A stretch of DNA of 63,665 nt from Chloroflexota bacterium (GCA_030744875.1 JASLPR010000036.1:1-63665), one strand, 5' to 3'. Shown: positions 1-63,665, numbered from the stretch's first letter. The notes: generated by a model from the letters alone, not told the origin. Made by a program: numbers and translations.

Positions 1-10
1 CCGGACGCTG

Positions 11-1306
11 GTGCACTGGCTGTCGCTGGGGCAACTGACCGACCTGCCGCTGGCGGAGATCGGCGAGCGCGCGGTGCTGACGATTTCGCCGCCGGCGGTG
101 CGCGAACAGGTAGTCCAGATCGCCGGCTCGGCGCTGGGCAACGTGCGGTTGGGGCGGGGCAAGCGCGACGCCCGCGACCTCCTGCTGGGGAACGACCTGC
201 CGGATCACGGCGAGGCGGTGGCCGTGCCGACGGCGGCGACGACCGAGACGCCCGATGTACCGGTGGATGAAGATGGCGAACGGATCGAACTGCCCAGCGG
301 CCGGGTGGCGATGCTGGGGCGGGGCGAGCACGGCACGCCGCGGCTGCACGCCTACGACAGCGACGGCCGGCCGTCGTCGGACCTGGCGGACGTGCGCGCC
401 GAATTGCGCCGCGAGCGTGGGATCAATTTCCCGATGCCCCTGGGTCACGTGCCGGGGCGGGGGGAAATCCTGCCGTGCCTGACGCAGACTTCCTGGACGG
501 CGACCCGGCTGACCCAGGCGACGCTGCTGCTGAACCGGCCGGTGTTCCTGCGCGGGCCGACCGGCACCGGCAAGTCGGCGCTGGCGCGCACCGTGGCGCA
601 CCTGTGGGGGCTGCCGACGGTGGAGTTTGCGTTCACCGGCGAGACCGCCAAGTCGGACCTGACCGCCGTGCGCCAACTGAGCCACGGAGCGACCCGCTGG
701 AGCCTGCAGGCGTTCCTGGAGGCGGTGCGCGATGGGCTGTTCGTGATCGTGAATGAATACAACACCGCCTACCCCGACGTGCACTCGATCATCAACGGCC
801 TGTTCGACAAGGCGGAACTGGTGACGCTGCCGGACGGGACCGAGATTCGGGCGCATCCGGACTTCCGGTTGGTGGCGACGGGCTTTCCCGACGGCCCCGG
901 CGTGAAGCCGCTGAATGAGGGCGTAGAGAACCGCTTCGGGGCGATTGTAGCGTTTGACTATCCGCCGCACGAGGAAGAGCGGGCGATCCTGGAGTTCGTG
1001 GTCGGCGGCCGGGTGAGCGCCGACGCGCTGGGCGGGATGGCGGAGCTGGCCTCGATCGCCCGGGCGATCCTGCGTGGCGAGATCGATGTGGAGTTCGGCG
1101 GCGGGATGGCCAACGTCGCGCCGGACGTGGCGGCCTCGGTGGCCGAGCGGACCGCCCTGACGACGGCCGAGATGGTGACCCTGGCCCGGGGCGCGCGGAC
1201 GAACGAAGAGATGGTGGCGTGGTACCGGCGGGGGGTCCTGGAGAACACTTCGCCGGAGGTGGCCCGGGTATTGGACCCGGTGCTGGCCAACTACAGCCTG
1301 GGATAG
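11..1306 (+). CDS. AAA+ ATPase, AAA_5 / CobS / MoxR-like (possibly 5'-partial; frame is open to window edge)
   Basis: Walker A in FLRGPTGTGKSALART and Walker B-like FVIVNEYN. Dynein-related AAA_5-like layout. No stop between position 2 and the first start codon at 11, so the gene may begin upstream of the window. Confidence 0.8.
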   Translation: MHWLSLGQLTDLPLAEIGERAVLTISPPAVREQVVQIAGSALGNVRLGRGKRDARDLLLGNDLPDHGEAVAVPTAATTETPDVPVDEDGERIELPSGRVAMLGRGEHGTPRLHAYDSDGRPSSDLADVRAELRRERGINFPMPLGHVPGRGEILPCLTQTSWTATRLTQATLLLNRPVFLRGPTGTGKSALARTVAHLWGLPTVEFAFTGETAKSDLTAVRQLSHGATRWSLQAFLEAVRDGLFVIVNEYNTAYPDVHSIINGLFDKAELVTLPDGTEIRAHPDFRLVATGFPDGPGVKPLNEGVENRFGAIVAFDYPPHEEERAILEFVVGGRVSADALGGMAELASIARAILRGEIDVEFGGGMANVAPDVAASVAERTALTTAEMVTLARGARTNEEMVAWYRRGVLENTSPEVARVLDPVLANYSLG

Positions 1307-1317
1307 GGAGCAGGGGC

Positions 1318-3225
1318 ATGGCGGAGCAGGCGGAGGATGTCGGAACGCTGACGCCTTCCGAGTTGGAGACGGTGGCGCGGATGATCGTCGGCCACGACCG
1401 GCTCCGCGTGCTGGCCGGGTCGTGGTGGTCGTATATCCCGCGGGAAGACCTGATTACCTACCCGGCGCAGCTGCTGGGTGAGTGGCCGACGGCGCGGCTG
1501 GTGGGCGCGATCTGCCACGAGACCGCCGAGGCGCGCTTTACCGGCACCCGCGGCTCGAGCCAGGTGGACCGCTGGCTGCGCGGGCAGAGCCAGCAGGGAC
1601 TTCCGGCGCGGACGGCGATGCTGCTGGTGAACACCATCAACGACATGCGGGTGAACCGGATGTACCTGGACCGCTACCCGGGCTCGCGGCCGTTTTTTGG
1701 GGAGCTTTACCGCGATGTGCCCAATCTGGACCCCCGCGACGACCGCGCTGGGGACCCGCCGGAGGCGCTTGGACGGCTGCCGCATCACCTGTTCGTGGAC
1801 GCGCTGACCGATCGCTGGGCGACCGAGAACTGGGGCGACCGCGAGGCCACCGAGGATGCCCCGGACGAGGTGCGCAAGGCGGCCCGCAAGCTGTGGTCGG
1901 CGGTGGAACGGGCGGCGGATTGCGACGACATCGAGAAGATGCTGGATGTGATTCGCAAGAAGGTGGTGCCGGGCTATCGCCGGCTGGTGGAGATGGCGCC
2001 GCTGCCGCCCTCCGGCGACGGCGGCGAGGATCCGGAACTGATGGACCGCAGCGAGGGCGCCGGCCAGCAGATCGATGACAGCAACCTGGAAGATCTGCCC
2101 GAGGACGCCGAAGAGAACGTGGCCGGGATTGAGGGCGACATCGAGCGGGCGCGGGCGGCCCAGGCGGGCGGGCGGGGCAAGGGGCGGCAGAAGGCCGGCT
2201 CGCAATTGCGGCGCTTCGGCACGCGCGGGGCGACCCCGGGACGGCGCGGGCCGCCGTCGGCGGCAGAACTTGGCGGGGATCGCTGGGAGACCTCGCTGGT
2301 CCAGCAGATGCGCGACGAGGAGGAGGAACGGATCGATTACACGCGCTTCGACTACCGGCTGGCGGTGTCGATCCTGGACGAGCAGATCAAGAGGACCATC
2401 GACGGCGACGGGCGTCGGCCGGGACTGAAGGCCATCATGGACCGGCGCCGGCACGGCATGAACGAGGCCCTGCGGCGGCCGCGCAAGCAGCGCACCGGCG
2501 ACCAGGGCGAGATCGACGTGGCTCACCCAGAGCGGCTGCTGATCGACCCGGTGACGGCGTTCCTGAAGGGAGTGCGCATTCCGCGTGAGGATCGCCAGCG
2601 CGATTTCGCCAGCGCGATACTGCTGGATATCAGCGGTAGCATGGTGCAGAAGGGCTACCCGACGCGCAAGTTCGACCGGCTGGTGGAGACGGCGGTGCTG
2701 TTCATCGAAATCCACGAGCGGCTGCGGATTCCGTTCGAGGTGTTTGGCTTCAGCAGCACGGTGACGCCGCTATGGAGCTTTACCGAGTGCCGCTGGCCGC
2801 GCGGGGCGATGCAGGAGCGCGCCTACGAGCCGCGCGATCACAGCGAGGCGTTTCGACGTCTCTACGAACTGGACCACAAGGACACCGACGACGCGGGAGC
2901 CCTGCGCACGGCGATCGAGCGCTGCCAGGCCCAGGCGGGACTAAAAAGCATCTTCGTGATCACCGACGGGATCAGTAGTGACCCCTCGGAGCTGCGGCGG
3001 GTGCTGATGGACCTGGATCGCGGCAATCTCGGCAAGGCCGAGGGCGAGCGGATGAAGGTGCTGGCCTTCGGGGTGGGGGTGGTGAGGTCGGAGTTTCAAT
3101 TGGCATACCAGCCGCGCCAATTCGGCAAGACCTTGAATTCGTGCACCGGGGTGGTGGTGGACGACATGACGCGGGTGCCGGGGCTGGTGCGGGACGCGGT
3201 GGACGAGCGGATTCGGCTGGCCTGA
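1318..3225 (+). CDS. von Willebrand factor A (VWA) domain protein, CobT-like partner of the upstream AAA+ ATPase
   Basis: ATG at 1318 preceded by GGGAGCAGGGG. C-terminal VWA domain with MIDAS motif LLDISGSM. Central acidic/basic low-complexity linker (EDPELMDRSEG...EDLPEDAEEN) as in CobT. N-terminal degenerate HExxH-like HETAE. Confidence 0.8.
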   Translation: MAEQAEDVGTLTPSELETVARMIVGHDRLRVLAGSWWSYIPREDLITYPAQLLGEWPTARLVGAICHETAEARFTGTRGSSQVDRWLRGQSQQGLPARTAMLLVNTINDMRVNRMYLDRYPGSRPFFGELYRDVPNLDPRDDRAGDPPEALGRLPHHLFVDALTDRWATENWGDREATEDAPDEVRKAARKLWSAVERAADCDDIEKMLDVIRKKVVPGYRRLVEMAPLPPSGDGGEDPELMDRSEGAGQQIDDSNLEDLPEDAEENVAGIEGDIERARAAQAGGRGKGRQKAGSQLRRFGTRGATPGRRGPPSAAELGGDRWETSLVQQMRDEEEERIDYTRFDYRLAVSILDEQIKRTIDGDGRRPGLKAIMDRRRHGMNEALRRPRKQRTGDQGEIDVAHPERLLIDPVTAFLKGVRIPREDRQRDFASAILLDISGSMVQKGYPTRKFDRLVETAVLFIEIHERLRIPFEVFGFSSTVTPLWSFTECRWPRGAMQERAYEPRDHSEAFRRLYELDHKDTDDAGALRTAIERCQAQAGLKSIFVITDGISSDPSELRRVLMDLDRGNLGKAEGERMKVLAFGVGVVRSEFQLAYQPRQFGKTLNSCTGVVVDDMTRVPGLVRDAVDERIRLA

Positions 3226-3306
3226 GGCCGGACGGACGGGGCGGATTTGGGACGTGGTGGGCGGGCGAATTCGGTCCTCGTAGCACTCGATCGGCCGTCG
3301 GTGTGC

Positions 3307-3334
3307 TTGCCCTGTGGCGCACCTTGCATATACT
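3307..3334 (+). promoter_or_regulatory. candidate sigma70-type promoter for rpsA (TTGCCC-N16-TATACT)
   Basis: An AT-rich -10-like hexamer TATACT stands out in a GC-rich intergenic region, with TTGCCC 16 nt upstream. The same -35 hexamer and spacing occur upstream of the tRNA-Leu. Confidence 0.35.
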
Positions 3335-3396
3335 GGTGCCTCGCGCATTGGTAGAAGTGCGCCCCGGAGCCTGATTCACAAGGGAATATTAAGTAC

Positions 3397-4824
3397 GTGC
3401 CAAGCAGCAAGATCGCCGCCGAAATCAAAAGCGTCGCCCCCGACTACGACTACTCGCAGATGGAATCCATGGAAGAGCTGCTGGATGCCGGCGAGCATGA
3501 AGTGAACGTTTACCGACGGGGCATGGTGATCGACGGCACGGTGGTGCGGGTGCAGGGCGAGGAAGTGATGCTGGATGTCGGCCTGAAGGCCGAAGGCGTG
3601 GTGGTGGGCCGCGAGCTGTTTGACCCGCGGCTGATGGCGGAGCGCCTGGAACTCGAAGTGGGCGAGTCGATTCCGGTATACGTGGTGCAGCCGGAGGGCG
3701 AGGGCGCGGCGATGCTGTCGATTCGCCGGGCGCTGCAGGAGAAGCTGTGGCGGGAGACCGAGGCGCTGTACAACGAAGGCAAGATCATCGAGTCGAAGGT
3801 GACCGAGTTCAACAAGGGCGGGGTGCTGGTGGACGTGGGCCCCCGGGGCTTCGTGCCGATGTCGCAGCTGGTGAGCCTGGCGCCGCCGGCGCCGGACGAG
3901 ACGCGGGAGGACGTGGCAGCGCGGCTGTCCGAGCTTCTCAACAAGACACTACAACTGAAGATCATCGAGATGGACCGCCGGCGCAACCGGATGATCCTGT
4001 CGGAGCGGGCGGCGGAGCGCGAGATGCGCTCGGAGCGCCGCGAGCAACTGCTGGACGAGTTGCAGGTGGGTCAGATTCGCAAGGGCCGGGTGAGCAACCT
4101 GGCGAGCTTCGGGGCGTTTATCGACCTGGGCGGGGCCGACGGCCTGGCGCACATTTCGGAACTATCCTGGAGCCGCGTGTCGAGCCCCGGCGAGGTGCTG
4201 CGCGCCAGCGAAGAGGTCGACGTGTACATCCTGTCGCTGGACCGTGTCGAGAAGAAGATCGCGCTGAGTATCCGCCGAGCGCTGCCAGACCCGTGGTCGA
4301 CGCTGGAAGAGCGCTACTCGCCGGAGATGGTGGTCGAGGGAACGGTGACGAAGCTGGCGCCGTTCGGCGTCTTCGTGCGGCTTGAGGAAGGCGTGGAAGG
4401 CCTAGCCCACGCATCGGACATCGGCGAGGAAGCCCTGACCTCGATGCGCGAAGAGGACGTCCTGAATTTCCGCATCCTGAGTATCGAGAGCAACCGCCGC
4501 CGCATCCGCCTGACCCCCGCCGACGCCGTCGACGAGGCCCTGGCCGAATACGACGTGACCGATGACGGCGAAGGAACGGTAGTCGGCACCTCCGATATCG
4601 CCGACACTGAAAGTGACGGGGACGCTGAGTCCCTGGCCGAAGCGGTGGTCGAGGAAGTCGAGGCCGAGGAGGACGTCGCCGAAGCTGAGGTTGACAAGGA
4701 AGTCGTCGCTGAAGCCGATGAGGAAATCGTCGCCGAGGCTGACGAGGAAGTCGTCGCTGAGGCCGCCGACGACGCCGAAGAATCCGACGATTCCGAGGCC
4801 GCCGACGACGACGCGAAAGCGTAA
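3397..4824 (+). CDS. rpsA: 30S ribosomal protein S1 with extended acidic C-terminal tail
   Basis: Four S1/OB repeats (e.g. GMVIDGTVVRV, GKIIESKVTEF, GQIRKGRVSNLASFGAFIDLG, VVEGTVTKLAPFGVFVRL). GTG start at 3397; an internal ATG (MESMEELL) is also possible. Confidence 0.95.
   Translation: MPSSKIAAEIKSVAPDYDYSQMESMEELLDAGEHEVNVYRRGMVIDGTVVRVQGEEVMLDVGLKAEGVVVGRELFDPRLMAERLELEVGESIPVYVVQPEGEGAAMLSIRRALQEKLWRETEALYNEGKIIESKVTEFNKGGVLVDVGPRGFVPMSQLVSLAPPAPDETREDVAARLSELLNKTLQLKIIEMDRRRNRMILSERAAEREMRSERREQLLDELQVGQIRKGRVSNLASFGAFIDLGGADGLAHISELSWSRVSSPGEVLRASEEVDVYILSLDRVEKKIALSIRRALPDPWSTLEERYSPEMVVEGTVTKLAPFGVFVRLEEGVEGLAHASDIGEEALTSMREEDVLNFRILSIESNRRRIRLTPADAVDEALAEYDVTDDGEGTVVGTSDIADTESDGDAESLAEAVVEEVEAEEDVAEAEVDKEVVAEADEEIVAEADEEVVAEAADDAEESDDSEAADDDAKA
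4699..4770 (+). repeat. 3 x 24-nt in-frame tandem repeat inside the rpsA acidic tail
   Basis: The three units are GAAGTCGTCGCTGAAGCCGATGAG, GAAATCGTCGCCGAGGCTGACGAG and GAAGTCGTCGCTGAGGCCGCCGAC. They encode EVVAEADE, EIVAEADE and EVVAEAAD. Confidence 0.8.
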
Positions 4825-4901
4825 TACCGCTCACCGACCGGCTGTGGGACAATAGGGTTACCGGACAAGCGGTAAGCACATGGTCACGCTGGGAGCGATA
4901 G

Positions 4902-7367
4902 GTGAACGACAGGCTCGACAAATTCACCGAGCGGGCGAAGAAGGTCCTGGTTTACGCACAGGACGAGGCGACGCGATTCAATCACAACTACATCGGCACC
5001 GAGCACCTGCTGCTGGGATTGCTGCGTGAGGGTGACGGGATCGCCGCCAAGGTGCTTGGTAACCTCGGGGTCGAGCTGAACAAAGTCCGCAGCGCGGTCG
5101 AGTTCATCATCGGGCGCGGCGAGCGGATGGTGGTGGGCGATATCAACCTGACGCCGCGCGCCAAGCGCGTGATCGAACTGGCGGTAGTAGAGGCGCGGCG
5201 GCTGGGCCACAACTACATCGGCACCGAGCACCTGCTGCTGGGCCTGGTCCGCGAGGGCGAGGGTATCGCCGCCGGAGTGCTGGAAAGCCTGGGGGTGAAC
5301 CTGGACAAGGTGCGTGCACAGGTGGTGCAGGTGGTGAGCCACGGCTCCATGGAGACCGGCGGGCAACGCCCGGGCGGCAAGAAGACCAGCAAGACGCCGC
5401 TGATGGACCAGATGGGGGTGGACCTGACCGCCGCCGCGCGGCGCGACGAACTGGACCCGGTGATCGGCCGGGCCGAGGAAATCGAGCGGGTCATCCAGAT
5501 CCTCAGCCGGCGCACCAAGAACAACCCAGCCCTGGTGGGCGACCCGGGCGTCGGCAAAACCGCGATTGTGGAAGGCCTGGCGCAGCGGATCGTCTCCGGC
5601 GACGTGCCCGAAAGCTTGAAGGGGCGGCGGCTGCTGACCCTGGACATCGGCTCGCTGGTGGCCGGCACCAAGTACCGCGGCGAGTTCGAGGAACGGCTCA
5701 AGAAGGTCATCGAGGAACTTAAGTCCTCGGACGAGACCATGATCTTTATCGATGAACTACACACGCTGGTCGGTGCCGGCGCCGCCGAGGGCGCGGTGGA
5801 CGCGGCTAACATCCTGAAGCCGGCGCTGGCGCGCGGCGAATTGCAGGCCATCGGCGCGACCACCGCCGACGAGTACCGCAAGCACATCGAGAAGGACGCG
5901 GCGCTGGAGCGGCGCTTCCAGCCGGTGAAGGTGCGCGAGGCGACCATCGAGGAATCGATCGAGATCCTGAAGGGCGTGCGCGAGCGCTACGAGGACCACC
6001 ACAAGGTGAAAATCACCGACGAGGCGGTGAAGCTGGCCGCCGAGATGGCCGGGCGCTACGTGACCGATCGCTTCTTGCCGGACAAGGCCATCGATGTGAT
6101 TGACGAAGCCTCGGCGAAGGTGAAGATCCGCGCCGGCTCGACGCCACAGGAACTACGCGAGTTGATCGCCGGTATCGAGGACATCGTCACCCGCAAGGAC
6201 CTGGCGATCGCCGAGAGCGACTACGAGACCGCGGACGAGTTGCGCACGGAAGAGCGGACCTCGCGAGCGCGGGCTGAGCAACTTGAAACCGAGTGGGCCG
6301 AAAACCGCCGCGACAAGACCCCGGAGGTCACCGAGGACGACGTGCTGTCGGTGGTTTCGGTGTGGACCGGTATCCCGGTGTCACGCATCGCCGAGGAAGA
6401 GTCGCAGCGACTCCTTCAGATGGAAGAAGAACTGCACAAGACGGTGGTCAGCCAGAACGAGGCCATCGAGACCCTGGCCAAGGCCGTGCGCCGCGCGCGC
6501 GCCGGGCTCAAGGATCCGAAGCGGCCCATCGGCAGCTTCATCTTCCTGGGGCCCACCGGGGTCGGCAAGACCCTGCTGGCGCGGGCGCTGGCGGAGTTCA
6601 TGTTCGGCAGCCAGGAGTCGCTGGTGCGCATCGACATGTCGGAATACATGGAGCGGCACTCGGTGTCGCGGCTGGTCGGCGCGCCCCCCGGGTACGTCGG
6701 CTACGAGGACGCCGGACAACTGACGGAAGCCGTCCGCCGGCGGCCGTACTCGGTGATCCTGCTGGACGAGATCGAAAAGGCCCACCCGGATGTCTTCAAC
6801 GTGCTGTTGCAGTTGATGGAGGACGGACGGCTGACCGACACCCACGGGCGCACCGTGGACTTCCGCAACACAATCGTGATCATGACCTCGAACATCGGGG
6901 CACAGTTGATTAAGCGGGCGTCGTCGATCGGCTTCAACATGGACGATGCCTCGGACGTTGCCGAGGAAGACCAGTACAAGCGCATGAGCGGCAAGGTGAT
7001 GGGCGAACTGAAGAAGGCCTTCCGGCCGGAGTTTCTGAATCGCATCGACGCCACGGTGGTGTTCCGGGCGCTGACCCGCGGGGACATCCACCAGATCGTC
7101 GACATGGAACTGGACCAGGTGCGCGAGCGCCTGTCCGAGCACGAGGTCGAGTTGGAAATGACGCCCGACGCCATGGACCTGCTGGCCGACAAGGGCTACG
7201 ACCCGGACTACGGCGCACGGCCGCTGCGGCGCGCGATCCAAGACCTGGTCGAGGATCCGCTGGCCGAGAAGCTGCTGGCCGGGGAGTTCTCCGCCGGCGA
7301 CCTCATCATCATCGAGCGCGACGGCGACGAACTGCACGCCGAGTCCCGCGAGCCGGTCGGAGCTTAA
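4902..7367 (+). CDS. clpC: ATP-dependent Clp protease ATP-binding subunit ClpC
   Basis: Duplicated Clp_N repeat ([16 protein letters not shown] twice). Two AAA modules ([15 protein letters not shown] and [15 protein letters not shown]). UVR-like linker. Confidence 0.97.
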
Positions 7368-7370
7368 CCC

Positions 7371-8726
7371 TTGCCGCAGCGGCAGACGACCGCCTATGTC
7401 TGTCGCGATTGCGGAAACTCGACGCCCAAGTGGGCGGGGCGCTGCCCCCAATGCGGCGAGTGGGACACGCTTGACGAGGTAAAGACCCGCAAACGCAAGG
7501 GCGCCCGCGTGGCCCGGCCGATAGCGGCGACAGAGCCAATCCCGCTGCACGCGGTCGATTCGGCCGACTACCCGCGGCTGCGCTTCGGCATGCCGGAGGT
7601 GGAGCGGGTGCTGGGCGGGGGCATGGTGCCGGGCTCGCTGGCGCTGCTGGGGGGCGACCCGGGCATCGGCAAATCCACGCTGCTGGCGCACGTCTCCGGC
7701 GGCCTGGCCGACAAAGACCGCCCGGTGCTGTACGTGTCCGGGGAAGAGTCGCCGCACCAGATCAAGCTGCGCGCCGATCGCCTGAACCTGGCCGGGCGCA
7801 ACCTGCTGCTGCTGCCGGAAGTATCGGTGGAGGCGGTGCTGGAGCACGCCCGCGCGGAGCCGCCGGCGATGCTGGTGATCGACTCGATCCAGACGGCGAT
7901 GGTGGACGGGATCGCCTCGGCCCCGGGGAGCGTGAGCCAGGTGCGCGAGGCGGCCTCGCGGCTGCTGCGCTTCGCCAAGGAAACCCGCGTGCCGGTGGTG
8001 ATCGCCGGGCACGTGACGAAGGAAGGCAACATCGCCGGCCCGCGCACTCTCGAACACCTGGTGGACGCGGTGCTGTACCTGGAGGGCGACCCTTACTCGG
8101 CCTGGCGCATCCTGCGCAGCGTGAAGAACCGCTTCGGCCCGACCCACGAGGTGGCGGTGCTGGAGATGAGCGCCGCCGGCTTCGTGGAGATCGCGAACCC
8201 GTCGGCGGCCTTCCTGTCGGAGCGCCGCGAGGCGACGCCGGGTTCGGCGGTGGCGGTGGCCATCGAGGGCACCCGGGCGTTGATGGTGGAGGTGCAGGCG
8301 CTGGTGAACCGCACCGTTTATTCGCTGCCCAAGCGAGTGGTGAACGGCTACGACTCGAACCGGCTGAACATGATGGTGGCGGTGCTGGACCGCCGGGCCG
8401 GTATCCGCCTACAGGATCAGGACATCTACGTGAACGTGGTGGGGGGGCTGAGTTTGGCGGAGCCGGCGGCCGACCTGCCGGTGGCGCTGGCGATCGCGTC
8501 GAGCCTGTGGAACAAGCCGCTGCGCAAGGGCACGGCGGCGTTTGGCGAGATCGGGCTGGCGGGGGAGGTCCGCTCGGTGTCGCAGCCGGAACTGCGCCTG
8601 GACGAGGCCGGGCGGATGGATTTCGACCGCTGCCTGGCGCCGCCGGCGGCGGCGAGCAATGGCCGCGAAGTCCTGGGTGTTGACAGCCTGTCGGTGGCGC
8701 TGGAGGCGGGCTTTGAGCGCTCCTGA
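7371..8726 (+). CDS. radA: DNA repair protein RadA/Sms
   Basis: N-terminal zinc ribbon YVCRDCGNSTPKWAGRCPQCGEW. Walker A GGDPGIGKST. KNRFG motif. Lon-like C-terminal domain. TTG start 3 nt after the clpC stop. Confidence 0.95.
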   Translation: MPQRQTTAYVCRDCGNSTPKWAGRCPQCGEWDTLDEVKTRKRKGARVARPIAATEPIPLHAVDSADYPRLRFGMPEVERVLGGGMVPGSLALLGGDPGIGKSTLLAHVSGGLADKDRPVLYVSGEESPHQIKLRADRLNLAGRNLLLLPEVSVEAVLEHARAEPPAMLVIDSIQTAMVDGIASAPGSVSQVREAASRLLRFAKETRVPVVIAGHVTKEGNIAGPRTLEHLVDAVLYLEGDPYSAWRILRSVKNRFGPTHEVAVLEMSAAGFVEIANPSAAFLSERREATPGSAVAVAIEGTRALMVEVQALVNRTVYSLPKRVVNGYDSNRLNMMVAVLDRRAGIRLQDQDIYVNVVGGLSLAEPAADLPVALAIASSLWNKPLRKGTAAFGEIGLAGEVRSVSQPELRLDEAGRMDFDRCLAPPAAASNGREVLGVDSLSVALEAGFERS

Positions 8727-9441
8727 GGAGCGGGCGGTGGCGATCGTCGTGGCGGCCGGCTCGGGCGCGCGCATGAACGGGATCGACAAGCTGTTGTACC
8801 CGCTGGCCGGCGCGCCGGCGATTCACTGGTCGCTCAGGGCCTTCGACGAGTCGCCGCTGGTGCACGGGATCGTGCTGGTGCTGGCGCCGGGCCGCCGGGC
8901 GGAGATGGAAAAGGTGATAAACGAGTTGCCGATGACCAAGTTGACCGCCATCTGCGACGGCGGCGACAGCCGCTATCACTCGGTCCTAAACGGGCTGCGG
9001 GCGGCCGGGGACGGCTATGCCTGGACGCTGATCCACGACGCGGCGCGCCCGTTCTTGAGTAAGGATGTGATAGCGCGCGGGCTGACGGCGGCGCGGATAA
9101 CCGGGGCCGCGATCGCGGCGACGCCGGCGACGGATTCCATCAAGCTCTGCGATGACGAGCGCCGGATCGTAGGCGACCCGCCACGGATGACGGTGTGGCT
9201 GGCGCAGACGCCGCAGATCGGGCGCTATGACCTGCTGCTGCGCGCCTACCAAGAACAGCAGTTCCGCTTTGACCAGTTCACGGACGAAGCCAGTGTACTG
9301 CACGCGGCCGGCCACGAGACGCGGGTGTTTCCCGGCTCCGAACACAATATCAAGCTGACGACGCCGGCCGATCTGGAGATGGCGGACTACATCGCGGCGC
9401 GCTGGGACAAGGAACCGGCCGGGGCGGGCGGGGATGGCTGA
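8713..9441 (+). CDS. ispD: 2-C-methyl-D-erythritol 4-phosphate cytidylyltransferase
   Basis: AIVVAAGSGARMNGIDKL signature. The TTG at 8713 overlaps the radA stop. The longer ORF from 8542 lies inside radA and is Arg/Trp-rich, so it is unlikely to be coding. Confidence 0.9.
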   Translation: MSAPEERAVAIVVAAGSGARMNGIDKLLYPLAGAPAIHWSLRAFDESPLVHGIVLVLAPGRRAEMEKVINELPMTKLTAICDGGDSRYHSVLNGLRAAGDGYAWTLIHDAARPFLSKDVIARGLTAARITGAAIAATPATDSIKLCDDERRIVGDPPRMTVWLAQTPQIGRYDLLLRAYQEQQFRFDQFTDEASVLHAAGHETRVFPGSEHNIKLTTPADLEMADYIAARWDKEPAGAGGDG

Positions 9442-9916
9442 TATGCGGGTAGGCGCGGGCAACGACCTGCACCGGCTGCGCGCCGGCGGGCCACTGGTGC
9501 TGGCGGGAGTGGCGATCCCGGCCGCGGTGGAGGCCGACGGTCACTCAGATGCCGACGTGGTGTTGCATGCGGTGACCGACGCGGTGCTGGGCGGGGCGGC
9601 GCTGGGCGACATCGGGCGGCTGTTTCCGGACACCGACCCGGCCTATCGCGACGCCGACAGCATGCTGTTCCTGACCGAGGCGGTGCGCCTGGCCGGGGTG
9701 GCCGGGTACCGGGTGGGCAATGTGGACGTGACGATCCGGCTGGAGACGCCGCAGCTGGCCCCGCACATCGACGCCATGCGCGAACGACTGGCCGGGAGCC
9801 TGGGGATCGACTCGCGCCGCGTGGGTATCAAGGCCAAGACCGGCGAAGGAATCGGACCGATCGGGCGTGGGGAGGCAGTGGCCTGTGACGCGGTGGTACT
9901 GCTGAAGGGCGGCTAG
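9434..9916 (+). CDS. ispF: 2-C-methyl-D-erythritol 2,4-cyclodiphosphate synthase
   Basis: MRVGAGNDLHRL...GHSDADVVLHAVTDA signature. The start is ATG 9434 (overlapping the ispD stop) or ATG 9443. Confidence 0.93.
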   Translation: MADMRVGAGNDLHRLRAGGPLVLAGVAIPAAVEADGHSDADVVLHAVTDAVLGGAALGDIGRLFPDTDPAYRDADSMLFLTEAVRLAGVAGYRVGNVDVTIRLETPQLAPHIDAMRERLAGSLGIDSRRVGIKAKTGEGIGPIGRGEAVACDAVVLLKGG

Positions 9917-9994
9917 CGCGGCGCGGATGTTGCCGGCGGCAACCGGACCGCGCCCCGACCGTCGGCCGGCTTCGGTAGAATCTGACGTTGGACG

Positions 9995-11422
9995 TTGGAG
10001 ATTTCGCACGCGACGCGGAAAGGCAGGGATCGGCTGGCTCTTCAACTCTATGACACGGCCACGCGCAACAAGCGCGATTTCGTGCCGCGTGAAGACGTGG
10101 TACGGATGTATGTGTGCGGGATGACGCCTAAGGACCCGCCGCACATCGGCCACGCCCGGCTTTTCGTGCATGCCGACGTGATGCGCCGCTACCTGGAGCA
10201 CCGCGGCTACCGGGTGCAGCACGTCCAGAACTTCACCGACGTGGATGACAAGATCATCGACCGGGCGAAGGAACGCGGGGTGGAACCGCTGGACCTGGCG
10301 CAGGCCAACAGCGAGGCCTATTTCGAGGTCATGGACAAGCTCGGGGTGCGCCACGCGCACACCTTCCCGCGGGTCTCGGAGCACGTCGAGGCGATCGTCG
10401 GCGAGATCCAAACGCTGATCGACAAGGGGATCGCCTACGAGACGAGTAACGGGGTCTACTTCGAGGTCGGCAAGTGGCCCGACTACGGGCGGCTTTCGGG
10501 CCGGACCGCCGAAGACGTGATGGCGGGGGCGCGAATTGAGGTTGACGAAGAAAAGCACGACCCGCGTGACTTCGCCCTCTGGAAGCGGCACAAGTCCGGC
10601 GAGATCTTCTGGGACAGCCCCTGGGGCAAGGGGCGGCCGGGCTGGCACATCGAGTGCTCGTCGATGATCCGTCAGCATCTGGGCCCGCGGATCGACGTGC
10701 ACTGGGGCGGCTCGGATCTGCTGTTTCCCCACCACGAGAACGAACTGGCCCAGGCGGAGGCGGGCTTCGGGACGGCGCCGTTTGTGAACCACTGGCTGCA
10801 CCTGGGGGTGCTGCGGATCAACGGCGAGAAGATGGGCCACTCGGTAGGCAATTTCGTGACCCTGGAGACGCTGTTCGAGGAATTCCCGCCGGCGGTGGTG
10901 CGTTTCTACCTGGTCTCGACACCCTACGGCTCGGTGGTGGATTTCACCGGCGACTCGCTTGCCCAGGCGGCGGCGGCGTTTGACCGAATGATCGGCGCGT
11001 TGCGCGCGGTGGCCGGGTCCGGGACCCTGGACACGGGCAGTTCGGCACGGGTGCGTGAGGCGGCGAGCGCGGCGCGGACCGGGTTTGATAAGGCGATGGA
11101 CGACGACCTGAACACGGCCGGCGGGCTGGCGGCGCTTTTTGACCTGGTGCGGGTGATCAACACCGAGGCGGCCACGGCCAGTGAAGCCGACGTGGAACTG
11201 GCAAAGGGCGAACTGGTGGCGCTGGCCGGGGTACTGGGCCTGGACCTAGTGGAGGATGCGCCGGAGAACGGCGAAATCGGGCCGCTGGTGGACCTGCTGG
11301 TGGAACTGCGGACGGCACTGCGCGATGAGAAACTGTGGGCGCTGGCGGATCGCATCCGCGATGAACTGGCGGCCCAGGGCATCACCCTGGAGGACGGCCC
11401 CCGGGGTACGACCTGGCGGTAG
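9995..11422 (+). CDS. cysS: cysteine--tRNA ligase
   Basis: HIGH motif (PPHIGHAR), KMSKS variant (KMGHS) and the WHIECS zinc/Cys-binding motif. Confidence 0.95.
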   Translation: MEISHATRKGRDRLALQLYDTATRNKRDFVPREDVVRMYVCGMTPKDPPHIGHARLFVHADVMRRYLEHRGYRVQHVQNFTDVDDKIIDRAKERGVEPLDLAQANSEAYFEVMDKLGVRHAHTFPRVSEHVEAIVGEIQTLIDKGIAYETSNGVYFEVGKWPDYGRLSGRTAEDVMAGARIEVDEEKHDPRDFALWKRHKSGEIFWDSPWGKGRPGWHIECSSMIRQHLGPRIDVHWGGSDLLFPHHENELAQAEAGFGTAPFVNHWLHLGVLRINGEKMGHSVGNFVTLETLFEEFPPAVVRFYLVSTPYGSVVDFTGDSLAQAAAAFDRMIGALRAVAGSGTLDTGSSARVREAASAARTGFDKAMDDDLNTAGGLAALFDLVRVINTEAATASEADVELAKGELVALAGVLGLDLVEDAPENGEIGPLVDLLVELRTALRDEKLWALADRIRDELAAQGITLEDGPRGTTWR

Positions 11423-11428
11423 CCGGAG

Positions 11429-11803
11429 ATGACTTTGCCGCGCGACGAAATTCGGGTGACCGGGATGACCTTCTTCGCCTACCACGGGGTGAAGCCGGAG
11501 GAGAAGCGGCTGGGTCAGCGCTTCGTGGTGGACGTGGTCGTGGGGACCGACCTGCGGGCGGCGGGCGAGTCGGACGACCTGACCAAGACGCTGGACTACG
11601 GACGCATCTACGCGGTGACCCGGGAGATCGTGGAGGGCGAGTCGCTGGACCTGATCGAAGCGGTGGCGGAACGGGTGTGCGCGGCGATTCTGGCGCTGTC
11701 GCCGCTGGCAGCGGAAGTGGCGACGACCGTGCACAAACCAGCCGTGCCGATTCCAGGGACGCTGGATGAGGCCAGCGTGCGCCTGGTGCGCCGGCGGGAG
11801 TAG
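11429..11803 (+). CDS. folB: dihydroneopterin aldolase
   Basis: 124 aa. IRVTGMTFFAYHGVKPEEKRLGQRFVVDV is typical of FolB. Confidence 0.88.
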   Translation: MTLPRDEIRVTGMTFFAYHGVKPEEKRLGQRFVVDVVVGTDLRAAGESDDLTKTLDYGRIYAVTREIVEGESLDLIEAVAERVCAAILALSPLAAEVATTVHKPAVPIPGTLDEASVRLVRRRE

Positions 11804-11813
11804 CCGAGAGGAC

Positions 11814-13781
11814 TTAGGGGCAGGGAGCGCCGGCCAGCGCCGTGTCGAAGTCGAGGGCGGCAAACCGAACCTCCCAGCGGTCGGCGATGCGAATCGTCCA
11901 CAGCAGCCCGACCTGGTCGCCGGCCGGCTGGGCGGAGGCCAGCCAAGGCGAGCCGGCGAGGAACAACGGGTCCAGTCGGACCGCGCATCCCACGGGCCCG
12001 AAGCCGCCGCCGCCGGCGGGCCGGACGCGGAACATGATCTCGTTGGTGATCCCGTAGAAGACCCAGACGTTGCCGCTGTCGTCGATGGTCATCGCGGTGG
12101 CGTGGGTGCCGGTGGGACCGACCTCCTCGATGTCCGACCAGCCGGTCGCGGGAGTGTAGCTCTGGTAGACCATCATCTGCCCTTGCAGGTGGGCGGCGTG
12201 GTAGGCGAGATGGGAGGTGTCGCCATCGCCGATGATGATGAAATCGTGGGTCCCGAGGAAGCTTCCCAGAGTCTCGGTGACGAGTTCGTCGAGGGAGTCG
12301 CCGTCGCCGACGATCGCGCGCAATTCGTCGATGAGGATGAAGACAACCACGAGATCGTCGCCGGCGAAGGCGAGGGAGCCGCTGCCGCCGAAGCCGACGC
12401 GGACGCCTTCTTCGTCGGTGGTCAACCGGGTCGGCTCGAGCCAAGAATCCAACGAGTCGTCGATGGCATGTGTCAACCAGATGTGGTTGATGGAGCCCTC
12501 CGGGGTCGACTTGTAGCTGCGGATAACGATCCAGGGCAGTCCGTCGGGCCCGATGGCGAGGTTGGAGAGGTAGGCCATGAAGCTGGCTTTCATGTCGGCA
12601 ACCAGGATCGGCTCGCCGAGCGACAACCCGTCCGGGCCGGGCGTTCCGATGCGCAGGAACAGCTGTCTCTTGCTGGAGTCCGCGTAGAGGATGTAAAGGC
12701 GGCCGTCGATCTCGTACATCGACATCCCGAACCCGGTCTGCAGGTGGGTCACCACTTGCCGCTGCTCGAACGAGCGGCCGTCCGGCGAATAGGCGACGAC
12801 GCCGTTGTCGCCGTCAAAGGTGAGTGCATACCAGCCGCCGGATTCGCTCTGCAGTAAATGCCTCTGGGAGTGATAGGCGATCCCGTAGGGGTGGGTGGCG
12901 CGGCCCACCAGGACTCCGCGATCGATCGCCAGTACCGGTTGGGCGGTATGGCGCAGGAAACCCCGAGGATGCGAGGCCCAGGTTTCGACAGGAGCGGTCT
13001 GGCGGAACGCCAACAGTCCGATCCATTCGTCGTCCGGGTAAAGCCGGTCGCGCAGCTCGGTGCCCACCGGGCGGATGGTTACGGTGAGGGTGGTGTGGGT
13101 GTAGGCCTCCAGCACGCCCGCCTGGAAGTACTGTCGCACCACCCCGGTGGGGGGATCGTCCACCGCGACCAGCGCCTCCGGATGGCTGTCGGGCCGCGCC
13201 TCGGTCTTCGGATATCCAAACGAATCCACTCCGCCGAGCCGCTCGAAGGCGTCAAGAAAGCCGGTCTCGTCGCTGTCGACTGAGAAGTTGGACACCGTCC
13301 GTTCCCATGGCCCGACGGTGCTGCCCTCGTTCTTATTGGCAATCGCCGATTCCGCGATGTCGCCGCCCAGCAGGTCCCAGACCAGCCGCCGCTGTACCCC
13401 GCTGTCCGGCCGAAACTCCAGCACCCCATTTTCAAAATATTGCACCAGCACCCCGGGCTGTTCCTCAAATATCTCCGAGATCGGATAGCCCCAGCGTTCC
13501 AGCCCGCCGGTGGCATCGAAGAACCCTAGAAAGTCGGCGGTCGCCACGCGCTCCGGCTCATAGAGAACCAGGAGTCGGCTGACGTTGTGGGCATGGTAGG
13601 AGTTGACAAGGTGCCGCGCTTCGATCACCCGCGCCAGCGTGTATTCGACGGGCGGCGTCGCGGCGGCGGCGCTGGCCGGAAACGACAGGGTCGCGAGCCC
13701 CGCCACCAGCATCACCAGCAGCCACCAGCCGGCGGAGCGCCGGCCATTACCCCGGGGCAGTGCGATATCGCGGTTCGTCAA
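11814..13781 (-). CDS. secreted protein with N-terminal LGFP-like repeats and a C-terminal propeller/sialidase-like domain
   Basis: Signal peptide WWLLVMLVAGLATLSFPASAAA. Repeats GGLERWGYPISE...VQYFENGVLEF and LGGVDSFGYPKTE...RQYFQAGVLEAY. The C-terminal roughly 400 aa are beta-rich. TTG start. Confidence 0.7.
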   Translation of the reverse strand: MTNRDIALPRGNGRRSAGWWLLVMLVAGLATLSFPASAAAATPPVEYTLARVIEARHLVNSYHAHNVSRLLVLYEPERVATADFLGFFDATGGLERWGYPISEIFEEQPGVLVQYFENGVLEFRPDSGVQRRLVWDLLGGDIAESAIANKNEGSTVGPWERTVSNFSVDSDETGFLDAFERLGGVDSFGYPKTEARPDSHPEALVAVDDPPTGVVRQYFQAGVLEAYTHTTLTVTIRPVGTELRDRLYPDDEWIGLLAFRQTAPVETWASHPRGFLRHTAQPVLAIDRGVLVGRATHPYGIAYHSQRHLLQSESGGWYALTFDGDNGVVAYSPDGRSFEQRQVVTHLQTGFGMSMYEIDGRLYILYADSSKRQLFLRIGTPGPDGLSLGEPILVADMKASFMAYLSNLAIGPDGLPWIVIRSYKSTPEGSINHIWLTHAIDDSLDSWLEPTRLTTDEEGVRVGFGGSGSLAFAGDDLVVVFILIDELRAIVGDGDSLDELVTETLGSFLGTHDFIIIGDGDTSHLAYHAAHLQGQMMVYQSYTPATGWSDIEEVGPTGTHATAMTIDDSGNVWVFYGITNEIMFRVRPAGGGGFGPVGCAVRLDPLFLAGSPWLASAQPAGDQVGLLWTIRIADRWEVRFAALDFDTALAGAPCP

Positions 13782-13979
13782 AGCTGCGCTCCGTTGCGTC
13801 TGTCCCGGGTGGACGCGAGAGGCCCAACGGCGGACCAGTCGCCCCCCAAATCAGGCAATTATAGCGGCCTGATCGCCTGTCCGGGGTCATCGCAACCGGA
13901 CTGGACGGCCCCTTCTGAGCCTCCGTTACGCCGGTCCAGTTACCCCGGGCGGCGCTTCGTAGCATCTAGCGGGACGGTC

Positions 13980-16900
13980 CTAGTACTGCTCGTCGGCAAG
14001 CTGGATCGCCTGGTGCAGATCTACCCGCCGGGCCGCCACAAAGCTGACCAGCGCGGCCGCGATCATCGCAGCCAACGCGATGCCGGCGAACTGCAGGGCA
14101 CGCTCCCACTCGACCGCCACCCGGAACGCCGGGGCCCGGGTCGCCCCGCCGACCGCGACTTCGAACATCACCAGGAAGAACCACGCGGCGATGGCCCCGA
14201 CGCCGAGCCCGGCCATCACCGACAGCGCGCCGGAGAGGGAGTTTTCGGTGGCCAGCCAGCGGGCCAGTTGCAGCGAGGACATCCCGGTGGCCCGCAGGAT
14301 GCCGACCTGGGGGCGGCGGCGACGGAACGTGAGCGCCGCCTGGTAGATGAACAGGATCAGCGCCAACAGCAGGATCCAGGCGAAACCGACCGACAGCACC
14401 CCGAATACGCCGACGCGAAGGGGATCGGTGCGCAACCGCTGTAGCTCGGTGGCAACGTCGTGGGCCGAGAGCACCGGCAAGTCCTGAGCCGCGAACCCGG
14501 TCAGGACCTCCTGCAGGTCGGAATCCGGCGCACGCCGCACGAGTACATCCCAGGGCCGCTCGCCGATCTCGAGCATCAGGCGGCGCAGGTTGAGCATGAC
14601 GAACGAGCCGCTGTCGGGGCGGTGGGTGGGGAAGAGATCGGCGCTGCCGGTGACCGTGACCCGCAGATCGGTGTAGGGCGGGCCGCCCGCGCCGTCGTCG
14701 TCGGGGCCGAAACGCAGGTGCAGGCCGGACCCGAGGGAGTGGCCGTCTGAGGCGAGGAGATCGCCAGACACAATTGCTCCGTTGCCGCCACGGAGCGCGT
14801 CAAGCAGGGCCCCGAGCGGCGCGTCGGCGAACTCGTCCTGCCACCAAACGACGCCGGCGAACTCGTCAGGGCTGACGGCGTAGACGGCAACCGGGCGGAT
14901 GGTGGCTCCAACCAACAGGGCTTCGCCGCGCCAGAGCCGGGCCGCCGCTTCGACCCCGGGGGAAGCCAGGTGCAGGTCGGCGGGGAAGTTGGCGTAGGGC
15001 GACGCCGGCGAGTTCAGCCCGGCGCCGGTTTCCCTCAGCCCGGGCCCCAGGTGGGCCGGCGTGCCGGGGGGACGCCCCTCGACCAGGAGCAGGTCGGCGC
15101 CGTAGTAGAAGCGGGTGCGCAACTCTTCGTTCAGATCCAGCGAGGAGGCCGCCGACGCCAGGAAGAATCCGGTGGCGACCGTGGCGCTGACCAGCACGAA
15201 GCCGGCGCGGTGGGTGGCAATGGACCGCAACAAGTGGCGAACGGCGAGTTCTTCGGGACCGGCGCCGAGGCGATCCAGCGCCAGGCGCGCCACTCCGAGC
15301 GCCGGCGGCAGCAACCGTGTGGTCAGCAGGCTCAGCCCCACGATGCACAGGACCGGCGCGCCGACCGTGAGCGGGTCGGAGCGCAGGCCGGCCGCCCAGG
15401 ACGCCCCCGCCCACATGAAGCGCAGCAGCAAGTAGGCACCGGCGACCAGCATCAGCAGGCCCAGGTAGTAGCGCTGCCAGACGGGCGCGGCGCGGCGGCG
15501 GGCGATGCGACTGCGATGGATCACCGCCGAGGGCGAGGAGGCCCCGTAGGCGGCCACGGTAGCGGCGGCGGCGGCGGCGGCCATGGCCGCGGCGGCGACT
15601 ACGAACTGCGCCGTCCCGACCGAGAATTCAGCCCCGGCCGACGCGCCAAAGACCAGGAAACCGCGCGCCTGGTGGATGACCCGGGCAACGTACAAGCCCA
15701 GGAACGGGGCGGCCGCCGCCACGGCTACGCCGAGCAGCAGGAAGTCGGAGAGCAGGAACACGAAGATGTGCAGCGCGCCGGCGCCGCGGCTGCGCAGGGT
15801 GGACAACTCGGAGGCGCGGTCCTCGGCGCCGAGGCGGGTGGCTATCACGACGAAGTAGACGAGCGCCATGACGACCGGCAGCGCGATCAGCAGGAGTTGT
15901 AGCTCGAGTTCGCGGAGGCGCTCGACGGCGCGCCGCAGCGGGATCAGCGGTGATTCGACCACCCGCACCTGGTCCGGCAGCACCTCTCCGGGCAGCCGCA
16001 GTGCCTCGATGGCGCGGATGCGCGCGGCGATGCCGTCGGTGGTGAAGCCCTCGGCGGGGAATTGGGCATACCAGGCGGCCGAGCCCAGGCCGGCTCCCGA
16101 CGCCAGCACCGCCCGAAACGCGGCCGGCTCGACCATCAGCGTGGAGCCGAAGGTGTCTACCGGGTCGTAGAACCAGTAGGGCGACTCGGTCTCCATGGCC
16201 CGCCAGCGGCCGACAAGGTGGGTGGTGACGTAGATCGCCGGCTGCCCCTCGATGTCGGGCAGGCGCAGGCGGATCTGATCGCCGACCAGCAGGCCCAGCG
16301 AGTCCATGCCTACCGTGTTCATGGCGGCTTCAAGGGTCTCCCCGGCCACGCCCGCCACCGGCCAGCGGCCCTCCAGGAGTAGTGCGTTCGTGGCCAGCCC
16401 CTCGATGTAGCCGACCGCCAGCGGCCCGGTGATTGCGCCCGCGACCAGCACCTTCGGGTCGGGGCGCAACGGCAGCGAGACGGCCGCGCGGACGGCCAGA
16501 GTCGGCTCGGCCCCCATGGCCGCGGCCAGCGGCGCGAACAGATCGACTTCGATCGGACGGCCGGTGTCTTCGGACTGGAGCACGAGGACGGAGTTGCGCG
16601 GGACTCCGAACGCGCCCTCGTCCTGGAGTTCGCGCTGGAGCGCGGCCTCGGCTTCGCTATCGGCGAACGACATGATGCCAGTGGCCAGCGAGCCGGCCAG
16701 CAGCAGGCCAAGGAACGGGGTGAGCAGCATGCCGAGACGGCGGCCGACGCTGCGCGCGCCGAGCCACAGCATGCGGGTGGCGGCGACCGGGCGGAGGTCG
16801 ACGGGACGCGCGCGGGCGGGGGTTGCCGCGGCGGGGGGAGGGGATTCGATGGCGGGCACGGTGGGGGTGGCGGGCGCCGGCGTCGCCCGACCCGTCTCGT

Positions 16901-17390
16901 AGTCGACCCGCGCCTCAAGCTCGGCGATAGGCTCCTCGAGCGCAACCAGCTCCTCGCGCAGCAGGCGCAGACGACGCAGGCCCAGCCGAAAACGCCGCAC
17001 GCCGGCCAGGATGCGGGTGGGCGGTGGGGTGGCCTGGCCGCGCAGTTCCTCCAGGATGGCGAGCCCGCGGCCGTCGCCGCCAGCGCGGTAGAAGAGCCCC
17101 TTCAACTGCGTACCGCGCATGCCGGGGAGGTAGTGGGCGGTGGGGACGCGCTCCCAGAGGCGCAGCGCTTCATCGGACCAGGGCGCCTCGAGCAGGCCGA
17201 CGGCGGCGGCGAACTCGCGATGCAGGAACTCGGCAATGGCGTTCTGTTCGGCGGCGGCCTGCAGGCGGTTCTCGGAACGCTGACGCTGCATCTCACGCAG
17301 CGCCCGCCGGTATTCGCCGGCTCGGGTGGGCGACGCGGCGCCGGGCTCGCGCCCGGGCGGAGGATTGGGGCCAGTCGTCCCTTCGTACAT
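13980..17390 (-). CDS. large ABC-type permease with two FtsX domains (MacB/BceB-like, 10 TM) and a roughly 250-aa cytoplasmic N-terminal extension
   Basis: Two FtsX-type 4-helix modules (LSTLRSRGAGALHIFVF... and ILRATGMSSLQLARWLATE...) separated by large extracytoplasmic loops. Start set to ATG 17390 (MYEGTTG) because the ORF-track start at 17570 overlaps folE. Confidence 0.8.
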   Translation of the reverse strand: MYEGTTGPNPPPGREPGAASPTRAGEYRRALREMQRQRSENRLQAAAEQNAIAEFLHREFAAAVGLLEAPWSDEALRLWERVPTAHYLPGMRGTQLKGLFYRAGGDGRGLAILEELRGQATPPPTRILAGVRRFRLGLRRLRLLREELVALEEPIAELEARVDYETGRATPAPATPTVPAIESPPPAAATPARARPVDLRPVAATRMLWLGARSVGRRLGMLLTPFLGLLLAGSLATGIMSFADSEAEAALQRELQDEGAFGVPRNSVLVLQSEDTGRPIEVDLFAPLAAAMGAEPTLAVRAAVSLPLRPDPKVLVAGAITGPLAVGYIEGLATNALLLEGRWPVAGVAGETLEAAMNTVGMDSLGLLVGDQIRLRLPDIEGQPAIYVTTHLVGRWRAMETESPYWFYDPVDTFGSTLMVEPAAFRAVLASGAGLGSAAWYAQFPAEGFTTDGIAARIRAIEALRLPGEVLPDQVRVVESPLIPLRRAVERLRELELQLLLIALPVVMALVYFVVIATRLGAEDRASELSTLRSRGAGALHIFVFLLSDFLLLGVAVAAAAPFLGLYVARVIHQARGFLVFGASAGAEFSVGTAQFVVAAAAMAAAAAAATVAAYGASSPSAVIHRSRIARRRAAPVWQRYYLGLLMLVAGAYLLLRFMWAGASWAAGLRSDPLTVGAPVLCIVGLSLLTTRLLPPALGVARLALDRLGAGPEELAVRHLLRSIATHRAGFVLVSATVATGFFLASAASSLDLNEELRTRFYYGADLLLVEGRPPGTPAHLGPGLRETGAGLNSPASPYANFPADLHLASPGVEAAARLWRGEALLVGATIRPVAVYAVSPDEFAGVVWWQDEFADAPLGALLDALRGGNGAIVSGDLLASDGHSLGSGLHLRFGPDDDGAGGPPYTDLRVTVTGSADLFPTHRPDSGSFVMLNLRRLMLEIGERPWDVLVRRAPDSDLQEVLTGFAAQDLPVLSAHDVATELQRLRTDPLRVGVFGVLSVGFAWILLLALILFIYQAALTFRRRRPQVGILRATGMSSLQLARWLATENSLSGALSVMAGLGVGAIAAWFFLVMFEVAVGGATRAPAFRVAVEWERALQFAGIALAAMIAAALVSFVAARRVDLHQAIQLADEQY

Positions 17391-17520
17391 CGGGTCAGTG
17401 TAGCCTCTGCGACCGCCGCGATGGGGCGGGTTCGTGGCCGGGTGGCGCGGGGCGGGCCGCCGGCTGCCCGAATGGGCTTGCGGGAACAGGCCGTGCCCCT
17501 TGTAGAATTGTCGTTCATGC

Positions 17521-18123
17521 TTGATACCAGCAGGCGTGACACTCACCCGGGGGCCGGCTTTGGACAACAATCACGAGATAGCCAATGCGGTGCGTACGAT
17601 CCTGGGGGCCATCGGCGAGGACCCGGACCGCGACGGGCTGCGGGACACCCCGGAACGGGTAGCCCGCATGTATGCCGAGGTCTTCGGCGGGCTGGAGGAA
17701 GATCCGGGGGCGGTCCTCAGCACGACGTTCGACCAGCCGCACGACGAGATGATCATCGTCCGCGATATCCCGTTCTACTCGATGTGCGAGCACCACCTGA
17801 TGCCGTTTGTCGGTCGGGCGGATGTGGCCTATATCCCCAGCGACCGGGTGGTCGGACTGAGCAAGATCGCGCGGCTGGTGGACATCCTGTCGCGGCGTCC
17901 GCAAATCCAGGAGCGCTTTACCTGCCTGATCGCCGACTACATCGAGGACGTACTGGAGCCGCGCGGGGTGGCCGCCCGGGTCGAGGCGGAACACATGTGC
18001 ATGACGATGCGCGGGATCAAGAAGCCGGGCTCGGTGATGGTGACGACGGTGACCCGCGGCGCCTTCCGCAACAACGACGCGACCCGGGCGGAGTTCTTCT
18101 CGGTGATCGGCAGCCGCCGCTAA
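17521..18123 (+). CDS. folE: GTP cyclohydrolase I
   Basis: [20 protein letters not shown] and [11 protein letters not shown] signatures. Start is ambiguous (TTG 17521, GTG 17536 or TTG 17560). Confidence 0.93.
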
Positions 18124-18148
18124 GGGCTATCCGGAGCGGTCGCGCGGA

Positions 18149-19162
18149 CTACCTGGGGGCCAGGACCTTACGCAGGACTTCGAAATGCTCCAGCGCGATG
18201 CCAGTGCCGAGGGCGACGCACATCAGGGGCTGATCGGCGACGTGGCAGGGGATGCCGGTTTCGTCGATCAGGAGGGTGTCCAGATTGCGCAGCAGGCTGC
18301 CGCCGCCGGTCATGACCATACCCTTATCAATAATATCGGCGGCCAGCTCGGGCGGGGTCTGCTCGAGGACTGACTTGACGCCGCGGACGATCGACTGGAC
18401 CGGGTCGTTGATGGCCCCGGTGACCTCGTCCGACGTGACCGTGACCGTGCGCGGCAACCCGGCCACCTGGTCACGGCCGCGGACTTCCATGGGGATCGCC
18501 TCGTCCATCTGGGTGGCGCTGCCGATGGCGATCTTGATTTCCTCGGCGGTGGGGTCGCCGATGAGCAAGTTGTACTGCCGCCGGATGTAGTTGGAGATGG
18601 CGCCGTCGATCTTATTGCCGGCGACGCGCACAGAGTTGGATACGACGATGTCGTTGAGCGAGATGACCGCGATCTCAGTGGTGCCGCCGCCGACGTTGAT
18701 GATCATGTTGCCGGAGGGCGCCGAGATGGGCACCCGCGCGCCGATGGCCGCCGCCAGCGGCTCGGCGATCAGGGCGGCCGATTTGCAGCCGGCGGCGACG
18801 GCGGCGTCGCCGACCGCGCGGCGCTCAACCCCGGTGACGCCGGTGGGTACCGAGATCATCATCTCGGGCTGAAACAGCCGGAAACGACCGCAGACGCGGT
18901 CGATGAAGTAGCGCAGCATGGCCTCGGTGACGACGTAATCGGCGATGACGCCTTCGCGCATCGGCCGCATGATGCGGATGCTGCCGGGCGTGCGGCCGAT
19001 CATCTCGCGGGCCGCCCCACCAACGGACTGGATCTTGCGATCGGGCATGCTGACCGCCACCACCGAGGGCTCGCTGATGACGATGCCTTTGCCCTGTGCG
19101 TAGACGACGACGTTGACCGTGCCAAGGTCGACGCCGAGTTGCCGGGGTCCGAAGAAGGCCAA
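18149..19162 (-). CDS. mreB: rod shape-determining protein MreB/Mbl
   Basis: Actin-like ATPase motifs: LGVDLGTVNVVVY, INVGGGTTEIAVIS, MTGGGSLLRNLD. Confidence 0.95.
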   Translation of the reverse strand: MAFFGPRQLGVDLGTVNVVVYAQGKGIVISEPSVVAVSMPDRKIQSVGGAAREMIGRTPGSIRIMRPMREGVIADYVVTEAMLRYFIDRVCGRFRLFQPEMMISVPTGVTGVERRAVGDAAVAAGCKSAALIAEPLAAAIGARVPISAPSGNMIINVGGGTTEIAVISLNDIVVSNSVRVAGNKIDGAISNYIRRQYNLLIGDPTAEEIKIAIGSATQMDEAIPMEVRGRDQVAGLPRTVTVTSDEVTGAINDPVQSIVRGVKSVLEQTPPELAADIIDKGMVMTGGGSLLRNLDTLLIDETGIPCHVADQPLMCVALGTGIALEHFEVLRKVLAPR

Positions 19163-19176
19163 GCGGGGGGGCCGGT

Positions 19177-20505
19177 CTAGCCCGGTATCCGGGGCTGGAT
19201 GCTGCCAACCACGTCGATGCTGGCCCCGAGGGCGACGAGGTCGCCGGCAAGGTCCTGGTAGCCGCGGCGGATGAAGTGGATTCCGTCGATGGTGGTGCCC
19301 CCCCGGGCGACGAGCCCCGCCAGAATCATAGCCGCCCCGGAGCGCAGGTCGTTGCCGACGGTCAGCTCCGCCCCATGCAGGACAGTGGGCCCGCGGATGA
19401 CCGCGCGGGTGCCGTCGACGATGATGTCGGCGCCGAGCTTTTGCAGCGCCGCGGCGTAGCCGAAGCGCCGGTCGAAGACCCGCTCGACGACCACGCTTTC
19501 GCCGTGGGCCTGCGTGAGCAGCGCGCCCATCTCGGCCTGCTTGTCCGTCGGAAAGCCGGGATGGGGCATACTCTGGACTTCGGTGGCCGTCAGTTCGCCG
19601 TCGGAGCGGATGGTAACGTGCTCATCGTTCTGTTCAATGGCCGCACCGACGCCGGCCAGCTTGTGCAGGACCGGCTCGAGATCCTCGGTGTGGACGTCGG
19701 CCAGCTCGACCTCGCCGCCGCACATGGTGGCGGCAATGGCGAACGTGCCCGCGACCAGCCGGTCGGGCAGGACGTGGTGCCCGGCGCCGTGGAGTTCTTG
19801 GCGGCCGACGACTTCGATGATGCTGGTGCCTTCGCCGCGTATTCGCGCGCCCATCGACTTGAGCAGCTGCACCAGGTCCAGCACCTCGGGCTCGCGCGAG
19901 GCATGCACGATGGTAGTGGTGCCCTCCGCCAGGCAGGCCGCCATGATGAGGTCTTCGGTGCCGGTGTGGCTGGGGTAGTCGAGATAGATGCGGGCGCCCT
20001 GCAGGCGCGGCGGGGCATTGGCGATGTAGCTGGATTGCTCGGTCTCGACCGTGGCGCCCATGGCCTGGAACCCCTGCACGTCGACGTTGACCGGGCGAAT
20101 CCCCAGGTCGCAGCCGCCGGGGTGGACGCAGCGGAACTCGCCGAAGCGACTGAGCAGCGGGCCGGCGACCAGGAACGAGGCCCGCATCTCGTTCACCACC
20201 TCGGCGTCGGGCTCGAAGCTGGTGATGTTGTCGGCCGTGATACTGAGCGTGCTGGCGCGGCGGTCGTAGTCGACGTGCGCCCCGAGCCGGCGGACCAACT
20301 CGAGCATGATCTCGACGTCTTCAATGGCCGGGACGTTCGTGAGGTGGCAGGGCTCGTGGGTGAGCAGCGCCGCCGCGATCATCGGCAGGACGGCGTTCTT
20401 GGCGCCGGGGACGCGGAAATGCCCTTCGAGCCGGTCGGCGCCGTGGACTACAAGTTTGTCGGGGACGGTTACGGCCGCACGGTCGCCGGTGGCGATGCCC
20501 GTCAC
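19177..20505 (-). CDS. murA: UDP-N-acetylglucosamine 1-carboxyvinyltransferase
   Basis: EPSP-synthase-fold MurA: VPGAKNAVLPMIAAALL and the active-site region HPGGCDLGIRPV. Confidence 0.96.
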   Translation of the reverse strand: MTGIATGDRAAVTVPDKLVVHGADRLEGHFRVPGAKNAVLPMIAAALLTHEPCHLTNVPAIEDVEIMLELVRRLGAHVDYDRRASTLSITADNITSFEPDAEVVNEMRASFLVAGPLLSRFGEFRCVHPGGCDLGIRPVNVDVQGFQAMGATVETEQSSYIANAPPRLQGARIYLDYPSHTGTEDLIMAACLAEGTTTIVHASREPEVLDLVQLLKSMGARIRGEGTSIIEVVGRQELHGAGHHVLPDRLVAGTFAIAATMCGGEVELADVHTEDLEPVLHKLAGVGAAIEQNDEHVTIRSDGELTATEVQSMPHPGFPTDKQAEMGALLTQAHGESVVVERVFDRRFGYAAALQKLGADIIVDGTRAVIRGPTVLHGAELTVGNDLRSGAAMILAGLVARGGTTIDGIHFIRRGYQDLAGDLVALGASIDVVGSIQPRIPG

Positions 20506-20512
20506 CGGGGGC

Positions 20513-20923
20513 CTACCCGCTCCGACGACGGGCGGCTCGGATCCTGGCGAGCGCCCGCAGCAACCGGATTCGCGCTTCGAGCACTTCGCTGGGGGTCATT
20601 GTCAGGCTCATGGCCTCGAGGGCGCGGTCGCGGGCGGCCTGGGCACGCTCCAGATCGATTTCGTCGGAGCGCTCGGAGGTGTCGGCCAGCACCGTCACCG
20701 TGTCACCGAGGACTTCGAGGAATCCGCCGCTGACGGCCAGGATGTCTTCTTCGCCGCCGCGCTGCAAAACGACCACTCCGGGGCTCAACTCGGTCACCAG
20801 CGGCGCGTGGCTCGGCAGGACGGCCAATTCGCCGTCAATTCCGGGAGCGACGACCACGTCTACGCCCTCTTCCGCCAGGACATGTCGCTCGGGGATTACC
20901 AGCTCAACAGTGAGTTTTGCCAT
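20513..20923 (-). CDS. atpC: F1 ATP synthase subunit epsilon
   Basis: 136 aa, directly downstream of atpD. LTVELVIPER...GELAVLPSHAPLVT is typical of epsilon. Confidence 0.9.
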   Translation of the reverse strand: MAKLTVELVIPERHVLAEEGVDVVVAPGIDGELAVLPSHAPLVTELSPGVVVLQRGGEEDILAVSGGFLEVLGDTVTVLADTSERSDEIDLERAQAARDRALEAMSLTMTPSEVLEARIRLLRALARIRAARRRSG

Positions 20924-20951
20924 TGGTTAAAAGTCTATCACCCGGCTTGGG

Positions 20952-23250
<2,299 letters not shown>

Positions 23251-23259
23251 CGGGGGCGG

Positions 23260-24801
23260 CTACTCCGCTTCGTCCACGGCGGCGGTTTCGCTGGTCAGGA
23301 AATGGTCGGCCCGGAAGGTGGTGAGGGCGGCGTCGAGCTTGACCAGCTCGTCGTCTTCGATGCGGCCGCTGTTGGCGATCGTCTGCACCAGGTCGGCCTC
23401 GGCCGAGCGCAGGTACTCCAGGGCCTCGCGCAGAAACCGCGCGGTGTCTTCGATGGGCAGCCCGTCGGCGGCGCCGGAGGTGCCGCAGCGGATGCAGATG
23501 ACCTGGTCGACGACCGGCTGCGGCTCGTACTGGCCTTGCTTGAGGATCTCCAGCAGGCGCTCGCCGCGGTCGAGTTGCCGGCGGGTGGATTCGTCAAGGT
23601 CGGATCCGAACTGGGCGAAGGCCGCCACTTCGCGGTACTGGGCCAGCTCCAGCCGCAGCCCGCCGGCGACGGCGCGCATGGCCTGTAGCTGGGCGTCGCC
23701 GCCCACCCGCGACACCGACAGACCGGCATTGACCGCCGGACGGTTACCGGCGTTGAACAGGGAAGGCTCGACGTATATCTGTCCGTCGGTGATGGAGATG
23801 ACGTTAGTGGGGACGTAGGTGGTGAGGTCGCCCTCCTGGGTTTCGATTATGGGCAACGCCGTGAGGCTGCCGTTGCCGGCCGCCTCGCTCATCCGCGCCG
23901 CCCGCTCGAGCAGCCGGGAGTGCAGGTAGAAGATGTCGCCGGGGTAGGCCTCGCGCCCGGGCGGCCGGCGCAAGAGCAGCGATATCTGGCGGTAGGCCCA
24001 GGAGTGCTTGGTGAGGTCGTCGTAGATGACCAGCGCGTCCTGGCCCTTGTCGCGGAAGTACTCGCCCATGGTGCAGCCGGAGAACGGGGCGATGTATTGC
24101 TGCCCAGCCGGGTCGCTGGCGCCGGCGGCGACGATGATGGTGTGGCCCATGGCGCCGAACTCTTCGAGCGTGGAGCACACGCTGGCGATCTGGCCGGCCT
24201 TCTGGCCGATGGCGACGTAGACGCAGATCACGCCGGTGTCGCGCTGGTTGATGATGGTGTCGACGGCGATGGCCGTCTTGCCGATCTGGCGGTCGCCGAT
24301 GATCAATTCGCGCTGGCCGCGCCCGACCGGGATCATGGAGTCGATGGCGCGGATGCCCGTCTGCAACGGGGTGTCAACGTTGGCCCGCAGGGTAACCCCG
24401 GGGGCCACCTTCTCGATGACGTCGGTCTGGTCGGTTTCGATGGGTCCGTGGCCGTCGATTGGCTCGCCGAGCGCGTTGACGATGCGCCCGAGCAGCGCCT
24501 CGCCGACCGGCACCTCGGCTACCCGGCCGGTGGTGCGGACTTCGTCGCCTTCTTTGATCTGTTCGTAGGCCCCGAGCAGCACCGCGCCGACCGAGTCTTC
24601 CTCGAGGTTCAGGGCCATGCCCAGCACGCCGCCGGGGAACTCCAATAGCTCTCCCGCCAACGCTTCGGACAGCCCGAAGATGCGGGCAATGCCATCGCCC
24701 ACTTCGACGACCGTGCCGACGTTGACGTCGCGGACGGCCGTATCGAGGGAATCGATTCGTTGTCGCAGAAGGGCGGTTAGGTCGTCTGAGTTAGTTGCCA
24801 T
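23260..24801 (-). CDS. atpA: F1 ATP synthase subunit alpha
   Basis: Walker A GDRQIGKT, 513 aa, conserved alpha signature [13 protein letters not shown]. Confidence 0.98.
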
Positions 24802-24820
24802 GTCCTCGCAGGTGTCTACT

Positions 24821-25363
24821 TCAGCGGAGAGCCAGTTTCAGCGCTTCAAGCCTGGCGGCGACGCTGAAGTCGCGCCGCCAGTCGCCGTGGCGGAGTACGA
24901 ATCCGCCTTTGAGGGTGTCGTCTATTTCTTCGTAGAAAATCATGCGCCGGCCGGGCCGCTGCGTGCGCTCCCGCAATCCGTCGATGTCGGTGGCGCTCAT
25001 GGGCCGCGCCGAACGGACCGTGACCCGGTCGATCGGGCCTTCGGTTTCGCTGCGCCGCACGAACTGGGCTCGAGCGGCCGGGACGAGGTCGAAGGTGCCG
25101 TCCTCGACGAAGATGCGCCCGAACGCTCGACCGCGTTCGCCGAGGATGCCGGCGGTGATGGTGTCGAAATCGGCCAGCCGTTCGGCCGGCACCGCGCCGG
25201 GTCGCGCGACCACCGCCCGCACCGCCGGATCGTTGGCGATCCGGTAGAGCTGGATAGTCTCGCCTTCCCAGTCCTCCCAATCGTCGCCGTCCCCGGCCGC
25301 GTCAAGCACGGCGGACACGTACTGCCGTACGCGGCGGCGATCGGAGTGTTCGTCGCGTCTCAT
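24821..25363 (-). CDS. atpH: F1 ATP synthase subunit delta (OSCP)
   Basis: 180 aa between atpF and atpA. C-terminal [29 protein letters not shown] is typical of delta. Its ATGA overlaps the atpF stop. Confidence 0.8.
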
Positions 25364-25869
25364 GAGGTCTGGCTGCGAATTTCTTCGAGCGCCTCATCAA
25401 CGAGGCGACGATGCTCGGGGTCGTCGATGGAACGGTCCAGCACTTTGCCGGTGGCTTCGATCACCAGGCCGGCGATCTCGTGCTCGGCTTCGTGCAGGGC
25501 CGTTTCTTTGATCATGATGGCGTCGCGCTCGGCGTCTATGCGGACCTTTTCGGCCGCCTCGCGAGCGCGGTGCATCTCTTCTTCCTCAACGTCGGCGACG
25601 CGCCGGATGGTCTCCTGGCGCACGCGGTGGGCCTCTTCCTGCCGGTCGCGCACCTCGGCCTCGAACTGCGCCTGGTCCTGCTCGACCTGGACCTTCATCT
25701 CTTCGGCCTGCTCCAGGCTTTCGCGGATCTGCGCGCGCCGGGCCTGCAGCGTCTGCTGCAACGGGCCGTAGAGCACCTTGTACATGATCCATACGAAGAT
25801 CAGGAACGAGGTGAACTGAATCAGGATGTTGGGGAAAAGGATCCCTACGGTGTCGAATAGCTCGATCAT
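25360..25869 (-). CDS. atpF: Fo ATP synthase subunit b
   Basis: Single N-terminal TM helix followed by a long charged coiled coil. Operon position fits. Confidence 0.85.
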   Translation of the reverse strand: MIELFDTVGILFPNILIQFTSFLIFVWIMYKVLYGPLQQTLQARRAQIRESLEQAEEMKVQVEQDQAQFEAEVRDRQEEAHRVRQETIRRVADVEEEEMHRAREAAEKVRIDAERDAIMIKETALHEAEHEIAGLVIEATGKVLDRSIDDPEHRRLVDEALEEIRSQTS

Positions 25870-25905
25870 CTGTTGCCCCTATTCACAGGGAGGTCGGGGA
25901 CGGAA

Positions 25906-26151
<246 letters not shown>

Positions 26152-26161
26152 TCAGGCAGTT

Positions 26162-26911
26162 CTAATGGTGCTCTTCGGATCCGATTGAAACGCTGGTGAA
26201 GCTTACGGTGAGCATGGTGAAGACGATCGCCTGAATCAACCCGAACAGGAGCTCGAGCACCAGGAAGATCGCGCCGACGATCCAGCCCTGCCAGTTGGCC
26301 AGGCCCAGCAGGACCTCGCCGGCGAACAGGTTGCCGAAGAGCCGGAATGACAGGGAAACGATTACGAAAAGTTCGATGACCAGGAAGATCGGAAACAGCA
26401 ACGGCGAGTTCTGGGCGACCGATTTGATGTGACCGATGAGGCCGTGCGAGCGGATGCCGGTGGAATGGATGACCAGGAACGCGCCGATGGCCAGCGCCAG
26501 CGTGAGGTTGATGTCGGCGGTGGCCGGGCGCAGGTAGGGAATCACGACTTCGTGACCGTCGTGCACTTCGACGTAGCCCACCATCCCCACCAGCGGCAAC
26601 AGGCTGAACCAGTTCGAGAAGAGAATCAAAATGAAGAACGAGGCGATCAGCGGGTACAACTGCTGGCTGAACCGCCCGAGCGCCGAGCCCACCAAGCCTT
26701 CGACCGCTTCGAGGAGGAACTCCATCAGGTTCTGCGCGGCGCCGGGGACCATGCCCACGTTGCGCCGCACCAGGAGGGCGGGAACGATCAGCGCGATCAT
26801 CACCACGAACATGATGACCATCGAGTTGGTCAGCCGGAACAGCCCGAGCGGAGTCTCCCACTCGCAACCGTGGCAAATTGGCTCCGCCTTGATCGAAAAG
26901 TCAGGAAGCAA
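26162..26911 (-). CDS. atpB: Fo ATP synthase subunit a
   Basis: Conserved LSFRLFGNLFAGE motif, 249 aa, polytopic. Confidence 0.93.
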   Translation of the reverse strand: MLPDFSIKAEPICHGCEWETPLGLFRLTNSMVIMFVVMIALIVPALLVRRNVGMVPGAAQNLMEFLLEAVEGLVGSALGRFSQQLYPLIASFFILILFSNWFSLLPLVGMVGYVEVHDGHEVVIPYLRPATADINLTLALAIGAFLVIHSTGIRSHGLIGHIKSVAQNSPLLFPIFLVIELFVIVSLSFRLFGNLFAGEVLLGLANWQGWIVGAIFLVLELLFGLIQAIVFTMLTVSFTSVSIGSEEHH

Positions 26912-27124
26912 CTATTCGCGCTGCCATCTAAAGATCAAAACCATCACGTAGAAACTAAGCCCCAGTCCCAGCAAAACTCCGACCATGAACAGCCACGGCA
27001 TCGTGCCCCATTGATCGTCCAGGTACCGCCCGAGCAGCACTCCGGTGGTGATGAAGGAGCCGACTACAAAACCGAACTCCAGCGCGAGAGCGGCGGCACG
27101 TAACGGGCCCACAAGCTCCCTCAC
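26912..27124 (-). CDS. AtpI/AtpZ-like small membrane protein (start uncertain: GTG 27166, 27124 or 27112)
   Basis: Two TM helices (LALEFGFVVGSFITTGVLLG and WLFMVGVLLGLGLSFYVMVLIF) abut the atpB start. The ATG at 27316 gives an implausible Arg/Pro-rich extension. The GTG at 27166 lies inside a strong hairpin. Confidence 0.5.
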   Translation of the reverse strand: MRELVGPLRAAALALEFGFVVGSFITTGVLLGRYLDDQWGTMPWLFMVGVLLGLGLSFYVMVLIFRWQRE

Positions 27125-27136
27125 CAGAGTCCAAAC

Positions 27137-27174
27137 ACGGGGATCGTGAAACGTGAAACATTTCACATCCCCGT
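27137..27174 (-). promoter_or_regulatory. AT-rich nested palindrome / stem-loop in the atp operon leader
   Basis: ACGGGGAT (27137-27144) pairs perfectly with ATCCCCGT (27167-27174). Inside the loop are tandem CGTGAAA CGTGAAA and the inner inverted repeat GTGAAA-CA-TTTCAC. Confidence 0.35.
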
Positions 27175-27183
27175 ACCGGCAGA

Positions 27184-27211
27184 ATGTTAGCACGCCGCCC
27201 GGCCTACTCAA
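27184..27211 (-). promoter_or_regulatory. candidate promoter for the atp operon (TTGAGT-N16-TAACAT on the minus strand)
   Basis: Read on the minus strand: TTGAGT (27211-27206), a 16-nt spacer, then TAACAT (27189-27184), just upstream of the leader hairpin. Confidence 0.3.
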
Positions 27212-27330
27212 AGACCCTGCGCAAACCTGTCGCCGGGCGGTTTTGGGCCGCTCGCGGAGACGGTCTCCGGCCGGGTGAATATTTGCCCCACACGGCGCCG
27301 GTGACCTATGTTGCAAGGACGAAATTCCCG

Positions 27331-27483
27331 ATGGAGGCAGCGATGACAGAGTCCCGCGAACGGACGCCGGATATCAGGACCCCGGACCGGCGCTTTCCCC
27401 GCGTGTTCGCGATCGCCGTTGTGGTAGCGATGGTGGCGCTGGCGATCTTCGGAAGCTGGGGGTTCGCGACCTTCGGGGCATAG
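27331..27483 (+). CDS. hypothetical small membrane protein (50 aa)
   Basis: ATG start. One TM helix (VFAIAVVVAMVALAIFGSWGFATF) after a charged N-terminus. High GC3. No homology recognised. Confidence 0.3.
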   Translation: MEAAMTESRERTPDIRTPDRRFPRVFAIAVVVAMVALAIFGSWGFATFGA

Positions 27484-27497
27484 GTCCGCGCCGCCAG

Positions 27498-28946
27498 CTA
27501 GCCGGCGTAGAAATACATTTCCTCGAACGCGATGCGGGCCGCCTCTGCCGCGTCTTCGGGCTCGGCCTTTTGCAAGAACACCGGCCGGTCGAGGGTGTTG
27601 ATCATCAGGCCGCGGTCAGCGCCGGTGAGCTGGATAGCTCGCGACCGGTTCAGCGCCAACGTAAGCGCTTCGACGTCTTCGTCACGGATGGATCGCGAGG
27701 CGACTCGCATCCGCTCGACGTCGGCCTTCATGGCCGTCGGGAACATGGCGTCGCCGATGGACTCATAGATCTGCATAAGCCCCAGGATGGCGGCCTCGGG
27801 CTCGTGGGAACTGGCCAACAGGCCGATCATCATGTGGATCTCGGTGGGCGTGCGGTGCCCGCGCCCGCCGGGCAGCGGGGCAAGGTCGAATCCGCCGCCG
27901 TTTCCGTCTTCTTTGCGCCAGGCGCTCAGGAACCAGCCACTGTTGGCGGGGAACGACATCATCCCGTTGTTGGGATCGCTCAATACGCCGCGCATCTGCC
28001 GCCAGGAGTGGGGGGAGTTGCCGCCGCTGATGTTGTAGGAACTGCGCTGCTCGTAGGCCAGGCCGTGCATGAGATCAAGCGCGCGCAGGGCGGCGTCGCT
28101 GACCAGGTCTTCTTCGCCGCCTTCGAATCCGGGCAGCGCGGCCCCGGCACTGGTGAGCCAGGCCCAGGACGGCGGCACCGGCCACTGGCCGCCTTCGGCG
28201 GTGACCATCTGTACGAAACCGAAGGCGTCGGGCCGATCGGCGCCGGCCGAGGAGAATGTCATCCGGGCGACGTTCTCCAGGAATTGGTCGATGTCCCAGG
28301 GATCGGGACCGGGCAGCTTGATGCTGTATTCGCCGAGCCGCCTGCGGTTGAACATCAGTACCCACGGCCCCAGCATGAGCGGGATAGCCATCTGGCGGCC
28401 GCGAATCTGCCCGGCGGCGAGGCTGTCGCCCCAGTAGGCATTGGCGTCGAGCAGGTGGCCCAGCGACGAGACCTTGTCCATCGGGATCAGGGTGCCGTTT
28501 TCCTCCAGGTCTCGTAGCTGCGAAACAGGGAAGATGATCAGATCAACCGGCTTGCTACTGGGGAAGGAGGCAATCATCTGCCCGAGCGTGATTTCCTCGG
28601 GAAAGCCGAGCGGGTCGGAGTTGAGCCGGACGACCTCTTCGTCACCGGTGCCGGCGCGCGCGATGAGGCTGCGGTAGTCGTTGCCCCGGGGGCCCCAAGC
28701 GGACTGTACGAACGCGACTGAGATGGGCTGAGTTGGCAGGAGCAACCCGGTGGGCCGGGTGGACGCCGCCCGCGCGATGGCGTCCGATTGCAGCAGGCCT
28801 TCCTGGTACTCGTTCAGCTCGGGGAGCGCTTCGACCGAACGCCCGCAGGCCGCCAGCACCGCGGCCGCTCCGGCGGCCAGCCCGCCGATAAAGCGCCGGC
28901 GGGTCGTCCCGATCCGGCTATGCGTGTCCTTTTGCGTGTCGCTCAT
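27498..28946 (-). CDS. ABC transporter extracellular solute-binding lipoprotein (family 1, sugar-type), Tat signal
   Basis: Twin-arginine signal TRRRFIGGLAAGAAAVLAACG with a lipobox Cys. SBP_bac_1-like length. Start set to ATG 28946 (MSDTQKD). Confidence 0.85.
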   Translation of the reverse strand: MSDTQKDTHSRIGTTRRRFIGGLAAGAAAVLAACGRSVEALPELNEYQEGLLQSDAIARAASTRPTGLLLPTQPISVAFVQSAWGPRGNDYRSLIARAGTGDEEVVRLNSDPLGFPEEITLGQMIASFPSSKPVDLIIFPVSQLRDLEENGTLIPMDKVSSLGHLLDANAYWGDSLAAGQIRGRQMAIPLMLGPWVLMFNRRRLGEYSIKLPGPDPWDIDQFLENVARMTFSSAGADRPDAFGFVQMVTAEGGQWPVPPSWAWLTSAGAALPGFEGGEEDLVSDAALRALDLMHGLAYEQRSSYNISGGNSPHSWRQMRGVLSDPNNGMMSFPANSGWFLSAWRKEDGNGGGFDLAPLPGGRGHRTPTEIHMMIGLLASSHEPEAAILGLMQIYESIGDAMFPTAMKADVERMRVASRSIRDEDVEALTLALNRSRAIQLTGADRGLMINTLDRPVFLQKAEPEDAAEAARIAFEEMYFYAG

Positions 28947-29011
28947 CCCCACCGGAGCCTCTCCAGCCGCCGAACAATTTACCGGCTGCGGGGGCCGGTG
29001 GGCCCGTGCCG

Positions 29012-31033
29012 CTAGTGGTAACTGCGGGCGTCGGTCTCCTTCATTTCCCGTCCGGAGGGCACATCTTTGAGGCGCCATATCTCTCCGCCCAGACCAACCA
29101 AGTATACAAGTCGATCACGGCTGAACGCAGGGGAAACCGCGACTTGCAGGACCGAACGGTTCTGCAGCCCTTCGTTGAACGACTCCCAGGTGAGACCGCG
29201 ATCGCCGGAGCGGAAGACGCCGTCGCTGCCGCCGACATACATGACCGCCTCTTCTTCGAATTCCGGGGTGCCGGTGAGCGACAGGATGGCGGTCTTGGTG
29301 ACGTTGGGCTTGACGCCGGACCAGACCTGGCGGAACCGGCGCGCCGGCTTGAAGACCTGGTTTTCAGCAGCGAAGTACCAGGAGTTGTTCTGCCCGCTGT
29401 AGTCGGACGGCAGAAAACAGGAAATCCACTGCGCGTCGGTGCCGTGCTGGACCCAGCGCTTCCAGGTCTTGCCGCCGTCGACGGAGCGGTGCATTGCGGC
29501 CCGGCGGCTGCCGATGGTGCCGGCGACGATGGTTTTGTCCTCGGCGTAGGAGGGTGAGATCTGTAGCTCGGCGACGGTCTCGCCCTCGAAGTTCTCTTCC
29601 AGCGCCCGGAAACTGCAACCGGCGGTGGTGCTGATGAAGGTTTCGCCGAGGACGCCGCCGGCGACGACCGTCTCGTCATCGGCGAAGTTGGGCGATACCG
29701 CCACCGAGCGCACGTCGCGCTTGCCAAGCCCGCGCGAGCAGCGCTTCCAGGAGTCGCCGCCGTCGGCGGTCTTGTAGAGCCCGTCGCCGGTGGCCGCGAA
29801 GGCAATCCCGTCGTTGGCGAAGTCGGCGGAGAAAGCGATCCGGTTGACCGGGATGGCTTCGGTGCCCTTGGCGGCATCGGCCCAGCCGGCGCCGCCATCG
29901 GAACTGCGGAAGATGCCGCCGGCGGCTCCGCCGGCCAGCATCACCGGCTTGTTCTCGAAGTCGGGCGAGAGTGCCAGGCAGAGCCAATTCTGGCTGGCCA
30001 GATTGCGGCTGGAGTCCGTCCAAGTGTCGCCGCCGTCGGTGGAGCGGCGCGCGCCCTGCTCGAAGGTGCCAGCGAGCACGACTGTCTTCCCCTTCGCGCC
30101 GGCGAAGGCGACGAGCGATAGGATCGGGTAGGCGTCCTCAGGAGCGGAGACCAGTTCCCAGCTCTGGCCGCCGTCGATGCTGCGGTGGATGCCGCCTTCG
30201 CCGGTGCCGGCGAAAACGGTGTTGTCTTTGGCGTAGTCGGGCGAGACGGCGATGGCGTTGACGGACTGCTCTTCGAGCCCGGCGCCGGCGCTGAAACTCT
30301 TGCCGCCGTCGTCGCTGAGCCAGAGGCCGCTGGTCTCACTGCCGGTGAAGAGGCGTCCGCCGTCGCTGAGACTGGCGGAGCTGGCCAGGCATTGGAATGT
30401 TTCTTTGTGGAGTTCCGCCTGGCCAACCTGGTCCCAGGTGCGGCCGCCGTCGCTGGAGCGGTAGAGGCCGCCGTCGGTGACGGAGCAGAAGACGCGCTGG
30501 TCGGATTCGAAGTCCGGGGAGACCAGGATGGCCTGGTTGGATTCGCCACCGAGGCCGCTGTTGGAGGTGTTCCAAGTACGCCCGGCGTTGACGGTGCGGA
30601 AGACGCCTTCGTCGTCGGAGCCGATAAAGGCCGTACGGTCGTTTTCGTAGGCTGGCGAGAAGCCGATGCAGGTGACGTCAGGGACGACGCCCCAGAAGTC
30701 GAGCCGGTTCCAGCGATTGCCGCCGTCGACGCTGCCGAACGCGCCCACCTGGGCCGCAGCCGCTATCAGCGTACGGTCCTTCTGGAAGTTCGGGGAGACG
30801 GAAACGAACTGCACGTAGGGGCTGGCGAGCCCGGTGTTGCTGATTGCCCAGCTGACGCCGTCATCTTCGGAGACGAAGACGCCGGCCATCGTGCCGGCCC
30901 ACACCCGACGCTCTCCATCGGGCCCGGGGGCCACGCTGAGCGCGGCGACGGTGCCGCCTTCGCGGCCGCCAACGCGCTCCCAGACGTTCTCGGCGATTTT
31001 GGCTTTTGCTTTTACCGGGGACTTCTTGGCCAT
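29012..31033 (-). CDS. BNR/Asp-box repeat protein (double beta-propeller, sortilin/GH74/Ycf48-like), no signal peptide
   Basis: About 12 Asp-box motifs (SxDxGxTW variants): SEDDGVSW, SVDGGNRW, SSDGGRTW, SIDGGQSW, STDGGDTW, SSDGGAGW, TADGGDSW, SVDGGKTW, SGDRGLTW and others. Lys-rich N-terminus MAKKSPVKAKAK. Confidence 0.85.
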   Translation of the reverse strand: MAKKSPVKAKAKIAENVWERVGGREGGTVAALSVAPGPDGERRVWAGTMAGVFVSEDDGVSWAISNTGLASPYVQFVSVSPNFQKDRTLIAAAAQVGAFGSVDGGNRWNRLDFWGVVPDVTCIGFSPAYENDRTAFIGSDDEGVFRTVNAGRTWNTSNSGLGGESNQAILVSPDFESDQRVFCSVTDGGLYRSSDGGRTWDQVGQAELHKETFQCLASSASLSDGGRLFTGSETSGLWLSDDGGKSFSAGAGLEEQSVNAIAVSPDYAKDNTVFAGTGEGGIHRSIDGGQSWELVSAPEDAYPILSLVAFAGAKGKTVVLAGTFEQGARRSTDGGDTWTDSSRNLASQNWLCLALSPDFENKPVMLAGGAAGGIFRSSDGGAGWADAAKGTEAIPVNRIAFSADFANDGIAFAATGDGLYKTADGGDSWKRCSRGLGKRDVRSVAVSPNFADDETVVAGGVLGETFISTTAGCSFRALEENFEGETVAELQISPSYAEDKTIVAGTIGSRRAAMHRSVDGGKTWKRWVQHGTDAQWISCFLPSDYSGQNNSWYFAAENQVFKPARRFRQVWSGVKPNVTKTAILSLTGTPEFEEEAVMYVGGSDGVFRSGDRGLTWESFNEGLQNRSVLQVAVSPAFSRDRLVYLVGLGGEIWRLKDVPSGREMKETDARSYH

Positions 31034-31183
31034 GCGGGTAGTTCCTCAAATGTGGCGGTGCAGCGGGTTGCGTCAATGCGCGAAGGGCTGGTCTTGAGAT
31101 GGAGGGTCGCGGCCGGACAGCGTACGCGGCCGAGTTCAGGACACTAAAGGATGAAGTCGGCGGGCGCAAATCCTTTCAGCACC

Positions 31184-31882
31184 TCAGGGCATCTCCAGAA
31201 CCGTGCCCGGGAAGATGGCATCGACGTCTTCAATGCCGTTCAATCGCTGCAGGACATCGATGTCGATGCCGAATCGATCAGCGATCCCCTGCAGGGTGTC
31301 GCCCTCGGCGACGGTGTAGCTGTCGGGGCTCCCACCGGAACCGGGCACCTGTCGGCTGGGGTTGGGAATCTTGAGAACCTGGCCGACCTGAATCTGGTCA
31401 GGATCGTCGATTTCGTTGACCTCCATCAGCGCCTCAACCGGCACGCGGTAGCGGTCGGCAATCTGCCCCAGGATGTCGCCGGCGACGACCGTGTATTCGG
31501 TGGGGCCGGTGTCGCCGGGAGGTGCGAGGAGATCGATGGTGTCGGGATCGGCAAGCTCTTCCGGCAAGGCGGTGGCGCGGGGCGCGACCGGCCGAATCGT
31601 GGGCAGCGAAATCGCCGCGTTGTCGGTGGGGAAGCTGATGTCCGGCCCCTTTTCGGCGGCGTACTGAACCGCCGTCTGGCGGGCGCTTTCGGTGTATTTG
31701 GTCTCCTGCCAGTCGAGGATGCGCCAGGTGACGAGGACCGCCGCCAGCAGGATTACCACGCGACCGATTTGAATCCAGCTGTGATCGATGACCCTCACCG
31801 CGTCGTGGCCGGTGACCGGCGACCACGTGAGACGGCCGGTCGATTCGACCGGGCTGACCCGCCCGGTGGGGCTTTCGGTCAC
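31184..31882 (-). CDS. membrane-anchored protein with two LysM domains
   Basis: One TM helix (VVILLAAVLVTWRIL). LysM repeats YTVVAGDILGQIADRYRVPVEALMEVN and YTVAEGDTLQGIADRFGIDIDVLQRLN. GTGA overlap with the upstream stop. Confidence 0.85.
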   Translation of the reverse strand: MTESPTGRVSPVESTGRLTWSPVTGHDAVRVIDHSWIQIGRVVILLAAVLVTWRILDWQETKYTESARQTAVQYAAEKGPDISFPTDNAAISLPTIRPVAPRATALPEELADPDTIDLLAPPGDTGPTEYTVVAGDILGQIADRYRVPVEALMEVNEIDDPDQIQVGQVLKIPNPSRQVPGSGGSPDSYTVAEGDTLQGIADRFGIDIDVLQRLNGIEDVDAIFPGTVLEMP

Positions 31883-33219
31883 CGTGCAGGGCCTTCGCTG
31901 AAGGCGATCATCAGGTCGTTCACGTTGGTCCCGGTCGGCCCGGTGATGAGCAGGTCGCCGCTGACTTTGAGGAAACCATATGAGTCATTGTCTTCCAGCA
32001 TCGCCCGCGCGTCCAACCCGGCCGCCTGGCCGCGGGCGATGGAACCGCCATCGACCAGCGCCCCGGCGGCGGCGGTGGGCCCGTCGGTACCGTCGGTGCC
32101 GGCGGCGAGGATGCCGATTCCGGCCACCCCCTGAATGTCGAGGGCGGCGGCCAGGGCGATCTCCTGACAGCGCCCGCCGCGCCCGTCGCCACGGACCGTG
32201 ACCGTGGTTTCGCCGCCGTAGATGGTCATCTGTGGCGGGGCGCCGGCGGCCAGAGCGTGCGCGGCGGCGGCCAGCACGCCGGCAAACTCGCAGGCCTCGC
32301 CTTCGATGTGGAGAGATTCGGTGCGTACCGCGAAGCCTGCCTCGGTGGCGGCGCGCTCGGCGGCGGTGGCGGCGACCGCCAGGTCGGCGACGATGACGTG
32401 GCGCACCCGCGTGAACGCCGCGTCGCCGGGACCTGGAGTTTCGGGGATGTCCCCGCGCTCGCCGGCGCGGAGGCGGTCGACGACGGATGGTGGAGCGGCG
32501 TCGAGGAGATCGAATTCGGCGAGGACGGCCAGGGCCGTGGCGAATGTGGAGGGATCGGGGGCGAAGGGGCCGGAGGCGATGACGTCGAGGGGATTGCCGA
32601 GGACGTCGGAGACAGCCAGGACCAGCACGGTGGCGGGGCGGGCGGCGAAGGCGAGGCGGCCACCAAGAACCAGGGAGAGGTGCTTGCGGACGGCATTTAG
32701 CTGGTTAATGGTGGCGCCGGCGCGGAGCAGTCGATCAGTGGTCTCGCCGAGGTCCGCCAGGCTGATCCCGTCCGCCGGCGCGGGCAGGAGCGCGGAGCCA
32801 CCGCCGGAAAGGGCCGCGATGACCAGGTCGCGCGCGCCGGCGGCTTCGAGTCGAGCATGGAGGCGGGTGGCGGCGAACTCGCCGCGCGAGTCGGGGACCG
32901 GGTGAGCGCATTCGACGACCTCGACGCGGCGGGTGGCTTCGCGGTGGCCGTCTTTGACGACGACGAACCCGCCGCTGACGCGATCGCCGAGCGCGGCTTC
33001 AACCGCGCCGGCCATGCGCGCCGAGGCCTTGCCGGCGCCGACGACGGTGATGTTGTCGAATTCGGCCAGTCGGTAGTGGTGGTCACCGGCAGTGAGAGTG
33101 TCGCCTTCAACCCGCAGCAGTCGGCGGATCGCCGGGGCCGGGTCGGCGGCGGCGACGGCGGCCTCGAGCACCCGACCGAGGCGGGCGCGGGTCTCCGGGG
33201 TGATCGAACCCGACGCCAC
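31879..33219 (-). CDS. glycerate 2-kinase / hydroxypyruvate reductase-like (DUF4147 + MOFRL)
   Basis: MOFRL C-terminal signature GGETTVTVRGDGRGGRCQE...AGTDGTDGPT...TGPTGTNVNDL. Confidence 0.88.
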   Translation of the reverse strand: MASGSITPETRARLGRVLEAAVAAADPAPAIRRLLRVEGDTLTAGDHHYRLAEFDNITVVGAGKASARMAGAVEAALGDRVSGGFVVVKDGHREATRRVEVVECAHPVPDSRGEFAATRLHARLEAAGARDLVIAALSGGGSALLPAPADGISLADLGETTDRLLRAGATINQLNAVRKHLSLVLGGRLAFAARPATVLVLAVSDVLGNPLDVIASGPFAPDPSTFATALAVLAEFDLLDAAPPSVVDRLRAGERGDIPETPGPGDAAFTRVRHVIVADLAVAATAAERAATEAGFAVRTESLHIEGEACEFAGVLAAAAHALAAGAPPQMTIYGGETTVTVRGDGRGGRCQEIALAAALDIQGVAGIGILAAGTDGTDGPTAAAGALVDGGSIARGQAAGLDARAMLEDNDSYGFLKVSGDLLITGPTGTNVNDLMIAFSEGPAR

Positions 33220-33223
33220 CGCG

Positions 33224-34078
33224 CTACAAACGGCCGGTACTGGCGGGCTCGATCAGGGCCGCGCGAATCTCCGCCGCGAATTCGACCTCGGAGTCGTCCC
33301 GGGGCGCGTAGCCGATGACCTTGCGCGCGTTCTCCAGCGACCAGAACGCGCGGGTGTTGTCGGAAACTCCATAGAAGGCCTGGAAGGGGATGCCGCGCTC
33401 GTTGCGTATGTCGTCGGTCTCCAGCGATTTCACGCAGATCTGGCCCAAGTCGCGGAGGCTGATGTAGGCGCCGAGGTTGCGCTTATAGCCGACCCGGTCG
33501 TCGGGGGCAAAGTCGGCCCAGCGGATCGGCCGCGGCGCCCCGATGCGCAACTGGACGTTCTCAACCGCGGAGCCCTGCGAGCCGGTGGCGTAGAGGAAGC
33601 CCATCAACTCGTAGGCAGCCTTGGCCCAGCCGTACCAGTTGTCGGAAAGCCGCGGCGCCTCCGGTCCGAGCGTCTCCAGCTCGCGGGCCCGGATCTGGTG
33701 TTCGTACCAGTCGGCGGCGTGATTGGAACTGGCCACCACCACCCGCCGGATTCCTTCTTCCATGGCCAGCTGGTAGACATGCTGGGCCATGTCCAGGTTC
33801 ACCCGTTCCTGCTCGTAGCTGCGGTGTTTGAAGCCGCCGGACTGGCCCTTGTTGTAAGCGAGGTGGACGACCGCGTCAGCACCGCGAAAGTGCTCGCGAT
33901 AGGTGTCGAGATCGGGATCGTCCAGCTGGACGATGTTGATCCCGGGCACGACAGTGCCGTCGCGGTCGCGGTCCTGCACGTCGAGCAGGCGCAATTCGTA
34001 GCGCTCGGCGAGAACCGGCAGCAACTGCGCGGCGATGTAACCGGCCGCGCCGGTGACGACGACGGTGTCCATCTTCAT
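33224..34078 (-). CDS. NAD-dependent epimerase/dehydratase (SDR family)
   Basis: Rossmann motif VVVTGAAGYIAAQL and catalytic YGWAKAAYE (YxxxK). Confidence 0.88.
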   Translation of the reverse strand: MKMDTVVVTGAAGYIAAQLLPVLAERYELRLLDVQDRDRDGTVVPGINIVQLDDPDLDTYREHFRGADAVVHLAYNKGQSGGFKHRSYEQERVNLDMAQHVYQLAMEEGIRRVVVASSNHAADWYEHQIRARELETLGPEAPRLSDNWYGWAKAAYELMGFLYATGSQGSAVENVQLRIGAPRPIRWADFAPDDRVGYKRNLGAYISLRDLGQICVKSLETDDIRNERGIPFQAFYGVSDNTRAFWSLENARKVIGYAPRDDSEVEFAAEIRAALIEPASTGRL

Positions 34079-34111
34079 GGAGCGCTCCCCAGGTGTCCGA
34101 TTGCGCGCCGC

Positions 34112-35008
34112 CTAGAGGTAGATCGGGTTGGACCAGGCGACCTTGCCGTCCGGCGCGACGCACTCCAGGCGCACCCATTTCTCGCCGCCGCGCAGGTCGA
34201 TTGCCCACTCTGTTTGCGGCTTGCCTTCGGCCAGCGCCACCTGCCCGGTGTGCCGCCAGGACATGAAGCGCACCGCGGTGGCCGGCGATGTGCGGGCGGT
34301 CACCCGCTTGTCTTCGACTTGAAAATCGTGGATCTCGGGGCCCTGGCTGCCGTAGAACGCCCCGGTCATGATCGCCTCGCAGATCGCCGCCGACGTCCGC
34401 TCTTCGACTCGCACGTTCACCCAGCCTTTGCCGGCGTCGTCGCCGCGCCAGTGGGTGTCGTCGGAGGCGATGAGCCCGAAGCGGTTGCCAAGCGCCAGCA
34501 ACCCGTCGACCGTCTGGCGAGCGTAGCCCTTGCCGGTCAACAACTGGCAGGTCGCGTTGAAGATTTCCAGGCAGTCGAGCTCGCGGATCGATTCCAGCCA
34601 CGGCGCCTCGAACCCCAGCCAGTGGGGATGGGCCAGGATCGTCACCGCGCCATCGTCTTTGACGTTGTTGATGGCCTCCTGCAAAGAGCGCCCCGGCGGC
34701 AGGGTGTCCAGGTCTTTGAGCCCCAGGGCCACCAGGTGGTACTCGCAGTCGCTGGCTTCGTCCCAGCCGTTCACTTCCATACCCGGCACGCCGATCATGC
34801 CGGCGCGCTCGATCTCGGCGTGGCTGGTGAGGATGCGGTGGTCGGTGATCGACAGGAAGTCGTAGCCGTGCCCGGCGTACCAGTCGGCTACCGCCGCGGG
34901 GGACAACTCGCCGTCGGAGAGATTGGTGTGGCAGTGGGTGTTGCCCTTCAGCCACTCGCCGGGCAGACCGAACGGGTTCACCGCCATTGGTTCTCCAATC
35001 CAAGACAA
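34112..35008 (-). CDS. PHP-domain metal-dependent phosphoesterase
   Basis: GNTHCHTNLSDGE and SITDH motifs are typical of the PHP (polymerase/histidinol phosphatase) fold. Confidence 0.8.
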   Translation of the reverse strand: MSWIGEPMAVNPFGLPGEWLKGNTHCHTNLSDGELSPAAVADWYAGHGYDFLSITDHRILTSHAEIERAGMIGVPGMEVNGWDEASDCEYHLVALGLKDLDTLPPGRSLQEAINNVKDDGAVTILAHPHWLGFEAPWLESIRELDCLEIFNATCQLLTGKGYARQTVDGLLALGNRFGLIASDDTHWRGDDAGKGWVNVRVEERTSAAICEAIMTGAFYGSQGPEIHDFQVEDKRVTARTSPATAVRFMSWRHTGQVALAEGKPQTEWAIDLRGGEKWVRLECVAPDGKVAWSNPIYL

Positions 35009-35050
35009 CCGGCGACGCCCGCCGGTCTGTCGAACTCTACTCTGCTCAAG

Positions 35051-36094
35051 TCAGCGGACCAGGATGGCCGGGCGGTCGATGCCGCGATCGGTGGCGAGCG
35101 CCGGCCAGTCGCCGGTGTCCGTCAGCACTTCCGGCCCGGCGGCAGTGGCCAGGATGGTGTCTTCGCTCTTGACGCCGGCGATGGAAGGGTTCCAGGCGAA
35201 GCACTGGCCGGCGAGGACCGGGTACGGGTGCCCACCGCCGACGAAGTACTCGCGCGACCCGTAGCCGGCCGCCCCACCCTGGTGGTGCAATTTCCATTCG
35301 TCCGGGTGGCCGCGGGCGGCGTACTCGGCCTGGCCGGCGGCGAAGACATCGACGGCGGTCCGGCCGACGGTGGTGGCGGCGATGTAGGCGGCGTCGACTT
35401 CGGCGCAGGCCTGCGCCTTGGCGACCAACTCGGCCGGTAGTTCGCCGAAGTGCACCAGCCGGGTCATGGAACACCACAATCCGTGCCGCACCGAGGAGGT
35501 GACCAGCATGGCGTAGCGTTCCAGTTTCTTTTCGGTCGGCAGCGGATGGCGATGGTCGAAGACCCGCCGGTCGGTGGCCACCAGGGTGACCGGCGACAGC
35601 ACGCCGCGATCGCCGAGCGCGGCGCGGACGTCGGCGGCGATGCGTTCTTCGGTCTGGCCGGGCTCCAGCGAGCGGGCGACCTGTTCCAGTGCGGCGGCGG
35701 TGTCGGCGGCCAGGGCGCGCATGCGGAGGACTTCTTCGGGCACGAGGGCGGCGCGGAGGTCGGCCAGGCCGTCGGCGGGTACCGCGCCGTCAATCGCGAT
35801 GTCGGCGGCCAACACACTTTCGCCGGCCGCTTCGCGGATCCACGCGGGGCCGTTGAAGAACATGTCCGTCCAGTCGATGACCCGGTACTCGACCGGCAGC
35901 CCGGCCAGTTCGTCCTGCTCGAGGCGCGGCATCTCGACGTTGCTGGTGAGGACTTCGACCCGCTCGGCGCTGTAGAGCAGCGTGGCAACGCCGCCGGTGT
36001 CGAAGGTGTTGATGTAGGACCGGCCGCCGGCTGTTGCCCACGCGAACGTGGCGATCGTGCCGATGGCCAGCCGGTCCCAGCCCCGCTCCACCAT
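35051..36094 (-). CDS. M24 family peptidase (creatinase/prolidase-like)
   Basis: Creatinase_N-like N-terminus and a pita-bread C-terminal half (HRHPLP..., HHQGGAAGY..., AWNPSIAGVKSEDTIL). Family-like sequence (RRAEFAAKTARIRSL) continues in frame upstream of the first ATG with no canonical start codon. Confidence 0.8.
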   Translation of the reverse strand: MVERGWDRLAIGTIATFAWATAGGRSYINTFDTGGVATLLYSAERVEVLTSNVEMPRLEQDELAGLPVEYRVIDWTDMFFNGPAWIREAAGESVLAADIAIDGAVPADGLADLRAALVPEEVLRMRALAADTAAALEQVARSLEPGQTEERIAADVRAALGDRGVLSPVTLVATDRRVFDHRHPLPTEKKLERYAMLVTSSVRHGLWCSMTRLVHFGELPAELVAKAQACAEVDAAYIAATTVGRTAVDVFAAGQAEYAARGHPDEWKLHHQGGAAGYGSREYFVGGGHPYPVLAGQCFAWNPSIAGVKSEDTILATAAGPEVLTDTGDWPALATDRGIDRPAILVR

Positions 36095-36144
36095 CAGCGA
36101 ACGGATGCGGGCGGTCTTGGCGGCGAACTCGGCGCGCCGCGCGT

Positions 36145-38547
36145 CTACCCCCGGCGCGATGAAGGAATCTCCCGGCGGGCGGTGAGCACCTGGCGGATCG
36201 ATTGCAGCCGGCGGAGCAGGTGTGACAGCTCGGTGATATTGGACAGATTCAGGTTGACGACCATCTCGGCGATGCCGTCCTTGTCGGTCTCGACGTTGGC
36301 GGAGACGATGCTGTAGCCCTCTTCGGCAACCACCGCCGCCATGTCGCGCAGCAGACCGCCGCGGTCGGTGGCGGTGAGCACGATCTGCACCGGGAAGAGC
36401 CCGGCCTCTTCTTCGCCCCAGGCGACGTCGACCGGCTCCTGGCCGTTGCTCTTCAAGTTTTCGCAGCCGACGGCGTGCACGACGACTTCGCCGCCTTCTC
36501 GCTGGCCGGCGATGTCGCGCTCCGGGGTGGGGTTGCAGCAGGTGGCCAGGCGGGTCGGCAGGCGGGCCGCCGTCTCAACCCGCTGGGTCGTCCAGCTGAC
36601 GTCGATGATGCGCTCGGCCTCGGTGTTGTTGGCGATGTTGGGGCAGTCGGCGCGGTGAACGGTGACACCGCGGCCACGGGTGATGAAGCCGACGATGTCG
36701 TCACCGGGCAGCGGGCCGCAACACGATCCCAGCCGGGTGTGCAGATCGCCGGTGCCGGAAACGTTGACCCCGGTGGTGATGGCGGCGGGACGGGGATGGA
36801 CGATTTCGCCAGCGTCGCCAGCCGGCAGGAAGGTGGGCTCGGCGGCTTCGATGCCGAGCCGGTTGACGACCTGGGTAGGGGTGACGGCACCGTAGCCGAT
36901 GGCGGCAAGGAGTCCGGAGAGGTTGGAAAAGGACAGGCGCTCGATGACTCTCTGAAGATCGCGGTCCGGGATCTGGCCGATACCTTCGTGGCCGATGCGG
37001 TGCAATTCTTCGTTGAGCAGGCCACGGCCGAATTCCTCGTTCTCGGCCCTTTCCTGCCGCTTGAACCACTGGCGCACCTTGTCGCGGGCATAGCCGGTTT
37101 GGACGATGGTGAGCCAGTCGCGGCTCGGCCCGTGACCGGCCCGGCTGGTCAGTATTTCCACGGTGTCGCCACTTTCGAGTTCGCGTTTCAGCGGCACCAG
37201 TCGCCCGTTCACCTTGGCCCCGATGCAGCCATGACCGACCTCGGTGTGGATCCGGTACGCGAAATCCAGCGGGGTCGCGCCACGCGGTAGATCCAGCACG
37301 TCGCCCCGCGGCGTGAAGACCAGCACCTGATCGCCGAAGATGTCGGCCTTGAGGATGTCCACGAACGGCGCGGCGGTTTCGAGGTCTTCCTGCCACTCAA
37401 GCACCTGGCGAACCCAGGCGAGCTTGTTGACGAAGTCCTCCTGGCCCAGGTGGCCCTCTTTGTAGCGCCAGTGGGCGGCCACCCCGAACTCGGCTTCGCG
37501 GTGCATCTCTTCGGTGCGTATCTGCACCTCGAATGCGCGACCGCCGGGGCCGACCATGGCGGTGTGCAGGGACTGGTAGTGGTTGGCTTTGGGGGAAGAA
37601 ATGTAGTCGTCAAACTGCCCCGAAACCGCCCGCCAGCTGGAGTGGACGACGGCCAGCGCGCGGTAGCAGTCGTCGACCGAGCGCACCACCAGGCGGACCG
37701 CCAGCAGGTCGTAGATCTCTTCCAGCTCGACCTGGGCCACGCGCATCTTGCGGTCGATACTGTAGAGGTGCTTGGCGCGCCCGGAGACCTCGGCGTCGAG
37801 GCCGGCCTCTTCAAGCTTCGTGCGCAGCTCCGCCATGACCTCGTTGACGAGCTGCTCGCGCTCGACCCGCCGGGAATCGATGATGTTGGCCAGCTCGCGG
37901 TAGCGATTCGGATTGAGCTCGCGGAAGGAGCCGTCCTCGAGCTGCCATTTCCAGTGGAAGATGCCCAGCCGCCCGGCCAGGGGGGCGTAGATCTCGAGGG
38001 TCTCTTCGCAGAACCGGCGGAGCTTCTCGTCGGGCAGGGCGCTGACCGTGCGGATGTTGTGCAGGCGGTCGGCGAGCTTGACCAGCACCACCCGGATGTC
38101 GCGGGCCATGGCCAGGAACATCTTGCGCAGCGACTGGGCCTGCTCTTCCTCCAGGTTTGTGATCTCGAGCATGCCGAGCTTGGTGACCCCGTCGACCAGG
38201 TCGGCGACCTCGTGGCCGAAGCGGTCCTGGATACTTTCGAGATCGGTGTCGGCGTCTTCGATGGTGTCGTGCAGCAGCGCCGCCGCAATGGCGGCTTCGT
38301 CAAGGCGCAGGTCGGTGAGCAGGATGGCGACGGCGAGGGGGTGGTTCACGTAGTCCTCGCCGGAAAGCCGCTGCTGGCCGGCGTGGGCTTCGGTGGCGAA
38401 GGCATAGGCGTCGGAGATCAACTGCAACGCCCCGGCGCGGCGCGGGCCCAGAATGTATTCGCCGGCCGCCTCCAGCAAGTCGTCCAGCGTGCCCGGGACG
38501 TCGACGACCACCCGGGTGTGCTCAACCGCGTGGATCTGTACGCTCAC
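36145..38547 (-). CDS. relA: bifunctional (p)ppGpp synthetase/hydrolase RelA/SpoT (Rel) with duplicated zinc-finger (ZFD/CC) module
   Basis: HD hydrolase domain (HDTIEDAD), synthetase domain (YSIDRKM, HYQSLHT, EVQIRT), TGS domain (VFTPRGDVLDLPRGATPLDFAY), two consecutive CC..H..C modules, and a C-terminal ACT/RRM domain. Confidence 0.95.
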   Translation of the reverse strand: MSVQIHAVEHTRVVVDVPGTLDDLLEAAGEYILGPRRAGALQLISDAYAFATEAHAGQQRLSGEDYVNHPLAVAILLTDLRLDEAAIAAALLHDTIEDADTDLESIQDRFGHEVADLVDGVTKLGMLEITNLEEEQAQSLRKMFLAMARDIRVVLVKLADRLHNIRTVSALPDEKLRRFCEETLEIYAPLAGRLGIFHWKWQLEDGSFRELNPNRYRELANIIDSRRVEREQLVNEVMAELRTKLEEAGLDAEVSGRAKHLYSIDRKMRVAQVELEEIYDLLAVRLVVRSVDDCYRALAVVHSSWRAVSGQFDDYISSPKANHYQSLHTAMVGPGGRAFEVQIRTEEMHREAEFGVAAHWRYKEGHLGQEDFVNKLAWVRQVLEWQEDLETAAPFVDILKADIFGDQVLVFTPRGDVLDLPRGATPLDFAYRIHTEVGHGCIGAKVNGRLVPLKRELESGDTVEILTSRAGHGPSRDWLTIVQTGYARDKVRQWFKRQERAENEEFGRGLLNEELHRIGHEGIGQIPDRDLQRVIERLSFSNLSGLLAAIGYGAVTPTQVVNRLGIEAAEPTFLPAGDAGEIVHPRPAAITTGVNVSGTGDLHTRLGSCCGPLPGDDIVGFITRGRGVTVHRADCPNIANNTEAERIIDVSWTTQRVETAARLPTRLATCCNPTPERDIAGQREGGEVVVHAVGCENLKSNGQEPVDVAWGEEEAGLFPVQIVLTATDRGGLLRDMAAVVAEEGYSIVSANVETDKDGIAEMVVNLNLSNITELSHLLRRLQSIRQVLTARREIPSSRRG

Positions 38548-38574
38548 TGGCCCGCTCCCGACTGCTGGAAACTC

Positions 38575-40278
38575 TTACCCGGCCGCTCGAACATCCTCTA
38601 TAAGCATATCGAGCCTTGTTTGTCCCTGATAGGTAGATTTTGCCAGCCGGAAGGCGATGTCGTAGTCGTGGCCGGGCGTAAGCGCCCCGACATGGGCCCC
38701 GCCGCCGAACCAGATTGCCGACAGATCGGGGGGCAACCCGGCGAAGACCGGGCGCAGGTGGGAGTGGTCGCCGCCGACGGTGCGACGCTCGGCCAGGCGC
38801 AGGCCGCTGATCGCGAAGAGCGGCGCCGGGAAGCCCTGCCCGTAGGGTTCGAGGTCCTGCACGAGTTGCAGGGTGTCCCAACTGATGCTCTCCGGGCGAA
38901 TCCGGCAGTCGGCTTCGATGACGGGTTTGGCCGAAGGGGCGCCGGCCTTTGTCCACAACTCCCGGAGCGCGGCAGCGAATTCGTCGAGCCGCCAGCCGGC
39001 GAGAGTGAATCCGCCGGCCCGGGGATGCCCGCCGTGGCGGTCGAGGATGTGGGCGCAGGCGCTGAGCGCCGCGACGACGCTGAAGCCCTCGGGCGAGCGC
39101 GCGGAGCCCTGGGCGACGCCGTCGCGCACGGAGGCGACGAAGGCCGGCCGGCCGTTGGCTTCGGCCAGCCGCCCGGCCACCAGGCCGATGACCCCCGGGT
39201 GCCAGTCGTCGCCGTAGGCGAAGACCGGGCCGTTGGCGGTGGCGAACTCCCGCGCCGCCGCCAGCACATTCCTGGTGGCCTGCTGGCGCTTCCGGTTCAG
39301 TTCTTCCAGTTCCAGCGCCAGGCGGTCGTTGGCGACGGGGTCGTCGCCGGTCAGAAGGCGGTAGGCGATGCGCGCGTCGTCCATGCGACCGGCGGCGTTG
39401 ACCCGCGGGCCGAGCCGGTAGCCGAGGTCGGTAGAGGTGATCTCGCCGGCGTTGAGCCGGGCGGCGTTGATGAGCGCCTTCATTGCCGGGCGCGATCCCG
39501 CGTTCATCCGCCTGAGACCTTCGAGGACGAACATGCGGTTCTCGTCGCGCAACGGGACGACGTCGGCGACGGTGCCGAGGGCGACCAGGTCGAGGAGGCT
39601 CTCGGCCTCGATGGCGTCGGGCGATTCGGCTTCCAGCAGCACGGCCTCGGCGAGCTTGTAGGCGACGCCGACGCCGGCCAGGTCGGGAAAGGGATAGCCC
39701 TCGCCGGGGTTGTGGGGGTTGAGGGCGATGGCAGCCACCGGGAGCTCGGTGATGACCGTGTGATGGTCGGTGACGATGACGTCCATCCCGGCCGCCAGCG
39801 CGGCCTCGACCTCGGCAACGGCGTTGGCGCCGCAGTCGGTGGAGATCAAGAGGTTGACGCCTTCGGCGGCAATGCCCGCGATGGCCGCCTGGTTGAGCCC
39901 GTAGCCCTCGCGGCGGCGATCCGGGAAATAGGCGATCGGGTTGAGCCCCAGCGATCGCAGCATCAATGTCAGCACGGAGCAGCTGGTGACGCCGTCGGCG
40001 TCGTAATCGGAATAGATGCAGACCCGCTCGCCACCGGCGACGGCCCGCAGCAACCGCCCGGCCGCCGCCTCCATGCCGTCCATCAGGAAGGGGTCGTGCG
40101 GCGGCATGCCGCCGGCGACGAACTCACCGATGGCCTCGGCGCCGCGCAGGCCGCGGTTGTGCAGCAGTTGGACGGCCAGCGGGGGCAGGTCGGTGACGGC
40201 GCCGAGGTCTTCGGGCGACAGCCGTGGCGCGATTCGCCAGCGGCGGCCGCTGAGGCTCAATCGTTCCGTGTCGTTCAA
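38575..40278 (-). CDS. recJ: single-stranded-DNA-specific exonuclease RecJ
   Basis: DHH motifs YSDYDADGVTS, LISTDCG and IVTDHH, plus the DHHA1 motif GGHPRAGG. Confidence 0.93.
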   Translation of the reverse strand: MNDTERLSLSGRRWRIAPRLSPEDLGAVTDLPPLAVQLLHNRGLRGAEAIGEFVAGGMPPHDPFLMDGMEAAAGRLLRAVAGGERVCIYSDYDADGVTSCSVLTLMLRSLGLNPIAYFPDRRREGYGLNQAAIAGIAAEGVNLLISTDCGANAVAEVEAALAAGMDVIVTDHHTVITELPVAAIALNPHNPGEGYPFPDLAGVGVAYKLAEAVLLEAESPDAIEAESLLDLVALGTVADVVPLRDENRMFVLEGLRRMNAGSRPAMKALINAARLNAGEITSTDLGYRLGPRVNAAGRMDDARIAYRLLTGDDPVANDRLALELEELNRKRQQATRNVLAAAREFATANGPVFAYGDDWHPGVIGLVAGRLAEANGRPAFVASVRDGVAQGSARSPEGFSVVAALSACAHILDRHGGHPRAGGFTLAGWRLDEFAAALRELWTKAGAPSAKPVIEADCRIRPESISWDTLQLVQDLEPYGQGFPAPLFAISGLRLAERRTVGGDHSHLRPVFAGLPPDLSAIWFGGGAHVGALTPGHDYDIAFRLAKSTYQGQTRLDMLIEDVRAAG

Positions 40279-40367
40279 TCGCCCGCCGTCCTTCCTCTAG
40301 TATGCCGGGGATTCTAGCTTCGCCACGCCGACAAGATGTGCCGGGCGCGAGGAACGGAGACTGTGTT

Positions 40368-41435
40368 ATGAGCCGACGACTGCTGGTGATCCCGGCCCTG
40401 CTGGCCGTTGTGATCGGTATCTGGGCCGGGCTGGTGCGGGTGGGCTGGGACTGGCCAATGCCGCGCGGCGGTTGGCTGCCGGACCACGGGCCGTTGCTGG
40501 TGTCCGGCTTCCTGGGCACCGTGATCGGCATGGAACGGGCGGTGGCCTTGGAACGCCGCGCGGCCTTCATCGCGCCGCTGCTGGGGGCCGTGGGGATCCT
40601 GACCCTAGTGCTGGGCGCGCCGTCGCCGACCGCGCCGCTGTTGATGATCGGCGCCGCCATCGGGATGACCGTCGTAAACGTGCTGGGGCCGCTGAGCCGC
40701 GGGCGCTTTGCCGACCACGCCCTGGTGGTAATAGCCGGTTCGCTACTGTGGCTGGCCGGCAACGTGCTGTGGGCGTTTGGTTTCGCCGACTACCAGCTAA
40801 CGCTTTTCTGGATCGGCTTCGTGGCCCTGACGATCGGCGGCGAGCGGCTGGAACTGTCGCAGTTCAGCCGGCCCGGCCCGCGGGCGCGGGCGCTGTTCTG
40901 GATCTTCGCGGCGCTGCTGCCACTGGGCGCCGGGCTGAGCGCGGGCGGCGTCTGGAGCGGCCAGCGGATTCTCGGCGCCGGGTTGGTGATGCTGACCCTG
41001 TGGCTGGCGCGCTACGACTTCGCCCGGCGCATCGGCGGCAAGGCCGGCCTGTCGCGCTACATGGCCCTCACCCTGACCTCGGCCTATGTCTGGATGCTGG
41101 TGGCCGGGGCGAGCTGGCTGTACCACGGCCGCCTGGTGGCCGGGCCGACCTACGATGGCGCCGTGCATTCGTTCTTCCTGGGCTTCGTAATCGTGATGAT
41201 CTTCGCCCACGCGCCGGTGATCTTCGCGGCCCTGGCCGGGGTCAGCGAGGCCTTCCACCCGATGCTCTACGCGCCGGTGGCGCTGATGCACGGCTCGCTG
41301 GCGGCGCGCTTCCTGGGCGATCTGTTCGCCGAGCCGGGCCTGCGCCAGTGGGGGGCGTTGCTCAACGCCGTAGCGCTGGTGGTCTTCCTGGTGATGATGG
41401 TGCGCCTAGTGCGGCGCGCGCGACCGCTGGCCTAG
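40368..41435 (+). CDS. polytopic integral membrane protein with conserved His motifs, function unknown
   Basis: About 9-10 TM helices. Motifs HGPLLVSGFLGTVIGMERA and HSFFLGFVIVMIFAHAP. ATG at 40368. Any NnrS-like relationship is speculative. Confidence 0.6.
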   Translation: MSRRLLVIPALLAVVIGIWAGLVRVGWDWPMPRGGWLPDHGPLLVSGFLGTVIGMERAVALERRAAFIAPLLGAVGILTLVLGAPSPTAPLLMIGAAIGMTVVNVLGPLSRGRFADHALVVIAGSLLWLAGNVLWAFGFADYQLTLFWIGFVALTIGGERLELSQFSRPGPRARALFWIFAALLPLGAGLSAGGVWSGQRILGAGLVMLTLWLARYDFARRIGGKAGLSRYMALTLTSAYVWMLVAGASWLYHGRLVAGPTYDGAVHSFFLGFVIVMIFAHAPVIFAALAGVSEAFHPMLYAPVALMHGSLAARFLGDLFAEPGLRQWGALLNAVALVVFLVMMVRLVRRARPLA

Positions 41436-41478
41436 AGTCCCGCATCCGCGACCGCCGCGACCAACTTTTCGGCCCGGG

Positions 41479-43254
41479 CTACTCGGTGTAGTAGTTGATC
41501 GAGTTCAGCGAGCCGTCACCGGACATCGAGCACTTGGCGTCACGGTCGACCGCGATCTCGATCAGGTAGGGCTGGTCCTTGGCGAAAGCACGTTCCAGCG
41601 CGGCGTCGAATCCGGCCGCGTCGGTGACCGCTTCGCCGGCGACGCCGAGTCCCTCGGCGGTCTTGACGAAGTCAATGCCGGGGACGTGGTGGCGGTCGGT
41701 GTCGCCGTAGGTCAGGTCGGTGCTGATGCGGCGTTCGCCGAATTTGCCGTCCTGGGCATGGCGGATCAACCCGAGCCAGCCGTTGTTGACGACGCAGACC
41801 ACGACGCCGATGTCGTGGTGGGCCAGCGTGGCCAGGTCGGCCAACGCCATGCCGATGCTGCCGTCGCCGAGCAGGTTGACGACCTGGGCCTCGGACCGGG
41901 CCATTTTGGCGCCGATGGCCGCGCCGAGGCCCCAACCCATGGTGCCGGCGCCGCCGGTGACCAGGTAGGTGCGCGGCTCGTAGATCTCGAAGAACTGCCC
42001 GGACCACATCTGGCTGACGCCGCAGTCGTGGGTGACGATGGCGTCGCGGTCGAGGAAGTCGCGCAGCATGGCGATGGCCTGCTGGGGCTTCAGGAATTCG
42101 GAATCGAACTCGGTGGGCCGGTCGACCTCGGCCTTGCGGGCGGCGAAGCTGACGGCCAGGTCGCTGGTTTCGTGGTTATCAATCTTCTTGCCGCGCTCCA
42201 CCAACGCAGCCTGGAGGCGGGGGAGGAAGTCCTTCACGTCAGCGGCGATGCCGAGTTCGGCGTCGACCATCAGGCCGAGCGTCTCGGGGTTGATATTCAC
42301 GTGGACGACTTTGGCGTGTTCTTTGAGGTCTTTGGGCAACCCAACGCTGCGATCGGCGAAGCGGCCGCCGAGATTTACGATGAGGTCCGCGGCGTTGAAG
42401 ATCTCGTTGCCCAGCGGGGTATTGCAGCTGGTGCCGATGGCCCCGGCGTACAGCGGATGGTCGGCGGGGATGGCCCCGCGGCCCATGTAAGTCAGCAGCA
42501 CCGGCACGCCGGTGGCCTCGACCATTGCGCCCAGCTCAGCTTCGGCCTCGGCCAGGATGATCCCACCGCCGGCGAGAATGGCCGGGCGCTCGGCGGCGAC
42601 GATCATGTCGGCGGCGCGGTTGACTTCGTCGTCAGTGGCCTGGGCAAGTTCAGGGGCCGGGGCCGGTTCGCGGGGGGTGAAATCGATGTTCTGCAACTGC
42701 ACGTCCAACGGCAGGTCGATCAGCACCGGGCCCATCGGGACCTCGGTGGCGATGCACCAGGCTTCGTAGACGGCATCGACGATCTCTTCGCCGGAGTGCG
42801 GCTGGAAGACGGCCTTGGTGACGGAGCGGACGACGTCCGGGGTGGGGGCTTCCTGGAAGGCGCCGTGGTTGAGCAGGGCGACGTTGACCTGCCCGGTGAA
42901 GGCGACCAGCGGGATGCGGTCGAAGAGCGCGCCGTAGAGCCCGGTGGCCAGGTTGGTCGAGGCGGGCCCGGAGGTGACCATGCAGACGCCGGGCTGGCCG
43001 GTGACCCGCGCCCAGCCATCGGCGGCGAAGACGGCGGTCTGCTCGTGGCGGACGACGTAGGAATCGATGTTGCCACGCCGGTGGATGGCGTCGAAAACCG
43101 GCAGGATCGCCGCCCCGGGGATGCCCCAGATGCGGTCGACGCCCATTTGCTCGAGGATGACGACGGCGGCTTCGGCGGCGGTCATGGTGGTGCTAGTCGC
43201 TGCGTCAGCGCTGGTCGTGGTAGTTGCTTGCGCCATGGCGGCCCTCTTCCTCAT
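41479..43254 (-). CDS. thiamine diphosphate-dependent enzyme (acetolactate synthase large-subunit family)
   Basis: N-terminal Pyr domain (GVDRIWGIPGAAILPVFDA). ThDP-binding motif LLGDGSIGM...NNGWLG. No adjacent small subunit. Confidence 0.88.
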   Translation of the reverse strand: MRKRAAMAQATTTTSADAATSTTMTAAEAAVVILEQMGVDRIWGIPGAAILPVFDAIHRRGNIDSYVVRHEQTAVFAADGWARVTGQPGVCMVTSGPASTNLATGLYGALFDRIPLVAFTGQVNVALLNHGAFQEAPTPDVVRSVTKAVFQPHSGEEIVDAVYEAWCIATEVPMGPVLIDLPLDVQLQNIDFTPREPAPAPELAQATDDEVNRAADMIVAAERPAILAGGGIILAEAEAELGAMVEATGVPVLLTYMGRGAIPADHPLYAGAIGTSCNTPLGNEIFNAADLIVNLGGRFADRSVGLPKDLKEHAKVVHVNINPETLGLMVDAELGIAADVKDFLPRLQAALVERGKKIDNHETSDLAVSFAARKAEVDRPTEFDSEFLKPQQAIAMLRDFLDRDAIVTHDCGVSQMWSGQFFEIYEPRTYLVTGGAGTMGWGLGAAIGAKMARSEAQVVNLLGDGSIGMALADLATLAHHDIGVVVCVVNNGWLGLIRHAQDGKFGERRISTDLTYGDTDRHHVPGIDFVKTAEGLGVAGEAVTDAAGFDAALERAFAKDQPYLIEIAVDRDAKCSMSGDGSLNSINYYTE

Positions 43255-43394
43255 CGGGTGGGCGGCCTCCCGGCGTGGGCCGGATGCTCGGCGGCCGCCC
43301 GCTACTCAATATTCAGGAAAATCTGGCCCCAAATATAGCCGCAGCGCCGATTGCACGAGCGCTATCGGGCCAAATCCGCCGCCGATCGGCCCTT

Positions 43395-43832
43395 CTAGGG
43401 GAAAAGCGACATCCCGGCCATCGCGCCGATTATCGCCCCGGCCGCCAGCCCGACTAGCAGCATCACGACGATCCAGCGGGTGGACAGCAGCGGCTCGGCG
43501 TCGTCGCGATTGCGCTGGTCGGCGGCGACCGTACCGGGTGCGGGCCGCTCGCTGAAGGGCTCGCCGGCGCTGAGCGGGGGCGGCGTGAGCCGGGTTACGA
43601 AGCTTGCGGTCGGTGAAGCGGTCGTAGCCGGCGCCGGCTCGGGTGTGGCCGGAGCGACCGGCTCAGCCGCGAGCGCCGGAGGTGGATCGGTAAGCGTGTC
43701 GGCCTGCTGGAATTCGGTAGCGGGCTCCGTCGCGTCCTCTGCGTCTTTGAGGCTCGCGGTCTCGACGTGCTCCAGAAAACCGGGGCGGTTGACGTTGCGC
43801 CGCTTCAGTTGATCGTCCTGGGCCTGGGCCAT
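43395..43832 (-). CDS. hypothetical tail-anchored protein (Pro/Ala-rich, C-terminal TM helix)
   Basis: C-terminal TM helix WIVVMLLVGLAAGAIIGAMAG. Co-directional with coaBC. No homology recognised. Confidence 0.5.
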   Translation of the reverse strand: MAQAQDDQLKRRNVNRPGFLEHVETASLKDAEDATEPATEFQQADTLTDPPPALAAEPVAPATPEPAPATTASPTASFVTRLTPPPLSAGEPFSERPAPGTVAADQRNRDDAEPLLSTRWIVVMLLVGLAAGAIIGAMAGMSLFP

Positions 43833-43860
43833 TGCCTATCCGGGTTGGGGGTTGCCGCGC

Positions 43861-45063
43861 CTATTGTTGACTGCCACCCAGCAGTTCGACAACTACATCC
43901 ATTACCTTTTCGGCGATCGCACGCTTGGGCGCCGGGCCCGCCTCGGTTATCGGGCCGTCGCGGCGGATGATCTGCACCCGGTTCATGCCCGAGCCGAAAC
44001 CGAGCCCGGACGCGGCGACATCGTTGGCTACGATGGCATCGAGCGACTTCGCCGCCAGCTTCGCCCGGGCGTTCTCGAGCAGGTTCTCAGTCTCGGCGGC
44101 AAAGCCGACCTTGATGAATCCGCCGCTGAGCCCGGCCAGGATGTCGTCGGTCGGCGTGAGTTCCAGGGAGAGCCCGTCGCCGGTCTTCTTGATCTTCTGG
44201 CCGGCGGCAGCGGCCGGGGTGTAGTCGCCGACGGCGGCCGCCATCACCAGCGCATCGCAGCCGGCCGTGGCCTGCTCGACCGCCGCCTTCATCGCGGCGG
44301 CGCTGGCGGCCTCGATCACTTCCATCCCAGTGGGCGGCGCAACCGCAATCGCACCGACGATCAGCGCGACGTTCGCGCCGCGATCGCGGGCGGCCCGGGC
44401 CAGCGCGATGCCCTGGCGGCCGGACGAGGGATTGCCGATAAAGCGCACCGGATCGATGGCCTCGCGGGTGCCGCCGGCGGTTACGACGATCTGCCTGCCC
44501 GCGAGATCGCCGCCCAGCCCGAGGGTCTCGCCGATGCGATCGATGATCGCATCGACATCCGCCAATCGCCCGACCCCGGAATGCCCGGAGGCCAGTCGCC
44601 CAGTGCCCGGAGCAATGATCCCGGCCCCGTGATCGGCTAGGGTACGCAGATTGGCCTGGGTGGACCCAGCCAGGTACATGCTTGATTCCATCGCCGGGGC
44701 CACGAGGCGCGGGGCGGTGGTGCTGAGCCAAGTGGCGGTGACGATGTCGTCGGCCAGGCCCATCGCCAGCCGCGCGATGGTATTGGCGGTGGCCGGGGCG
44801 ACGATCATCAGGTCAGCGGCGCGGCCCCGATCGACGTGGGCGATGCGGCCCTCTCGGTCGACTTCGCCGACATCGCTGTGGACCGCCTGGCGGGTCAGCG
44901 CCTGGAAGTTGAGCGGGCTGACGAAGCCGCGGGCCGCGGCGGTCATCACCGTATGCACGTGAGCGCCGCGATGGGACAGGGTGCTGGCGAGTTGCACGGC
45001 CTTGTAGGCGGCGATGCTGCCGGTGACGCCGAGGACGATGTTCTTGCCGGCCAACCCGCTCAT
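43861..45063 (-). CDS. coaBC: bifunctional phosphopantothenoylcysteine decarboxylase / phosphopantothenate--cysteine ligase
   Basis: Flavoprotein N-terminus GKNIVLGVTGSIAAYKA. CoaB half ITAGGTREAIDPVRFIGNPSSG. The ATG at 45063 forms an ATGA overlap with the coaX stop. Confidence 0.93.
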   Translation of the reverse strand: MSGLAGKNIVLGVTGSIAAYKAVQLASTLSHRGAHVHTVMTAAARGFVSPLNFQALTRQAVHSDVGEVDREGRIAHVDRGRAADLMIVAPATANTIARLAMGLADDIVTATWLSTTAPRLVAPAMESSMYLAGSTQANLRTLADHGAGIIAPGTGRLASGHSGVGRLADVDAIIDRIGETLGLGGDLAGRQIVVTAGGTREAIDPVRFIGNPSSGRQGIALARAARDRGANVALIVGAIAVAPPTGMEVIEAASAAAMKAAVEQATAGCDALVMAAAVGDYTPAAAAGQKIKKTGDGLSLELTPTDDILAGLSGGFIKVGFAAETENLLENARAKLAAKSLDAIVANDVAASGLGFGSGMNRVQIIRRDGPITEAGPAPKRAIAEKVMDVVVELLGGSQQ

Positions 45064-45881
45064 CCGGCCACTGCCCGGCGCTCGTGAGCGAGCGCCAGCC
45101 CGAGCAGCGTGAGGTCGGGGGCGACCTCGTCGATCAGATTGATGTCGTCGATTACCTGGTCGGCCAGCCCGCCGGTGGCGATGACCCGTGGCCGCTGGCG
45201 CAACTCGGCGAAAAGGTTCTCCAGCAGGCCGCGGACCTGGTGCACGTAGCCCCAGTAGATGCCGGTCTGCATGCACTCGACGGTGTTCTTGCCGACGATT
45301 CGTTCGGGCCGCGCGAACCGCACCCGGGGTAGCTGCGAGGTGCCCCGAAACAGCGCCTCGGTGACCATCGCCACGCCGGGGGCGATTACGCCGCCGGTGT
45401 AGTTGCCGTCTTCGTCGACGACATCGAAGGTTGTGGCCGAGCCCAGGTCGACCACGATCGCCGGCCCACCGAAAAGTTCGGCGACGGCGGCGCAATTGAG
45501 GACTCGATCGACGCCGACTTCGGCGGGAAAATCCACGTGCAAGGCGACGCCGGGGATCGTGGTGGCCGTGACCGCGAGCGGGGTGACGCCGGTGCTCGCG
45601 GCGACGGCTTCGCTGACGGTCGCCGTCAGCGGCGGGACGACCGATCCAATGATGGCGGCGGCGAGATCGCCGCGCTCGATCCCGGCTCGATCCAGAGCGG
45701 CTCCGAGCAGCAGCGCGTACTCGTCGGCGGTGCGGCCGCGCTCGGTGGCGAAACGCCAGGAATGGTAGATGGCCCGCGACCGCAACACCCCGATGCTGAT
45801 GTTGGAATTGCCCACGTCAATGGCCAGCAATCGGCCGCCGCCGTCGCCGCCATCGGGGTTGTGGGGGGAACCTGCGCTCAA
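45060..45881 (-). CDS. coaX: type III pantothenate kinase
   Basis: LLAIDVGNSNISIGV and VVDLGSATTFDVV motifs. No ATG is available, so TTG 45881 is proposed as the start. Confidence 0.88.
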   Translation of the reverse strand: MSAGSPHNPDGGDGGGRLLAIDVGNSNISIGVLRSRAIYHSWRFATERGRTADEYALLLGAALDRAGIERGDLAAAIIGSVVPPLTATVSEAVAASTGVTPLAVTATTIPGVALHVDFPAEVGVDRVLNCAAVAELFGGPAIVVDLGSATTFDVVDEDGNYTGGVIAPGVAMVTEALFRGTSQLPRVRFARPERIVGKNTVECMQTGIYWGYVHQVRGLLENLFAELRQRPRVIATGGLADQVIDDINLIDEVAPDLTLLGLALAHERRAVAG

Positions 45882-45945
45882 GGGCCTGCCGTCCGATCCG
45901 GTTGGAATTGCCTGTCGCTTTCGATCCAGCCTAATCTTGACGACT

Positions 45946-46767
45946 TTGAAAGTGCCAGAATTCCATCTTGGCGGGCTCGCCCCGCTGGAACTAGAAACCC
46001 TGACTCTGCCGGAACTGCGGGCGGTCTTGCCCGACGTGGAACTGGCCGTGGTGACCCTGGGCTCGATCGAGCAGCACGGGCCGAACACCGCCCTGGAAAC
46101 CGATCTGGCGATGGCCCACGAGATGGCGCGGATGGCCTCGGCGCGGCTGTACCCGAAGCTGCTGGTGGTGCCGCCGATCCCCTGGGGAATGTCGGACTAC
46201 CACATGGATTTTCCGGGCACGCTGAGCCTGCGACCGGAGACGGTGCTCGATGTTCTGCGCGACATCTTTGGCTCACTGCGCCAACACGGCATCGAGAACT
46301 GGCTCATCACCAATTTCCACTCGGGCAACGAGGGGATCGTTAGCGTGGCGGTACAGGGGTTGGGGGCGGAGTTGAAGCCGAACTTCCTGGGCTCGGTCTC
46401 GCTGGCGCAACTGGAACCGGACAACATCGAGGCGCAGGTGCGTCGCTCGCGGGTGGTGGGGCACGGCTGCGAGGTCGAAACCGCCGAGTTGATGTACGTG
46501 CGCCCTGACCTGGTGCAGATCGAGGACGTGGCAGCCGGCGGACTGCGCACCGAGCACATCGACCGGCGCCGCAAGTTCTTTGGCAGCGGGGTGCGGGTAA
46601 CCTGGTCGTTTGCCGAGGGCACCAGCAACGGCGCGCTGGGCGACTCCCGCCACGCCAGCTACGAGGGCGGCAAGAACCTGGTCGAGGGGATGATGGATGA
46701 GTTCATGGACATCCTCGACGAGATCATGAGTAACTGGCTGGACCGGAGCGAAGGGGCGAATTCCTGA
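45946..46767 (+). CDS. creatininase (creatinine amidohydrolase/ArfB/MftE) family protein, paralog 1
   Basis: LGSIEQHGPNTALETD metal-binding motif. TTG 45946 or GTG 45952 start; the ORF-track start at 45769 overlaps coaX. Confidence 0.85.
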   Translation: MKVPEFHLGGLAPLELETLTLPELRAVLPDVELAVVTLGSIEQHGPNTALETDLAMAHEMARMASARLYPKLLVVPPIPWGMSDYHMDFPGTLSLRPETVLDVLRDIFGSLRQHGIENWLITNFHSGNEGIVSVAVQGLGAELKPNFLGSVSLAQLEPDNIEAQVRRSRVVGHGCEVETAELMYVRPDLVQIEDVAAGGLRTEHIDRRRKFFGSGVRVTWSFAEGTSNGALGDSRHASYEGGKNLVEGMMDEFMDILDEIMSNWLDRSEGANS

Positions 46768-47564
46768 TGGCAAACGAAAACGGCGGCGGTCCCGAGCTGC
46801 TACTCTCCGAGTTGACCACCGTCGAAGTGGAGCGGCTGGGGGATCAGATCGAACTGGTGTTGCTGCCGTTCGGCGCCACCGAGCAGCACGGCCCGCACCT
46901 GGCGATGGGGACAGACTCGTTTATCGCCGATGCCTTCTGCCGCGAGGTGTCGCGGCGGCACTATCCGCGGGTGCTGGTGGCACCGCCGCTGCGCTGGGGG
47001 CTGTCCGGGCTGCACATGGACTTCCCGGGCACGATCACACTTTCGGCGGACACCGTAATGCGCATCTTCGAGGACGTGATCGACTCGCTGGTGTCGCACG
47101 GGTTCGGTCGCTTCCTGATCGTCAACACCCATGGCGGCAATCGCGAAGTGGCGAAACTGGCGGCCACCCAGATCGGCGCTCGCGATGGCGTGGACTTCAT
47201 GGGAGCCGTTGACATGGGCAGCCTCATCGAACCGGATGTCCGGGCGCGGCAGCAGGCGGCAGGGACAGGGCGGGGCGGTCACGCCTGCGAGGATGAGACC
47301 GCGACCGCCATGTATCTGTGCCCCGAGATCGTGCGCGAGGACAAGATCGCGAAGGCCGAATTCGACGAAGGCGCGTTCGACTTCCGGGTGGCGATGGAGA
47401 CGCACGGCATCCGCGTCCCGACCAACATGCACGATCTCACCGAAGGCGGCGCGCTGGGCGACCCGACCCTGGCCACCGCCGAATGGGGCGAGGAACGGGT
47501 GGAGTCGGCCTATGCGCGGCTGGGCGACCTGATCGACACGATCACCGGCGGGGCGGGCGGCTAG
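46767..47564 (+). CDS. creatininase family protein, paralog 2
   Basis: LPFGATEQHGPHLAMGTD and HACEDETA motifs. The ATG overlaps the stop of paralog 1 (TGATG). Confidence 0.88.
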   Translation: MANENGGGPELLLSELTTVEVERLGDQIELVLLPFGATEQHGPHLAMGTDSFIADAFCREVSRRHYPRVLVAPPLRWGLSGLHMDFPGTITLSADTVMRIFEDVIDSLVSHGFGRFLIVNTHGGNREVAKLAATQIGARDGVDFMGAVDMGSLIEPDVRARQQAAGTGRGGHACEDETATAMYLCPEIVREDKIAKAEFDEGAFDFRVAMETHGIRVPTNMHDLTEGGALGDPTLATAEWGEERVESAYARLGDLIDTITGGAGG

Positions 47565-47785
47565 GAGGGCGGGCGCTCCTCGACCGAGTGCCATTCGCAG
47601 GCGTCGCACCACTTGATCACGATGCTACCGTCGACCGAACGAAACTCCTGTACCTTGCCGGCCGGCCCGGTGGTGCAGTCCGTGTGCGTGCGTCCCATCT
47701 GCTCCACCCAGCCCTCGACGTCCTGATCGATCAACCGGGCAAGCCGGTCCGGTAACAGTTCCCTGGCGCGCGAATGGTCATCCAA
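47561..47785 (-). CDS. hypothetical small protein (74 aa) with C-x23-C-x2-C-x2-H pattern
   Basis: ATG start and high GC3. Shares a palindromic CTAG stop with the convergent creatininase gene. No homology recognised. Confidence 0.35.
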   Translation of the reverse strand: MDDHSRARELLPDRLARLIDQDVEGWVEQMGRTHTDCTTGPAGKVQEFRSVDGSIVIKWCDACEWHSVEERPPS

Positions 47786-47903
47786 AGGTCGACTGACTCC
47801 CCACTACTGGCATGTCGCCCGGCATCGTAAATCCATCCGGATCATAACTTCTCGCTGGAGCCAGAATTGTGCCATGGCTTACCGAGCGGCCCGGCGATTT
47901 CGG

Positions 47904-48350
47904 TCAGTCGCCGGCCGCGTCGAATTCGCCCGGGGTGGCCCGCAACCCGCGGATCAGATCCTTTTGCTCGGCCGGTTCAAAGCCCGCCGCCGGGTTGAGC
48001 AGCACGTAGGCGTTGGACGGCATGTGGCCCTCCACGATCGACCCAACGGCCGCGCCGGCACCCGGCTGCGGGCGGTCCCAGGCGGAGAAATTGAGCAGCG
48101 CGCGGCCCGCGTCGACGTCGCCCCGTACCTTCCACGAAAACGGTGCGATGTCGCTGTACCAGGGCCAATCGGTCTGGTTGCTGTGGCAGGCAAAGCAGGC
48201 CTGGACCGCCAATTCATGGGTACGCAGGCTATCCCATTGCGGTTCGGCGGTGACCGGCGGATTGGTACGTTCGCCACCAAACGGGAGGACCTGCAGCACG
48301 GCGATGAATAGCACCAGCGCCACCACCGGTAGCACCACGGTTCGGGACAT
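47904..48350 (-). CDS. haem-binding domain protein (Haem_bd-like), membrane-anchored
   Basis: N-terminal TM helix. CFACHSNQTDWPWYSDIAPFSWKVRGDVDAGRALLNFSAWD matches the CxxCH plus WPWYS signature of the haem-binding domain family. Start at ATG 48350. Confidence 0.75.
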   Translation of the reverse strand: MSRTVVLPVVALVLFIAVLQVLPFGGERTNPPVTAEPQWDSLRTHELAVQACFACHSNQTDWPWYSDIAPFSWKVRGDVDAGRALLNFSAWDRPQPGAGAAVGSIVEGHMPSNAYVLLNPAAGFEPAEQKDLIRGLRATPGEFDAAGD

Positions 48351-48418
48351 GGGGACCTTTCTTCTTTGACCGGCGCTCAGCCTAACGCCAGCCCGCACGA
48401 GTCCTCAATCGGTGTCGG

Positions 48419-48446
48419 TTGCCCGCCAAGCGGCCTGTGCTACGCT
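48419..48446 (+). promoter_or_regulatory. candidate promoter for tRNA-Leu (TTGCCC-N16-TACGCT)
   Basis: The -10-like hexamer ends 9 nt before the mature tRNA 5' end. Same -35 hexamer and spacing as the rpsA candidate. Confidence 0.4.
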
Positions 48447-48455
48447 GGCCAACCC

Positions 48456-48541
48456 GCCGGGGTGGCGGAATTGGCAGACGCATTGGACTTAAAATCCAAA
48501 GGGCTACGCCCGTGAGGGTTCGAGTCCCTCCCCCGGCACCA
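48456..48541 (+). tRNA. tRNA-Leu (anticodon UAA), type II with long variable arm, encoded CCA
   Basis: Acceptor stem GCCGGGG/CCCCGGC. Anticodon stem TTGGA/TCCAA with loop CTTAAAA. T arm GAGGG-TTCGAGT-CCCTC. Discriminator A followed by CCA. Confidence 0.95.
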
Positions 48542-48551
48542 ACCTTCGTCT

Positions 48552-49103
48552 TTGCACAGCCTCTACCCCTGTAACAGGCGAAGAATCAGGGCGCTGGACC
48601 CGGCGCGGGTCTGGGGTGTCTTCGAGGGCCTGTTTGGGGTGCGCTCGAACGAACTTGTGGTAGTGACCCACGGCAGCGACGCGGCGGTGGATGCGTCAAT
48701 CGAGACCCTGGGCGGCCTGCCGGCGGTGACGGCGATTGAGTCGTTGACGTTCGTACCGACAGTGCGCCCGAAGACGACGGCGCCCATGACCCGGGCGGGG
48801 CTTTACGTGTTCCGCTTCTTCAAGGTCGGTCCTGACGATGTCGAGGAGGCGGTGGCGCTGTCGGACACCGCCTGGACGACGTTTGAGAACAACGACGGCT
48901 ACGAGACGGAGCCGATGGGGCTCTTTTCCGCCCGGCATCCGACCGGCGACATGACCGCGATGCTGCTGGTGACCTAGTATGACGGGTTGAATTCGTGGCA
49001 GGAATCACGGGCGTCGGATCCGGCGGCGGTGGCGAATTTCAACAAGCGCCGCGCCCTTACCGACGGCGCGATGCCCTACGCGACGCGGCTGGTCACGATC
49101 TAG
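48552..49103 (+). pseudogene. NIPSNAP-like (dimeric alpha/beta barrel) gene interrupted by an in-frame TAG at 48975-48977; possibly also 5'-truncated at the tRNA
   Basis: The same frame continues after TAG for 41 codons (YDGLNSWQESRASDPAAVANFNKRRAL...ATRLVTI). The stop sits where family members have Trp (LLVT-W-YD). Only about half a domain precedes the complete C-terminal domain. Confidence 0.55.
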
Positions 49104-49124
49104 TTCGGCGGCCGGCGGCTCGCG

Positions 49125-50222
49125 TCAGGGTCGCTTGCCGGTCCCGGCGAAGGCGAGCATTCCGTCGCGATCCAGTCCTTCCAGACCGACGTCGGCGAGG
49201 GTGCGCCGGAGCCGGCCGGCGGGTTCGCGCAGCACCGTGAGGCCCAGGCGGATGGTGGAGTCGATGATCGGCGTGGCGACGCCGAGTTGTCCGGCGACGG
49301 CCGACCAGATGCCGAGTCCGTAGGGCACGTCTTCGGAAAGCCAGCGGGTGTCGAGGGCGCCGGGGGCGCGCAGCGCCGTCAGCATGCGGCTGCCGTTGAT
49401 GACGCTCCAGAGATCGCCTTCGGGACCAAAGCCGGCAGTGGCGAAGCCGGCCGCCACGCCGACCAGGTCAAACCCGAGAGCCGCGCCGATGGCCAGGCGC
49501 TCGGCGTCGAGGGCCTCGATTACCTCGACCACGCCGGGGGTAATGCCCTCCTCGTAGAAGTAGAACTCGCCGCGGGAGCGCTCGATGCGGCCGGCGTTCA
49601 TGAGCACGCCAACCGGATGCACCACCGGGTTCATGGCCCCGAGCCCGCATTCGAGGACGCTGGAAACCGGCCTGAGACCGGGGAACAGCGGCTCCAGCAA
49701 GCCGAGCACGCGCTCGGTATCGCCGGCCGGGAAGACGCCGAGGCCCATGTGCGGCACGACCCCCCAGATAGTTGCGCCGTCCGGTTGGGTCCGCCGGCAG
49801 ACGTAGGGCGCGGTGTCGGTTTCGGCGATGGTGATGCTCGGGGCGCCGGCTTCGCGCAGGATGCGCGCCATCTCCAGCGCGCCGAAGGTGCCGGGCATGA
49901 GGGTGAGCACGTGCTCCGCGCGGACGTGGGGGGCCAACGCCCGCGCCCAGGGGGCATGCCCGTAGGCGGGGATGCTCATAACAAGGAGATCGTTGGCGGC
50001 GAGGGCCGCGGCCAGGTCGGTGGTGATGTTGTGGATTCGCGCCAGTCCGGTGCTGGCCGTCCCGAACAACTGGATGGCGCCTTCCGCCTGGATCGGTTCG
50101 AGGACCCCGGCGAACTCCGGCAGTTCGGCCAGGGTGACCACAAGGCCGCGATGGCTGAGTTCGGCCGCGATGGCGAAACCGGTGTTGCCCGCTCCCAGTA
50201 CGGCCACGTTCGGTGCGGTCAT
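49125..50222 (-). CDS. NAD(P)-dependent opine (octopine/nopaline) dehydrogenase family protein
   Basis: Rossmann N-terminus VAVLGAGNTGFAIAAELSHRG. Length about 365 aa from ATG 50222. Confidence 0.85.
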   Translation of the reverse strand: MTAPNVAVLGAGNTGFAIAAELSHRGLVVTLAELPEFAGVLEPIQAEGAIQLFGTASTGLARIHNITTDLAAALAANDLLVMSIPAYGHAPWARALAPHVRAEHVLTLMPGTFGALEMARILREAGAPSITIAETDTAPYVCRRTQPDGATIWGVVPHMGLGVFPAGDTERVLGLLEPLFPGLRPVSSVLECGLGAMNPVVHPVGVLMNAGRIERSRGEFYFYEEGITPGVVEVIEALDAERLAIGAALGFDLVGVAAGFATAGFGPEGDLWSVINGSRMLTALRAPGALDTRWLSEDVPYGLGIWSAVAGQLGVATPIIDSTIRLGLTVLREPAGRLRRTLADVGLEGLDRDGMLAFAGTGKRP

Positions 50223-50535
50223 TGCGCCTGCCTTCTTCGGGTGGTTGTCACTCGCCTGCGAGGGTACATTCTGGCACTCCGCCGGGCCATGCCGGCACCG
50301 GGGCCCGGCGATCGCCCCGATCACCGATGGCACGATCGCCTCGACTCGGGCGCGGCCTCCCGCCCTACCGACGGACTCCCGTCCATACGCCGGCAATCGA
50401 CCGGCAAGAAGCCAACGATCGGTCCCACTCCACCCATTTCGAGGGTGCCGGGAGAGGCCGCGGACGCAACCGGACGGACTGCGCCGCGCGCCGGTTTATG
50501 CTGAGGCACCGCACTCCCGAGAAAGTAGGCAGATT

Positions 50536-50692
50536 GTGGACGGATTGACAATCGTGGCGCTGGTGTTTGGAGTGTTCGGCTTCCTGATGGCCTGGCGCGC
50601 GCGGATAGCGGATAGAGATTCAAGAAACCCGGCGGCGGCTCGCCACGCTGGAACGGGCCGCCGAGTCGGGGGAGGGCCCGTCCAACGACTGA
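50536..50692 (+). pseudogene. possible small membrane-protein ORF disrupted by a 7-bp tandem duplication (GCGGATA x2 at 50601-50614)
   Basis: Removing one copy fuses a TM helix (VDGLTIVALVFGVFGFLMAWRARI) in frame to EIQETRRRLATLERAAESGEGPSND-stop. It is uncertain whether this is a real gene. Confidence 0.2.
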
Positions 50693-50720
50693 GCCCGGCT
50701 GGATATAGCCTTCGCCGCGG

Positions 50721-51454
50721 TTAGACGCGGGAGATCAGGCGGTGGCGCTGGAAGCGGGCAAGAGCGAGCCGGAAGAGGGCGAGGTCGAGCAGGGCGAGGA
50801 CGGCGGCGGCGACGACGGTGCGGGGGTCGGCGCTGAGGAGGTTGTCGATGAGTTCGGCGGAACCGCTCCGCATCAGGGTCAAGGCGACCACCCCGAGGAT
50901 CATGGGGATGGTCATCAGGGGGAAGTGAGGGTCATGGCGGCGTCCTGCACGATACTGGCGCGCATGGAAGTCATGGAGCCGAGGGTCACAACGAAGACGA
51001 TCATGAGGGCGCTCAGGACGAGCCCGGAGACGATGGTGAGGATCGGGTAGAACCGGAAGGCGCCCTGCCAGTCGGCGATGTTGGCGGTGATGAGGCCGAT
51101 GACGGGGATGGCGAGGCCGGCGAGCCAGGAGATGCTGACGGCGGCGCCAATCTTGCCGAGCAGGATGCCGCGGTCGGAGATCGGGGTGGCGAGGAGCGAC
51201 TCAAGGGTGCGGCGCTCGCGCTCGCCGGCGAAGGATTCGGCCGAGAACAGCGCCGAGGGGATTACGGTCAGGAAGACCCACATGACGACCGGCCAGGCCG
51301 TGGTGACCCACACTTCGCTGAGTTGCAGCGGCAGGATGATGCCGATGACGGGGATGAAGACGAGCTAGCGCCAGGTGACGTTTCCGGATCGGGCCATGAA
51401 GGAGCTGAATCCGGTCTTTTCGGGGCGGGACATCCACTCGCGCCATTCCTTCAA
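50721..51454 (-). pseudogene. ABC-2 type transporter permease, inactivated (in-frame TAG at 51365-51367 and a frameshift at a C5 run near 50915-50925)
   Basis: The pieces LKEWREWMSRPEKTGFSSFMARSGNVTWR-stop-LVFIPVIGIILPL..., ...GERERRTLESLLATPISDRGILLGK...DAAMTLTSP and MTIPMILGVVALTL...ARFQRHRL together make one typical ABC-2 permease. Confidence 0.7.
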
Positions 51455-51476
51455 GGCGACGGAGGGGCTTCGTGGA

Positions 51477-52413
51477 TCATGCGTCTTCCTCGGTGACCAA
51501 GCCGAGGAAGGCGTCCTCGAGGGTGGCGGTCTGGCGGGAGGCCTCTTCCACGCTGCCGCCGGCGCTGACGATCAGTCCGACGAGCGGGGAGACCTCACCG
51601 TCCTCGTGGAGTTCGATAGTGAGCCGGCCGTCGGCGGCGGTGACAGCGGCGACTTCGGGCCGGGCGCGCAGTTGGGCCAGAGTCCCGTCGGTGAATCCGC
51701 GGCCGACGATCTCGAGGCGCGGCGCGCCCTGCTGATCGCGCAAATCCCGGGGGCTGCCGAGCGCGATCAGACGCCCGGAGCGGATGATGCCCACTTGCGA
51801 GCAGAGCTTCTCGGCTTCGACCAGGTTGTGGGTGGTGAGAAAAATGGTGACGCCTTCGCTGGCGCCCAGGACTGCCAGGTCTTCGCGCAGGGCGGCGGCG
51901 GCGATCGGGTCGAGCCCGGCAGTCGGTTCGTCGAGGAAGACCATGGGCGGGCGGGCGAGGAGAGCCCGGGCGATGGCCAGTTTCTGCTTCATGCCGCGGC
52001 TGAGGCTGTGGGCGAGCTGCCCGCGTTCGTCCCAGAGGTTGAAATGGCGCAGCAAATCCTCGGTGCGAGCCGCTCTTTCGCGTTCGCCCAGTCCCCAGAC
52101 GCGGCCGTGGAACTCGAGGTTGTCGGTGACGGTGAGGCGGTCGTAGATGCCGTGCTGCTCGAGCAGCGAGCCGCAGCCGCCGCGGACCTGGTCGCGCCTG
52201 GGTGGCGATGTCGAAGCCGAGCACCCGGGCCGATACCGCCTTGGGCTCCAGAAGCCCAAAGAGCAGGCGGATGGTGGTTGTCTTGCCGGCGCCGTTGGGG
52301 CCGAAGAAGCCGAAAATGGTACCGGCGGGCACTTCGAGGGAGAGATCGTCGACGGCTCGATTACTGCCGAAGTCGCGCGTCAATCCGGTGGTGCTGATGG
52401 CAACGTCGGTCAT
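51477..52413 (-). pseudogene. ABC transporter ATP-binding protein, frameshifted near 52194-52200
   Basis: Walker [11 protein letters not shown] is in one frame (to ...VLGFDIATQ). The Q-loop, signature LSRGMKQK, Walker [13 protein letters not shown] and the H-loop TTHN are in another frame. Confidence 0.8.
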
Positions 52414-52568
52414 ACCGCGAGCGTCTCCTACCCTCATCGCCGCCCGGCAGGCGGGGTGTCCTCTCCAAGAACGCCGCCTTCGTAGCAGCCGGTCACACGC
52501 ATATAGGCACGGCGCGGTGCAATGCCGGTGATGTCCGGTGGAGCTAGATGCTGGCTACAGACCCGGGA

Positions 52569-53516
52569 CTAGTTGCCGATGTCGTAGCGCAGCAGGCGCG
52601 TGTTGATGATGGTGATCACCGCGATCACCAGGAACAACGCGAACGACACCGCCGACGCATAGCCCATCTTCAGATAGGCGAAGGCGTTCTCGTAGATCAA
52701 CACGACGACGGTCACGGTGCTGTCCAACGGCCCCCCCACACCGTAGTTTCCGCCGCTGGCGTCACTGCCCGGGTTGGTCATGATCCAGACCTGCACGAAC
52801 ATCTGCAACGCGCCGATGAAGTAGACGATCACCACGAAGAACGTGGTCGGCGCCAGCAGGGGCAAGGTGATCCGCATGAACTGCGACACTCGTCCGGCGC
52901 CGTCGATTTCCGACGCTTCGTAGAGGTGCGGCGGAATACCCTGCAACCCGGCTAGGTAGATCACCATGTTGAGCCCCATATTCTTCCAGACGCTCAACAC
53001 GATGATCGACAGCATGGCAGTCTCCGCTCCGCGCAGGAACTTCGACCGCGGCAGACCCAGCATCTCCAGCGCTTCGTTGAACAGCCCGAATTGAGGCTCG
53101 TAGAACCAGAGCCAGATCAGAGAAACCGAGACGAACGAGCTGACAACCGGCAGGTAGAACATCGCCCGGAATGAGTAGATGCCGCGGATGCTGCGGTTGA
53201 TCAACGCCGCCAGCAGTAGCGAAGTCACAACTCCCGAAGGCACGGTCCCGATGGCAAACATCAGGGTATTGGTTACCGCATGGGTAAAGCGTACGTCCCC
53301 GGGCAGGTTGCCGTAGTTCTTGAACCCGGCGAACCGCGGCGCCTTCATGAGGTCGTAGTCGGTGAGGCTGTAGTAGAACGCGGCCACGATAGGTAGGATC
53401 ACGAAGATGATCAGGAAGAGGATTGAGGGCGCCACAAACAGGTAGCCCGCGAACCCCCCGCGGTTTCCGAATCTTGATCCTCTGCGCCTTCGTCGGACGA
53501 CAGCTCCCGCAGCCAT
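52569..53516 (-). CDS. ABC sugar-type transporter permease (MalF/UgpA-like, BPD_transp_1), copy 1
   Basis: Six TM helices. EAA loop YEASEIDGAGRVSQFMRITLPLLAP. Confidence 0.9.
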   Translation of the reverse strand: MAAGAVVRRRRRGSRFGNRGGFAGYLFVAPSILFLIIFVILPIVAAFYYSLTDYDLMKAPRFAGFKNYGNLPGDVRFTHAVTNTLMFAIGTVPSGVVTSLLLAALINRSIRGIYSFRAMFYLPVVSSFVSVSLIWLWFYEPQFGLFNEALEMLGLPRSKFLRGAETAMLSIIVLSVWKNMGLNMVIYLAGLQGIPPHLYEASEIDGAGRVSQFMRITLPLLAPTTFFVVIVYFIGALQMFVQVWIMTNPGSDASGGNYGVGGPLDSTVTVVVLIYENAFAYLKMGYASAVSFALFLVIAVITIINTRLLRYDIGN

Positions 53517-53615
53517 CCGCGGCCCCCTCTTCTCAATTCACCCAACACCCAACCGGGACTCAAAGACCCCCCCAAGTTCACCGCACCATATCACAGCTTC
53601 CACAGGGTCCCGAAA

Positions 53616-53630
53616 CGGGGTGAGACCCCG
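53616..53630 (-). terminator. weak hairpin (CGGGG-N5-CCCCG followed by UUU on the minus strand) downstream of permease copy 2
   Basis: CGGGGTGAGACCCCG lies 59 nt past the stop of the 53689-54621 gene. The U tract is short, so this is only a weak intrinsic-terminator candidate. Confidence 0.25.
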
Positions 53631-53688
53631 GCGATCAAGCTGTCTGCAGGTCGGACATCGGGGGCGACGCCGTCGCCGGACGGGTCCG

Positions 53689-54621
53689 CTAGCTGATGTC
53701 GTAGCGCAGCAGGCGGGCGTTGATGACCGTGATGACAGCGATCACCAGAAACAGTACGAAGGACATGGCCGAAGCAAACCCCATCCGCAGATAGGCGAAG
53801 GCGTTGACGTAGACCAAGATCACGACGGTGATGGTGCTGTCGAGCGGACCACCAAAGGTCTCGTTGTTCGCGCCGGTGGTCATGATAAATACCTGCACGA
53901 AAATCTGTAGCGCCCCAATGAAGTACACGATTACAACGAAGAAGGTGGTGGGCGCCAGCAGGGGAAGGGTGATGCGGAAGAAGGTTGAAACACGCCCCGC
54001 GCCGTCGATCTCGGCGGCCTCGTAGAGGTGCGGCGGGATGCCCTGCAGGCCCGCCAGGTAGATGACCATGTTCAGGCCCATGTTCTTCCACACGCTCATA
54101 ATGATGATGGACAGCATCGATGTCGGCGCCGCCCGCAGCCACTTCAGCCGGGGCAGGCCCAGGGCCTCGAAGATCTCATTCAGCAACCCGAACTGCGGCT
54201 CGTACATCCATAGCCAGATCAACGCCACTGAGACGAAGGAACTGACGACCGGCATGTAGAACAGGGCGCGGAAGGTGTAGATACCGCGTATCTGCCGATT
54301 GATCAGCACGGCCAGGGCCAGCGAGGTGACGACTCCGGAGGGCACCGTCCCGAAGGCGAAGTAGAGAGTGTTGGTGATGGCCCGGGGGTAGCGCGTGTCG
54401 CTGAGGAGACTGCCGTAGTTCTTGAAGCCGGAAAACCGCGGCGACGACATCAGGTCGTAGTCGGTGACACTGTAATAGGCCGCCGCGATGATTGGAAAGA
54501 TGACAAAGACGATCAGGAAGATGATCGAGGGGGCCACGAAGAAATATCCGGCCAGGCCCCCGCGATTGCCGAGTCCGAGCCGCCGCCGCAAACTCCGCCT
54601 GCCCGCCGTGATTGTCGCCAA
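53689..54621 (-). CDS. ABC sugar-type transporter permease (MalF/UgpA-like), copy 2, paralog of 52569-53516
   Basis: Collinear with copy 1 over the full length, roughly three quarters identical by eye. EAA loop YEAAEIDGAGRVSTFFRITLPLLAP. Confidence 0.9.
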   Translation of the reverse strand: MATITAGRRSLRRRLGLGNRGGLAGYFFVAPSIIFLIVFVIFPIIAAAYYSVTDYDLMSSPRFSGFKNYGSLLSDTRYPRAITNTLYFAFGTVPSGVVTSLALAVLINRQIRGIYTFRALFYMPVVSSFVSVALIWLWMYEPQFGLLNEIFEALGLPRLKWLRAAPTSMLSIIIMSVWKNMGLNMVIYLAGLQGIPPHLYEAAEIDGAGRVSTFFRITLPLLAPTTFFVVIVYFIGALQIFVQVFIMTTGANNETFGGPLDSTITVVILVYVNAFAYLRMGFASAMSFVLFLVIAVITVINARLLRYDIS

Positions 54622-54801
54622 ATCTCACCCTCAGACCGGCGCACCAATCGCCGGCGCGCTACATTCCCCAGCCAATCTCCACTGCCAATCTCCACTCTCC
54701 ACTCTCCACTATAGACGGTAGCCTAACCGCCCCCCACCCACCGAGCCGAAAAGGGCCCCGGGGCGGTCCTCGCAAGCCGAATCGGCGGCACCCTCGGCGT
54801 C

Positions 54802-55059
54802 ATGGTCGGCGCTGTCTTCATCTTCCCGATCGTCTTCTCTTCGATCGATGCGGCATGGCAGGCGTCGGCGCTGATGCCGAGCGCCTACCAGCGGCAGAAG
54901 AAGGTCCGTCGCGAGATCGCGCGGGAGCCGGAGTCGGTTGTGGAAACGGAGGAAGAAGAGGCCGTGGCCGAGCCGGTCATCCCCGAGCCGGAGACGGAAC
55001 CCGAACCCCCGGCGCCTTCTTTCGACGAACCCCTGATCGGGCAGCCGCTCCAGCTCTAG
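54802..55059 (+). CDS. hypothetical small protein (N-terminal hydrophobic segment, acidic Pro/Glu-rich tail)
   Basis: ATG start and high GC3. No homology recognised. Confidence 0.35.
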   Translation: MVGAVFIFPIVFSSIDAAWQASALMPSAYQRQKKVRREIAREPESVVETEEEEAVAEPVIPEPETEPEPPAPSFDEPLIGQPLQL

Positions 55060-55093
55060 CGACGCCGGCCCGGACGCAGCCGGATGGGCTGGT

Positions 55094-55549
55094 CTATCCG
55101 GCCATGCCCGCGTAGATCACGCCGAAGAGGATCCCGTAGACCAGGTGCAGCACCAGGAACCCCATCGCCGTCGGGCCGCCGGCTTTCATGGCAAAGAATC
55201 CCGGAGCCTCGACTTCGTCGTTGCGTATGCCGCGATGCATCATCGGCATCATCCCCAGGGCCATGCCGACGGCCGCCCAGTGGACGGAGCCGAAAATGAG
55301 CCCCCAGAGCCAGCCGACCTCAACGCCCAGCCAGGTGAAGAAGGCCGCATGCAAGAGACCGAAAACGACGCTCATCATCGCGTGAATCATGAACCCCAGC
55401 ACGTAGGCCGCGCCACCGGCCAGCAGCAGCATGGTGCCGAGCAGCTTGAACAGGTTCATGCGCATCTTGTCGGGCATCATCGCAATTCCCATGTGGAGCA
55501 GGGGCACCATCACGCCCCCACCGATCAGGCCGGCGATGACCGCCGACAT
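55094..55549 (-). CDS. hypothetical integral membrane protein (4-5 TM, Met/His-rich)
   Basis: MSAVIAGLIGGGVMVPLLHMGIAMMPDKM...; hydrophobic throughout. Start set to ATG 55549. Confidence 0.6.
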   Translation of the reverse strand: MSAVIAGLIGGGVMVPLLHMGIAMMPDKMRMNLFKLLGTMLLLAGGAAYVLGFMIHAMMSVVFGLLHAAFFTWLGVEVGWLWGLIFGSVHWAAVGMALGMMPMMHRGIRNDEVEAPGFFAMKAGGPTAMGFLVLHLVYGILFGVIYAGMAG

Positions 55550-55931
55550 CCCGTCAAATTCCACAGCTTCCTCCTGATCTTCCCGGCGCCACGCTGCGCC
55601 TCGCGATTTGAGTATCAACCGGGGGCAAACTGGAATCTGTGAGATAGCTTCGGTTCGCGACCCAAATCTGCGACGCTGTCGTTGTCCCGAAACTCGACCA
55701 GGCCCCCAGGCGGGCCCACCCGTTCCCGGCTCCTCGTTTCAGCTGCCGGCGGCGCTTCCGATCCTCTCCCAGTCGGCCCACGGCTCTTCCACCGACCAGG
55801 ATTCTCGATCGCAATCCCGGCCAGCTGCCAATTGCCTTCGATCTCGATCGCGAATGTTCCGATCTTTGCCAAATCGGCGGTCGGGCCGGATACTGCCGGG
55901 ACAACCCGCCACCCCCCCCAGGAGGACCCCG

Positions 55932-56717
55932 ATGGCCGCCACGCACAACCCGGCAGAACTGGCCCGCGAATTCATGGACGCTACCGCGACCGGCACGCCG
56001 GTGGATCCGCTGACGACGCGCTTTCCCGATCTCACCGCTGAAGACGCCTACGGCATCCAATTGGCTATCGTCGAGCAGCGCGTGGCCGACGGGCGCAAGG
56101 TGATCGGTAAGAAGATCGGCCTGAGCGGGAAGGTGATGCAGGAACTGCTGGGGGTGGACGAACCCGACTACGGCCATCTCTTCGACGACATGATCGTGCC
56201 GGCGGGCGAGGCCATCGCCACCGACACGCTGCTGGCGCCGCGCTGCGAGGGCGAGATCGCCTTCGTGTTGGCCGACGACCTGCCCGGGCCAGGCGTCACC
56301 GTGACCGATGTCCTGTCGGCGACGGAGGGCGTGATGCCGGCTCTGGAAATTGTGGATTCGCGGGTGCGCGACTGGAAGATCAAGCTCGAAGACACGGTGG
56401 CGGACAACGGCTCCAGCGCGCTGATCGTGCTGGGCGGGGCGCTGACGCCGGTGATCGAACTGGATCTGCGGCTGGTGGGGATGCTGTTTTCGCAGAACGG
56501 CAAGCACGTGGCGTCGGGGACCGGCGCGGAGGCGCTGGGGCATCCGGCGGTGTCGGTGGCCTGGCTGGCCAACAAGCTGGCCGAGTTCGACGTGGTCCTA
56601 CAGGCCGGGGAGATCGTGCTGTCCGGTTCGCTGGCGGGGGCGCCGTTCGCGGCCCCCGGAGACGTGTTCACGGCCGAGTTCGACCGGCTCGGTTCAGTGT
56701 CGGTGGCGTTCGAATAG
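55932..56717 (+). CDS. 2-keto-4-pentenoate hydratase / 2-oxohepta-3-ene-1,7-dioate hydratase family (MhpD-like)
   Basis: ATG 55932 preceded by GGAGGA. LTAEDAYGIQLAIVEQRVADGRKVIGKKIGL and EGEIAFVL motifs of the FAH-fold hydratase/decarboxylase family. Confidence 0.88.
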   Translation: MAATHNPAELAREFMDATATGTPVDPLTTRFPDLTAEDAYGIQLAIVEQRVADGRKVIGKKIGLSGKVMQELLGVDEPDYGHLFDDMIVPAGEAIATDTLLAPRCEGEIAFVLADDLPGPGVTVTDVLSATEGVMPALEIVDSRVRDWKIKLEDTVADNGSSALIVLGGALTPVIELDLRLVGMLFSQNGKHVASGTGAEALGHPAVSVAWLANKLAEFDVVLQAGEIVLSGSLAGAPFAAPGDVFTAEFDRLGSVSVAFE

Positions 56718-56733
56718 CCAGACCGGTGGATCT

Positions 56734-57543
56734 CTAGCCGCGTCCGCCGGCGAGTTTGCGGGCCTCGGGCGAAGCCCGCAGCCGCAGCATCGCCGCCACT
56801 CCGAAAACCGGCCCCAGCGCCAGCAGCGCGAAGGCCCAGGACCAGCCGCCGGCGTCGACGATCTCCGGCACAACCTGGATGGTGAAGAGGGTCAGCAGGA
56901 AGCCGATGGCGGTTTGCAGGGTCAGCGCCCTGCCCAGGTATTCGGGCTCGCTCAACTCGGTGATGGCAGCCGAGAACTGGGCCGAGTCGGCGACGACGGT
57001 GAACCCCCAGACGGCCAATATCGCCACCAGCACGGCCAGCGGCGCGGCGACAAACAGCGCCGCCAGCAGGGCGGCGGCGCTGGCGGTCATGGCGGCGACG
57101 GTGATGGTGGTGCGGCCCCAGCGATCGGCGAGCGCGCCGGCGGCGACACAGCCGATACCCCCGACGGCGATGACCGCGAAGGCTACGACGCTGCCCAGCG
57201 CCGCCGGATGCCCGCGGTCGCGGGCGACTTCGACCATGAACACCGGCACCCAAGTCCACATGGCATACAGCTCCCACATGTGCCCCAGGTAGCTCAGGTT
57301 GGCCAGCCGCAGGGCGCGGTCGCGGAACATCCGGGTGGCCAGCGTGCCAACGACGAAGCCGATCTGCACCGACATCGTCAGCCAGGCTCCGGCGGACGCG
57401 CTGAGATTCCACTCTTCGCGGAGCGCCGAGACCACCGCCGAGGCGCTGAACCAGGGGGTCATCGTCAGCATTTCGGCGGCCGCCAGCAGCCCCAGGTTGC
57501 GCCACTGCACGGCGGTGTCTTCGATGTTGTGGGAGTCGTTCAT
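56734..57543 (-). CDS. MFS-type transporter, apparently lacking TM3-TM6 (269 aa, about 8 TM)
   Basis: TM1-TM2 (..WLTMSVQIGFVVGTLA) run directly into sequence typical of the start of the second MFS half (FRDRALRLANLSYLGHMWELYAMWTWVP) and the loop 8-9 motif GALADRWGR. Confidence 0.7.
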   Translation of the reverse strand: MNDSHNIEDTAVQWRNLGLLAAAEMLTMTPWFSASAVVSALREEWNLSASAGAWLTMSVQIGFVVGTLATRMFRDRALRLANLSYLGHMWELYAMWTWVPVFMVEVARDRGHPAALGSVVAFAVIAVGGIGCVAAGALADRWGRTTITVAAMTASAAALLAALFVAAPLAVLVAILAVWGFTVVADSAQFSAAITELSEPEYLGRALTLQTAIGFLLTLFTIQVVPEIVDAGGWSWAFALLALGPVFGVAAMLRLRASPEARKLAGGRG

Positions 57544-57643
57544 GACCTATCGCGTCTTGCCGGTTCGCCGCCGGACACTGCAGTCCGGCGCCCCAATCCA
57601 GCGTCGCAGATCACCGCGCGATCCCGAAATCGGCTCGGGTGGA

Positions 57644-58585
57644 TCAGGGCTCCCAGAGCTCCAGTGAGTACCAGGTGGTCCAGTCCGGGGGGCCGTGCAC
57701 CTCGATGGCGTAGGTCCCGTCGGCGGGGAGGGTAAAGGTGAGATCGCCGGTGGCGGATTCGGCTACGAGGGCGCCATCGGGCCCGATAAGGCGCAGGATC
57801 AACTCGTCAACGCTGAGGTAGATGCGCAGCCCCTCGCCGGCCTGCCCGGCGTAGGTCCAGCGCTCGATGGTGCGCGGTCCGACCGATCCGGACTCGGCCA
57901 CGCCCAGGGTCACCGCGCCGCGCTCGCGATAGCCGACGTCGTCCTGACAGAAGCGCCAGAGGCGGACGTTGTCGACGTTGTTGAGCATGTCCTCCCAGTA
58001 GGTATTGCCGTCGAGATCGGTGAAGAAGGAGCGGTCGCCGTAGAGGGCCATCCACTCGATGAACCGGGCCTCGATGGCGTAGGCCCCGCCCTCGGCCACG
58101 TTGAGATCAAACGCGCCGTCGGGGCAGTTGTGGCGGCGGTGCTCCGGGTGGACTTGGCGGGCCTCGTGGACCAGGGCGCGGACGTAGTTTTCCATCGCCG
58201 CGCAGGCCGACGTCGGCGCCGATCCAAAGATTGGTCGGCAGCGGTAGGACCAGGGGTTGATCCACATGTAGCGGGCCGGGTCGCAGCAATAGCCGGCGCC
58301 GCCGAAGTCGGATTTGAAGATGATGCCGTCGATGGAGGAGATGAACCAGTCGTAGAGGGACAGGTCGGTCCAGGGCAGCGCCCGCGAAAAGCTGATGCGC
58401 CGCAGCAGCAGGACCGCCTGGTAGGTGCGCTCCTGGATGAAGGTGAGGTCGGCGGTGTCGGTGCCAGTGTTGGTGTAGAGGCAGCCGTCGTCCAGGGCGG
58501 TGAAGGGGCAGTCGTCGGCGGCAGCCACAGGCATGGCCGCGAGGAGACCGGCCAGCAGCAGGACCAGCAGTAGCGTTCTGCGCAT
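57644..58585 (-). CDS. secreted Cys/His-rich protein of unknown function with C-terminal PPC-like beta domain
   Basis: Signal peptide MRRTLLLVLLLAGLLAAMPVAAA. Nine Cys. His cluster LVHEARQVHPEHRRHNC. The ATG overlaps the stop of the upstream gene (ATGA at 58583-58587). Confidence 0.6.
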   Translation of the reverse strand: MRRTLLLVLLLAGLLAAMPVAAADDCPFTALDDGCLYTNTGTDTADLTFIQERTYQAVLLLRRISFSRALPWTDLSLYDWFISSIDGIIFKSDFGGAGYCCDPARYMWINPWSYRCRPIFGSAPTSACAAMENYVRALVHEARQVHPEHRRHNCPDGAFDLNVAEGGAYAIEARFIEWMALYGDRSFFTDLDGNTYWEDMLNNVDNVRLWRFCQDDVGYRERGAVTLGVAESGSVGPRTIERWTYAGQAGEGLRIYLSVDELILRLIGPDGALVAESATGDLTFTLPADGTYAIEVHGPPDWTTWYSLELWEP

Positions 58586-61173
58586 CAGGCCGATCCCTTC
58601 CAATCAACTGCCGCGACCGCGACACCGGTCACCAGCAGCAGACCCAGTCCGATCAGGCTGAACACGATCCCGGCCTCATAGCCCGGCGGCGAATAGCTGA
58701 ACTCCACCTGGCTCGCTCCGGCCGGAACCGGCACGGCGAGCACGAGGCGGTTGGCGGTTAGCAGATCGACCGGCCGGCCATCCACACTCGCCGCCCAGCC
58801 GGGCAGGGCACTCTGGTTGAGCACCAGCACCCCGGACCCGCCAGCATCCACCGCGAAACTCCAGTCGCCCGGCTCTGCGCGTAAGACACGTACCACCGCC
58901 GCCAGCGCCGGGGCGGGCGGGATGCCCGGGTCGCCATCCAGCAGCACGATGCGCGGATCGGCGGCGAGGCGGTCTAGGGTGGCCTCCGTCGACTCGGCCG
59001 GGTCGTCGGCCTGCCAGTTGGCGGTCACGTAATAGTCGCCGCGCACGAATGGCAGCCCGTAGACAAAGACCAGTGGGCCCTCCCAATCGAACGGGATCGC
59101 CGCCCGGTGCGAAAAGGTGGCGAGACCCAAGAAATTGACCAGGTCGGTCCCGGCGATGAGGGTCGAAACGCCGAACGCGCCGAGCACCGGCAGGCGTTGG
59201 CGCAGCAACTCCGCCTTGGCCTCCTCGGAAAGTGAATCGTCGCCGGCGAACCCGGCGACGGTGGTCCGCTCGCTGCCCAGGTAGGCCAGCGCCTCGGCCT
59301 GCGTCTGGCTCATCAGGTTCTCGTAGCCGTCCAGGGAACGCAGACCGTAGCGCCCGGCCAGGTTCGGGGTCAGGAGCTCGCGGGCGAAGCGGTACTCGAG
59401 ACGGCGGCGCTCGACCGGGGACAGCTCGCGGCCGGAGCCCAGGCCCAGCTCGGATTTATCGGCCAGCGAGCGGTACGAAAAGACGCGGCCTTCGCGGAGT
59501 TCGCCGACCGCCGACACCGTTACCGGCGTGGAATCGGAGACATCGGGGCCGAGAGTCGGGATGCCGTGGCCGGGAGAAAGCGAGATGTCGATTAGCAGCA
59601 CGGCGGCCAACGCGACAAGCGCCGTCGGGGCCGCCAGCCGGCCGTCGCCCAGTCTCCGCAAGAGTAGAGCCCCCATCGCCGCGGTCAGAACTCCCAGCAG
59701 CGGGGGCCAACCGGACAGCGTAAAGGCGGTCTCCAGTCGCCCGCGCGCCAACGCGAAGGCCCCCAGCCAGCCGGACTCGTTGAAGAAGGCGTTTCGTCCA
59801 CCAACGAATAGGCGGTCGATCGCGCGGTCACCGAACTCGGCGATGGCGCCGCCACCCTTCAAGAGCACTGTCCCGGCAATGAGCGCCACCATCAGCAACA
59901 CCGCGTACCCACCGATCAATCGTCCGGCCTGACGCGCGAACCGGCGGTGGGCGTCGGTGGCACGGGCCAGTTCTTCCAGTCCGAACGCGGTCAGCAAAGC
60001 CAGCGCCAGGATGCCCGGCAGCAGGTAGCGACCGGGTTCGCGAAACAGGTCAAAGACCGGCAGTTTACGCAGCAGGGGGTAAACCGGTGTCGCCTGGCCG
60101 AATGCTAGTAGCCAGCTCAGCCCCAGCAGTACCAGCAGGAAGGCGACCCGGCGCTCGCGCCAGCGCCAAGTTGCGGCGGCAATCGCCAGCACCAACGCCA
60201 GCAGACCGGCGTAGGCCAGCGGCTCGGCGCGCAGCGTCCCGCCCGCCACCCGCGGCAGGTCGAACGCCGGATACACGTAGCCGAGCAGGAGACTCAGCGG
60301 ATTGAGTTCCCCACCGGATGCGGTGGCGGGGTCCATCCCGCCGGCGCGGGTCGAGACCCCGGTAAGCACGATGGTGGGCAGCAGGCGTACGGCTCCGAGC
60401 ATCAACCCCAGCGCGCCGGCGCCCAGCAGCAGGGCAATCAGGCGTCCGGCTGCAACCCAGCCATCATCGCGATACGTCCAGACGAGGCGGAACACCGCGA
60501 ACAGCACCGCCGCGAAGGCCACGACCACGGCCACATGGGGATGCCCGGCCAGGATGACCACCGCCGCCGCGACCGCCAGCACCGGCACGTAGCGATAGCG
60601 CCGCCGAGCCATCCGTTCGATGGCAAGCAGGGACACCGGTAGCACCCAGAATATAGCGGTGAAATTGATGAACACCGACGTGGCAAAGACGAAGGGCGCG
60701 AATCCGTACAGGTACCCACCCACGAAGGCAGCCAGGCGGCCGAAGCCCCACGAGCGCCCGAGCCAGTAGGTCCCCAGCGCCGCCAGCAGCAGCCCGCTGG
60801 CGGTCTCGGAGTGGTACGCCAGTGGCATCGGCAGAAGCCCAAGAAACAGCCACGAAAGCGGGTAGAACCAGCCGAACTCGGAGAACGCAACCGGGAACCC
60901 GCCTAGATAGGTATCGGTCCATATCGGGATTTCGTTGTTAGCGATGCCTTGGTGCAGAATCTCAAAGCGGACCCGGCTGTCGACCAGGAAATCGAGGTCC
61001 AGCCAAGTGCGGCCTTCGAGCAGGAGGCGGCGATAGAGGATCAGCAAAGGTAGCAGGTATCCGACCGCCACGCGCACGCTGGGCGGCAGGCGCAGGAATC
61101 GATCCGCCGCAGCAGCCGCCCATGCCGCAGCCCGCCCCAGCTTCGCCCCCGATCCTGCCGACTGGTCGTTCAT
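58585..61173 (-). CDS. large polytopic membrane protein, YfhO/GT-C-like (putative glycosyltransferase fold)
   Basis: 862 aa. More than 12 N-terminal TM helices, a roughly 300-aa extracytoplasmic domain and one terminal TM helix, which is the architecture typical of YfhO-family proteins. The functional call is tentative. Confidence 0.75.
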   Translation of the reverse strand: MNDQSAGSGAKLGRAAAWAAAAADRFLRLPPSVRVAVGYLLPLLILYRRLLLEGRTWLDLDFLVDSRVRFEILHQGIANNEIPIWTDTYLGGFPVAFSEFGWFYPLSWLFLGLLPMPLAYHSETASGLLLAALGTYWLGRSWGFGRLAAFVGGYLYGFAPFVFATSVFINFTAIFWVLPVSLLAIERMARRRYRYVPVLAVAAAVVILAGHPHVAVVVAFAAVLFAVFRLVWTYRDDGWVAAGRLIALLLGAGALGLMLGAVRLLPTIVLTGVSTRAGGMDPATASGGELNPLSLLLGYVYPAFDLPRVAGGTLRAEPLAYAGLLALVLAIAAATWRWRERRVAFLLVLLGLSWLLAFGQATPVYPLLRKLPVFDLFREPGRYLLPGILALALLTAFGLEELARATDAHRRFARQAGRLIGGYAVLLMVALIAGTVLLKGGGAIAEFGDRAIDRLFVGGRNAFFNESGWLGAFALARGRLETAFTLSGWPPLLGVLTAAMGALLLRRLGDGRLAAPTALVALAAVLLIDISLSPGHGIPTLGPDVSDSTPVTVSAVGELREGRVFSYRSLADKSELGLGSGRELSPVERRRLEYRFARELLTPNLAGRYGLRSLDGYENLMSQTQAEALAYLGSERTTVAGFAGDDSLSEEAKAELLRQRLPVLGAFGVSTLIAGTDLVNFLGLATFSHRAAIPFDWEGPLVFVYGLPFVRGDYYVTANWQADDPAESTEATLDRLAADPRIVLLDGDPGIPPAPALAAVVRVLRAEPGDWSFAVDAGGSGVLVLNQSALPGWAASVDGRPVDLLTANRLVLAVPVPAGASQVEFSYSPPGYEAGIVFSLIGLGLLLVTGVAVAAVDWKGSA

Positions 61174-61291
61174 GGCACAATCCTACCCAGCCGGACTCCA
61201 TCCGGACGACGTTAGGAAACGCGAGATCATTGGCGTTAGGTGATATTGGCGACAGGCATAGCCGGTCACATTGTCTAAATTCAGATTGAGT

Positions 61292-62533
61292 ATGTGGGCG
61301 GCTCGGCAAACCGCGGGAACGTTTGAGGCGAGGTCGGGGCGACGACGAAAACAGGCGACAGTACTGATCGTCGGGGCTGTGCTCGCCGTTGGGCTGGCAA
61401 CAACCTGCCAGTCGAGCACCACGCCGGCCGTACCCACCTCTCCGCTACCCCCGACCGCAGTGACGGTGCTCGTAGAGACGAAGAGCACCGCCGCGCGAGT
61501 GGGCCCGACCGCGACCCGGGCCCCTATCCACCGGATCACCACTCCGGGACCGGAGAGCCCTACCGCAGCGGACACCTTCGACCCGGCCGGACTGACGATT
61601 GGGACCCGGAACCGGTTCATCTCGCTTGACGAACCGGTCATGATCCCGGCCACCGACGCCACCTGGCTGCGGGATGACGAGATCGTGATGGGCCTAGTGG
61701 CCCACAACGGCGAAACCCGTGCGTTCCCTGTCCGCCAGATGGCCTACCACCACATCGCCAACCTCTCCGTCGCCGGGGTCCCCTATCTCGTCACCTACTG
61801 AGTAGTTTGCTCCTCCGGGGTTGAGTTCAACCCCTCCTGGGAAGGGACCGCGTACACCTTCGACGTCGCCGGCCTCTACAACGGGTTGTTCGTTATGGCC
61901 GACCGCCAGACCGGCTCCATCTGGACCCACTACGGGGGCTCCGTGCTGCAGGGTCCGCTGGCCGGCCAGGGCATCCAGCTTGAGATGTTGCCGACGTATC
62001 ACACCACCTGGAGCCAGTGGCGCGACGCCTACCCGGACACGCTGGTGCTGGACTGGTACCCCGAGTTCGCGAACCGCTACCGACCGGTCGGCTTTGAGGT
62101 TGGGGGTGCCGGCCTCGGCCCAGATTTCCGGCTGACCATCCTGAACTGGGACGATCGCCTGCCTGAGAGCGAACTGGTGCTCGGGGTCAATCACCATGGC
62201 GAGCAACGCGCCTACGTGCTGGCCGACATGGACCCCGGGCCGCAGGTGATCGCCAACCGGCTTTCGGGAGACCCGATCGTGATCTTCGCCGACCCGGACG
62301 ACACCTACGCGCTGGCCTTCGTGGCGGTGCTGGACGGCGCGGCCCTGGAGTTCCGCGTCGCGGACGGCGTAATCACCGATCAGTACGGCGTCGCGTGGGA
62401 CCTCAGCGGCCACGCGCTGGGCGGGGACTACGCGGGCCGGCAGCTGCCGTTCGCCACGTCGTTCGTATCGGAGTGGTACGGCTGGTCGGCGTATTTCCCG
62501 GAGACGTCGATCTACAGGCGCCTGGCGGGCTAA
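61292..62533 (+). CDS. DUF3179-family lipoprotein with an in-frame TGA at 61799-61801; candidate selenoprotein (UxxC), or alternatively a nonsense-disrupted gene
   Basis: ORFs 61271-61801 and 61886-62533 are in the same frame, with no other stop between them. The junction reads PYLVTY-TGA-VVCSSGVEF...TFDVAGLYNGLFVMADRQTGSIW, matching the family TYCPLCGSG...TFGVSG...VMYDRET.S.W block. Signal/lipobox-like VLIVGAVLAVGLATTC. Confidence 0.7.
61817..61834 (+). other. candidate bacterial SECIS-like hairpin (GGGGTTG-AGTT-CAACCCC)
   Basis: Perfect 7-bp GC-rich stem starting 15 nt after the TGA. The 4-nt loop AGUU begins 22 nt after the TGA. A possible lower stem forms between UCCUCC (61811-61816) and GGGAAGGG (61839-61846). 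Confidence 0.4.
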
Positions 62534-63525
62534 ATCTCGGCCAAGAACTCGGCGACGACGCGGGTCAGGTCGTCGGGGCGCTCTTCCTGGATGACGTGGC
62601 CGCAGGGGTCAAAGACCTCGAAGCGCACGTCGGCCAGTCCGCCGAGCAGGCGCTGCGTTCCGGCCAGGTCACCAGCGCGGTCCTCGGACGCCCAGACGAC
62701 CAGGGTCGGGATCTTGTTCATCTGCACGATGCCGTTCAGCCCGGCCGGCGAGAGGTGCCGGCCGACGGCGGCGATTGATTCCCAGATGCCGGGGGTGCCG
62801 TAGGGCAGGTATTGCTCGTCGACGATCTCGGGCGTGATTCCGGAGGGGTCGCTGCGGCCGGTATGGTTGGCGAGCACGATCATCGGCCTGAACCCCAGCA
62901 GCAGTTTCAGCACCGGCCGCGCGAAGGGCAGCCGCAGCAGCCGCAGCCCGAAGGCGGTGTGCCGGCGGGGAGCAACGAAGGGAGCCACCATAATGCCGGC
63001 CGAAAAGCGGCGCGGAGTCCGGAACTGGGCGTAGAGCGCGGGGGCGGCGCTGGCCGAGTTGCACATCAGGATGCAGCTCTTGAGGCCCAGCGCGTCCAAG
63101 ACCTGTTCGATCTGGCGCGCCTGGCCGATCCGCGAGTGATCGATGCCGGCGGGCTTGTCGGAAAGCCCATAGCCGAGGAAGTCGCAGCGGTGCAGGCGGT
63201 AGCGATTTTGCAGGCGCTCGGCCACCGCCCGCCAGGTGCGCGAGGTGCCCGCGAAGCCGGGCAACGCCAGGATGTCGGGGCCCTGCCCGAAGCTGTCTAC
63301 ATGAACCCGCCCGTCGGCAATCGGGACCAGCCGGCCGGAGCCGAGGTGGTCTTCGGGATCGACCGGCAGCGGCCGGATGCCCCAGCGGTGGAGCGGGTTG
63401 GGGCTGCGGGCGCGAAGGGCGGCGAGGGACTCTTCGTTCACTGGTGGGGGCGTGCCTTTGCTCGGGTGAATATCGCGGGGGAGAGCCCGTTCCTGTGTGT
63501 GATAGTATCCCAAACCGCCCGACAA
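62530..63525 (-). CDS. alpha/beta hydrolase fold protein
   Basis: GPDILALPGFAGTSRTWRAV (oxyanion-loop region), nucleophile-elbow variant LMCNSASA, and C-terminal DPCGHVIQEERPDD carrying the catalytic His. Confidence 0.8.
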   Translation of the reverse strand: MSGGLGYYHTQERALPRDIHPSKGTPPPVNEESLAALRARSPNPLHRWGIRPLPVDPEDHLGSGRLVPIADGRVHVDSFGQGPDILALPGFAGTSRTWRAVAERLQNRYRLHRCDFLGYGLSDKPAGIDHSRIGQARQIEQVLDALGLKSCILMCNSASAAPALYAQFRTPRRFSAGIMVAPFVAPRRHTAFGLRLLRLPFARPVLKLLLGFRPMIVLANHTGRSDPSGITPEIVDEQYLPYGTPGIWESIAAVGRHLSPAGLNGIVQMNKIPTLVVWASEDRAGDLAGTQRLLGGLADVRFEVFDPCGHVIQEERPDDLTRVVAEFLAEI

Positions 63526-63602
63526 GCTGATTACTACCTTTCTGCCCCCGACGTGACCGAGCCCGGCGCGATCGGCGGCAAACCCGGAGGAAGGACACCC
63601 CT

Positions 63603-63665
63603 TTTGCGCGAATACGAACTCGTTACTATTTTCCCGCCCGGGGAAGAACCCGAACTGCCCGCCGA
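63603..63665 (+). CDS. rpsF: 30S ribosomal protein S6, 5' fragment (runs off window)
   Basis: GGAGGAAGG RBS followed by a TTG start. LREYELVTIFPPGEEPELPA matches the canonical S6 N-terminus (MRxYExxxIxxP). Confidence 0.6.

What the first reader, a model, noticed from the sequence alone, without database searches (positions are those of the whole stretch)
61292..62533. DUF3179 lipoprotein with TGA replacing the first Cys of its CxxC motif plus a downstream hairpin: candidate new selenoprotein family member
Directly visible in the sequence:
- Two ORFs (61271-61801 and 61886-62533) share one frame and are separated by a single TGA at 61799-61801.
- The stretch 61802-61885 has no stop.
- The concatenated protein is a full-length DUF3179-type sequence running from a lipoprotein-like signal to the C-terminal WYGWSAYFPETSIY block.

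The TGA sits in ...VPYLVTY-[TGA]-VVCSSGVEF.... From my memory of the family, homologs read TYCPLC(G/N)S at this point. The stop therefore aligns with the first Cys of a CxxC pair and gives a UxxC motif, the classic redox-selenoprotein signature. A Cys/Sec pair across homologs is the standard hallmark of selenoprotein genes.

Fifteen nt after the TGA there is a perfect 7-bp stem, GGGGTTG/CAACCCC, with an AGUU loop at 61817-61834. The loop starts 22 nt from the UGA and has G at its second position. This falls in the spacing range I recall for bacterial SECIS elements. A perfect GC-rich stem inside coding sequence at exactly this position is unlikely by chance.

I am not aware of DUF3179 being a described selenoprotein family.

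Caveat: other genes in this window carry real nonsense lesions, though those are TAG. A simple TGC/TGT to TGA pseudogene cannot be excluded from this window alone.
Basis: partly seen in the sequence, partly recalled or inferred. Interest (0 to 1): 0.85.

Follow-up and report, generated by a model that had tools for sequence, protein, structure and literature searches.

The report
Known DUF3179 selenoprotein gene, correctly spotted
The in-frame TGA is a genuine selenocysteine codon with a conserved recoding hairpin behind it, in a membrane-tethered DUF3179 protein of a Chloroflexota bacterium; DUF3179 is already listed as a selenoprotein family, and the public record of this genome already reads through the codon.

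Summary
One TGA (61799-61801) interrupts a full-length DUF3179 reading frame (61292-62533). It aligns with the first Cys of the family's CxxC motif. A perfect 7-bp hairpin (61817-61834) starts 15 nt after it.

The selenocysteine reading is strongly supported:
- Of 84 related loci, 46 have TGA at this codon and 38 have TGC or TGT.
- The TGA loci keep the hairpin, with compensatory changes and fixed synonymous sites. None of the 40 distinct Cys-form sequences, which include the two closest Cys forms fetched separately, keeps all seven pairs.
- The same TGA is present, with no mismatch across the gene, in two independent JGI metagenome assemblies.

The novelty claim fails:
- DUF3179 (PF11376, UxxC/T) is tabulated as a prokaryotic selenoprotein family in two reviews (2022 and 2026), which credit Zhang and Gladyshev 2007.
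- NCBI uses the name "DUF3179 domain-containing (seleno)protein".
- The gene table of this window's own NCBI record (GCA_030746705.1) lists one 413-residue product across the TGA.

The "lipoprotein" label is doubtful, because the lipobox is not canonical. A signal or membrane anchor is more likely.

No Sec machinery lies in the window, and the rest of the genome could not be searched. The protein's biochemical function remains unknown. A weak structural resemblance to Rieske/NirD-type domains is only a lead.

Verdict: real and correctly interpreted, but already known.

The parts
61292..62533 (+). Complete selenoprotein coding sequence: 413 residues including Sec, plus the TAA stop. It is a DUF3179-family protein.
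   Evidence: The frame is continuous apart from the TGA. Pfam PF11376 matches at E = 1.9e-55. The gene table of the NCBI record lists one 413-residue product at exactly these coordinates, whereas JGI assemblies call fragments of 169 and 212 aa.
61355..61405 (+). N-terminal hydrophobic segment (ATVLIVGAVLAVGLATT) after an RRRK stretch. It is a signal peptide or membrane anchor and is followed by a Pro/Thr/Ser-rich linker.
   Evidence: Translation. The AlphaFold model of the Cys homologue P0020 has an N-terminal helix at residues 6-35, then a low-confidence linker. The lipobox is not canonical (LATTC). Location outside the cytoplasm is an inference.
61622..62506 (+). DUF3179 domain (PF11376, profile positions 6-292 of 292).
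61799..61801 (+). UGA selenocysteine codon. It is the first position of the U-V-V-C motif.
   Evidence: The column holds TGA in 46 of 84 related loci and TGC or TGT in 38. It aligns with the first Cys of CxxC. The codon is identical in three assemblies.
61808..61810 (+). TGC codon for the second residue of the UxxC motif (the resolving or partner Cys).
   Evidence: This Cys is invariant in the 25-sequence alignment. A few distant homologues have Thr here (L061, L072 and L076), which matches the published UxxC/T motif.
61817..61834 (+). Bacterial SECIS-type hairpin. The stem is 61817-61823 paired with 61828-61834, and the loop AGUU is 61824-61827. It lies within the codons for G-V-E-F-N-P.
   Evidence: 98.3% of cells are paired over 42 TGA loci, 3 of 7 pairs show compensatory changes, and 0 of 500 shuffles reach the covariation score. 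RNAalifold predicts the same stem on its own. Mean hairpin energy is -10.9 kcal/mol in Sec forms against +0.75 in Cys forms. Synonymous sites are fixed.

Best explanation
The feature at 61292-62533 is one gene for a DUF3179-family selenoprotein of a Chloroflexota bacterium.

How the recoding most likely works (inferred from the established bacterial pathway): the UGA at 61799-61801 is decoded as selenocysteine, not read as a stop. The 7-bp, 4-nt-loop hairpin that starts 15 nt downstream acts as the bacterial SECIS element. [quoted passage not shown]

How the hairpin is kept (shown): it lies inside the codons for Gly-Val-Gly/Glu-Phe-Asn/Asp-Pro. It is maintained by fixed synonymous positions and by coupling of the Val third base to the Asn/Asp first base.

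The product (inferred): a 413-residue protein with an N-terminal signal or membrane anchor, a Pro/Thr-rich linker and a beta-rich DUF3179 domain that is probably outside the cytoplasm. Sec177 and Cys180 (numbered from the TTG at 61271) form a U-x-x-C centre. I consider it most likely a redox-active selenol/thiol pair in which Sec is the attacking residue. A metal-ligand role is the alternative. The substrate is unknown.
For: 1. Frame and family. The DUF3179 match spans the TGA, and the TGA aligns with the first Cys of CxxC.
2. Sec/Cys pair at scale. TGA is at this codon in 46 of 84 related loci and TGC or TGT in the other 38. The loci come from Anaerolineales, Dehalococcoidia, Tepidiformaceae and other lineages.
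3. Fragmented database entries. About 60 of the 93 database homologues are fragments of 231-259 aa that begin MVCSSG, VVCSSG or MCSSG. These are gene calls that start right after the same stop. In the four loci inspected (two of these fragment proteins), an N-terminal DUF3179 fragment abuts directly upstream.
4. The hairpin is tied to TGA.
 - All seven pairs are kept in 37 of 43 distinct Sec forms and in none of 40 Cys forms.
 - Compensatory changes are U-A to C-G (13 against 28 sequences), G-C to A-U (3 sequences) and G-C to A-U at the closing pair (1 sequence).
 - The U-A/C-G pair changed state at least 5 times on a neighbour-joining tree.
 - The two closest Cys forms, L085 and L086, encode almost the same peptide but break the stem.
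5. Synonymous constraint. The Gly codon in the stem is GGG in 42 of 43 sequences against 22% elsewhere in the same genes. The Pro codon is CCC or CCT in 42 of 43 against 41% elsewhere.
6. Not an assembly error. The gene is identical, TGA included, in GCA_030746705.1 and in two JGI metagenomes.
7. Prior knowledge. DUF3179 is tabulated as a selenoprotein family with motif UxxC/T. Selenoproteins are reported in Chloroflexi.
8. Redox rather than a strict two-Cys metal site. The first position is always U or C in 84 of 84 loci, while the second is Thr in some.
Against: - No selA, selB, selD or tRNA-Sec gene lies in the 63.7-kb window or in about 7.5 kb beyond its right-hand end. None of the neighbourhoods of the 45 TGA-type relative loci scanned holds a tRNA-Sec gene. 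The rest of the genome could not be searched.
- No Rfam family matches the hairpin.
- The 62-nt region does not fold better than shuffled sequence.
- This window does contain one damaged gene, a frameshifted ABC ATPase, so lesions do occur in this assembly.
- Part of the stem is imposed by the conserved peptide itself.
- There is no experimental evidence of Se incorporation for any DUF3179 protein that I could find.
- The redox function is inference only.
Confidence: 0.93

Rival explanations
1. It is a pseudogene. A TGC or TGT to TGA nonsense mutation has inactivated a normal Cys-type DUF3179 gene, and the hairpin is a by-product of the encoded peptide.
For: The window holds at least one damaged gene, a frameshifted ABC ATPase. 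Part of the stem, the fixed first and second codon positions of Gly, Val, Asn/Asp and Pro, follows from the conserved peptide. The Cys form L085 retains 6 of 7 pairs.
Against: The same TGA is present in 46 loci from several classes, with open and conserved sequence on both sides. The downstream half shows strong codon-position GC bias. Free synonymous sites are fixed to keep pairing only in TGA forms. Compensatory changes occur.
Confidence: 0.02
2. It is a sequencing or assembly error. The true codon is TGC or TGT.
For: The source is a metagenome-assembled genome. One relative, L057, has a likely homopolymer error in this very region.
Against: The gene has no mismatch, TGA included, in three assemblies from different samples. 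Dozens of independent MAGs have TGA at this position.
Confidence: 0.01
3. The UGA is recoded, but not to selenocysteine. It could be read through as Cys or Trp by a near-cognate or suppressor tRNA, or it could act as a regulated stop that yields a truncated N-terminal product, with the hairpin serving as a general read-through stimulator.
For: The Sec machinery was not found in the sequence available. No biochemical data exist for this family.
Against: The stop always replaces a Cys, which is the classic Sec/Cys pair. The position and loop of the hairpin fit bacterial SECIS elements: the loop starts 22 nt after the UGA, and G is in the first two loop positions (the criteria are recalled from Zhang and Gladyshev 2005, and conserved loop guanosines are noted in PMC1976440). 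TGA ends other genes in the window normally, for example the M24 peptidase at 35051. Specialists list the family as a selenoprotein family.
Confidence: 0.04

Closest known systems
DUF3179 domain-containing selenoprotein family (PF11376, motif UxxC/T). It is tabulated in PMC9312934 (2022) and PMC13188914 (2026), which attribute it to Zhang and Gladyshev, NAR 2007 (PMC1976440). NCBI's name is 'DUF3179 domain-containing (seleno)protein'.
   Same: Same Pfam domain over its full length. Sec is at the first position of the U-x-x-C motif, there are Cys-containing homologues, and a hairpin lies directly downstream of the UGA.
   Different: Nothing essential differs. This copy comes from a Chloroflexota MAG and has a long Pro/Thr-rich linker. 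I could not confirm which of the 2007 paper's named families corresponds to DUF3179 (OS_HP1 is my guess). I also could not compare the published representative sequences with this one.
Bacterial SECIS element of E. coli fdhF, and the bSECISearch consensus.
   Same: It is a stem-loop inside the coding sequence directly 3' of the UGA. A G-U dinucleotide is present in the apical loop (GNUU in most relatives, AGUU here). The distance from the UGA to the loop lies within the known range (range recalled from memory).
   Different: It is shorter and simpler: 7 bp, a 4-nt loop, and no bulged U. The loop lies about 3 nt further from the UGA than in fdhF (from memory). SelB binding is untested. No Rfam model covers it.
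Rieske-type ferredoxins and the NirD small subunit (Rieske fold).
   Same: The AlphaFold model of a Cys homologue gives its best meaningful PDB matches to these domains of about 100 residues. Foldseek probability is 0.9-0.99 and the target-normalised TM-score is 0.5-0.57. A conserved His lies about 13-17 residues before the U/CxxC, which loosely echoes the two ligand loops of the Rieske domain.
   Different: The E-values of about 0.05 are not significant. There is no sequence match to any solved structure. The ligand pattern CxH...CxxH is not present. It is unclear which lobe of DUF3179 matched. This is a resemblance of fold only, not membership.
Thioredoxin-fold UxxC and CxxU selenoproteins (DsbA-like, thiol:disulfide interchange and similar).
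   Same: The redox-type U-x-x-C motif is shared, the second position can be Cys or Thr, and the location is probably outside the cytoplasm.
   Different: The predicted fold is beta-rich and not thioredoxin-like, and no Pfam thioredoxin domain is found.

Membership tests
DUF3179 (PF11376) protein family | A significant full-length match to the Pfam profile. | tested here: met
   E = 1.9e-55 and 188.8 bits against a cut-off of 27, over profile positions 6-292 of 292.
DUF3179 selenoprotein subfamily (UxxC/T) | An in-frame TGA aligned with the conserved first Cys of the CxxC/T motif. | tested here: met
   Alignment A1. The codon census over 84 loci gives 46 TGA, 29 TGC and 9 TGT.
DUF3179 selenoprotein subfamily (UxxC/T) | Several independent TGA-containing orthologues as well as Cys homologues. 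| tested here: met
Bacterial selenoprotein gene (SelB-dependent recoding) | A stem-loop immediately downstream of the UGA, with the apical loop in the accepted distance range and G among the first two loop bases. | tested here: met
   The stem starts 15 nt and the loop 22 nt after the UGA, and the loop is AGUU. The numerical criteria are recalled from the bSECISearch paper and were not re-read here.
Bacterial selenoprotein gene (SelB-dependent recoding) | The structure is conserved with covariation and is specific to the TGA forms. | tested here: met
Bacterial selenoprotein gene (SelB-dependent recoding) | The genome encodes selA, selB, selD and tRNA-Sec. | not testable with these tools
   None of these is in the window, in about 7.5 kb beyond its right-hand end, or (for tRNA-Sec) in the neighbourhoods of relatives. 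Only 63.7 kb of the genome, plus that flank, was accessible.
Bacterial selenoprotein gene (SelB-dependent recoding) | Selenium is incorporated into the full-length product. | not testable with these tools
   This needs an experiment (75Se labelling or mass spectrometry).
Bacterial lipoprotein | A lipobox [LVI][ASTVI][GAS]C at the end of the signal peptide. | tested here: not met
   The sequence is G-L-A-T-T-C, with Thr at position -1. The consensus is recalled from memory. No dedicated predictor was available.
Rieske-fold iron-sulfur domain | CxH...CxxH ligand motifs and a significant structural or sequence match. | tested here: not met
   The motifs are absent. Foldseek E-values are about 0.05. 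No PDB sequence hit is significant; the only one listed has E = 0.12.

The most novel reading that the evidence does not exclude
The DUF3179 domain may be a diverged Rieske/NirD-like beta fold displayed outside the cell. In this reading the ancestral ligand loops have become a conserved His plus a U/C-x-x-C/T loop. The selenocysteine would then be the reactive centre of an uncharacterised extracytoplasmic redox or metal-handling enzyme that is widespread in Chloroflexota. A smaller but demonstrated curiosity is that the Asn/Asp choice ten residues after Sec is coupled to the synonymous third base of a Val codon through SECIS base-pairing, so the RNA structure shapes the protein sequence.
Probability: 0.15. 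Interest if true: 0.5.

Novelty: already known. Interest (0 to 1): 0.2.

Why it matters
The finding is a sound positive control for the scan. A tool-less reader recovered a true selenoprotein gene from raw sequence.

It adds little that is new. The family is in the published selenoprotein catalogues, and this gene is already annotated as a read-through product in GenBank.

Two points are useful in practice:
- About 60 protein clusters in public databases are truncated C-terminal fragments of DUF3179 selenoproteins that begin MVCSSG, VVCSSG or MCSSG. The JGI and older NCBI gene calls split the gene in two. The family's Sec forms are therefore under-annotated in Chloroflexota.
- The compact hairpin, kept in every intact TGA form examined and showing covariation, is a clean SECIS example that could be used to build a covariance model.

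The biochemical role of DUF3179 is still open.

Tried and rejected
- NCBIfam scan of the joined protein: no hit.
- Rfam, at gathering thresholds on the whole window and at E up to 10 on 61750-61900: only a tRNA-Leu and one chance hit. No SECIS model matched.
- ARAGORN on the window and 47 loci: no tRNA-Sec.
- Search for selA, selB and selD by annotating the window, using gene tables of the source contig and three Pfam batches: only housekeeping genes, including ClpC, RadA, IspD, CysRS, the ATP synthase operon, MreB, RelA/SpoT, RecJ, CoaBC, creatininases, ABC transporters and YfhO.
- One gene look-up failed because the start codon differed.
I modelled the Cys homologue P0020 instead.
- PDB sequence search with the family profile: nothing significant.
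The three I checked (26912, 23260 and 11420) are boundaries between neighbouring genes that share a frame. I found a frameshift instead. I did not check every site.
- Conserved gene neighbourhood: the neighbours differ between loci, so no operon-based clue to function emerged.

Full report
**1. The observation**

- A TGA at 61799-61801 is the only stop between the ORF 61271-61801 and the frame that runs to the TAA at 62531-62533.
- The most likely start is the ATG at 61292, which gives a product of 413 residues.
- With Cys placed at the TGA, the protein matches Pfam DUF3179 (PF11376) at E = 1.9e-55 over nearly the whole profile. The match spans the stop.
- The local context is VPYLVTY-TGA-VVCSSGVEF.
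- In an alignment with 24 homologues, the stop falls on the first Cys of a CxxC motif, for example TYCVVCSS, TFCSVCNT and TYCPLCNT. The second Cys is invariant there.
- The hairpin GGGGTTG/AGTT/CAACCCC lies at 61817-61834. It starts 15 nt after the TGA, and its loop starts 22 nt after it.

From this one sequence the hairpin is only moderately surprising.
- Perfect 7-bp hairpins occur about once per 1.1 kb in this GC-rich window. That gives p of about 0.016 for one in the right place.
- The 62-nt stretch as a whole does not fold better than shuffled sequence (z = -0.28).

**2. Comparative evidence**

A search of the large protein collection returned 93 homologues.
- About 60 of the closest (43-63% identity) are fragments of 231-259 residues that cover only the C-terminal 57% of the query. 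They begin MVCSSG, VVCSSG or MCSSG. These are gene calls that start on the codon or two after the same stop.
- More distant full-length homologues read TYCVVCSS or TYCVVCN.
- In the four contigs fetched for two such fragments, an N-terminal DUF3179 fragment ends exactly where the C-terminal fragment starts.

A scan of one genome per species returned 80 loci. I read the codon aligned with the window's TGA in those loci plus the four contigs above.
- Counting the window itself, the codon is TGA in 46, TGC in 29 and TGT in 9. One further locus gave no alignment.
- The TGA forms come from Anaerolineales, Dehalococcoidia, Tepidiformaceae and other Chloroflexota. A few are MAGs labelled Acidobacteria, Acidimicrobiia, Microthrix and Planctomycetota.
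- The nearest relative, L005, is an uncultured Chloroflexota MAG at 69% identity. It also has TGA.

**3. The hairpin is a conserved RNA structure tied to TGA**

- In 42 distinct TGA loci, the seven pairs are formed in 98.3% of cells.
- Three pairs show changes on both sides: U-A to C-G (13 against 28 sequences), G-C to A-U (3 sequences), and G-C to A-U at the closing pair (1 sequence).
- No shuffle out of 500 reaches the observed covariation score. Sliding the partner by one to three columns removes the signal.
- RNAalifold predicts exactly this stem without being told.
- On a neighbour-joining tree of the proteins, the U-A/C-G pair changes state at least five times.

The stem is encoded by the codons for Gly-Val-Gly/Glu-Phe-Asn/Asp-Pro, and its free positions are fixed.
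- The Gly codon is GGG in 42 of 43 sequences, against 22% of Gly codons elsewhere in the same genes.
- The Pro codon ends in C or U in 42 of 43, against 41% elsewhere.
- The synonymous third base of Val (U or C) tracks the first base of Asn or Asp (A or G).

The contrast with Cys forms is sharp.
- Thirty-seven of 43 Sec forms keep all seven pairs, with a mean energy of -10.9 kcal/mol.
- None of 40 Cys forms keeps all seven, and their mean energy is +0.75 kcal/mol.
- The two closest Cys forms, L085 (CVVCSSGVAFNP) and L086 (CVVCSSAVGFDP), encode almost the same peptide yet break the stem.

Cys-carrying relatives do not keep the hairpin.

**4. Source and reproducibility**

- The window is part of contig JASLMB010000005.1 (104.5 kb) of NCBI assembly GCA_030746705.1. 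It is reversed relative to the contig and covers about 20578-84242.
- The gene, TGA included, is identical in two JGI metagenome assemblies, 3300035250 and 3300035205. An assembly error is therefore very unlikely.
- The gene table of the NCBI record lists one 413-residue product at exactly 61292-62533. That length is possible only by reading through the TGA. The JGI assemblies call fragments of 169 and 212 residues.

**5. What is known**

- Full-text search found DUF3179 in the selenoprotein tables of two reviews. The entry reads 'DUF3179 domain-containing protein, pfam11376, UxxC/T' in PMC9312934 (2022) and PMC13188914 (2026).
- Both reviews credit Zhang and Gladyshev 2007 (PMC1976440).
- That paper describes six new families with Sec/Cys pairs and SECIS-like hairpins that have conserved loop guanosines. 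I could not confirm which of its names corresponds to DUF3179.
- NCBI names a Cys homologue (P0071) 'DUF3179 domain-containing (seleno)protein'.
- Selenoproteins have been reported in Chloroflexi.

The family-level novelty claim therefore fails.

**6. Sec machinery**

- There is no tRNA-Sec in the window.
- There is no selA, selB or selD among its genes. These are ordinary chromosomal housekeeping genes.
- The neighbourhoods of the 45 relatives with TGA that were scanned hold no tRNA-Sec either.
- The rest of the genome was out of reach, so this test remains open.

**7. Mechanism and function**

Shown: the Sec/Cys pair, the conserved hairpin specific to TGA forms, and the intact frame.

Inferred from the established bacterial pathway: SelB carrying Sec-tRNA(Sec) binds the hairpin and decodes the UGA.

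The protein.
- It has an RRRK stretch, a hydrophobic segment and a Pro/Thr-rich linker before the domain.
- An AlphaFold model of the Cys homologue P0020 has mean pLDDT 86. It shows an N-terminal helix, a disordered linker and a two-lobed beta-rich domain.
- I therefore infer a membrane-tethered or secreted protein. The lipobox is not canonical (LATTC), so 'lipoprotein' is not supported.

The reactive centre.
- The first position of the motif is U or C in all 84 loci. The second is Thr in a few.
- This pattern is typical of redox motifs in which the first residue is the nucleophile. I therefore favour a selenol/thiol redox centre over a strict metal site.

Structural lead.
- Fold search gives no significant match. 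The best meaningful ones are Rieske ferredoxins and NirD, at E about 0.05, probability 0.9-0.99 and TM-score 0.5-0.57 on the target.
- This is a lead only. The Rieske ligand motifs are absent.

**8. Verdict**

The thing itself is already known, both as a family and as this annotated gene, so interest is low.

Noticed in passing
window 51477-52440, minus strand: An ABC-transporter ATPase gene appears frameshifted. The N-terminal part with the Walker A motif ([10 protein letters not shown]) is in one frame. The rest (ABC_tran profile positions 52-137 plus the DrrA1-3_C domain) continues in another frame as a 260-aa ORF. A JGI assembly (L089) has the same 260-aa call. This is either a real pseudogene or a shared error.
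   Followed up: partly
L057:4283-4342 (Dehalococcoidia MAG CBDFLS010000002.1): This TGA-type DUF3179 gene lacks one G in the GGGG run of the SECIS stem, which shifts the frame (SSGSGST...). It is probably a homopolymer error in a long-read assembly, sitting exactly in the hairpin.
   Followed up: no
proteins P0001-P0066 and others; loci L001-L004: About 60 clusters in the public protein collection are truncated C-terminal halves of DUF3179 selenoproteins that begin MVCSSG, VVCSSG or MCSSG. The gene is called as two ORFs in the JGI, ENA, Logan and some NCBI records. This is a systematic misannotation.
   Followed up: yes
L013, L015 (MAGs labelled Acidobacteria), L016 (Acidimicrobiia), L017 and L018 (Microthrix), L046 (Planctomycetota): TGA-type genes with the same SECIS hairpin occur in MAGs assigned outside Chloroflexota, and they nest among Chloroflexota sequences in the tree. 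This points to horizontal transfer or mis-binning.
   Followed up: no
window 61817-61834 and alignment A2, columns 30 and 37: The amino acid ten residues after Sec (Asn or Asp) is coupled to the synonymous third base of a Val codon through base-pairing in the SECIS stem: GTT with AAC, and GTC with GAC. The RNA structure therefore constrains the protein sequence.
   Followed up: yes
window 45769-46767 and 46767-47564, plus strand: Two adjacent creatininase-family (PF02633) genes lie in tandem. The stop of the first overlaps the start of the second.
   Followed up: no
window 58585-61173 (minus strand) and 62530-63525 (minus strand): The selenoprotein gene is flanked by a divergent 862-aa YfhO-family membrane protein and a convergent alpha/beta hydrolase. 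Neighbours differ in other loci (mevalonate diphosphate decarboxylase, MaoC dehydratase), so there is no conserved operon.
   Followed up: partly
model me739adb1fdd7 (P0020, a Cys homologue): The best meaningful PDB fold matches of the DUF3179 model are Rieske ferredoxins and the NirD small subunit (probability 0.9-0.99, target TM-score 0.5-0.57, E about 0.05). A conserved His lies about 13-17 residues before the U/CxxC loop.
   Followed up: partly
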